Shown: positions 1-40,276 of the stretch, one piece after another | Layout of the letters: the number at the start of each line of letters is the position of its first letter | Position numbering within the stretch: the stretch's first letter is position 1 | NCBI RefSeq assembly: GCF_004010195.1 | Contig: NC_057752.1 | Span: forward strand, 10,852,865-10,893,140 | Direction: 5' to 3' | Source: Chiloscyllium plagiosum | Lineage: Eukaryota | DNA: 40,276 bases | Program-made: the position numbers and the translations under genes | The notes under the pieces: model-generated | Database searches by the model: none | Seen by the model: the letters and a program-made list of their open reading frames with translations, nothing else | Told to the model about the DNA's origin: nothing

Positions 1-215
1 TCTGCAAATTTACTTAACCATGCCTCCTAAATTCTCATCCAAACCATTTATATAAATGACAAACAACAATGGACCGATCTTTATGAAACACAGCTGGTCT
101 CCATTCTGAACAACAACCCTCTCCCACCACCCTCTGTCTCCTACCGTCAAGCCAATTTTATATCCATTTGGCAAGCTGCCTTAATCCCATGAGATCTAAC
201 TTTACTAATCAGTCG
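1..215 (-). mobile_element. CR1 LINE RT fragment (degenerate)
   Basis: Reverse complement encodes LFVIYINGLDENLGGMV..FA-like sequence, matching the RT core of the CR1 copies at 2262-2400 and 6600-6720. Confidence 0.8.
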
Positions 216-614
216 ACCAAAAGGCTTGACATATATGAAAAGCATTTAAACATAGAATAAAAGAAACAGCATCTTTGATTTTTACAAAAACAGAACTTCT
301 TCAAATTCTGAACAAGCATAATAGAACAAATTTCATCATTAGAACCTTATTTCCTCTTCCTCTCCCTGCCACCAAGATTACCACTTGTAAAAAACTGTAA
401 GCCAGTGACATCTAATGGCAAGTCTGCATAGTTGTTAACTAAGAAAGCCCCAGTCCCTGCCAATTAGTACCCAAGCACTCACTTGTGAGATTGGCCACTT
501 GCACCAAGTACCAGAACGTAGTTGCACTCTTGGGATGAAAGCCCAGCAAAATGCATTACATTTAGGGATGGAGGGAGGAAGCAAAACGATGGCCAAGATA
601 TCAGGACCACTGTC

Positions 615-945
615 ACCAGCCTCTCCCACCTGGCTGTACTTAATCCCACACTTAACAATTTCTCCTTGATCTGCATTCACGTTTACCAAATCAAATGCGT
701 TGCTATGGATACTACAAGAGTCCAGACCATGCCAGTCTTTTTACAACAGACATGGACCATTCATATTCTAGCCCTACTCAGGACTCCTTCTTTCTTTGGT
801 ACACTGATGACTGTATCTGTGCTGGCCCCACTTTCACCCTGAACTGGAAAAAGTCACTGTCTGGGTTTCCAATGTCCAGCGCTCCCTCACCTTCACATAG
901 TCCACTTCCGACTCTTCACTTTTTTTTACTCAATATCAGAAACTG
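615..945 (+). mobile_element. Old Penelope-like element RT fragment
   Basis: TLNNFS...YQIKCVAM (cf. PLE NxFxF...YxQxxGVAMG) and FLWYTDDCI (cf. RYIDD), in different frames. Confidence 0.65.
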
Positions 946-1008
946 AACAGGACTAGCTATATAAATACACAGTGACTTCATGAGCAGGTCAGAGGCTAGA
1001 AATCTTGC

Positions 1009-3249
1009 CGTGAATCCTTAGAAGAGTACAAAGGCAGTAAGAGTATACTTAAAAGGGAAATCAGGAGGGCAAAAGGGGACAGGAGATAGCTTTGGCAAAT
1101 AAAATTTAGGAGAATCCAAAGAGTTTTCACAAATACATTAAGGACAAAAGGGTAACTATGGAGAGAATCGGGCCCCTCAAAGATCAGCAAGGCTGCCTTT
1201 GTGTGGAGTGACAGAAAATGGTGGAGATACTAAACGAGTATTTTGCAGTATATTTACTGTGGAAAAGGACATGGAAGATATAGACGGTAGGGAAATAGAT
1301 GGTGACATCTTGCAAAATGTCCAGATTACAGAGGAGAAAGAGCTGGATGTCTTGAAACACATAAAAGGTGAATAAATCCCCAGGACCTGATCAGGTGTAC
1401 CCTAGAACTCTGTAGGAAGCTAGGGAAGTGATTGCTGGGCCTCTTGCTGAGATATTTGTATCATTGACAGTCACAGGTGAGGTGCCGGAAGACTAGAGGT
1501 TGGCTAATGTGGTGCCACTGTTCAAGAAGGGTGGCAAGGACAAGCCAGGGAACTATAGACCAGTGAGCCTGACCTTGGTGGTGGGCAAGTTGTTGGAGGG
1601 AATCCTGAGGGTCGGGATTAGATTAGATTAATTTACAGTGTGGAAACAGGCCCTTCGGCCCAGCAAGTCCACACCGACCCGCCGAAGCGCAACCCACCCA
1701 GACCCATTCCCCTACATTTACCCCTTCACCTAACACTATGGACCAATTTAGCATGGCCAATTCACCTAACCTGCACATTTTTGGACTGTGGGAAGAAACC
1801 GGAGCACAAACCGGAGCACCCGGAGGAAACCCACGCAGACACGGAGAGAATGTGCAAACTCCACTCAGACAGGCAGTCACCCGAGGGTGGAATTGAACCC
1901 AGGTCTCTGGTGCTGAGGCAGCAATGCTAACCACTGAGCCACCGTGCCGCCCATTACATGTATTTGGAAAGGCAAGGACTGATTAGGGATAGTCAACATA
2001 GCTTTGTGCGTGGGAAATTATGTCTCTCAAACTTGATTCAACATTTTGAAGAAGTAACAAAGAGGATTGATGAGGGCAGAATGGTTGATGTGATCCACAT
2101 GGACTTCAGTAAGGCATTTGACAAGGTTCCCCATGGGACACTGATTAGCGAGGTTAGATCTCATGGGTTACAGGGAGAACTAGCCATTTGGATACAGAAC
2201 TGGCTCAAAGGTAGAAGACAGAGGGTGGTGGTGGAGGGATGTTTTTCCAGACTGGAGGCCTGTGACTAGTGGAGTGCCACAAGGATCGGTGCTGGGCCCT
2301 CTACTTTTTGTCATTTACATAAATGATTTGAATACAAGCATAAGAGGTACAGTTAGTAAGTTTGCAGATGACACCAAAATTGGAGGTGTGGTGGACAGCG
2401 AAGAGGGTTACCTCAGATTACAACGGGATCTTGATCAGATGGGCCAATGGGCTGAGAAGTGGCAGATGGAGTTTAATTCAGGTAAATGTGAGGTGCTGCA
2501 TTTTGGAAAAGCAAACCTTAGCAGGACTAATACACTTAATGGTAAGGTCCTGGGGAGTGTTGCTGAACAGAGAGACCCTGGAGTGCACGTTCATAGCTCC
2601 TTGAAAGTAGAGTCGCAGGTAGATAGGATAGTGAAGGCGGCGTTTGGTATGCTTTACTTTATTGGTCAGAGGTCATGTTGCGGCTGTACAAGACATTGGT
2701 TAGGCCACTATTTGAATATTATCGGAACATCCTATCGGAAGGATGTTGTGAAACTTGAAAGGGTTCAGAGAAGATTTACAAGGATGTTGCCAGGGTTGGA
2801 GGATCTGAGCTACAGGGGAGAGGCTGAACAGGCTGGGGCTGTTTTCCCTGGAGCGGGGGCTGAGGGGTGACCTTATGGAGGTTTATAAAATCATGAGGGA
2901 CATGGATAGGGTAAACAGACAAAGTCTTTCCCCTGGGGTCAGGGAGCCCAGAACTGGAGGGCATAGGTTTAGGATGAGAGGGGAAAGATATAAAAGAGAG
3001 ACCCAAGGGGCAACTTTTTCACACAGAGAGTGGTTTGTGTTTGGAATGAGCTGCCAGAGGAAGTGGTGGAGGCTGGTACAATTGCAACATTTAAGAGGCA
3101 TCTGGATGGGTACATGAATAGGAAGGGTTTGGAGGGATATGGGCTGGGTGCTGACAGGTGGGACTAGATTGGGTTGGGATATCTGATCAGCATGGACGGG
3201 TTAGACCAAAGGGTCTGTTTCCGTGCTGTACATCTCTATGACTGTATGA
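1009..3249 (+). mobile_element. 5'-truncated CR1 (HER1-like) LINE, RT region plus 3' UTR, interrupted by an HE1 SINE
   Basis: KSPGPD, NYRPVSLT, MDFSKAFDKVPH, GVPQGSVLGPLLFVIYINDL, FADDTK, LERVQRRFTRM motifs; frameshifts and small deletions; ends in CTCTATGACTGTATGA tail. Confidence 0.95.
1617..1952 (-). mobile_element. HE1-type V-SINE inserted in CR1
   Basis: Minus strand begins GGGCGGCACGGTGGCTCAGTGG (A box), GGTTCAATTCC (B box), V-domain, CR1-like 3' end and (TAATC)n tail; 12-bp internal tandem duplication AAACCGGAGCAC at 1796-1819. Confidence 0.95.
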
Positions 3250-3264
3250 ATAACTTACCTTGCA

Positions 3265-3560
3265 AACTCCCCAAAGCCTGTTCATCGTCTACAAGGTGCA
3301 AAAGTCAGCAGTGTTGATTCAATTCCCTTGCCAGCTGAAAAATCATATCCTCTCAACCTCGCACGGGGCATGGTGACCCTCAGGTTAAACTGCCCACCAC
3401 TCCACTCTCTCTAATAATGGAACAGTCCTTTGGGATGACGGCGATTTTACATTCGCCATACAAAAGTCAGGAGTGTGATGGAATAGATGCCACTTGCCTG
3501 GCCAGGTGCAGCCCAAATACTCAAGAAGCTTGACACCATCCAGGACAAAGCAGCCTGTTG
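3265..3560 (+). mobile_element. CR1/L2-group LINE (family B) C-terminal fragment with a ~140-bp nested insertion
   Basis: Encodes KLDTIQDKAA, also seen on the minus strand near 13200 and 35560; insertion ~3319-3460 flanked by the degenerate duplication CAAAAGTCAG(C/G)AGTGT (3299, 3461). Confidence 0.6.
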
Positions 3561-6500
3561 TGTAAAAGGAAAATACTCGAAGAGAAACTTTTTTCAAATT
3601 AAAAAATGGATCACTTAGTAAATTATACACCTGCATATCAAAGAGTTGGGTTTAGGTCATCAAGTGGCAAAACTGAAATTTACAAAGCCAAAAACAGGTC
3701 TGTAGTTTGCCAATCTTGCGTACTGTATTCATATAAAATAACAAAGACTCTGCCTAATTCTATCTGTAAGAAAGCAAGCTGTGCAGCATTAGAGGAAGTG
3801 ACTAGATTGCAGATGTGATTTTCTGACACAAAGCATGGTCGATATAACATGCCAAAAGTGGACTGTAACTGCCATCTAATACTGCAAATGCAAAGGTAAG
3901 AGAAAATAGTTTGCAATCTTACATTAAGGTTTGTAATCTATAATAACTTCCAGATCATGAAACATCATTAACAGCAGGCAATGTGGCTAAAAGAGCTTTA
4001 ATATTTACCAGGGGAGATATAATGGGGAGACATGACATTGAAGTTTAAGAGGAGCAATGATGTAACTGCACTTAAAATAGAAAAAGGGAACAAACAAACT
4101 CAAAACAGCACAAAGCCCCAATCTGGATGGACGGTGTCCAACTATTTTAGAAAAATCAAGGGAAGCAATAGCAGCATTACAGATCAGATATTCTTCATCT
4201 GAAAATCTTGGAACAACTTTTTTTTTGGGAAGGAGAACATTTTCAGTTTTTGGATGCAAGGCAGTAAATAGATTTGCACAGTTTTAATCATTAATTCTGA
4301 CTCGGCATCAGATTAAAATCAAGGTCACAGCACCTGTTTGAATTGCTGGAACCTGTCAAGTTCTGCCTTAGTTGGAAAGTTTTTGTCACCTTGTTTAATG
4401 AATCAGTTAAATAATTCAGAATGGTTATTACCTCTTGTGATGGCTGCACCCAACTATTATCGATCACATTGTGTGCGAAGTGCGAATAAATAACTATTTG
4501 CAGAGGAAAAGCATGAGGCACAAAATATCAACATTTACTGCAATACACTTAGGTCCACTGTCTGTCCGGTTGGACCCTTTGGGGGAAAAAAAACAGCTTT
4601 TCTTAATCCAAATAGATCTGAACAGACCAAAAAGTGAAGCATTTTCCAACTGGACCAAAACAGATCTGCTGCCACAATGAGTTCAAACCTTTGAGGAAAA
4701 TAACTTCACTTTTCCATCCATTTGGATCAACAATTCTTTTCCAAAGGAGGTGAACTCAGCATGTCGACAGGTCTGTTCGAGGCCATTCTCGAAAAAGATC
4801 CTCAGTTTTTAAGTCTTTTCAGTTTCCAGACGTGCAGATAAAGGATACCTGACAGGTACTTCAAGTGGCCAGGGCCTGGGAAATGAATATTCAAGGTTAC
4901 ACATGTTATCGTAAGGACAGACTGACGGACAGAGGGGGTGGGGTGGCCATGTTGGTAAGGGATGATATTCAGTCCCTTGCGCGGGTGGGACCTAGAATCA
5001 GGGGATGTAGAGTCAGTATGGATAGAGCTGAGGAATTCTAAGGGTAAAAAGACCCTCTTGGGAGTTATCTACAGGCCCCCAAACAGTAGTCTGGATGTCG
5101 GATGTAAGTTGAATCACGAGCTGAAATTGGCCTATCCCAAAGATGTTACTACAGTTGTTATGGGGGATTTCAACATGCAGGTAGACTGGGAGAATCAGGA
5201 TGGTATTGGACCTCAAAAAAGAGACTTTGTGGAGTGCCTCCGAGATGGATTCTTACAACAGCTGGTGCTGGAGACTACCAGGGAGAAGGCTATTCTGGAT
5301 CTGGTATTGTGCAACGAACCAGAATTGATCAGGGACCTCGAAGTGAAGGAGCCATTGGGAAGTAGTGACCATAATACAATAAGCTTCAATCTGCAATTTG
5401 AGGGGGAGAGGGTACAATCGGAAGTGACAATATTTCAGTTGAATAAAGGGAACTACGGAGTTATGAGAGGGGAGATGACCAAAGTTCAACGGTGCAATAC
5501 CTTAGCAGGGATGACAGTGGAGGAACAATGGCAGATATTTCTGTGTATAATGCAGAAGGTGCAGGATCAGTTCATTCCAAAAAGGAAGATCCTAGGAGGA
5601 GGCAGGGGTGATCGTGGCTGACGAGGGAAGTTAAGAAACATATAAAGTTAAGAGAGAAAAAGTATAACACAGCAAAGATAAGTGGGAAAACGGAGGACTG
5701 GGAAGCTTTTAAAGAACAGAGGATTACTAAGAAGGAAATACGCAGAGAAAAAATGAGGTATGAAGGTAAACTGGCCAAAAATATAAAGGAGGATAATAAA
5801 AGCTTTTTTTTTTAGGTGTGAAAGGCAAAAAAATGGTTAAGACTAAAATTGGGCCCTTGAAGACAGAAACAGGGGAATATATTATGGGGAACAAAGAAAT
5901 GGCAGAAAAATTAAATTGGTACTTCAGATCTGTGTTCACTGGGGAAGACACAAGCAATCGCCCTGAGGTAACAGTGGCTGAAGGACCTGAACTGAAGGGA
6001 ATTTATATTTGCCAGGAATTGGAGAGACTGTTAGGTCTGAAGGTTGATAAGTCCCCAGGGCCTGATGGTCTACATCCCAGGGTACTGAAGGAGATGGCTC
6101 GAGAAATCATGGATGCGTTGGTGATTATTTTCCAGAGTTCAATAGATTCGGGATCAGTTCCTGCGGATTGGAAGGTGGCTAATGTTGTACCACTTTTTAA
6201 GAAAGGTGGGAGAGAGAAAACAGGAAATTATAGACCAGTTAGTCTGACCTCAGTGATGGGAAAGATGCTGGAGTCTATTATAAAGGATGAAATTACGACA
6301 CATCTGGATAGTAGTAACAGGACAGGTCAGAGTCAGCATGGATTTATGAAGGGGAAATCATGCTTGACTAATCTTCTGGAATTTTTTGAGGATGTAACTC
6401 TGAAGATGGACGAGGGAGATCCAGTAGATGTAGTGTACCTGGACTTTCAGAAAGCTTTTGATAAAGTCCCACATAGGAGGTTAGTGAGCAAAATTAGGGC

Positions 6501-6850
6501 GCATGGTATTGGGGGCAAAGTACTAACTTGGATTGAAAGTTGGTTGGCTGACAGGAAACAAAGTAGTGATAAACGGCTCAATTTCGGAATGGCAGGCAGT
6601 GACCAGTGGGGTACCGCAGGAGTCAGTGCTGGGACCACAGCTTTTTACAATATATATTAATGATATTGAAGATGGTATTAGTAATAACATTAGCAAATTT
6701 GCTGATGATACTAAGCTGGGTGGCAGGGTGAAATGTGAGGAGGATGTTAGGAGATTACAGGTGACCTGGACAGGTTAGGTGAGTGGTCAGATGCATGGCA
6801 GATGCAGTTTAATGTGGATAAATGTATGGTTATCCACTTTGGTGGCAAGG

Positions 6851-7631
6851 TTTGGGAGAAGATTTGTAGCTCAGGTGCTCGTTGTTGTTGTTCTGTTTGC
6901 CGTGCTGGGAATTTGTGTTGCAGACGTTTCGTCCCCTGTCTAGGTGACATCCTCAGTGCTTGGGAGCCTCCTGTGAAGCGCTTCTGTGATGTTTCCTCCG
7001 GCATTTATAGTGATTTGTACCTGCCGCTTCCGGTTGTCAGTTCCAGCTGTCCGTTGTAGTGGTCGGTATATTGGGTCCAGGTCAATGTGCTTATTAATTG
7101 AATCTGTGGATGAGTGCCATGCCTCTAGGAATTCCCTGGCTGTTCTCGGTTTGGCTTGTCCTATAATAGTCGAACTCATGTTGCTTGTCATCTGGAGTGT
7201 GTGGCTACGAAGGATAGCTGGTCGTGTCGTTTCGTGGCTAGTTGGTGTTCATGGATGCGGATCGTTAGCTTCTTCCTGTTTGTCCTATGTAGTATTTTGT
7301 GCAGTCCTTGCATGGGGGAAAAAAATTCCCATTCAAAAACTGCACAAAACACTACATTGGACAAACAGGAAGACAACTAACGATCTGCATCCATGAACAC
7401 CAACTAGCCACGAAACGACACGACCAGCTATGCTTAGTAGCCACACACTCAGATGACAAGCAACATGAATTCGACTGGGACAACACTACTATTATAGGGC
7501 AAGCCAAACAGAGAACAGCCAGGGAATTTCTAGAGGCATGGTACTCATCCACAGATTCAATCAATAAGCACATCGACCTGGACCCAATATACCTGCCACT
7601 GCAATGGACAGCTGGAACTGACAACCGGAAG
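6851..7631. mobile_element. Penelope-like element 3' region (GIY-YIG endonuclease + pLTR) as an inverted repeat
   Basis: Right arm (7321-7631, +) encodes CTKHYIGQTGRQL.IHEH...AREFLEAW...INKHIDLDPIY; left arm (6851-7315, -) is its reverse complement plus the 3' tail; right end lost in the gap. Confidence 0.9.
6920..6959 (-). ncRNA. Minimal type I hammerhead ribozyme motif in Penelope pLTR
   Basis: Minus strand GCA-CUGAGGA-U-GUCACCU-AGAC-AGGGGAC-GAAAC-GUC-UGC: core, stem II (one mismatch), palindromic ACGU stem III, 3-bp stem I. Confidence 0.75.
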
Positions 7632-7975
7632 NNNNNNNNNNNNNNNNNNNNNNNNNNNNNNNNNNNNNNNNNNNNNNNNNNNNNNNNNNNNNNNNNNNNN
7701 NNNNNNNNNNNNNNNNNNNNNNNNNNNNNNNNNNNNNNNNNNNNNNNNNNNNNNNNNNNNNNNNNNNNNNNNNNNNNNNNNNNNNNNNNNNNNNNNNNNN
7801 NNNNNNNNNNNNNNNNNNNNNNNNNNNNNNNNNNNNNNNNNNNNNNNNNNNNNNNNNNNNNNNNNNNNNNNNNNNNNNNNNNNNNNNNNNNNNNNNNNNN
7901 NNNNNNNNNNNNNNNNNNNNNNNNNNNNNNNNNNNNNNNNNNNNNNNNNNNNNNNNNNNNNNNNNNNNNNNNNNN
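7632..7975. other. Assembly gap (344 N)
   Basis: Run of N. Confidence 1.
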
Positions 7976-8534
7976 CTACCTTACGCTGAAAGACTGGAGC
8001 AACTGGGCTTGTATACCCTTGAGTTTAGAAGACTGAGAGGGGATCTGATTGAGACATAAGATTATTAAAGGATTGGACACTCTGGAGGCAGGAAACATGT
8101 TTCCGCTGATGGGTGAGTGCCGAACCAGAGGACACAGCTTAAAAATAAGGGGTAGGCCATTTAGGACAGAGATGATGAGAAACTTCTTCACCCAGAGAGT
8201 GGTGACTGTGTGGAACGCTCTGCCCCAGGGCAGTAGAGGCCCAGTCTCTGGATTCATTTAAGAAAGAGTTGGATAGAGCTCTCAAGGATAGTGGAATCAA
8301 GGGTTATGGAGAGAAGACAGGAACAGGATACTGATTAAGGATGATCAGCCATCATCAACCTATCGAATGGTGGTGCAGGCTCGAAGGGCAGAATGGCCTA
8401 CACCTGCAACTATTGTCTATTGCACTACACCCTTTCCAGTCTGTTAGAAAACGGGTGTGGTGTCAGAAAACTGGCAGACGGCCAATGTAAGGCCCACGTT
8501 GAAGGGCAACTGAATATGCCCAGGGAATTACAGA

Positions 8535-10625
8535 CATGTTGGTTTAACAACGTTAATCCAAAAAATAATGATATACCAACTAAAGGAGAACATCTAGAAA
8601 CACTAACAAAAAAAAAATGAAGTCAGGATGGATTTCAAAAGGAAAATCTTGCTTGACCAAGTTTACAGATTTTCTTTGAGGAGATAACAGAGTGTAGACA
8701 ATGGTAATTTAGTCACTGCAATTTAACTGGATTGTCAGAAGACTGTTGATAAGGTGCCTCATAACAGAGCAATGAATAATGGATAATGGGTTCAGTGGAA
8801 AAGTGGCAGAATGGTGGAGAGTGCAGTCATTCTAAATGGCAAGAGGTGGAAAGTGGAGTTCCACAAGGACCAGTGCTTGGACTATTGCTGTGCCCAATTT
8901 CCATGAATGATATGGGCAGTGGAATCAAATACACAATTTTAACATTTGTGGATGACACCAAATTGAAAGGTGAATCAATGCTGGGGAGGCAATGGTATAA
9001 TAGGATTGCTGTTCAGTTAGTAATCCAGAGACCCAGATTGTGTGCGTCTGTGTGAGATTGTTGTAAACATCTATCTGGTTCACTAATGTCCATTAGGGAA
9101 GGAAATCCCTCATCCTCACCAGTCTGGCCTACATGTGACTCCAGACCCATTGCAATGTGGTTGACTCTCAAGTGCCCTCTGAAATGGCCCTGCAAGCCCC
9201 TCAAGAGCATCTAAAAGTACACAAACTACCAGGCATCAATCAGAAATTACACTGGCAAGCTCCATCCAATCAAAATTCCTAACATTTGGGTGCTGGAGCT
9301 CAAAATTGAGAGAGCTGTCTCACTGGTTATTCAAGCAAAAGCTTGACAGCAAACTCCTGGAATCATACCTTAGGGATAAAGTCGCAGACTTGTTTAGGTT
9401 AGTGTAGTTGCAAGAACACTCAAGAAGGTTGACAGGTTAAAGCAGCTTTTTACTCCCTTCAAAACCGTACAGCTCTAACACTACATCCCATCAACAAGAC
9501 ACTTTAGAAATTCACCAGCTCCTTAAACAGCACCTCCCAAACCCACAACCATCCAGAAGGATAAGCGCAGCAGGTACAGGGAACACCACCTGCAGCCTCC
9601 CCTCCAAACCCCTCACCATCCACATCTTGCCATTCCTTCAGGGTTACTGGGTCAAATTTCTATAATACCCTTCCTAACAGCAAATAGACTGTAGTAGCTC
9701 AAGAAAGCAGCTCAACACCACCTTCTCAAGGGAACTGGGAATGGGCAACAAATTTTGGCTCAGTAGCAAGACCCACATCTCCTGAATGCATCAAATTACA
9801 GGAGGACACAAAAACTTAGAATGGGAAACTAATTAGCAAATTAAATTCAGCACATAAATGTGAGATGATACATTTTGATAGGAGGAATAGGGATATCACT
9901 TACTATTTTACAGGGGCAAGTCTAGGAGGGGCTCAGTAATAACAGGGTCTCGAAGTACAAATCTACAAATCAGTGAAGGTTGCACCACTGAAGGTTATCA
10001 AGGCCTTTTTAAAAAAAAAACTAAGCACTGAGCCTTATTTCTAGAAGGACAGATTTGGAAAACAGGGAGGTTCTGCTAAACCTGTTAGACCACCCTCAGG
10101 TAGTGTGTGCAGTTCTGGTTGCCATGTTAGAAAAAATGACAGAGGGGCACTGGAGAGAATGCAGAGAAGATATAAAAAATGATTCCTTACATCATGACCC
10201 ATATACTTCTGGCAAGGATTGATAGACTGAGCCTCTCTCTTAAAACTAACAGACTAAAGGGTGACCTAATGGAGACATCTTCAATGCTGAAAAGTTTTGA
10301 GAGAGTGGATAGAGAAAATGTTTCCTCGTGTGCGGAAAAGCAGACCTCGACCATCGATAAAATGCAACCAGAAATTCAAAAGAAACTTGACACCGGTAAA
10401 AATATGAAAATCCCTCCCACTGAGTGGTTGAAGCAAATACACAGATGTATTTAAGGAGATGTTGGATGGACAGAAAAATGAGGGAGCAGTGAAAGAGAGG
10501 GTTATAAAAGGTACAGACAGAGGAGGAAAGATTGGAGAAAACTTGAGTGAATCATAGACATTCGCATGCTCCTTTTGCTCTGAATGTGCTGTTTCTATGT
10601 TGCATAGCCTTTGCAATCCAATGTA
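8535..10625 (+). mobile_element. Old degenerate CR1 LINE RT/3' region, interrupted at ~9018-9790
   Basis: GVPQGPVLGLLL, FVDDTKL, then ALERMQRR and RLKGDLMETS after the insertion. Confidence 0.75.
9018..9790 (+). mobile_element. Internally deleted family-B LINE (SINE-like 5' region + APE N-terminus joined to the 3' end)
   Basis: 5' part similar to 13463-13747; 9280-9390 encodes NIWVL..K/LRELSHWLFKQKLD..LLESYLRDKV (APE N-terminus-like); 9410-9790 matches the 3' end CACCACCTTCTCAAGGG..GGATGGGCAA seen at 15860 and 35270. Confidence 0.65.
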
Positions 10626-11229
10626 ACTCATAAAATGGGATATTTGGGAGTTATTAGATCAGAGAAAAGAATGCAATGAACCCAAAGCCTAGATGGAAAA
10701 CAACTCTCATCTGCACTCCTAGATTAAAGCCTTAAAAAAATATACAAACACAATGTACTTCTTTGAACATAGACTTTACAAATACATACTGCTAAACAGG
10801 ATGAGTGGATATATTATCTCTTGCCCCAGCTTTGTGTAAATGCTGGCTGGTACAGCCAAAATGACTTCTACACTGAAAGAAAACTGCAGTTCATGAGAAG
10901 TTCGTCAGCAAGCATCCATATATGGGCTGAATCATCTGGGTCTTGTTGGCTTAGTCTCAGTTGTAGTTTTTTTTTGGAGTTTTCTTGTGTTTCTTACCAA
11001 ACATGCCTCATTGACTACCTATCCCACCTCGTGGCACCCCTCCCATCTAATACTGTCCCCATCTTGCCAATAAGCAGATATCCTGGAATTCACTGGCATC
11101 CCTGGCACCAATGCCACCTTTAACAGCCTGTTATGCACACAGACAAGCAGTTAAGTCTGGAGCTGCCTTGTACAGACCCTGACAGTAGCCCTGGATGTGA
11201 CTGATAAGGGACATTTGACACTCTACCGT

Positions 11230-11398
11230 GAGGACAGGGACCAGAGGTTCTTCTGGATGGGGTGGTGCTGACTTGGGACCAGCAGAGGCAGCTACCATAT
11301 CAGACCACGCAAGCCTGGCCCAAGGTAGCCCATCTCAGCTGGCTGCAGAAATGCCCAGCATTGAAGGAAGATGGTCAATGATCTTCTCCACTCTACCA
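11230..11398 (+). pseudogene. Degenerate Myb/SANT-like DNA-binding domain, probably PIF/Harbinger ORF2 remnant
   Basis: EVLLDGVV...TTQAWPKVA../RNAQH*RKMVNDLLHST, resembling the trihelix pattern L+.Ll..V...AW.+va..+..R+..QC+KK.NDL; one frameshift, one stop. Confidence 0.55.
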
Positions 11399-11627
11399 AT
11401 GTAGGAATCACCATCTTCTGTACAAAACCTCACAAAAACTCATTCTGTAACTGTGCCCATGTCCCTAAGTGACAGTAGCCCTGTAGCTGCATTACAGTGA
11501 TAGTTGCTGGCAACTTTGAAGTGCAGAAGCATGCTGCAAGTAGATCAGAAAAGCGTACATGGGGTGCATGTGGCTGATGCCCTGGAAGCATTCCCTAAAA
11601 TGTTGGTACTCAGTCTATGACATGGAA

Positions 11628-11996
11628 GTCAGAGTCATAGAGATGTACAGCACATACACAGACCCTTCGGTCCAACCTATCCATGCCGACCAGATATTTC
11701 AACCCAATCTAGTCCCACCTGTCAGCACCAGGCCCATATCCCTCCAAATCCTTCCCATTCATATACCCATCCAAATGCCTTTTAAATGTTGCAATTGTAC
11801 CAGCCTCCACCACTTCCTCTGACAGCTCATTCCATACACGTATCACCCTGTGAAAAAGTTGCCCCTTGGTTCTCTTTTATATCTTTCCCCTCTCACCCTA
11901 AACCTATGCCCTCTAGTTCTGGACTCCCCGACTCCAGGGAAAAGACTTTGTCTATTTACCCTATCCATGCCCCTCAACTTTGTAAATGTCTATGAG
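11628..11996 (-). mobile_element. CR1 3' end fragment
   Basis: Reverse complement closely matches 2880-3245 including the CTCTATGACTCTGA tail. Confidence 0.9.
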
Positions 11997-12254
11997 GGGG
12001 CGACCTGAGCAAAGGTTGCTAATTAGTATGTTTGGCATGCTTCGTAAGACAGGAAGCTGAATATTAATGAGGAGAGTTGAGTAGAAGGCATTTAACAAGC
12101 TATAAGACCCCTCAAATGACAATTGGTCACTGGATAGCAAGAACCTTACCTCTGCAGCAAGTTTCTCCTGACGACAAGGTTGGACATCTTGGGTAATTCG
12201 GTCACAAACCTCACCACAGCCCTCACTATTCAGGCCCCTATAAAATTCCACCCA

Positions 12255-12480
12255 TGGCGTCAGCTTTAGTTAATAGCAGCACTCTCACCCAAATCAGACA
12301 GGTGGAGACGTAAAACTGGAGCACAAAATCTTGGCATCACCTTGTGGGAGGCACTACCGTCGTGTCGACATTTACCAGTTCAGGTGGAACTAAAAGAACA
12401 AAGGTCCTTATAACTGAAAAGGAACAGGGAATTTTGCCAGTCAATATTCATCTCTCAAATCCATTGGAACAGATCATTTG
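12255..12480 (+). mobile_element. Degenerate Deu-domain SINE (SacSINE1/AmnSINE-like)
   Basis: tRNA-like head (AGCACTCTCACC), TCAGGTGGA..TAAAAGA and CAATATT.ATC.CTCAA motifs shared with 22948 and 31182. Confidence 0.5.
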
Positions 12481-12844
12481 CGATGTCAAGACAGGTTACA
12501 GACCATGTGCTGGGAAATGTGATGAGAATAGCTGTGCACTGGTTTTTGACCAGCATAGGCTCGATGGATCAAAGGACTTTTCCCTGTCCTTTGGATTTCT
12601 ATGACTTTATGAGATCAAGTGATCATTACCTCCACTGTCTTTTGGTCAAAGAGTTAATTTTCTTTCCCCTTGCTTTTTCTTTCCTCTCTGTAAATAGCAT
12701 GTCTCAAAAACTAATGGGCAGTTCAATGAAACTTGGTATACAGATAAGCTATGGACCAAGGAAGAACGGAATAGGTTTTGGAAAAGATGTAGATCCAGAT
12801 CCTGGATGTTGTTAAAGGATCTTTTAACTTTGAGAGATTTTTTT

Positions 12845-13300
12845 TTTTTTTAATTCTTTCATAGGATGTGGGTGTCACTGGGAAGGCCTGGTTCTGTCAC
12901 CCATCCCTTATTGTTCTGGGTGGTGGTGGTAAGCTGCCTTCTTGAACTGTTCTATTCGGTGTCAGTACACCTACACAACAACAGTAAAGGAATGGCGATA
13001 CATTTCCAAGTCAGGATGGTAGGCGGCTTGGAGGGGAACCTGCAGGTGGTGGTCCTCATATGTATCTGCTGCCCGAGTCTGTCTGGGTAATAGAGCTCAT
13101 TGGCACATTCCAAGCCCATGAAGAAGCCTCAGTGAGTTACTACAGGGTATCTTGTAACTGGTATGTACTGCTGCCACTATGCATCAGTGGTAGTTGCTTC
13201 ATCTTGGATGGTATCAAGCTTTAAGAGTTATCGGAGTTGCAAGTACTCTCCAGACAACCGAAGAGATTTCTATCACACTTGAGAATTGTGCATTGTAGTT
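12845..13300 (-). mobile_element. Family-B LINE 3' end
   Basis: GGTGGTGGTAAGCTGCCTTCTTGAAC and CTTGGATGGTATCAAGCTT are reverse complements of family-B 3' motifs; T-tract at 12838-12851 is the tail. Confidence 0.7.
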
Positions 13301-13462
13301 TTCCTCTTTTATGTGATGCAGGAACCAAGATCAGCATTTGATGCCCATCCCTTTGTTGCATTTTTGATAATATTATCTAATTTATTAAGATAGTTAAAAG
13401 AGACTTCCGATAAAATTAAATAAAAGTACATTCTAGGGATAAAATATGTTTTTAAAATCTCA

Positions 13463-13747
13463 ACAGTCAACCACATTGCTTTGAGCCTAGAATCACATGG
13501 AGGCTAAACCAGATAAGGATGGCAGACCGCCTTCCCCTAAAGGAGGCTGTTGAACTAGATAGATTTCTTTTTAAAACAACAAATCGATTATGGCTGTCAT
13601 GGTCATCATTCCTGACACTAGCTCTATATTCCAGATTAATTAATTGAATTTAAAATCCACCAGATACCATGGTGGGATTTAAATCAACGTCCCTCCAGCC
13701 TTTGAATTACTAGTCCAGTGATATTAGCACTACACCACCATCACCCC
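13463..13747 (-). mobile_element. tRNA-headed repeat (SINE or family-B LINE 5' region)
   Basis: Minus strand starts GGGGTGATGGTGGTGTAGTGCTAATATCACTGGACTAGTAAT and contains GGGGAAGG..CATCCTTATC..GCAATGTGGTTGACT as at 9090-9170. Confidence 0.65.
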
Positions 13748-14765
13748 TTAGATGGTAGGTGAGCTTTCGGGTGACAGGAGAGGTGTTACTCCCCACAGAA
13801 TTCCTAACCTCTGATCTACTCTTACAGCCACAGTAATTAGATGGCTGTTCCAGATCTCTTCCTGGTAAAAGGTAAATCCTATAATGCTGACGATGGGGAA
13901 TTCAGCAATGGTAATGCCACTGAGTGCCAAGGAGTGGCTCAAAAGGTAGAAGACAGAGGGTGGTGGTGGTGAAGGGTTGTTTTTCAGACTGGAGCCTGTG
14001 ACCAGTAGAGTGCCACAAGGATCAGTGCTGCCAGCTACAGAGAGAGGCTGAACAGGCTGGGGCTGTTTTCCCTGGAGCATCAGAGGCTGAGGAGTGATCT
14101 TATAGAGGTTTATAAAATTATGAGGGGCATGGATAGGGTAAATAGGCAAAGTCTTTTCCCTGGGGTTGGGAGTCCAGAACTAGAGGGCATAGGTTTAGGG
14201 TGAGAGGGGAAAGATATAAAAAAGAGACCCAAGGGACAACAGAGGGTGGTAAGTGTATGGAATGAGCTGCCAGAGGAAGTGGTGGAGGCTGGTACAATTG
14301 CAACATTTAAAAGGCATCTGGATGGGTATATGAATGGGAAGGGTTTAGAGGGATATGGGCCGGGTGCTGGCAGGTGGGACTAGATTGGGTTGGGATATCC
14401 GGTCGGCATGGATGAGTTGGACTGAAGGGTCTGTTTCCATGCTGTACATCTCTATGACTCTGAGTGATGGGAGATATTCTCTCTTGTTGCAGATGGTCAT
14501 TGCCTGGGAATGTTACTTGCTACTTATCAGCCCAAGCCTGGATGTTGCCCAGCTTTCCTGCAGATGGACAGCTTCAGTATGAAGGACTGTGAATGGTGCT
14601 GAACATTGCAAAGCATTCCCATTTCTGACCTAATAAAGGGAGAGAATATCATTGAAGAAGCATTTGAAGACTGAAGATTTTGCTTCCCTGGACGAAGGAC
14701 ACTACCCTGACAAAACGCGAGTAGTCCGGGGAAAACAAAACTATTGGCCTCCACAAGCCACAACT
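13748..14765 (-). mobile_element. Family-B LINE RT fragment split by a CR1 insertion
   Basis: Sequence either side of 13935-14462 is collinear with 35600-35950 (AATGGTAATG..TCTCTCTTGTTG.AGATG). Confidence 0.65.
13935..14462 (+). mobile_element. CR1 fragment with internal deletion (GSVL joined to SYRERL)
   Basis: Aligns to 2200-2295 then jumps to 2808-3245; ends CTCTATGACTCTGA; GAGTG on both flanks. Confidence 0.9.
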
Positions 14766-15439
14766 ATCTTAAAATAGAAGAGAGTTTAATATAAAAAAAA
14801 AAGTCAATTAGCATCAATGCTGTGGGCTGATTGATTTAAAACGTTATTGATTCTTTTAAAATGTCATGGCTGCCAAAATGTGAACAAGTTTACAGAGTAG
14901 GTTATCGCATGTGGATTCGACTGAAGCCTCCTATGCAAGATGGGAGTTCTTAATAAAAAGATTTCTTTTTAAGTTCAGGGAAAAGCCTCAAGGAGGAGCT
15001 GCATAATTTCAATAACATTGAGTTAAAACAAGAGTGTAGAGCATTGAGTGCTCCCTGCGCTTGTTACCTCTAACACCAAAAATATGCATGTTTGCACCCA
15101 GTAGTCAGCTTGTCTGCAAATATAGCTAAAAACTAATGGTGCACTTCAACAAACTTTGTGCATGAGCTTTGGCCCAAGTGAAAACTGAATTGTCTTTGGT
15201 GAAATCCTGGAATTTTTAACTAAGAGATCCTTTAACATTGGAAAGTAGGACAAATTATTTTTTAAGAATGTTGTCAGTTGTTTAATTTGAAAGGTTGGTG
15301 TTTTAGAATATTGTGGATAGTCTCAGCAGTTGTGGTGAAATTTGTGACAGCTCTCAAAACGTGAGTAGAGTTTTCAGAGCAGAGGTTCAAAGTCAATTGA
15401 CCCAAAGCCCCTTCAGCAAGATGAAACCTCTGACCTCGA

Positions 15440-15730
15440 TTCAATTTCTCTTCGTAAGAAACTCCTGATTTCTGGAATCAATCCAATTAACCTCCTGTGA
15501 ACAGCCTCCAATGCGACTACATTCCTCCTCAAGTAAAGGGACAACAAACTGTACGGTACTCCAGGTGCGGTCTCACTAATGCCTTTACAGTTACAGCAAC
15601 ACTTCTCTACTTTCATACTCTATTCCTTCATCAATAAATGACAACATTCTATTGGCCTTTCTTATTACCTGCTGTACCTCATAGTAGTCTTCTGCGATTT
15701 ATGCACAAGGACACCCAAATCCCTCTACAC
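15440..15730 (-). mobile_element. CR1 RT C-terminal fragment
   Basis: Minus ORF contains LYLRRNVVALEAVHRRLIGLIPEI. Confidence 0.75.
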
Positions 15731-15764
15731 CAAAGCACTATGAAGTTTCTCTTGGAAATATATC

Positions 15765-15937
15765 ACGATTCCTTTACTCTTGCTGGGTCAAAATCTTGGA
15801 ACTCCCCCTCCTTAATAGCACTGTGGTTCTACCTACAGCAAGTAGACTGCGGTGGTTCAAGATGAAAGCTCACCACCACCTATTCAAGTACAACTAGGCA
15901 CAGGCAAAACGTCCACGTCCCAAGAATGAATATAAAA
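15765..15937 (+). mobile_element. Family-B LINE 3' end
   Basis: GCTGGGTCAAAATCTTGGAACTCC..GCGGTGGTTCAAGA..GCTCACCACCACCT..GAATGAATATAAAA. Confidence 0.7.
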
Positions 15938-16887
15938 GTACCCCCCACTTCACTTGTTTACTTATTCACAGGATTGTTTGCAAGACCACAAACTCGCTGT
16001 TGCATTTGCCTCTGTAACAATGACTGCACTTTATAAAGTAATTAAAAGATTTGAGTGTGAAAATATAGTTTAACATGCATCCCATCTTTTGAGACACACT
16101 TTGTTCATTATAGGTTGGTTATAAACAATACCAAAAAAGTTGGAAAAGGAAGAAATGTCAGGACAAGTCAGTCTCCCAGTAAAGTATGAGAATGTCTCCA
16201 TAATGAGCCACCCATGAACAAAATCACATTCACAGGAACTGCACATTTCCAAGACGTGTTACTGCAAATGTATTTTTAAGACAGGGAGCACGATGGAGTC
16301 TGAGTAGAACAGGTTGACATTCTCAGTTTCATATCTCCATTAGAATACAGTCTAACCAGGCAGCTGAATCTGTCTGCATGGCATGGGTCAATTATACTTT
16401 TCTCATTGTTAACTAAAGCATGCATTATGTATTTTCAGTATGTCCATTTTCTTCTCCTTCACTTGGAACCAGTTTTAAAAGCTGCACCCCAAAGTCCCAT
16501 TCTGGCCATACATTGGTTTCTTCTCTTTATAAAGGACATCCAGCATGGAAGATCAAGCCAGATCTCTCATTTGGCAGATTGTTGCTAAATCAAAAGCAAC
16601 GTTACTGAATCAACAGATAAGACTAGCCTCCAGAATTAAAAAAATAATCTTGTCAAATGGACCAATATATGGAGAATGAAATTCAATGGAGAGACATGTA
16701 GCATTATGCAAGTCAGCAATTCTTGATGTCCATTACATGATGACATGATGCACAACTCCCCACAGCCAAACCACACCGCCCCAACACCAACCCTTGAAGT
16801 TGTTAAAGAATGCCATTACTTAGGAATCCACATCTAGAATAAGTTTAATCTACAAAGTCATTACATAGAGCCTCCAAAGAAATTAGT

Positions 16888-17201
16888 GGGCGGCACGGTG
16901 GCACAGTGGTTAGCACTGCTGCCTCACAGCACCAGAGACCCGGGTTCAATTCCCGCCTCAGGCGACCGACTGTGTGGAGTTTGCACATTCTCCCAGTGTC
17001 TGCGTGGGTTTCCTCCGGGTGCTCCGGTTTCCTCCCACACTCCAAAAATGTGCAGGTTAGGTGAATTGGCCACGCTAAATTGCCTGTAGTGTTAGGTGCA
17101 GGGGTAAATGGGTCTGGGTGGGTGCGCTTCGGCGGGTCGGTGTGGACTTGTTGGGCCGAAGGGCCTGTTTCCACACTGTAAGTAATCTAATCTAATCTAA
17201 T
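16888..17201 (+). mobile_element. HE1-type V-SINE, full length and young
   Basis: A box TGGCACAGTGG 16899-16909, B box GGTTCAATTCC 16943-16953, CpG-rich, CR1-like 3' end, (TAATC)n tail. Confidence 0.95.
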
Positions 17202-17506
17202 GTAAAGTGCCTGGGTATGTGAAGCAAAATGTCGCAGCACTCTGCAACTGCAGTGAAGGAAATGTTGCACCAACCATATACCTGGTGTATGGCACAACGG
17301 TTTGGGGCTGACTGCTGAAACATTAACCTCCGTGCCCGTGGCCTTCCTAGTTGAAACATGGCTGACTTGTGACCTCAGAAGCTGAGCAGCCTCAGTCCTT
17401 GTAAGTACTTTCTGGAAGACCAGTTGGGAATACAGGTGCAACAGGCTAGAGCAGGGTGAAACCATGACTGTGCTAAACCAAGTATAGGAGAATAGGTTCC
17501 AAAATA

Positions 17507-17625
17507 TGATGTGGAGGTGCTGGTGTTGGACAGGGGTGGGCAAAGTTAAAAATCACATAACACCAGGTTATAATCCTGTGGGACTATAACCTGGTGATGT
17601 GATTTTTTTTTTTTTAAAAAACACC
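17507..17625. mobile_element. Penelope-derived hairpin element (same family as 37588) with the centre deleted
   Basis: AAAAATCACATAACACCAGGTTATA..TATAACCTGGTGATGTGATTTTT inverted arms; flanking TTCCAAAA(T/C)A duplication at 17497 and 17626. Confidence 0.75.
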
Positions 17626-17646
17626 TTCCAAAACAAACTGACTCAC

Positions 17647-17848
17647 CAACCAATTAGTTCCAAGTAGTAGTGACTGGATTTCAACATTTATTGTTGATTC
17701 TGTTTGACTGAAAGCAACAGATCCTCTGTTCTGGTCTGGTCTGGTCATAATCAAGAATCTTCAGATCTGACTTCCTCCATATGCATGAAGGCCAGGAAGA
17801 CATGATGCATTAAGAACAGCTGTTACTGCCTGGAGAAGAGCTACTTTG
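17647..17848 (-). pseudogene. Candidate exon of an unidentified decayed or non-coding minus-strand gene
   Basis: Acceptor TTTATCCTTCTTTCTTATAG, donor TTG|GTGAGT; one frame reads KVALLQAVTAVLNASCLPGLHAYGGSQI*RFLIMTRPDQNRG..LLLGTNWL with a single TGA in 67 codons. Confidence 0.3.
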
Positions 17849-18106
17849 CTATAAGAAAGAAGGATAAACCAGACATATTAGCCTCCATTGAGAGAGTTCA
17901 ATGCAGGGAATCTACATCCCAGAATACTTAAGGAAATAGCATGAGACATAATGGATGCATTGTGTTCATCTCCCAAGGTTCTATAGACTCTGGAACAGTC
18001 CCTACAGATTGGATAGCTAATGTAACCCACTATTTTAAAAAATGACTCAAAGAAAACTGGAATTAAGAGAAGTTAGCCTGATATCGGTTGTGGGTAAAAT
18101 GCTAGA

Positions 18107-18320
18107 ACTGAAAATGTGTTGCTGGAAAAGCGCAGCAGGTCAGGCAGCATCCAAGGAACAGGAGAATCGACATTTCGGGCATAAGCCCTTCTTCAGCCTG
18201 AAGGGCTTATGCCCGAAACGTCGATTCTCCTGTTTCTTGGATGCTGCCTGACCTGCTGCGCTTTTCCAGCAACACATTTTCAGCTCTGATCTCCAGCATC
18301 TGCAGTCCTCACTTTCTCCT
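18107..18320. mobile_element. Non-autonomous Penelope-type palindromic element with two opposed hammerhead motifs and a 14-bp TSD
   Basis: Arms 18108-18196 and 18198-18283 are near-perfect reverse complements; 37-nt unpaired extension; GGTAAAATGCTAGA at 18093-18106 and 18321-18334. Confidence 0.9.
18164..18196 (-). ncRNA. Minimal hammerhead ribozyme motif (probably defective)
   Basis: CUGAAGA-A-GGGC-UUAU-GCCC-GAAAU-GUC-GAUUC; 5' strand of stem I missing; the mirror copy on + (18198-18227) has a 3-nt core deletion. Confidence 0.6.
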
Positions 18321-20620
18321 GGTAAAATGCTAGAGTCCATTATAGAGAGTTAATAATGAAGCACTTTTAAAACAGTGGTAGGATCAGACAGTCAGCATGG
18401 ATTTATGAAAAGTAAACTGTACAAATCTACTGGAATTCTTCACGGATGGAATAGAGCACAGGAGTAAAGTTGATGAGGGGGAGCCAATAGATGTACTTTA
18501 TTTGGACATTCAGAAGGCTTTTGACAAAGTCCACACAAGAGATGAGCATGTAAAATTAAAGTGCTTGGCACTGGGGGTAGTGTATTGAGGCGATTAGAAA
18601 ACCACTTAGCCGACAGGAAATAGAGTATGAATAAATGGGTCTTTTTCGAAATGGGGAGTAGTGACTACCTGGGTATTATAGGGATCAGTGCTAGGACCCC
18701 AGCCATTCACAATATATGTCAATGATTTGGATGAGGGAACTAAACGTAATATCTCTAAATCAGGTGACAGAATTGGGTGGGAGGGTGAGCTGTGAGGAAG
18801 ATGTTTCGTTATGATTTGGGGAAGTTGAGTGAGTGGGCAAATGCATGGCAGATGGTGTATAATATAGGTGGAGGGGTTATCTAGTTTGGTAGCAAAAATA
18901 GGAAGGCAAATTATCTGAATGGCCATAAATTGAGGAAATTTTGGGGGGTGGGGTGCAGGGGTGTCCTCAGACTCCAGTCACATGTCAGTGCAGAAGTGAA
19001 AATGAAGGCAAATGCTATGTTGGCCTCCATCATGAAAGGATTCAAGAACAGGGGTGTCTTGCTGCAACTATACAGAGCCTTAGTGAGACTATCCCGGTAG
19101 TTTTGGTCTCTTATCTAAGGAAGGATGTTCTAGCAATATAGAGAGAGTGCAGCGATGGTTGACCAGACTGATTCCTGGGATGGCAATACTGACGTATGAG
19201 GAGAGTTATACATAATACAGAGGGTTGAATCATTTTGGACTACATTCACTGGAGTTTAGAAGAACGAGACGAGTTTTCATTGAAACATTTAAAAAATTGT
19301 AACAGGACTAGACAGGGTAATTGCAGGAAGGACGTTCCTGATGGCAAGGGGGGTGTCTAGAAAAAGGGGTCACAGTCTAAAGATACAGGGTAAACCATTT
19401 AGGACTGAGATGAGAAATTTCTTCATCCAGAGAGAGTGGGGAGTCTGTGGAATTCACTACTACAGAAAGTGATCAAACCCAAAATAGCGCATAATTCCAA
19501 GGAAAAGTTGGATATAACACTTGGGAAGAAATGGATCCTAGGATATGGGTGGTGGGTGTGTGCGTGGTGGTGGTGGTGGGCGAAGAACAGGCTGTTGTAT
19601 TGGATGATCAATAGATGGTGGAGCAGGTTCAAAAGGGCTGAATGGCATTGCCCTGCTCCTATTTTCTATGTTCCTATAACACCTATGTTTTTATTGTTTG
19701 GACATGTGTGCATGCATATAAATGGGGAGATTTATTAGTGGGTTCAAGTTTTAACTAGTGGAGTTATAGGTTGATGGTGCAATGGTTTGTCTCTAGCTAG
19801 TGTCTAATTACCTGTCATAAATTGTAATTCTGTTAAATACAGAATCCTGATCCATGCTTTCTGACAACCTTGATCCAAAAGACAGGTAAACTGGGAAATC
19901 TTTAAAATCTTTAATTTTTGTGACAACTCCAGGAATGGGGAGGCTTGATTTCCAGCACACTATCCCAGCAAGGGTAGTTAACCAACAGGAATGTAATCGA
20001 AATGAGGGGAAAATCTAAACAAGTGTTGGTAAGAGGAATTGAATCGAGTTTTGGAAGTCTGGACAAGCATTAAAAATAGACTGCAATCAATAGTAATGAC
20101 CACCTGAGATGCTTGCTGGTAATGTATTTGAACACATCTAAAGTGAATTACTCTTAGAAGCTAGGTGTTAAATATCAAATCAGTTCTGACTTGTTCAATT
20201 ATTTCCTTTTACTCTTCCCAACCCCGCTCCCAATCTTTTGAATGTACAATTTTCTGCAACCATTTTAACTTTCCTGTAATCATTTCAAATTTGTGCCCAT
20301 TTCAAATCTATAACTGTGTAAAGAAACATATTAACACCATTACGAATAACAACCATTTAAGTGAGTCAATTTGTTCTCTTGCATTTTTTGGATCAAAACA
20401 AACTGTAAATAGGGTGTTTTATAAAAGATAAAAGTCCTACAGGAGTCTGCATGTTTGTGGCCTACTTGCCTTCCTCTACCATGTTCCCAGGCCATGAGAC
20501 CTTTCTCCTTCTTTGCAGATTTGCCATGCTTCCGTCCACTTTGTTACCCTGCTTTAACTGTCTGCACAGAGTAGAATCAGTTTTTGTTTTATAAGCGTAT
20601 CCAACTACCAGCGCCATTAC

Positions 20621-20843
20621 CTTTGTATTGTCACACAATCACTCTTGCCCTCTGTTGTATAACAGTCAAGGTACTGAAGGAGTTAATGTTTGTGTTACAT
20701 TGAAATCCACCCAATCTGACAAATGTCTCTCAGTCTCTGGATAAAGACGATCATAGTCTGCATGAGCACCCAAAAAGCGTACAGCTCCCAAAAGTATTTT
20801 GTAATTATGCCTGTCTAGTAATGTAACTTTACCAAATGCTACC
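20621..20843 (-). pseudogene. Candidate exon of an unidentified minus-strand gene
   Basis: Acceptor GGTTTATTGCAG; VAFGKVTLLDRHNYKILLGAVRFLGAHADYDRLYPETERHLSDWVDFN open to a possible donor AAT|GTAACA (20699), or with two TGA to AAG|GTAATG (20621). Confidence 0.3.
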
Positions 20844-21029
20844 CTGCAATAAACCAACGTTCTTTTGTCAGGCAAATAGTGGTGTTTTAATTTACCAGTG
20901 ATCTACCCTCTACCATTGACTGTAGATGAGCCACAGATGCAGCATAAAGAAAGGTGATGATGCAGTGGTATAGTCACAGATTCAAATCCCATCACATCAA
21001 CTGGCGGAATTTAAATTTTCGGATTCTAA

Positions 21030-21135
21030 TGGTGTGGTGGTAGTGACCTCACTTCTGGGTCAGAAGGTTCTAGGTGAAGTCTGACTTTCCTGGGAGGTGT
21101 ATCATAAAATGTCTGAACAAGCTAATTCAAAATAG
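21030..21135 (+). mobile_element. Short (~115 bp) tRNA-derived SINE, degenerate
   Basis: Similar to 29531, 30537, 31038, 33436: GTGGTAGTG.CC..CTTCTG.GTCAG..CTGAACAAG.TAAT..AAAATA. Confidence 0.5.
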
Positions 21136-21344
21136 CTCAAGAAAGGAGGATTGGTGGCAATAAACAACCCAAACTGGAATACCATCTGATAGCAAGTGTG
21201 ATATCTGAAAATACAACATGATGCCAATGATGGCACAGTGAAGAATACCAGAGCCTTGTGACATAACATCTTCCAGCTCTCTTTTTGTTCTGTTCATCCC
21301 TTCCTTTTCCCAACCTCATGACTTACATACAGGCTGTTCACCTT

Positions 21345-21470
21345 GAACATCTTCCAGTTCTGACAAAAGACTATCAACCTGAAACCTTAGCTCCTTTTCT
21401 CTCGTGCTGTCTGACCTGCTGAACATTTCCAGGGGTTCGCTTTTGTTTCAGGTTTCCAGCATCTGCATTC
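21345..21470 (+). mobile_element. Old Penelope-derived fragment with decayed hammerhead-like motif
   Basis: CTGACAAAAG..CCTGAAACCTT followed by GCTGTCTGACCTGCTG..TTTCCAG..TCCAGCATCTGCA, like the right arm/tail of 18198-18320. Confidence 0.5.
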
Positions 21471-21809
21471 ATTCACTTTTCCTTGATACAGAATCTCTAC
21501 TTTTCCTGACTTGATTCAATGTTCATTCAATTTGCAGTTTTTAATCCAGAGGATGGGCTCAGTTTGAAACTTTAATCAATCAGTCTTTGCACTCTCCAGC
21601 TGTTGACCAAGCTGCTATGTATTTCAAAAACGTTTTGCAGCTTTTCCTTTTTATTAACACAAATCTGGCCCTCGTTTTCCTCTAGCCTTTTAGATTATTA
21701 TAGAATACCCTCATGCTTGACCTCAAAACCCCTGAGAAACAGAGTTCTTTCATGGACCACACAGGATGTAGGAGAAAGATCAAAAGAAAAGGAGGTTTAC
21801 TGAGCTTAC

Positions 21810-22001
21810 AAGCTGCAGAGAATCCTTCTCTTCATACCGCTACATCTCTTCTACACTTCTGTGGAATCGGAAACCTCTTTAGGATAGGTGCCTCATACAA
21901 TACTGAAAAATCAGCAGTCTCAGCTGACGATAAAAAGCTGGTGACATCGACCATCACAGGCAGCCATCAAACAGGCGAGAATGCTCCAAAGAAAGTCTGA
22001 G
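21810..22001 (-). pseudogene. Candidate decayed exon (192 nt)
   Basis: Acceptor CTTTATTGCCTTATAG, donor CTT|GTAAGC; LRLSLEHSRLFDGCL*WSMSPAFYRQLRLLIFQYCMRHLS*RGFRFHRSVEEM*RYEEKDSLQL has three stops. Confidence 0.2.
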
Positions 22002-22947
22002 CTATAAGGCAATAAAGCAAGTCCATGTGAGCTACCACTTCAGGTTATTCCTGTGGGTATCCCTTGGATATATTTCTAGCAAAATGTATGTTTCACAATG
22101 GAAGGAGAACTCAAGATGTCTCACCATAGATAATTAAGACAGATTCTGATATGGAAGAAAACCCTCGGAACAGGGGATTTCATTGAATTGAGTTTTGCTC
22201 TTGCATCTTTGAAAGAGAGCACAAATGGATGGCATTGCTGTTACTCACAACACAGCATCTGTGACACTCAATGCTGCTACAGGTACAACTGATAAAACCA
22301 TAAGCTAACATCATTCAGAGCAACAGTGGATCTACCCAAGGCAAGGTTTTAGTCAACTGATCAAAGGAAAAAGCAACAAATCTCTTCTCCCATTCCAACT
22401 ACGGGATTGGAAGTCATGGTCAATTAATTAGAAGAAAGCTGGGGAAATACCTGACGAAGACAGTCAGCATTGCTACCTCTGTACACAAACTAAATGAATG
22501 AGGAAGGTAGTGAAACAAAAGGATTCTTCAAAATATATGTGCAGCAGAGAGATAAATTAGAGCAACTTTGGTATTGAGCAGTTAGAATTTTTAAAAGCAC
22601 TTCAGAGGTCAGAGAAATGGATAATAATGTAATTATTAATCTCTCTTGCTCGGAGGTCAGCGATGATCATTTGCCAATTCTGTCATGGTAGATAAATTAC
22701 ATCTTGAAGTAGTTCTAGGAATATAGTAGTTGTTTAATCATAAACCTGGAATAATTCAACAACCTACAATTGATGAGATTCTGACAATATTTTGCTACGT
22801 TATTAACAGTGCTGTAGCCAAGAGCATACCTAATTCATAAACAGAACTGACCTGGAAAAGCACTGATTTCTGAGACATCACAGACAGAAAGCACAAGTGA
22901 ATTGGAATTAGAGAGGAGAGAAAATGTGGGAACAGGACAGTACTAAG

Positions 22948-23135
22948 AGTGCTGCACTGCGCTATATTTCAAATGAAATATTAAAATAAGGGCTCATCTA
23001 TCTACTCAGGTGCTAGTAAAAAGATCCATGATACTATTTCAGGAAAGAATTTTGGAATTATATCTGTAGACCTGGCCAATACTTATCCCTCAATCCACAT
23101 CATAGCTTATCTGATTATTATCATGCAGCTATTTA
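22948..23135 (+). mobile_element. Deu-domain SINE remnant
   Basis: GTGCTGCACTG..CTCAGGTG..GTAAAAAGATCCATG..ACTATTTCA..CCTGGCCAATACTTATCCCTCAA, typical of the Deu domain. Confidence 0.65.
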
Positions 23136-23434
23136 GTTTATCCATTATATACTTCCTAAGGTTATGACCCACTTGGGAAGGTACGCTGATTCTCAAGCCA
23201 CACTTACACCCAGGTCACCACAAAAGTTAATGACTTAATTAAAGCATGTAAAGTCTCCAATTTACCTGTCTGTTGTCACCAAAATAACAGAAAACACCGA
23301 CATGGTTCCTGAACTTAATAAGAAATACAGTGTATTACACAATTCATCCTCTGCGTTAGCAAGTCCCACTTTTAATCACACTCTACATGAGGTTTCTTCT
23401 GAACTCTCTGGTGGATCTCTGTGACTGTCTTACA

Positions 23435-25010
23435 TAACAGGGATAATCCAGGAAATCATAGGCTGGTGAGTCTTACATCAGCAGTAGGGAAATTATTGGA
23501 GAAGACTGGAGAAGAAGGGGACAGCATAGGAGCTCAGAGGATAGCACTGCGGCCTGACAGCGCCAGGGTTCAATTCCAACCTCAGGTACCTGTCTGTGTG
23601 GAGTTTGCACATTCTCCCCGTCTCTGCGTGGGTTTCCTCCCGGTGCTCCGGTTTCCTCCCACAATCCAAAGATGTGTAGGTTAGATGAACTGGCCATGCT
23701 AAATTGCCCATAGTGTTCGGGGATGTGGAGGTTGGGTGCGTTAGTCAGGGGTAAGTGGGGTGGGGGGTGGGGGGAGTGGATCTGGGTGTGTTGCTCTTCG
23801 GAGGGTTGGTGTGGATTTGTTGAGCCGAAGGGCCTGTTTCCAAACTGTAGGAATTCTATTCTATTCTGAGTGACAGGATTTACTCGTATTTGGAGAAGAA
23901 TGGATTTTTAGGGATAGTCAGCATGGCTTTACTAAGTGTCAAATAGTAAAGCCATTTACTAATGGGAGGTCTTGTCTCGCAACCTTGCTTGAGATTTCCA
24001 AGAAAATAACAAAGATAAGTGATAAGGGTTGGGCAGTGGATGTTGTCTAAGTGAACATTACAAAAGCATGTGACCACATCCCTCATGGCAGGCTAATAGT
24101 GAGTTAGCAAATTGGAGACAAAATTAGCTTGATCATAAAAGACAGAGGGTAACTGTGGAGGACTGTTTGTCCGACTGGAGGTCAGCGACCAATGGTGTTC
24201 ACAAGGATCAGTGCTGTTCAGATTTGTTGTTTCTAAGATAAATGATTTGGATGAAAACATAGGTGATCTGATCAGTTTGCAGATGACACAAAAATTGAAG
24301 GAGTTATAAAGGAAGGCTATCAAAGGATACAGCAGGATATAGATCAGTTCAAAAGTTCAATCACCCACATTCACTGCTGTGTGGGCAGACAAATTACAGA
24401 TGGCGTTTAATCAGGACAAGTGTGAGGTGACGCATTTTGGGAGGTCAAATGGAAGAGGATGGTATGTAGTAAATAGCAGGATCCTTAGGAACAGGAATAT
24501 GCAGAGGGATCTTAGGATCCAAATCCATGGGTCCATGAAAGTGGCAACACAAGTGGATAAGATGGTAAAGAAGGCATATAGCATGCTTGCCTCATTGGTT
24601 GAGGTACTGAGTCTAAAAGTTGGCAAGTCATGGTGCAGCTGTGTAAGACTATAGGAAAGATGTGGAGACTTTGGACAGGATGCAAAAGAGATTTACCAGT
24701 ATGTTGCTTAGATTGGGGCGTATCAGCTAGAAAGAGAAGGAGAAGTTCGTCAAACTTGGATTGTTTTCACTCGAGCATCAGAGGCTGAGGGGTGATCAGA
24801 TAAAAGTATATAAAATTATGAGAGACATGGATAGGGTGGATAGTTGGAGTATTTTTCCCAAGGTGGAAATGTCCTAGGGGGAATAGGTTTAAAAAGGTGA
24901 GAGGGGAAAAAGGAGATGTGTGAGGAAAAGTTTTTTTTTTAAATTGAGAGGGTGGTAGATGCCTGGAATGTGCTGCCAGGGGAGGTGGGAGAAGCAGATA
25001 GACAAACATA
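23435..25010 (+). mobile_element. Degenerate CR1 LINE RT region interrupted by HE1
   Basis: NPGNHRLVSLTSAVGKLLEK, QHGF, FADDTK, WADKLQMAFNQDKCEVTHFGRSN, RLRGD. Confidence 0.85.
23517..23867 (+). mobile_element. HE1-type V-SINE (older, (ATTCT)n tail)
   Basis: B box GGTTCAATTCC, V-domain TGTGTGGAGTTTGCACATTCTCCCCGT.., GGGCCTGTTTCC 3' end, (ATTCT)3. Confidence 0.9.
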
Positions 25011-25039
25011 ACAGGTAGAGAATACAGGGATGTGTCCTC

Positions 25040-25800
25040 CTTCATGGTTCTCCTCAGTACTGACTAACCTCTAACCAGTCTGGTGTCATGTGCAAAATTT
25101 AGAAGTTGATTTTGATTTCAAAATCTAAATTATTGATATAAATTCTGAACAGCAGTGCTCTAACACTTCCATCCTCCTCCCACTCTGAGTAACTACCCTT
25201 AACGCTCACTCTTGAAGCCAGCTTGCAAGTCATTCCACCACTCATACCCAACTACACACTCCGACCTGATGCAAGAGAATACATGAAAGGTAGGATCCTA
25301 GGAAGCACTGAAGATCAGAGGCACCTTGATGTGCAAGTCCCTTAAGGCACGAGGACAGATGGATAAAGTGGTTGAGGAGGTATATGGGACACTTGCCTTT
25401 ACTAGCCGAGATAGAGAGTTTAAGAGCAGGGAAGTGATTCTGGAACTGTATAAAACATTGGTTAGGCCACAGCTAGAGTATTGTAAAACAAAGTGAAATT
25501 TTCTACAGACTTATCAATTAAAAAAAAGGAAGGCTGTGATGACAATAGGACTATTTAAGAGATAAACAAATTAGTATTGCTGGTGTTATCGGAGATGCAA
25601 AATAATTGTCTTCTTGTAAGTTATCTGGATTTTCAGGAGACTTTTGAGTGGGTGCCCCACAATAGACTAATGGTAAAGTCGTAGTCGTAGAGATCTACAG
25701 CACAGAAAATGGTCCTTGTAAGCCCACTTTCCAGTACTTGGTCCATACCCTTGAATGCCTTGGCATCACAAGTGTGCAATTGAATACTACTGCAATTGCC
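25040..25800. mobile_element. Cluster of short CR1 fragments in alternating orientation
   Basis: 25040-25260 minus RT core; 25270-25485 plus (LELYKTLVRPQLEYC); further plus and minus pieces to 25800. Confidence 0.55.
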
Positions 25801-25859
25801 CATTGTACTTTCCCAAGTTCTATTTTCAGCCACTCAAAATTAGCTTTACTCTAATCTAG

Positions 25860-26450
25860 TTTTTGCCATATTTCTGTTGTCAAAATAAACTGACATGTTA
25901 TGGTCACTATTGTCTTGATGTTCCTCTACTTTCCTCTTAGTTGCATCTCCGATACGGAATCCAAAAGCAGCCTTGTTGGGCTCTAAATAGACTGGGTTAA
26001 AAGAGACCACCCGTACACCTTTATAGAAACTCCATTCCCTTATCTCCTTTATCTACTTCTTTTACCCAATTCACATCAGGATAGTTGAAAACTACCATGA
26101 CTATTGTGGGCTTTTTTTTGGCTCAGATCGCTAATGTACTGCAAATTTATTCCTCATCTTTCCGTTCTTAGGTGGTATGTGGACGACATTACAGTAACTG
26201 ATCAATGATTTTCTTTTGTCTCCAACCATGTGGTTTCTATTTTTGCCGAGCTGATAGCTGCGCCCTCTTTCCTAAAGCCATTATATTTTTCCTAATAGGT
26301 ACAGCTATGTCACCTCCTTCTCCCCACCTCCCTCCTTGGTGACTGTATTATGCTCCACAATATTTGATTTTTCTGCAGCCATCAGTAATAACTATGACTG
26401 GCTCCTCCCAGCTCCCATGTTGTTATTTACTCTGCACACATTAAGACAGA
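25860..26450 (-). mobile_element. Old CR1 APE endonuclease fragment
   Basis: Minus strand gives GGDIAV (GGGVA), IVMVVFNYP (MGDFNYP), LLDSV and NSDHNM in the expected order. Confidence 0.55.
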
Positions 26451-26544
26451 CATTTTAATTAATTTTAATTTTGTCACACTATGTTCAACCATCTTTTAGA
26501 TTTCTGTGCAATAAGGCTACTGGGGAGGGGGAGGGGTGGACGCG

Positions 26545-28215
26545 GGATGATTTTTAACAGGCAGAGACTTTAGTTTACACTTAAAGAGAGGCTTAGAAAC
26601 CATTTGGTACGTGGGGTAATTAATGATGTAATCATGCAAAAGCACCTACTAGTGAAGCCCAACAAGACTTCAAACAGTTATTAAAATGGGCTTTATCATT
26701 AGGAAATACTGCAAGTGGAGCATATGCGTTGCAGGGTTCACTGACAGAAGTGGAGATCCTCGCCAGGCCAACTGAGTTTGGTGGGGGGGGGGCACCACTT
26801 GAGTGACGGCAATTACACAGCCTCACTCAGGCCATATCCTGAACAGAGGGACTCTAGGTCAGCCCACAGCAAAACCCCGAAACAAATCCAAGCCTCGGCC
26901 AAACAGTTAACATTTTCTTCAGGATCCCGCCACCAAGTCATTGTTGTTGCTGCCAGTATGTGGACTCAGGACAGCGAGAGAGAGAGAGTGTTTGACTAGG
27001 CCCGAATTGACTGACAAAACTCTCAGGCCGGTGTCCAGCAGAGTGCACACCCTGGAAAGCCCACCTACGTCTGGCTTGGAATAGTTAAATTGCTTTGCAA
27101 CATCCAAGTCAGAACCAAATCAAAATAAACGTCTGATTAAATGGTCACGCAGTTCTAATGGGGGTTAATGCCAGCATGACTGGTTCTGCAATCACTGACA
27201 CAATCTTTTAATAAAACTTGCTCCAGACTCCAACCCTTAAGTTTGCTTGTGACCTCGGCTTGACTGAGAACCTATACTGGGGAACCTTTACAGATTAAGG
27301 GTACAACTTCAGTTCTGGTCTCTTATGAGAAGGAGCTGGTTACTACGAGTAGTGGTAAAAGGCTCTGACTCAAGCCTAACAGGGCAAAATTAGTTGAGAA
27401 GGATTCACCTTGATTGGCTCAACATTTTTCAATTAGAAAATGACTGCTTGAGTGAAGTCCTAATTAAATACCTAGAAGTTTTTCAGGAAGGGACTATCAA
27501 AGGAGCCAAGACCACCTTGCATGTTGATGAAGAAGCAAATCCACAATTCTGCAAAGGTTTGGTCTTTCCTTGGATTGGTGAAATATTATGGAACGTTTAT
27601 ACATAGCCTGGCCTTCATCTTGGCACCCTAACATCTGCTGTTGAAAAGCAGTCAGCCTTGGAAATGGTCTTGTAGCCAAGAAGTAGCCTTTATGGAAGTA
27701 AAGAAGCAGGTATCATCATCCAAGATGTTGGCACAGTATGATCCCAAGCAAAATCTTACGCTGATATGCAATGCCTCCCTGTACAGTACCAGGGTAGTGT
27801 AGACTCTCAGATGGCCCACATGAGATGAACGCCCAATAGCATATGCTTCCTGGATTTTGGCTGATGCAGAGCACAAATACACCCAAATAGAGAGGGAAGG
27901 GTAGGCAGTCATCTTTTGTATGAGAAAGTTCCACTAATACTTTTATGGATGCAAACTGGTGATCATAATGGACCTCAAACCCCTGCTAGAACTACTCAAA
28001 GACGAAAAGGCTGTGCCGCCCATAACTTCAGGTGAAATTCAGCAGTGGGCTCACATTCTAAGTGCATACAGTTACAAATTGGAACACCATCCAGGAGGCC
28101 AAGTAACAAATACAAATGCCTTGAGCTGCCTCCCATTGGCAAATACACCACTGATGGTGCAGCTACTCGAATAGTCCATTCTGGTTTTGAACTTTCTGGA
28201 TACCCTTCCAGAATG
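26545..28215 (+). mobile_element. Ty3/Gypsy LTR retrotransposon internal remnant (gag, protease, RNase H; RT largely deleted)
   Basis: LRNHLVRG.INDVIMQKHLL (gag), LNGHAVLM..LRTYTGEPLQIKG (protease region), YDPKQNLTLICNAS..RPIAYASWILADAEHKYTQIEREG..DLKPL..IQQWAHILSAYSYKLEHHPG..NALSCLP (RNase H). No LTRs recognised. Confidence 0.85.
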
Positions 28216-28788
28216 CTACATGGTAGCTTGGGTGTCACTGAAAAAAAGGTTGAGGATTGGCCTTGCAAGCATAAAGGAAACGTTAGGTCAGATTTCCAAA
28301 ATAAAAGTGGTAGACACAAGTCACTAGTTGTCAGATTGTTCAACAAAAAAAAAAAAGGTGCTTGCTCCAAGAAATTACCAGAGGCCCTTGAAGAGAGATA
28401 CTTTGAGACATGAGAAGTTACACAAAACTAAATATAAAAATCAATTTGTTTTTTGGTTGCTCCAAGGGTAAACTTTGTTTTATGCAAAGAAAGGGGAATA
28501 TGGGAGGTTAATTGCATTCTGGAGAATATGAAAACAGTCAACAAATTTTATTGTTACTCATCAATTGTTTTATAAAGCCTGATATAAAATGCCAAAAAAA
28601 ACCTTCTATTGTTTCTATTGGCTTTGCTCAAAAATTGTGTGTATGTCTTAAAACTTCTTTCTTAAAGTGAAAAGGAATTTAGAAATATAGCGCGTAGATG
28701 AGGAAGTGATTGTGTCAACTGGTGAATTAGTACACGGGATATAAATAAAGGAGAAATAAGGAGAACTGGTGTGTGGAACAAACTAAGC

Positions 28789-29345
28789 AGAGAGGTGGGC
28801 ATTGCAGAGTGCATTATCCACCCTTCCAACTCCATTTTGATTTAGTCCCCTCCCTCACTTTTGATGGCTTACATTTCCACTAATGGGCTTTGCACTTAAA
28901 TTATTCAATTAGAAACATGGGTGATTGATTGGTGGTGGTTAACAGATGACAAAATACCAATGATTTGATGATGTGAAAAAAAACAGTTCAGTTTTGCATA
29001 AGTGCACTCCTGGATATAAAAAAAAATGAAAAATAAAACTAAGTAGAAAGGTTGTCACCACAAGGACAGAAAGTTTTACTCCCCCATTGACTCCATTTTG
29101 ATTTAGTCCCCTCCCTCACCTTTGATGGCTTGCAAAGCCTGTTAAGGACAATGCATGTAAAATATTAAATTGTAAACAGCTCATTTACTGGCAGCAGTTC
29201 ATTAATGGAAAAAGTACCACTGGAGATTGGAAAAAAAATGCTCAGTTGTGGGAGAAAGCATTTCTGGTTATATATAAAAAAAATTATGTAGAGAGGTGGG
29301 CACCATAGGGACAAAATGCCTTCGTTCCCCCTCCACTTTTACTTG
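28789..29345. repeat. Three degenerate direct repeats with ~250-bp spacing
   Basis: ACTCCATTTTGATTTAGTCCCCTCCCTCAC(T/C)TTTGATGGCTT at 28829 and 29090; AGAGAGGTGGGCA at 28789 and 29290, variant at 29045. Confidence 0.7.
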
Positions 29346-29530
29346 GTTCGAGTCTTCTCTGTCTCTCCTTGCCTGTCTTAATGCACTGCCCTGACGGGGT
29401 TTGTATTTTGTGGTGGTGGTGGATAAAAGAGAAAAATAACAGGTGATCTGGTGAAAAAACTTCAGTCATACCTCAAAGCACTTGTGGACTGAAAAGATAA
29501 AAAAGGTTAAAAAAAAAAGACCAGGTTAAG

Positions 29531-29646
29531 AGGGCTCTTGCCACAGAGTGGTAGTGTCCTACTTCTGAGTCAGGAGGCTTGGGTTCAATTCCCACCTGCT
29601 CCATAGTTGTGTACTAATACCCGTGAACAGGTTGATTAAAAATATC
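29531..29646 (+). mobile_element. Short (~115 bp) tRNA-derived SINE
   Basis: A-box-like AGAGTGGTAGTG, B box GGTTCAATTCC, 3' end GAACAGGTTGATTAAAAATATC. Confidence 0.65.
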
Positions 29647-30536
29647 GAAGCCTAAGTAGTTAACAAACTCTACACACAAAGAAATGTGTCCTGATTTTTG
29701 TCTCACTGACTGGCTTGGATCCGAATTGGCAACCTGTCCTCCAACAAAAAGAGAACGTTTGACTGATCTATCTGAAATAACTGCCACATTAACATTCTTG
29801 GAAAAGGACTACTTTATGAAACAATAATATTAAACAAATGTGGATCAAATCCAATGCCCTCTCAATTATTTGTGCCCTTTTACCCATGCAATTTGTTTTA
29901 AATATCACTCCCAAATAATCCAGAGCTCAAGTATCTATGAAATAGTCAAACACCATGATTTGTTTTTCCATAAGACAGAAGATGTTGTTAATCATTTACT
30001 ACGATCTGGGCTAACTGTCAGGCCTAGCCTTCACTGACCCAAATAAAGCAAAGAATAGAATAGCAAGATTCAGTACCTAAAGATGAAAGGTCCAATTCAC
30101 TGTCAAGGCTACCTGCAACACAAAATAAATTAACTCTTTGAATGAGCTAGAGTATTATTGAAATAAAGAGCTTTCCAAATAAAGTACAATATTTAGCCAG
30201 ATACCTCTGCCAGTCCCACAATCCTTGAAACATTGTGAGCTTCCAAACATGGCCGCTTATACATACGTTAAATACTGTTTGACAAAACTCCTGAAGCATC
30301 TTGAGGTATGTTCCCATATTAAGAGCTGCTCTATGAACTTATAGTTTTGTTGTTACTCAACATAGCAGATATCAAAAAAAAATTACAAAAAATAAATAAA
30401 TAAAATCGCTCGAGCTGGGTACTGCTGACTAATCCAGGCTCAAGTGTTTTCTGTTTTTATTTCAGATTACAAGCCACTATAGTATTTTGCATTTATATGA
30501 GGTTACAATGGAATACAGGCAAGGAACCTACGTATG

Positions 30537-30650
30537 TTTCTAATCAACTGGTTCAGAGATGTCATGACACACCTCTACAGCAAGTGAGACTTGAACTTTG
30601 GCCTTCTGGCTCAGAGATAATGGGCACTATTACTGTGCTACAAGAGCCCT
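30537..30650 (-). mobile_element. Short tRNA-derived SINE
   Basis: Reverse complement GGGCTCTTGTAGCACAGTAATAGTGCCC..GTTCAAGTCTCAC..CTGAACCAGTTGATTAGAAA. Confidence 0.6.
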
Positions 30651-31037
30651 GGCCAAGAGTTAGCTTGGCGAAAGTGAGGGCTGCAGATTACAGTCGAGAG
30701 TGTGATGCTGGAAAAGCAAAACAGGTCAGGCTTGGCTGAGTTGGTAGCGCACTCACTCTTAAAAGTTGAGCTTCATGCCCATTACAGATTCGAGCACACA
30801 ATCTAAGCTTAATGAGGACAGTGTCAAGGGAATGTCTTTAAATTGGAGGTGCCATGGCACCATTTGAAAAAGGGGAATGAAGATTAGAGTGCAATATCTC
30901 AACTTCAATCACAAATACAGAACTAAATAATCCCTTCACTCCCGGAGCACAAAATAACTGTCAGTTTTCCTGATGTAACAAAAAGTAACCTATATGTTGC
31001 AGAATGTTTGAGGACATCTGGGGATGGTAGAAAATTT

Positions 31038-31157
31038 GATATTTTCTAATCAATCTGCTCAGAGCTGTTATAACAACACCCTTGGAGCAGGTGAAAGTTG
31101 AACCCAAGCCTCCCAGTACTGGTGGAGGGATGCAACCACTGCACCACAAAGCCCCCA
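31038..31157 (-). mobile_element. Short tRNA-derived SINE
   Basis: Reverse complement GGGGCTTTGTGGTGCAGTGGTTG..GGGTTCAACTTTCACCTGCTCCA..GATTGATTAGAAAATATC. Confidence 0.65.
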
Positions 31158-31181
31158 CTATAATTAGCATTTATATAAGAC

Positions 31182-31530
31182 ATGGCTGTGATTCACTTGG
31201 TAGCACTCTTACCTCAAAAGTTCAAGTTGTAGATTCATTTTGATAATCTCACCTGGCATTTCAGTTCTGTATTTAAGTGCTGCACTGTTGGAGTTGCCAT
31301 CTTTCAGATCAGATGTTAAGTCAAGTTCACATTAACCTTCTCAGACGGAGAGAAAAGATCTTTGTAGAAAAGCAGGACAGTTCTCTCCCAATCCTATCCA
31401 ATATTTATTCTTCAACAAGCAACACCAATGACAGATAATACGCATTGCTGTGCATGGAAACATGGCAGTGAATATACTGCAATGATTAATATATTTCTAA
31501 GCATTTAATTGTCTGTCTTGAGGTTGTGAA
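31182..31530 (+). mobile_element. Deu-domain SINE, near full length, degenerate
   Basis: TTGGTAGCACTCTTACCTC head; GTGCTGCACTGTTGGAGTTGCCATCTTTCAGAT..GTTAA; CCAATATTTATTCTTCAAC; tail GAGGTTGTGAAA. Confidence 0.65.
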
Positions 31531-32399
31531 ACACAAATGAGAATTCTCCTTCACTCAAGTTCTAAGATTGCATGAAAATTTCTTGTGTGTGGTGACAAAA
31601 ATCCTTTCAGCCTTAATGAAACACTTGCTACGGATATTATCGTGTTTAAATAGATCCGTCCTCTGATCGAGTAGTAAAGAGCTCTTTTACTGCATGCTTA
31701 TGGAATACAATCTTTTCAAACATATATAATTTGATGCAAAAATCAGTCTCGAGTATGCAACGGTAGGAGCTGATTTTAAATAAATATGTTTTACTCAATC
31801 CAAGATTGAATGTCATTGGCACATTTTCGATTCTAAGCACTTGAGTCAAGCAGAAAGCAGCATACTTTGTGTCACAGGAGCGCAGCCACTGTGAACCATC
31901 CCACCCACTGACCAAAACACAGGCCCATGCATGTGCAGCCAGATTATGGGAGCTACTTCTTGAAAAACTAAATGAAGGTTGATCCAGAATGTTTCCACTA
32001 ATACAGAAAGTATATGTCCACATCTCAGAATGCTCAGAAGTCACCAAACTTTAAAACGGAAAAGAAAAAGGAGAACAATGTTTAGAAGTCACACTTCCCT
32101 AATCAGGTGTTTAAGAGATTTTCCTGCTAAAAGCTCATTTTATCTTTTCTCTGTTTTTGGATAGAGTAAGGGTGTAATGTTAACAGTTGGCAATGTACAA
32201 AGACTGGCTGAATGCTTTTAATTGTAAAATAAAGTCCAAATCCATGTACTGTTATCGATGAAACACTTGCCTTTATCAGAACTCAATTGTATGTGCATGA
32301 CAAATATTGTACAAAAAGATATTGTACACAGGACTGCTAACTATCTGAATGCAAGCTCTTTAGAAATATATGCATTAGGTACATTAACATCAATGCAAA

Positions 32400-32605
32400 A
32401 AGGCTGCAGGTGCTGGAAATCTGAAATGACAACAAATCGTGCCAGCAATAATTAACTGTGAAAAGGGAAACATGTATTATGTTTCAGGTTGAGTGAAACA
32501 TAGATAGTGTGTCAGGTTGATGGCCTTTCACCAGAACTGAAACATTAACTGTTTCTCTCATCACAGGTGCTGCCAGACTGACTTGAGTATTTCTACAATT
32601 TTCTT
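32400..32605. mobile_element. Old Penelope-derived inverted-repeat element
   Basis: GCAGGTGCTGGAAATCTG..GTTTCAGG..CCTTTCACCAG / CTGAAACATTAAC..GCTGCCAGACTG; same type as 21345. Confidence 0.45.
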
Positions 32606-32859
32606 TTAAATTAAGCACATCCTTTCAGAGAAAACTACTGCTTCAAACAGTCTTCGACAAAGGATGTTTCCTTAAAAGAAATTTCATTTCACCTGATTTC
32701 TTAACTCAATTTTTACATGTCAACCAACCTGAAGAGACATAACCCAAAAATTTATTTTAAAAAACCTCAGCTCCTCTTCCATAGATCTCTGCATCAATTA
32801 GAATGACATTAGAATGAGCCTATCATAATGAACTCAAGCACTAGATTTGCATGCAGTGC

Positions 32860-33230
32860 TTATGTCTTTGTCTACAAACAAACTTTGCAACCACCAAGAA
32901 ACAATGAAAGTAAAGCATTCCAAGACACTTCAGAGGAGTATTAACAAACTAATTTGACACCAAATCACCCAAGGAGATAATAGGAAAGATGACAAAACTT
33001 CAAAGAATTTGTTTAACAGGAGAAAAGTGGCAAGATAAAGATTGAGAGAGTGATTTCCAGTTTTTAAGCACATGGGCAGCTAAGGCACAGCAGCAATGAA
33101 ATCAGGGACTTGCATGAGGAATTGAAGGAGCAGAGAGATCTCAGATTTGTAGGTCTACAGGAGATTTCTGGAATACGATGAGAACAGCACAAGTACCATG
33201 GAACATTTGAAAAACATGGAGTTGTAACAA
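32860..33230 (-). mobile_element. Probable old L2-type LINE 3' end
   Basis: Purine-rich plus strand with GAGAGTGATTTCCAG..GGCAGCTAAGGCACAG, resembling antisense L2 3' ends; heavily decayed. Confidence 0.4.
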
Positions 33231-33435
33231 CTGCAGCTGTATTAGTCACAATCTCAGACTTAGAGCAAAGCCTCAGAGGCTACTGACATGACAACAATTG
33301 CAAATGAATGCAGTGACCTTTTAGCAAAGTTTTCACATGCTTTGTAAATAAAACCACTGGCATCATCTAGTGGTATCACATCAGTTATACGAATATGCCT
33401 TTCACAATATCATGTGCCCGCAAATTCGTGAGGAA

Positions 33436-33548
33436 GCTGTTGTGGCAAAGGGGTAGTGTCCCTACCTGAGCCAAGAAGTCTGCGTTCAACTCCAACCTGC
33501 TCCAGAGGTGTAAAATATCACCTCTGAACAAGTTAACTAGACAATATT
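33436..33548 (+). mobile_element. Short tRNA-derived SINE
   Basis: GTGGCAAAGGGTAGTGTCCCTACCTGAGCCA..GTTCAACTCCAACCTGCTCCAGAGGTGT..CTGAACAAGTTAACTAGACAATAT. Confidence 0.6.
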
Positions 33549-33656
33549 TCATCAGCTTTGTGGGTCACAAGTCAAAGAGAGAGACAGTAAGCAGAGCTCT
33601 TGATCAGAATATTCACCCTGCAACCTCACAAGGGAAAGGCACATGTGAATATTGCA

Positions 33657-34262
33657 CAGATGTGGTGATGCTGGTGTTGAACTGTGGTGAAGAGTCAGAA
33701 GTCACATGACACCAGATTAGAATTTTTTTAGAATCCCTCCAGTGTGGAAACAGGTCCTTCAGCCAAACAAGTCCGCACCGATCCTCCAAACAGTAACCCA
33801 CCCAGACCCATTCCCCTACCCTATATTTACCCCTGACTAATAACCTACACTCTGGGCAATTTAGCATGGCCAATTCACCTGACTTGAACATCTTTGGACT
33901 GTGGGAGGAAACCGGAGCAGCCAGAGGAAACCCACACAGACACAGGGAGAATGTGTAAACTCCACACAGACAATCGCCCGAGGCTGGAATCAAACCAGGG
34001 TTCCTGGCGCTGTGAGGCAGCTGTGCTAACCACTGAGCCACACGCCGATTTCTGTTTGGGGAACATTTTCACGACCCCATTAAAAACCCGGAACTGTGCA
34101 GGAAAGAAAACGGATGAAGAAAGAATGGGGGGTGGGGGGGGATCTCAAACCACCAACCGCTCGGTTAACAGCCAAACACACTGACCAATTGCGCCAGAGA
34201 CTTACAGTCCAACAGGTTTATTTGAAATCACAAGCTTTCAGACAGCAGCCCCTTTATCAGGC
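33657..34262 (-). mobile_element. Penelope-derived element (37588 family) split by an HE1-containing insertion
   Basis: GATGTGGTGATGCTGGTGTTGAACTG..CACCAG (33659-33716) resumes as CAGTCCAACAGGTTTATTTGAAATCACAAGCTTTCAGACAGCAGCCCCTTTATCAGG (34205-34261), a decayed minus-strand hammerhead. Confidence 0.55.
33716..34047 (-). mobile_element. HE1-type V-SINE
   Basis: Reverse complement has TGGCTCAGTGG A box, GGTTTGATTCC B box, V-domain and CR1-like 3' end. Confidence 0.9.
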
Positions 34263-34875
34263 CCAGTGAGTCAGGTGAATATTGAATTGACAGCAAAGTA
34301 CTTATTGCCAGTATTTCTGAAAACCAGCCTACAGAATTAAGAAGACTGATTGGAACAGGATTCGCTTTCTACAGGTGTATCGGTTTAGTAGTATTCAGGA
34401 GAATAGTTGAAACAGAAAACATGCAGAAACTTATGCAGTCAGACACAAAGGGACCAACTTACCTACAGGGTGACTAGCCAACTCATTTGCTTTTGAAGGG
34501 AAAATACAAGAATTTCAAAGATGAACAAGTTTATTTCCAGACATTCCAAAATTCTAAGCATAGTCTCAATAAATCACCCAACAAATGATCGACTTTTGAT
34601 TTAAAATCTTATATTATGTTCAACTGAAGATATTATGATGCAAATAATAATTGGTAGGTCTGGTTAAATTCACCTTGAAGGACAAGTCAAAGTTTGTTTG
34701 ACAGTGGAGTACTGCATTATTTCCCAATTTTTCCTCTACTACAGTCAGACACGTTGCAGTGCCATCTTCAATACCAATAAATTATTTTGCCCTGTACCAC
34801 CTAGAGGTCGGCAGACCAATCTAACATCATGAATTACCAACATCAACTGCCATAGGAAGTTGACTGCAGGATACG

Positions 34876-35180
34876 GAACATAGAAGAATACAGCGCAGTA
34901 CAGGCCCTTTGGCCCTCGATGTTGCGCCGATCCAAGCCCACTATCCTCCATATGCCTATCCAATGCCCGCTTCAATGCCCATAATGAGGGAGAGTCCACC
35001 ACTGCTACTGGCAGGGCATTCCATGAACTCACGACTCGCTGAGTAAAGAACCTACCCCTAACATCTGTCCTATACCTACCACCCCTTAATTTAAAGCTAT
35101 GCCCCCTCGTAATAGCTGACTCCATACGTGGAAAAAGGTTCTCACGGTCAACCCTATCTAAACCCCTAATCATCTTGTAT
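34876..35180 (-). mobile_element. CR1 3' end (different subfamily)
   Basis: Minus ORF MIRGLDRVDRENLFPRME..TRGHSFKL..GRFFTQRVVSSWNALP; tail TTCTTCTATGTTC. Confidence 0.9.
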
Positions 35181-35249
35181 GGTTGTCATGGATTACCAAC
35201 AGATAAGTTTCCTTGCTTCTTCCTCAATCATTGCATATGAACTTTGCTA

Positions 35250-36890
35250 GCTGGGCTAGCATTTATTGCTCATCCCGAAATGCCCTTGAGAAGGTGGCAA
35301 TGAACTACCTTCTTGAATCGCTGCAGTCCGTGCCCTGTAGATACACCCAGTGCTGTTAGGGAAGTGGGAGAGACTTGGAAGCAAACTTCCAAGTACCTGC
35401 TGCCCTTGTCCTTCTAGATGGAAGTGGTCATGAGTTTGGAAGGTGCTACCTAAGGAACCTTGGTGAATTGCTGCAGTGCAATTTATAATTAGTACATACT
35501 GCAACAGTGATGGAGAGAGTGAACTTTTGTGGATGAGGTGCCAATCAAGCAAGCTGCTTTGTCCTGGATGGTGTCAAGCTTCCTAGTGTCTGGATTCCTA
35601 GTGTCTGACCTGCTCTCGTAACCACAATATTTAAATGGCAAGTCCAGTTCGGTTTCTGCTCAATAGTAACCCCAGGATGTTGACTGTGGGGAGTAACGTG
35701 CATATCATTGAATGTGATGGTAATGGTTAAATCCTCTCTTGTTGGAGATGATTTAACCTGGTATTTGTGATATTAAATGTTTCAGCCCAAATCTGGATAT
35801 TGACAAGGTTTTGCTGCATTTGGATGTGGGACGACTTCAGTATCTGGTGAGTCGTTAATGGTGCTAAACGTTGTACAGTGAACATCCCTACTTCTGACCT
35901 TTATGGAGGAGGGAAGATTATTGAGGAAGCAGTTGATAGTTGGACCAAGGTCAAAATCCCAGAGGAATTCCTGCAGAAATGTCCTAGAGATGACCTATTG
36001 CCCTCCAACCTCCACAACCATCTTTTGTGTTCGACTCCAGTTTTGCTAGAGCTTCTTGATGCCACATTATCAAATGCAGCACCTCTGGAATTTAGTTCTT
36101 TTTCTTGTTTGAACCATAGCTGCAATGAGGTCAGGGGCTAAACAGCCCTGGTGGAACCTAAACTAAACAGTGAGCAGATCATCACTAAGTAAGTGCTGAT
36201 TGATGGCACTGTTGATAACCCATTCCATCATTTCGCTGGTGATCAAGAGTAGACTGATGGAGTAATAATTGGTTGGATTAGATTTGTATCAAAAACAACT
36301 TGTGCACGAGGCAATTTTCATTGTTGGATAGATGCCAGTATTGTAGCAGTACTGGAACAACTTGGCTAGGCATGCTTTAAGTCCTAGAGCACACAACATT
36401 CCAACATACTCAAAACCCATAGTATTTGCAATATCTAGTGCCTTCATTCATTTCTTGATAACTCATGTTGTGAAGCCACACCACAGGACAACTTGTGCCA
36501 AACAACATGAACACCTCATTGTTATCTATGCCTGGTGCTGCTCCTGGCATGTCCTGGTTGATCCCCTAGTTTGATGGCAAGGGTAGAGTGGGGGATCTGT
36601 CAAACAATGAGATTGCAGATTTTGCACTATAATTCTGCTGCTGACAGCCCAACACACCTCTCAGATGCCCAGTCTTGATTTAATAAGTCTTTTTGAAGTC
36701 AAACACATCAGCAACAGTGCGACAAAATGCTGGTACCTTCAATGTGAAGATGGGACATATCTCCATAGGCACTATGCAGTCATCTTTTTTACCAATATGG
36801 TTATGGACAGAAGCATCCATGGCAGGCAGATCAGCGAGGATGAGTTCAAGTAACTTTTTCTTTCTTGTTGGTTCATCTCTGTCCTGAGTT
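35250..36890 (-). mobile_element. Family-B (CR1/L2-group) LINE, multiply deleted
   Basis: 3' end GCATTTATTGCTCATCCC..CCCTTGAGAAGGTGG; KLDTIQDKAA; AAFDNVA; YQSTLDHQRNDG (YRPISLLS-like); LILADLPAMDASVHNHIGKKDDCIV (APE C-terminus-like). Confidence 0.75.
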
Positions 36891-37587
36891 TTCAATCACA
36901 ACATATTTTCCTAAACCGTTTTGTTTCAATTTTATCTTGTGTGACCTTCCAAGAAGAACCAGGAAGCCAAAACATTAACAGCAGGAGCTTTATTAAGGAG
37001 ATGTTTACTCGACAGGCAGCAGTTTCCCACCCAAAATGGCTGAAGTCATTATGTCACATGATCAGACCCAAAGTGACAGTCCACCATACTTTTCAAACAC
37101 AAGGATAATTTATGCATGACATTTAACCTAAAGCAGGGAAAACTCTGAACACTGTGGATTTGGCATTTGATGGTAGTGAGGACATATTACATAGAAAAGA
37201 TGTAAATATTTGAGATCAATCACAGATGACTGGACCTCTCAAATTTACTCAGCTCTTTTCTTCTTAACCATACGTACAAAGTGCAAGATGAGCTTAAAAT
37301 TTGTACTGGGAGAACGGAGATCAATCCCAACTGATCTTCCAAAGAGCACAGCATTTTTCACGATATTATTTAAAAAGGACTTACATTCATAGAGTGCTTT
37401 TCATGAATATGGATTATAAATTGCTTTGATCTGTCCAATGAGATAAAAACAGAAGACGTTTGAAATCCTCAGGAGGTCAGACAGCACCAGTGTATACAAA
37501 CAGTAAATGGCTGACGTCAATGACTTTTCATCAGAATTTGTGCCTGAACTCTCAGCTTTGTTCCTCTATCCATTGTGTATTTCTAGT

Positions 37588-37754
37588 GATTTGGAGATGC
37601 CGGCGTTGGACTGGGGTGCACAAAGTTAAAAATCATACAACACCAGGCTATAGTCCAACAGAACCACCTGATGACGGAGTGGCGCTCCGAAAGCTAGTGT
37701 GTTTCCAATTAAACCTATTGGACTATAACCTGGTGTTTTGTGATTTTTAAACTT
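37588..37754 (+). mobile_element. Non-autonomous Penelope-type hairpin element with an intact hammerhead core and 12-bp TSD
   Basis: Inverted arms ~37619-37661 and 37714-37758; TGTATTTC(T/C)AGT at 37576-37587 and 37755-37766. Confidence 0.85.
37665..37699 (+). ncRNA. Minimal type I hammerhead ribozyme motif
   Basis: CAC-CUGAUGA-C-GGAG-UGGCG-CUCC-GAAAG-CUA-GUG: core, stem II, palindromic AGCU stem III, 3-bp stem I. Confidence 0.75.
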
Positions 37755-38506
37755 TGTATTTCCAGTATCCACAATCTTATACTTCTGTTACACTCAGTGA
37801 AGTACTCTTGAAGCATAAATCGCTGTTAAAATGTAGAAAGCAGAGCAGCTATATAGCACATAGCAAACCCCTGCAAACAGTAACGTGGTGATGACCAAAC
37901 ATTGCAGTATTGATCAAGGTCACAACACTGGAACTAACTCTCTACTCTTCTTCTGATAGCATCACAGGATTGTAAGCAAATGAAGGCCTTCAAATACCAT
38001 CAAACTGCAGAACTCTTGGCATATCATTTGCTGGACAGCGTTTACTGGAGAAGGCTTTCTTTAATGCAAGAGTTGAAATAAATACTTTCTCAACATGAGC
38101 AGAACAAATTTATAATACTCTGTAGTTACCCCAGCCTCAAAACAAAGGCAGGGATATCTGCTCTGATAGCTCCCAAGTTTGAATATCGATTGAAAGGTCT
38201 ATGACAAAGTCAAACACAGCTCACCCCTTCAAAGGTTTCCCCACAGCAGTGACACCAAAAACACTTGAGTAAACATTGTGCAGCATCACCAATTTGATTC
38301 AATTTGATTTTTTCCATGGTTTCTGGAAATACTCCCATTCATTTAGCACCAGTTCTTCAAGGTCAGTGTTTCAGCCATCAAGTGTATAGAAAGATTGCAT
38401 GCTGGTCATATGCTTACATTTTGACAGATTTGTACGCTCGAATTCAAGAGCATTACTTGCAAATGAGTAATTTCCCATTTTGTACCAAGAGCAATCCGCC
38501 TCCAAA

Positions 38507-38859
38507 AGGACAGGTACAGCATGGGGTTCGATACAAAGTAAAGCTACCTCTACTCTTTTAACCTGAATGGAAAACTGCCTTTACTCTTTTAAACCAAAAG
38601 TAAAAAGGCCCCTAAATTCTGCCCTATCAAACACTTCCAGGACAGGGACAGTATAGGCTTAGATACACAGTAAACCTCCCTCTACTCTTAAACCAGAAGT
38701 AAACCGAAAGTAAAACTCCCTTGACAGTGTCCCCATTGAACACTCCCGGGAAAGAAACAGCATGGGGTTAAAATACAGAGTAAAGCTTGCTCTACTCGTT
38801 TAAAGAAACGACACTAAAAGGATAGCTCCCTCTATACTGTCCACATCCAACACTCCCCA
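38507..38859 (+). repeat. Degenerate minisatellite, three ~110-130 bp units
   Basis: GGACAGG.ACAGCATGGGGTT.GATACA.AGTAAAGCT.CCTCTACTC...CCC.AT..AACACTCCC repeated at ~38508, ~38640, ~38749. Confidence 0.8.
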
Positions 38860-39202
38860 CAGCTTATATCAGCCTCAAAATAACAGGAAGACAAGTTTGC
38901 AGTTTTCCCCACAAGTTACCCCCGCGAGTTAGAAAACTGCCAATTTATTGCTAAATAATGGGCAATGAAGTGTTGTAGTTTGGGCACTAGAAAGTGGATG
39001 GGAACAATGTAAATTCCTTTCACACTGGATTCATATTGCTGCCATTACATGCATGTCACTCATCCATCTTTAACAGAACATTACAGAGTTTTTTTTTCCC
39101 CTAATGCCGAAAGGAAAATGTAGCTAAGATTTTGCACAGGGGTTATCATATCTTAGACTAGTGATCCTAAAGTTAATCAAATAGAAAGTTGCTTAAAAAA
39201 AA

Positions 39203-39238
39203 GCGAGAGCGAGAGCGAGAGCGAGAGCGAGAGCGAGA
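39203..39238. repeat. (GCGAGA)6 microsatellite
   Basis: Perfect hexamer repeat. Confidence 0.95.
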
Positions 39239-39585
39239 GAACCTGCACAGTTACCGCCTTTGCTGTTTGAATTCGTGTATCGCTGGACATCGGAGTGCAT
39301 CTGGGAAAATTAACAAACAGTGAAATTTACAATTGATCTTGGAGGAACTGTTGGGCAAAGTTCACAGCACAGAATCAGATAAGTTAATTGTTGTTTTAAG
39401 TCTGTCCAAGAGAAAGGCTGCAGTAGTGAGTATAGTGGATTCTTTGTTGATTATATGTTTTTGGAGACAAGTCTCTTGATTAAACTTAAAATATAAGCCA
39501 TAGCTATTAATTTAATCTGGGGCAGTGTTTGTACTGGAATAAGACGGTGTTATTTTCTGGGTTTTTAGATCACGAAGGAGCAAAA

Positions 39586-40276
39586 ATGGCTTTTGCAGTG
39601 ATATGTACTTCTTGTCAGATGTGGGAGTTTAAAGAGAGTTTAAGGGTTACTGCAGATTATATCTACCATAAATGCTGTTGGATGCGAATCTGATCAGATC
39701 GAGTGGATCGGTTGGAGAGAGAGATAGAAGCGATGAGGAATTTGCAACAACAGTATGCGATGGACGGCAGTTATAGGAAGAAGGAGGGGAAAAGTCTCAG
39801 GTACAGTCACATAGATGGGTTAACTCCAGGAAGGGTGAGAGAGGTCGGCACATAGGGCAGGAGTCTTTTGTGGATATACCCATTTCAAACAGGTATGCGG
39901 TTATGGAAAATGTAGGGGGTGATGGATTATCAGGCGAACGGAGCACGAACTGCCAAGTTTCTGGCATTGAGACTGGTTCTAATGCAATGAGGGGTATGTC
40001 GGCTTCCAAGAGATAAAGTGTGTTCGGGGATTCTGTAGTCCGATGTACAGACAGAAGTTTCTGTGGCCAGCAGAGAAAAAGCAGAATGGTGTGTTGTTCC
40101 CCTGGTGCCAGGATCAAGGATATCTCAGAGAGGGTGCAGAATGTTCTCACAGGGGAGAGGGGCCAGCAGGAGGTCATTGTCCACATTGGAACCAACGACA
40201 TTGGAAGGGAAAAGGTTGAGACTCTGAAGGGAGATTACATAGAGTTAGGCAGAAATTTTAAAAGGAGGTCCTCAAG
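39586..40276 (+). pseudogene. Disrupted CR1 ORF1: zinc finger/leucine zipper + SGNH esterase domain
   Basis: MAFAVICTSCQMWE..DYIYHKCCW.RI*SDRVDRLEREIEAMR; PISNRYAV; VFGDSVVR..VCCSPGARIKD..VIVHIGTND; stops and a frameshift present. Confidence 0.9.

What the first reader, a model, noticed from the sequence alone, without database searches (positions are those of the whole stretch)
6920..6959. Minimal hammerhead ribozyme just downstream of the Penelope GIY-YIG coding region
Seen: the minus strand reads GCA CUGAGGA U [GUCACCU-AGAC-AGGGGAC] GAAAC GUC UGC, with predicted cleavage between 6923 and 6922. Established: Penelope-like elements carry minimal type I hammerheads in their pLTRs, with a loopless palindromic stem III thought to need dimerisation. 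Inference: this copy keeps all core nucleotides and could cleave any minus-strand read-through transcript.
Basis: partly seen in the sequence, partly recalled or inferred. Interest (0 to 1): 0.7.

Follow-up and report, generated by a model that had tools for sequence, protein, structure and literature searches.

The report
Penelope retrotransposon hammerhead in shark DNA
This is a real copy of the small self-cutting RNA motif already known from Penelope-type jumping genes, left in a broken, probably inactive insertion in shark-like DNA; its one curious feature is that the jumping gene's stop and start signals both seem to lie inside the motif.

Summary
The motif is there as read: a minimal type I hammerhead at 6959-6920 (minus), all core bases present, cut site 6923/6922. 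A strict descriptor gives 2 hits in the window against 0.007 per shuffle. It sits in the 3' end of a 5'-truncated, frameshifted Penelope/Poseidon-type fragment. That fragment lies head-to-head with a second arm, inside a CR1-type LINE; the closest named proteins are from bamboo sharks. Corrections: (1) it is not downstream of the ORF. The RT-endonuclease stop (UAG 6942-6940) lies in stem II/loop II, and an AUG at 6950-6948 probably starts the next tandem ORF, as in the anole element PAc. (2) Stem II has an A-G mismatch and stem I has only 3 bp. (3) Cleavage of a read-through RNA here is unlikely: no sense partner is seen, a rival hairpin wins in folding, and published metazoan minimal hammerheads are inactive alone or need the element's protein. 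Within-family core conservation was inconclusive. Known kind since 2014, and this scan found it before in this and other genomes. Only the start-stop overlap inside the ribozyme is a modest new lead.

The parts
6920..6959 (-). Minimal type I hammerhead motif (3-bp stem I, CUGAGGA core, unpaired U between A9 and G10.1, stem II of 6 pairs with one A-G mismatch, GAAA, palindromic ACGU stem III, C17 at 6923)
   Evidence: Sequence; descriptor against shuffles. Only one of the 40 best-supported family variants lies in it: C17 to U, 13-37% of depth in four runs.
6940..6942 (-). Stop codon UAG of the RT-endonuclease ORF, formed by the last base of the stem II 5' strand and two loop II bases
   Evidence: 6943-7167(-) aligns to the last 75 residues of P0002 at 92%, ending TEDVT. 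6 of 171 proteins held end in this signature and 4 read through it.
6846..6950 (-). AUG at A9-U-G10.1 and a 35-codon open frame running to the element end: probable start of the next tandem ORF plus the Penelope 'tail'
   Evidence: Translation P0024. It aligns from residue 1 to residue 2 of the 832-aa RT relative P0027 (40% identity, pairwise E 0.002). 3 of 4 listed family polymorphisms here are silent in this frame, against 0 and 1 of 4 in the other two frames.
6846..6882 (-). Two family 3' ends about 35 nt apart (6846 and 6881/6882); this copy uses the longer end
   Evidence: Loose ends in run X21: 88 reads at 6846, 42 at 6881, 21 at 6882; 16 contigs of X18 at 6846 (only the best-supported rows are shown).
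6846..7316 (-). Left arm: 5'-truncated Penelope/Poseidon-type 3' fragment (C-terminal part of the GIY-YIG endonuclease, hammerhead, tail), frameshifted by a 14-nt deletion at 7167 and 1-nt indels near 7195 and 7270
7322..7631 (+). Right arm: second 5'-truncated fragment of the same family, head-to-head with the left arm, frame open, running into the assembly gap
   Evidence: 88% identical to P0002 residues 333-435; 269 matches and 20 substitutions against the left arm over 7027-7316.
7632..7975 (.). Assembly gap (344 N); may hide the right arm's hammerhead and about 311 nt of the interrupted LINE
4959..6849 (+). Host CR1-type LINE 5' of the insertion (AP endonuclease and RT remnants); shares 4 nt (6846-6849) with the element's 3' end
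   Evidence: Pfam Exo_endo_phos_2 E 1.8e-9 and RVT_1 E 3.7e-18; reads of uninterrupted copies leave the stretch behind 6849. The label CR1 is recalled, not from a call.
7976..8400 (+). Host LINE resumes after the gap
   Evidence: Both flanks match one uninterrupted copy at 18606-19452 in register.

Best explanation
The 40-mer is the minimal hammerhead of a high-copy Penelope/Poseidon-type retrotransposon family of a bamboo-shark-like genome, carried here as a passenger in a dead insertion. How the locus arose (inferred, by analogy with the anole element PAc): the element's RT-endonuclease cut both strands of a LINE and began reverse transcription inside its own RNA about 105 nt past the AUG, so the copy ends with hammerhead plus tail. 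Synthesis stopped after about 470 nt and was joined head-to-head to a second truncated copy, probably made from another RNA. In an active tandem element the motif would fold only as a dimer through the palindromic ACGU stem III, or with help from the element's protein, and cut 28 nt into the ORF. At this locus it most likely does nothing: the ORF is broken, no sense partner is seen, and a rival hairpin over the core (GGACG-AAA-CGUCU) is the favoured fold. Shown: sequence, family, architecture, position of the stop. Inferred: start codon, insertion mechanism, inactivity.
For: Motif beyond chance. Both arms encode the C-terminus of RT + GIY-YIG-type proteins: 88-92% identical to the Chiloscyllium protein P0002; weak GIY-YIG Pfam hits in relatives, best 22.4 bits against a cut-off of 22.6. 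High copy number: 84,626 and 26,003 contigs laid in two DNA-type runs on a stretch that also holds about 70 nt of LINE. Two family ends 35 nt apart match the 30-40 bp tail in PMC11167929 and PMC8557442. Head-to-head arms are a described arrangement. In 80 distant relatives' loci a related descriptor gives 27 hits in 24 loci: 15 sense downstream, 9 antisense upstream, 3 other, against 0.03 per control set; some loci are duplicates. 11 of 20 arm differences are at third codon positions (p 0.038), which suggests two templates. Misfolding in context. No pile-up of RNA ends in the four runs.
Against: No full-length element and no genome were available, so clade and start codon rest on predicted proteins. 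No Rfam hammerhead match. Core conservation within the family is not shown: 1 of 40 listed variants falls in the 40 nt against 3.4 expected, p 0.15, with 144 lower-ranked rows hidden. Folding programs do not model hammerhead tertiary contacts or protein help. The target here is not AT-rich and shares 4 nt with the element end, unlike the PAc in vitro pattern. The gap hides the other junction, so target duplication or deletion is unknown.
Confidence: 0.85

Rival explanations
1. The copy is an active ribozyme at this locus and cuts minus-strand read-through RNA, alone or in trans with one of the many family transcripts pairing through the ACGU palindrome.
For: Core intact, and none of the 10 listed positions where this copy differs from over 80% of the family lies in the motif. 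Family RNA is present in run X21, with depth about 200 against 30 by strand over the motif, so trans partners may exist. As an isolated 40-mer, stem I and the outer stem II form with probability 0.54-0.77.
Against: Pair probabilities of at most 0.09 in context; active dimer -12.7 against best dimer -20.9 kcal/mol; no read ends pile up at 6922/6923 (weak because of library type); only 9 of 682 X21 reads are 99% alike or more, so transcription of this locus is not shown; a monomer was inactive in PMC4209133. If the right arm extends 68-107 nt into the gap, a read-through RNA would bury the motif in a long duplex.
Confidence: 0.08
2. The motif is kept mainly by double protein coding (end of one ORF, start of the next) and by use as a protein-binding or priming signal; cleavage is vestigial in the whole family.
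For: Both frames overlap it. The one common variant, C17U, is silent in the start frame. PAc ribozyme mutants insert normally in vitro and no RNA-seq ends were seen at its cut site (PMC11167929). Naiad elements thrive without canonical hammerheads (PMC8557442).
Against: The same core is kept in distant relatives where the AUG opens no long frame (14 of 14 stop within 18 codons), with different stem sequences. PAc does cleave with protein and shows C3/G8 rescue. C17U also stays within the NUH rule (recalled).
Confidence: 0.2
3. Chance match, or an assembly artefact beside the gap.
For: No Rfam hit; an inverted repeat next to an N gap can be a mis-join; no laid piece bridges the arm junction.
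Against: 2 of 300 shuffles give any strict hit. The motif sequence is covered deeply in four runs. The arms differ by 20 substitutions and indels, so they are not a copied read. The LINE is collinear on both sides. A mis-join at the junction would not affect the motif itself.
Confidence: 0.02

Closest known systems
Minimal hammerheads (min-HHR) in pLTRs of metazoan Penelope-like elements (Cervera and De la Pena 2014, PMC4209133; parts 1-2 of 4 read)
   Same: Type I topology, long stem II, short stem I, unpaired base between 9 and 10.1, G10.1-C11.1 pair, palindromic 15.2-16.2 with no loop 3, mostly single copies in truncated elements, pairs on opposite strands within 100-700 bp.
   Different: Stem I is 3 bp (4-5 in S. 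mansoni); A-G mismatch inside stem II; sharks are not named in the text read (supplement not seen); no overlap with the ORF stop is described in the parts read.
PAc, Poseidon element of Anolis carolinensis (Frangieh et al. 2024, PMC11167929; parts 1-2 of 4 and term passages read)
   Same: ORF start at the base of stem II; cut site 26 nt (here 28) past the start; internal RT initiation leaving a tail with two ends; both strands cut and extended.
   Different: Ends here are at +70 and +105, against an AC-rich stem-loop at +111-118. Here the upstream ORF stop lies inside the ribozyme; the term 'stop codon' does not occur in that paper's main text. This copy is a broken fragment.
Inverted, head-to-head pLTR structures of EN+ Penelope elements (Arkhipova et al. 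2013, PMC3846280; Craig et al. 2021, PMC8557442; passages read)
   Same: 5'-truncated inverted copy adjacent to the 5' end, 30-40 bp optional tail, pLTR containing the first codons of the ORF, insertion into another retroelement.
   Different: Both arms here are truncated within about 6 nt of the same family position, and their differences suggest two templates rather than self-priming of one (p 0.038).
Non-LTR retrozymes (bioRxiv 10.64898/2026.07.22.740005; part 1 of 5 and term passages read)
   Same: Type I hammerhead derived from PLE pLTRs; reported in one chondrichthyan genome.
   Different: Not a tandem non-coding repeat: this copy carries endonuclease coding sequence and is single on its strand.

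Membership tests
PLE minimal hammerhead (min-HHR) | Core CUGANGA ... GAAA ... UH | tested here: met
   CUGAGGA 6956-6950, GAAA 6930-6927, UC 6924-6923
PLE minimal hammerhead (min-HHR) | Loopless, palindromic stem III (15.2-16.2) | tested here: met
   ACGU at 6927-6924
PLE minimal hammerhead (min-HHR) | Unpaired base between 9 and 10.1, and a G10.1-C11.1 pair | tested here: met
   U6949; G6948-C6931 (features)
PLE minimal hammerhead (min-HHR) | Long stem II (7-8 bp) and short stem I (4-5 bp) | tested here: inconclusive
   Stem II is 6 pairs plus one mismatch, stem I is 3 bp: slightly short of the S. mansoni figures, but D. virilis has 6 and 2 bp
PLE minimal hammerhead (min-HHR) | Located in the terminal repeat of a Penelope-like element | tested here: met
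   At the end of the RT-EN ORF, 74 nt from the family 3' end
PLE minimal hammerhead (min-HHR) | Core better conserved than flanks across copies | tested here: inconclusive
   1 of 40 listed variants in 40 nt against 3.4 expected, p 0.15; 144 rows hidden; confounded by double coding
PLE minimal hammerhead (min-HHR) | Self-cleavage as dimer or with protein | not testable with these tools
   Needs in vitro assay; folding disfavours the active form
EN+ Penelope-like element | Single ORF with RT and C-terminal GIY-YIG endonuclease | tested here: met
   Shown for the family through P0002 (RVT_1 E 3.3e-6) and relatives P0005, P0008, P0015 (GIY-YIG E 0.027-0.00016, all under the cut-off). This copy keeps only the C-terminal part, which has no Pfam hit itself
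EN+ Penelope-like element | 5' truncation, inverted adjacent copy, optional 30-40 bp tail | tested here: met
Penelope/Poseidon clade | RT phylogeny, and no extra Zn-finger linker of Neptune/Nematis | not tested
   No tree with named references was built; the label rests on likeness to the PAc layout and on the short RT-EN linker seen by eye
Rfam hammerhead families | Score at or above the gathering threshold | tested here: not met
Non-LTR retrozyme | Two or more tandem non-coding units, each with a hammerhead | tested here: not met
   Single sense copy in a coding fragment

The most novel reading that the evidence does not exclude
In this shark family the repeat unit has no untranslated region: one ORF stops in loop II of the hammerhead 8 nt after the next ORF has started at the base of stem II (+1 frame), and both priming sites (+70, +105) lie just past the cut (+28). 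The ribozyme would then be a switch. A cut linear monomer has no start codon at its 5' end and cannot template a full copy, whereas an uncut tandem or a ligated circle can be translated again and again by termination-reinitiation and copied to more than unit length. This would make the open question of what PLE hammerheads are for directly testable with one 40-nt junction. The overlap itself is likely (about 0.75); the functional coupling is speculative.
Probability: 0.15. Interest if true: 0.55.

Novelty: new member of a known kind. Interest (0 to 1): 0.14.

Why it matters
As a locus it matters little: one of very many passenger copies of a motif described in 2014, in a broken insertion. The family is of modest use. 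It repeats in a shark the layout worked out for the anole element PAc (start codon in the ribozyme, two tail ends), and adds a stop codon inside the ribozyme. The role of hammerheads in Penelope elements is still unclear (PMC8557442), so a junction where stop, start, cut site and priming sites lie within 105 nt is a compact test object.

Tried and rejected
Rfam: nothing at gathering score in the window; at E<=10 in 6500-8200, 21 matches, 20 of them (miRNA and one snoRNA model) on the inverted arms, which I reject as hairpin artefacts, and no hammerhead. No whole genome is held, so no genome-wide count or covariation across copies. Pfam finds nothing in the window's own endonuclease fragments. 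Viral contigs: 219 pattern matches, none a relative. Sequencing-run search: no RNA holder listed. Contig depth peaks over the motif, but it also peaks at 7103-7159 and 7217-7254 and dips at this copy's private changes, so I did not use it as a conservation measure. Alignment A3 of 14 motifs was not run through a pair count, because the rows were picked by a pairing descriptor and the result would be circular. A database search with the 35-residue start peptide could not be run, so its relatives were sought only among 170-190 proteins already held. AUG-in-ribozyme as a general start is rejected for the distant metagenome relatives: 14 of 15 have the AUG and all 14 stop within 18 codons. Stop-in-ribozyme is not general either: P0027 and P0176 end without the signature, and P0012/P0013 read through it. 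Earlier-findings searches by sequence, by place and for the start-stop overlap returned nothing. Lunse et al. (PMC5785218) is not held; it is cited only through the review PMC6765202 (passages). No host gene was looked for beyond the ORF list, so whether the locus is intronic is open.

Full report
1. Observation. All core positions of a type I hammerhead are present, with an unpaired U between A9 and G10.1, a G10.1-C11.1 pair and a loopless palindromic ACGU stem III. The cut would fall between 6923 and 6922. Stem II has six pairs and one A-G mismatch; stem I has three pairs. A strict minimal descriptor, written after I saw the motif, finds 2 hits in the window against a mean of 0.007 in 300 dinucleotide shuffles; a looser one finds 3 against 0.16. 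Rfam has no match at gathering score and no hammerhead at E<=10, and the 40-mer is no more stable than its shuffles (z -0.36).

2. Context. The motif lies near the end of a fragment running 7316 to 6846 on the minus strand. A second fragment of the same family runs from about 7322 to 7631 on the plus strand and disappears into a 344-N gap. The arms meet head-to-head, truncated within about 6 nt of the same family position. Translated, they match the C-terminus of P0002, an RT-bearing Chiloscyllium punctatum protein, at 92% and 88%. Relatives give weak GIY-YIG Pfam hits, all just under or below the cut-off; the window fragments give none. The pair interrupts a LINE with AP-endonuclease and RT remnants (the name CR1 is recalled). 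Reads of uninterrupted LINE copies leave the stretch behind 6849, and both flanks match one intact copy at 18606-19452. About 311 nt of LINE are unaccounted for, so the gap may or may not hold the right arm's own hammerhead, which would need 68-107 more nt.

3. Family data. I laid 4 of the 24 runs listed. The family is abundant: 84,626 and 26,003 contigs in the two DNA-type runs, on a stretch that includes about 70 nt of LINE. The left arm has a 14-nt deletion at 7167 and 1-nt indels, so its ORF is broken. Ten listed positions differ from over 80% of the family in both DNA-type runs, none of them in the motif. Of the 40 best-supported variants (144 more hidden), one lies in the motif: C17 to U, in 13-37% of depth. 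No row is listed at 6934 or 6945, so the A-G mismatch is probably the family state (inference). Family copies end at two places: 6846 (88 reads) and 6881/6882 (42 + 21 reads) in run X21, with mixed flanks. That is a 35-nt tail, in the 30-40 bp range given in PMC11167929 and PMC8557442. In X21 depth over the motif is about 200 against 30 by strand, with no pile-up of ends. Only 9 of 682 reads are 99% alike or more, and the run is not shown to be the window's species, so this says nothing certain about this locus.

4. The motif overlaps coding sequence at both ends. The RT-endonuclease frame ends TEDVT-stop, with UAG at 6942-6940, the last base of stem II and two loop bases. Of 171 proteins held, 6 end with this signature (four Chiloscyllium, one Hemiscyllium, one Stegostoma) and 4 read through it, two of them identical to each other over the motif, one named from Schistosoma. 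The AUG at 6950-6948 (A9-U-G10.1) opens 35 codons up to the element end. This peptide aligns start to start with the 832-residue RT protein P0027 (40%, pairwise E 0.002; E 0.059 among 170 proteins). A second cluster, P0176 (844 residues), begins with the same M-S-x4-T-K-x-L spacing; 5 of 190 proteins in 2 clusters do so. Three of the four listed polymorphisms in 6846-6950 are silent in this frame, against 0 and 1 in the other frames; the numbers are small. This is the layout of PAc, whose ORF begins at stem II with the cut 26 nt downstream; here it is 28. It is not universal: in distant metagenome relatives the same AUG meets a stop within 18 codons in 14 of 14 cases, and P0027 and P0176 do not end in the motif.

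5. Generality. In the best 80 of 108 metagenome loci encoding distant relatives (24-43% identity), a related descriptor gives 27 hits in 24 loci: 15 sense and downstream of the ORF match, 9 antisense and upstream, 3 elsewhere, against 0.03 per control set (several loci are duplicates). The antisense-upstream class fits the same head-to-head arrangement: 5 of 7 such loci tested show inverted arms, 88-97% alike. Inverted truncated copies are described in PMC4209133, PMC3846280 and PMC8557442.

6. How it most likely works. Inferred from PAc: the RT-endonuclease cuts both DNA strands and primes reverse transcription inside its RNA, about 105 nt past the AUG, so every copy ends in hammerhead plus tail. 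Two truncated cDNAs joined at their 5' ends give the inverted pair. The arms differ at 20 sites, 11 at third codon positions and 10 silent (p 0.038), which fits two templates better than fold-back of one; later conversion cannot be excluded. In an active tandem the ribozyme would fold as a dimer through ACGU or with protein help. At this locus cleavage is unlikely. No sense partner was found. In 121-471 nt contexts a rival hairpin over G12-C17 wins and the hammerhead pairs have probability of at most 0.09, although as a bare 40-mer stem I and the outer stem II reach 0.54-0.77. The active dimer scores -12.7 against -20.9 kcal/mol for the best dimer. A lone S. mansoni motif did not cleave and PAc needed its protein. 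These programs ignore tertiary contacts, so this is not proof.

7. Novelty. A new member of a kind described in 2014. This scan has noted it before: 5 findings hold all search words, 4 of them on other pieces of this genome (AI notes, not checked here). I did not find the stop-inside-the-ribozyme overlap in print: a five-term search gave 3 papers, 2 listed, and the passages read in PMC8557442 and PMC11167929 do not describe it. Supplements, figures and Repbase entries were not seen and may show it, and Lunse et al. could not be read. The boldest reading left open is that the ribozyme is a switch at a junction without UTR: a cut linear monomer lacks its start codon and cannot template a full copy, while uncut tandems or circles can be translated and copied. 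I give that 0.15.

8. Verdict. Observation confirmed; interpretation partly supported; interest 0.14.

Noticed in passing
window 37665-37699 (+): A second complete minimal hammerhead of another family (3-bp stem I, CUGAUGA core, palindromic AGCU stem III) inside a short repeat of about 170 nt whose other copies are at 17507-17600, where the motif is deleted, and near 33659.
   Followed up: partly
window 18104-18287: An 88-bp, 97% inverted repeat with 8 nt between arms, made of two head-to-head ends of a third hammerhead-bearing repeat; the minus arm has a CUGAAGA core at 18196, the plus arm has a damaged core. Same head-to-head layout as the main locus, also inside a LINE.
   Followed up: partly
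window 6846-6849: Four bases are shared by the element's 3' end and the LINE target, and the target is not AT-rich, unlike the in vitro preference of PAc. One locus only; may be chance.
   Followed up: no
window 7316-7322: Both arms are 5'-truncated within about 6 nt of the same family position although they seem to come from different templates; reads also show loose ends at 7315-7316, which here mark where the family sequence continues.
   Followed up: partly
proteins P0001, P0007, P0011, P0018, P0019, P0021: Predicted shark isoforms of ordinary genes (MAP3K7, NT5DC1, CUEDC2, EYA3-like, WBP2-like and one uncharacterised gene) end in this element's endonuclease C-terminus, in two cases up to the stop inside the hammerhead: exonised copies or annotation artefacts.
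   Followed up: no
proteins P0012-P0016, P0027, P0028, P0030: Among the closest non-shark relatives (42-54% identity) those with names are from parasitic flatworms (Schistosoma, Sparganum). Possible horizontal transfer between hosts and parasites; no tree was built.
   Followed up: no
L002-L077 (metagenome loci): Distant Penelope-like elements in metagenome contigs carry hammerheads with a 4-nt palindromic insertion in stem III, CAUG in 26 of 27 hits; L006 and L010 carry identical motifs on both strands.
   Followed up: partly
window 38535-38847: Five degenerate copies of a 31-nt unit (family D8).
   Followed up: no

Follow-up and report, generated by a model that had tools for sequence, protein, structure and literature searches.

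A truncated Penelope-like insertion with a probably inactive hammerhead ribozyme in the genome of Chiloscyllium plagiosum

A short hairpin in the genome of the shark Chiloscyllium plagiosum exposes a hammerhead motif in its loop, which raises the question of whether the ribozyme works where it stands and what kind of element brought it there. The window analysed here is a 40,276-nucleotide stretch of contig NC_057752.1, and a sequence-only reading had placed in it a hairpin family whose intact hammerhead was the best candidate for an active ribozyme in the window. We conclude instead, at a probability of roughly 0.87, that the locus is a truncated insertion of a Penelope-like element (PLE), made of two head-to-head stubs within a target-site duplication (TSD), and that its loop hammerhead is likely inactive or nearly so.

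Anatomy of the insertion

The insertion occupies positions 37588-37754 and is bounded by the best flanking direct repeat, a 12-bp TSD with one mismatch (37576-37587 on the left, 37755-37766 on the right, + strand), in line with family TSDs of 11-17 bp. Its hairpin arms, 37626-37661 and 37715-37750, are 36 nt long and 89% complementary, and can be extended to 37620-37661 and 37715-37758 (42 and 44 nt). Both the duplication and the arms of about 43 bp thus stand as the sequence-only reading described them. Folding of 37588-37754 gave −62 kcal/mol (z = −5.41), and 0 of 200 shuffled sequences folded equally well.

Arm comparison and alignment to the family resolve the hairpin into two stubs (positions preceded by a sign are counted from the first C of the hammerhead core). 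The inverted stub lies on the − strand and measures 74 nt. It begins with a PLE 'tail' of ~32 nt (37588-37619) that only this stub carries and that ends at the family's fixed outer point, ~+122 from hammerhead C3; it continues as the left hairpin arm (37620-37661) and breaks off at +47, before reaching the ribozyme and the poly(A) hexamer. The sense stub (37662-37758, + strand, 97 nt) runs from −6 to ~+90 and contains a minimal type I hammerhead (37665-37699). Its final 4 nt (37755-37758) are also part of the TSD, an overlap that is likely priming microhomology.

The insertion had also been read as sitting in an older Penelope-derived repeat at ~37460-37790. This is borne out on the left, where a decayed remnant of a second Penelope-type repeat lies outside the insertion (37432-37545, − strand, 65-89% identity to other copies), but the right flank up to 37790 has no homologue among the loci compared. 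The remnant is related to the family of the element at 18107, and keeps only the CUGAUGA half of a hammerhead.

The locus copy itself differs from the commonest letter at 7 of 84 positions, where 13 copies of the same subtype have a median of 3, and its arms carry uncompensated changes; judged from these letters, its decay looks neutral. Contigs of a second, related species overlap the two ends of the element by 29 and 27 nt, lengths just below our 31-letter bridging rule, with ~2.6% divergence in the flanks, which suggests that the insertion is common to both species.

A Penelope-like parent

We reached the parent element by walking upstream from unselected family copies. One of them, L094 (G000:C3:74489600-74497813, ~3829-7431), is useful as a family reference: it is an insertion of ~3.6 kb with a perfect 12-bp TSD and ends of a type identical to those of the locus. 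Its parts follow one another as a tailed inverted copy, a 5'-truncated sense copy with reverse transcriptase (RT) and endonuclease (EN), the hammerhead and a tailless end. The L094 ORF is frameshifted, and no full-length intact parent was found among the copies walked upstream.

ORF pieces from L094 and a second long copy, L080, match RVT_1 at E=6e-6, below the curated cut-off. The parent ORF pieces have a GIY-YIG-like C-terminus with a VVYL..YIG motif; Atlas GIY-YIG clusters match the parent at 0.96, and the family is found on 23-31% of cluster members. Pfam gave no GIY-YIG match on the parent ORF, and a PF01541 profile search of the genome returned one weak match on a 1-kb contig and did not recover the parent. 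Between RT and EN, three copies (L066, L079 and L087) have a CX4CxxC linker. According to the accessible text of PMC8557442, a CX2-5CxxC linker in this place marks the Neptune clade. The parent would therefore be Neptune-type by its linker, a feature that is common to Nematis too and is not decisive alone.

In L080 the hammerhead core lies ~660 nt behind the ORF stop, collinear with L094, and the locus aligns to that region; the locus copy carries no ORF. With RT and EN, a downstream hammerhead, a one-sided tail and a TSD all found in the family, the locus is, as far as sequence can tell, a truncated copy of an EN+ PLE. The hammerhead-type motif and the link to Penelope that the sequence-only reading drew are upheld in this way, by the core boxes and by a same-ended parent of RT/GIY-YIG type.

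Ribozyme core and predicted activity

The core reads from stem I (37665-37667 with 37697-37699) through CUGAUGA (37668-37674), an extra C (37675) and a 5-bp stem II (37676-37680 with 37684-37688) to GAAA (37689-37692) and GCUA (37693-37696), with the canonical cut predicted after A37696. The G10.1-C11.1 pair is 37676/37688, the UH site is UA at 37695-37696, and a palindromic AGCU (37692-37695) stands in for stem III, an architecture described in PMC4209133. The locus copy keeps all canonical core letters and the palindrome, and the loop motif and cut position given earlier are correct. The word 'intact' holds for the canonical boxes, but not for position 37675, where the family has A. Rfam listed no hammerhead family among its 7 window matches at E≤1.

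A degenerate 32-letter core pattern found 16,291 matches in the 3.56-Gb genome, and the reversed pattern, used as a control, found 0. At the position of 37675, 57 of these cores have C and 73 have T, frequencies that fit neutral point changes, as expected. An unpaired nucleotide is expected between A9 and G10.1, and a nucleotide is present there; as C37675, however, it is predicted to pair with G37689, which is G12, extending stem II, whereas the family A is not. The predicted pair probability is 0.86 at the locus and 0.00 in 14 sisters with A (those 14 of 29 that have the exact core). G12 is the general base of the hammerhead (PMC6155905), which C37675 would capture in lengthening stem II. 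An A10-to-C change is described as having 'major detrimental effects' in the CChMVd viroid hammerhead (the available part of PMC3705267, citing De la Pena & Flores 2001), an effect that comes second-hand and from a different ribozyme. G12 is also paired, with other partners and at 0.34-0.75, in 6 of the 14 sisters, a core that is open throughout has a low probability in sisters as well (0-15%), and nearest-neighbour folding takes no account of tertiary contacts. On these predictions, most sisters probably cut better than the locus copy does.

As the motif has no stem III, its AGCU would have to pair with that of a second copy, stem I forming in trans. Lunse et al. (RNA Biol 14:1499) are said to have reported dimer cleavage of minimal hammerheads. 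The expectation in the sequence-only reading that dimer-favouring conditions would be needed agrees with the available text of PMC4209133, where a single min-HHR gave no cleavage and dimers gave little, and with that of PMC6765202, where a single minimal motif likewise did not cleave and dimers were weak. Three family copies, L047 (G000:C1:3863923-3866954), L079 and L086, each hold a closely spaced pair of sense hammerheads (155 nt between them in L047) and are natural candidates for intramolecular dimer cleavage.

At the locus, the arms would favour the wrong pairing. Stem I has 3 bp family-wide; here it is a bulged stem of 3+3 bp, owed in part to a change at 37702 that is particular to this copy. 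It forms in the loop at p=0.55, and stem II at p=0.88; only 1 of 30 unselected copies reaches p≥0.5 for stem I, and the locus value exceeds those of 29 of the 30. This supports the exposed motif of the sequence-only reading, although in a non-productive register: the closing arms would hold stem I in cis, whereas a dimer requires it in trans. A fully swapped dimer (−98.7 kcal/mol) is about as stable as two hairpins (−96.4 kcal/mol), so dimers are thermodynamically possible, annealed in vitro. It is also true that the antisense core is absent at the locus, in contrast to the almost complete duplex into which the element at 18107 folds. This absence is not special, as an antisense core is absent upstream within 1.5 kb in 13 of 30 unselected copies and present in 17. 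The 40-kb window offers no intact same-family partner core; its sole other core of the family, at 34260 (−), has 5 substitutions.

RNA evidence came from one poly(A) single-cell, 3'-biased run, of which we sampled 12.96 million records, ~2% of the run. All 88 reads on 37100-38300 were partial matches, none was 99% alike, and they carried the letters of the family. Unique flanking DNA of ~950 nt (37100-37550 and 37797-38300) had zero depth in this one sample, which is not proof of silence. The modal copy, L076, drew 3,940 reads, with flat depth over the cut site (1501, 1496 and 1587) and a drop at the poly(A) sites. Neither on L076 nor on the locus did any position gather many read ends, and the library would likely lose a 32-nt 3' cleavage product.

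We infer inactivity at this locus because the window holds no intact partner, stem I would be held in cis and C37675 is predicted to pair with G12. The alternative is an active loop hammerhead that, dimerised with another molecule or assisted by a protein, cleaves a host transcript at this locus after 37696. It can call on the kept core and AGCU palindrome, on the stems that form in the loop, on the energetically allowed swapped dimer and on the anole PLE hammerhead, which cleaves once the element protein is added (available text of PMC11167929). We consider it very improbable in view of the predicted C37675-G12 pair, the five substitutions in the nearest same-family core of the window, the lack of reads on the unique flanks in the one sample, the lack of a pile-up of read ends on either copy, and the weakness of min-HHRs even as dimers (PMC4209133, in its available part). 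Its rank as the window's leading ribozyme candidate is thus not supported. That the RNA might cleave weakly in vitro, under forcing conditions, is a distinct matter; it is plausible, if on the doubtful side. The locus is one decayed copy of ~16,000 and a poor choice for a cleavage assay; the sisters L015, L021 and L006, which have the family A and an open core, are better substrates.

Ends, junctions and proposed formation

End and junction statistics rest on the 30 best whole-element matches of 5,110 candidates, 40 of which were scored; these 30 look-alikes were chosen by likeness to the query, with a bias toward short sense stubs. The inverted stub's outer end falls at +119..+127 in all 30 loci, and the sense stub's at +73..+92. 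Inner junctions take 27 distinct positions among the 30, and the exact junction of the locus, as a 22-mer, has one genomic occurrence. TSDs of 11-17 bp flank 24 of the 30 loci, compared with 1 of 240 flank-swapped controls. The tail is confined to one side in 12 of 15 distinct unselected inverted insertions; of the other three, 2 lack it altogether and 1 carries it at both ends. A pile-up of stub ends at the cut site is not convincing: the antisense arms that end at +28..+31 number 5 of 30, and uniform ends would give ~2.7.

Because outer ends are fixed and inner junctions differ, the hairpin appears to be formed anew at each insertion. We propose that the element endonuclease would nick both target strands ~12 nt apart, and that each 3' end would serve as primer for a cDNA begun inside the element RNA at one of two points, ~+122 (tail included) and ~+88 (tail excluded, with 4 nt common to the TSD). 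One cDNA would stop at +47, the other would come close to the RNA 5' end (−6), and both would then be joined; double copying of +47..+88 would need two templates or re-use of one. The hairpin would thus be a by-product of integration, as two cDNAs from one terminal repeat are joined head-to-head. The available text of PMC11167929 describes a PLE protein that cuts and extends both target strands and starts reverse transcription, on uncut RNA, at two internal points bounding the tail.

A second route to the same structure is that the stub was first inserted as a longer palindrome like that at 18107, antisense ribozyme included, and that a later deletion of the centre exposed the motif. An antisense core upstream in 17 of 30 unselected copies would suit such a history, as would the general knowledge that long palindromes are deletion-prone. 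The sense stub, however, starts at −6, within the family's cluster of 5' ends (29 of 40 short copies begin at −10..−4), where a later deletion would have no reason to end, and we regard this route as very unlikely. Whether formed directly or by later deletion of the centre, the locus is a dead PLE stub.

The view that hairpins of this kind are a self-contained non-autonomous family, MITE-like or retrozyme-like and replicating as a unit, fares worse still. The 5,110 first-look candidates, near full-length matches at 83-91% and the outer ends that look-alikes have in common would favour it, and the sequence-only reading spoke of a hairpin family. That description did not survive the distinct junctions of 27 of 30 look-alikes and the single genomic occurrence of the junction found here; additionally, insertion lengths run continuously up to 3.6 kb with unchanged ends, and tandem units are absent. 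We give such a family hardly any chance. The hairpin is the smallest size class of ordinary PLE insertions, with no family of its own.

Poly(A) site and 5' end of the family RNA

Family poly(A) reads, which are not locus-specific, place a poly(A) site at 37708-37728 (+ strand), with ATTAAA at 37708-37713, tail addition after 37725 or 37728 and a GU/U-rich stretch behind. The site lies ~30 nt after the predicted cut site. At the locus equivalents of 37725 and 37728 there were 8 and 32 poly(A) reads. L076 had 437 and 526, positioned 14-17 nt behind A(A/T)TAAA. Together, ~960 of the 3,940 family reads were tailed at +57/+60 (L076:2225-2346), and a 2-nt-shorter subtype contributed 147 more. Of 30 copies, 19 have the hexamer ATTAAA and 4 have AATAAA. 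Family RNA is thus plentiful in an uncut and polyadenylated form, and PLE stubs could donate poly(A) sites to host transcripts. Host co-option of this insertion, as a poly(A) site or a dsRNA hairpin on a + strand transcript, is nonetheless scarcely credible: the family site is strongly used, the locus copy retains ATTAAA and the insertion seems to be present in a related species too, but there are no reads in unique DNA upstream of the site, although family reads reach >350 nt upstream of the tail, the arms carry uncompensated changes, and a Pfam scan of 109 non-repeat window ORFs (≥52 aa) found two RT-type fragments only and no host exon.

The 5' ends of the stubs carry a second signal. The 29 short copies that begin at −10..−4 include 10 at −8 and 7 at −6, and in 18 of the 29 the base before the start is G. 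Genome-wide, the non-native base before A(−8), at position −9, is G in 3,013 matches and A or T in 1,325; with ~35 A among the first 100 A/T matches, G:A is ~6.5. Control positions show no excess (G:A 30:28 at −7 and 49:51 at −11, among the first 100 listed). Of 40 sites with G (L125-L164), 38 are true junctions, the DNA upstream being unrelated, whereas a rule assigns 12 of 30 A/T sites, and inspection by eye 17, to long copies that bear a point change. The native context at the family start is initiator-like.

Two other origins of the G were rejected: a master subfamily with a native G at −9, since 38 of 40 sites have unrelated upstream DNA, and an exon or splice-acceptor origin, as the base at −10 is mixed (T 18, G 13, A 6, C 3) and the upstream DNA is not common to the sites. 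The G could equally derive from the opposite arm in at least 11 of 40 sites, and terminal-transferase addition of C by the RT may be an alternative source. At the locus's own start (−6) a cap-derived G found no backing, with G 30, A 28 and T 42 among the first 100 of 3,183 matches.

An extra G from the cap has been described in full-length L1 insertions (available text of PMC11702581), and rotifer pLTRs carry Inr-like promoter motifs (likewise PMC3846280). We put at about even odds the proposal that the stubs are complete 5'-end copies of a capped RNA polymerase II transcript starting at A(−8), with the cap copied as an extra G, and that the terminal repeat behaves like a compact LTR. RT would then begin 95-130 nt downstream, pass through the uncut ribozyme and reach the cap; the compact LTR would comprise a start, a ribozyme, a poly(A) site and two RT start points, and the usable template would be only RNA that escapes both ribozyme and poly(A) site. 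If true, this would account for thousands of stubs of 100-170 bp and settle the polarity of the PLE template together with its 5' chemistry. The extra G (~3,000 copies) and the heavily used poly(A) site bear on PLE template choice, which PMC11167929 and PMC3846280 leave open in their available text. A literature search on shark Neptune elements, on copying of the cap and on poly(A) sites in PLEs returned nothing on point, with most subscription journals outside its scope.

Other elements in the window

The window holds further Penelope-type remains. A second PLE family is found at 6923-6962 (−) and 6940-7630, with GIY-YIG-like ORF ends in an inverted arrangement beside an N gap. Its core at 6956 (−) is an intact minimal hammerhead with a GUC site and an ACGU palindrome, and its predicted fold is not a hammerhead; the inverted arms of the 6940-7630 family cause spurious Rfam miRNA matches at 7199-7447. 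The PLE fragment at 7293-7631 is of a different family from the one studied here, since BLASTP of it against the parent EN gave no similarity. A third PLE family is represented by a near-perfect palindromic stub at 18107-18290. Its minus-strand core is fully duplexed and has AUGU where the palindrome should be, and its plus-strand core is cut short.

Two stubs belong to the same family as the insertion at 37588-37754. The hairpin stub at 17508-17607 has a tail and no hammerhead, both arms ending before the core, and a solo stub at 34202-34261 (−) carries the decayed core with 5 substitutions. Additionally, a 5S rRNA-like stretch at 17334-17447, below the Rfam gathering score (27.9 bits, E=0.089), is possibly the head of a 5S-derived SINE, and short dispersed direct repeats of 31-51 nt, spaced ~100-130, lie at 38507-38843.

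Comparison with known systems

PLE insertions are described, in the available parts of PMC8557442 and PMC3846280, as an inverted 5'-truncated copy with a one-sided 30-40-bp tail and a TSD. The locus resembles these EN+ PLE insertion units in its head-to-head stubs, its 32-nt tail at one end, its TSD and its microhomology-type junctions. It differs from them in that its stubs are tiny (74 and 97 nt) and in that family TSDs are 11-17 bp, compared with 8-10 bp in rotifers.

With non-LTR retrozymes (PMC7229834; bioRxiv 10.64898/2026.07.22.740005), the locus shares a type I hammerhead, a PLE pLTR origin and a non-coding nature. Retrozymes, however, are head-to-tail tandem units with a ribozyme in each, whereas the locus is a single head-to-head stub, with a single core and no tandem copy in the window.

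The Poseidon element PAc of Anolis (Frangieh et al. 2024, PMC11167929) offers, in its available description, a close mechanistic parallel: RT starts at two internal sites that bound the tail, both strands are cut and are extended on an uncut RNA template, and RNA-seq shows no ends at the cut site. Unlike PAc, the parent here has a Neptune-type linker, and the frame opened by the ATG in its core closes 8 codons on, which means that stem II is not where the ORF begins. The family also has a strong poly(A) site and a cap-like G, features that the available PAc account does not mention.

The core itself is closest to the metazoan PLE min-HHR (Cervera & De la Pena 2014, PMC4209133, in its available part), with which it shares the core boxes, the G10.1-C11.1 pair, the lack of stem III, the nucleotide between 9 and 10.1, the palindromic 15.2-16.2 and the occurrence of thousands of solo copies; the supplements of that paper and of the 2026 preprint, which covers one chondrichthyan genome, may already list the motif. 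Stem I of 3 bp and stem II of 5 bp set the locus apart from that class, where helix I has ~4-5 bp, as does C37675 with its predicted pairing to G12. In copy number, the 16,291 matches to this one family exceed the 4,000-9,000 given there for coelacanth and Xenopus.
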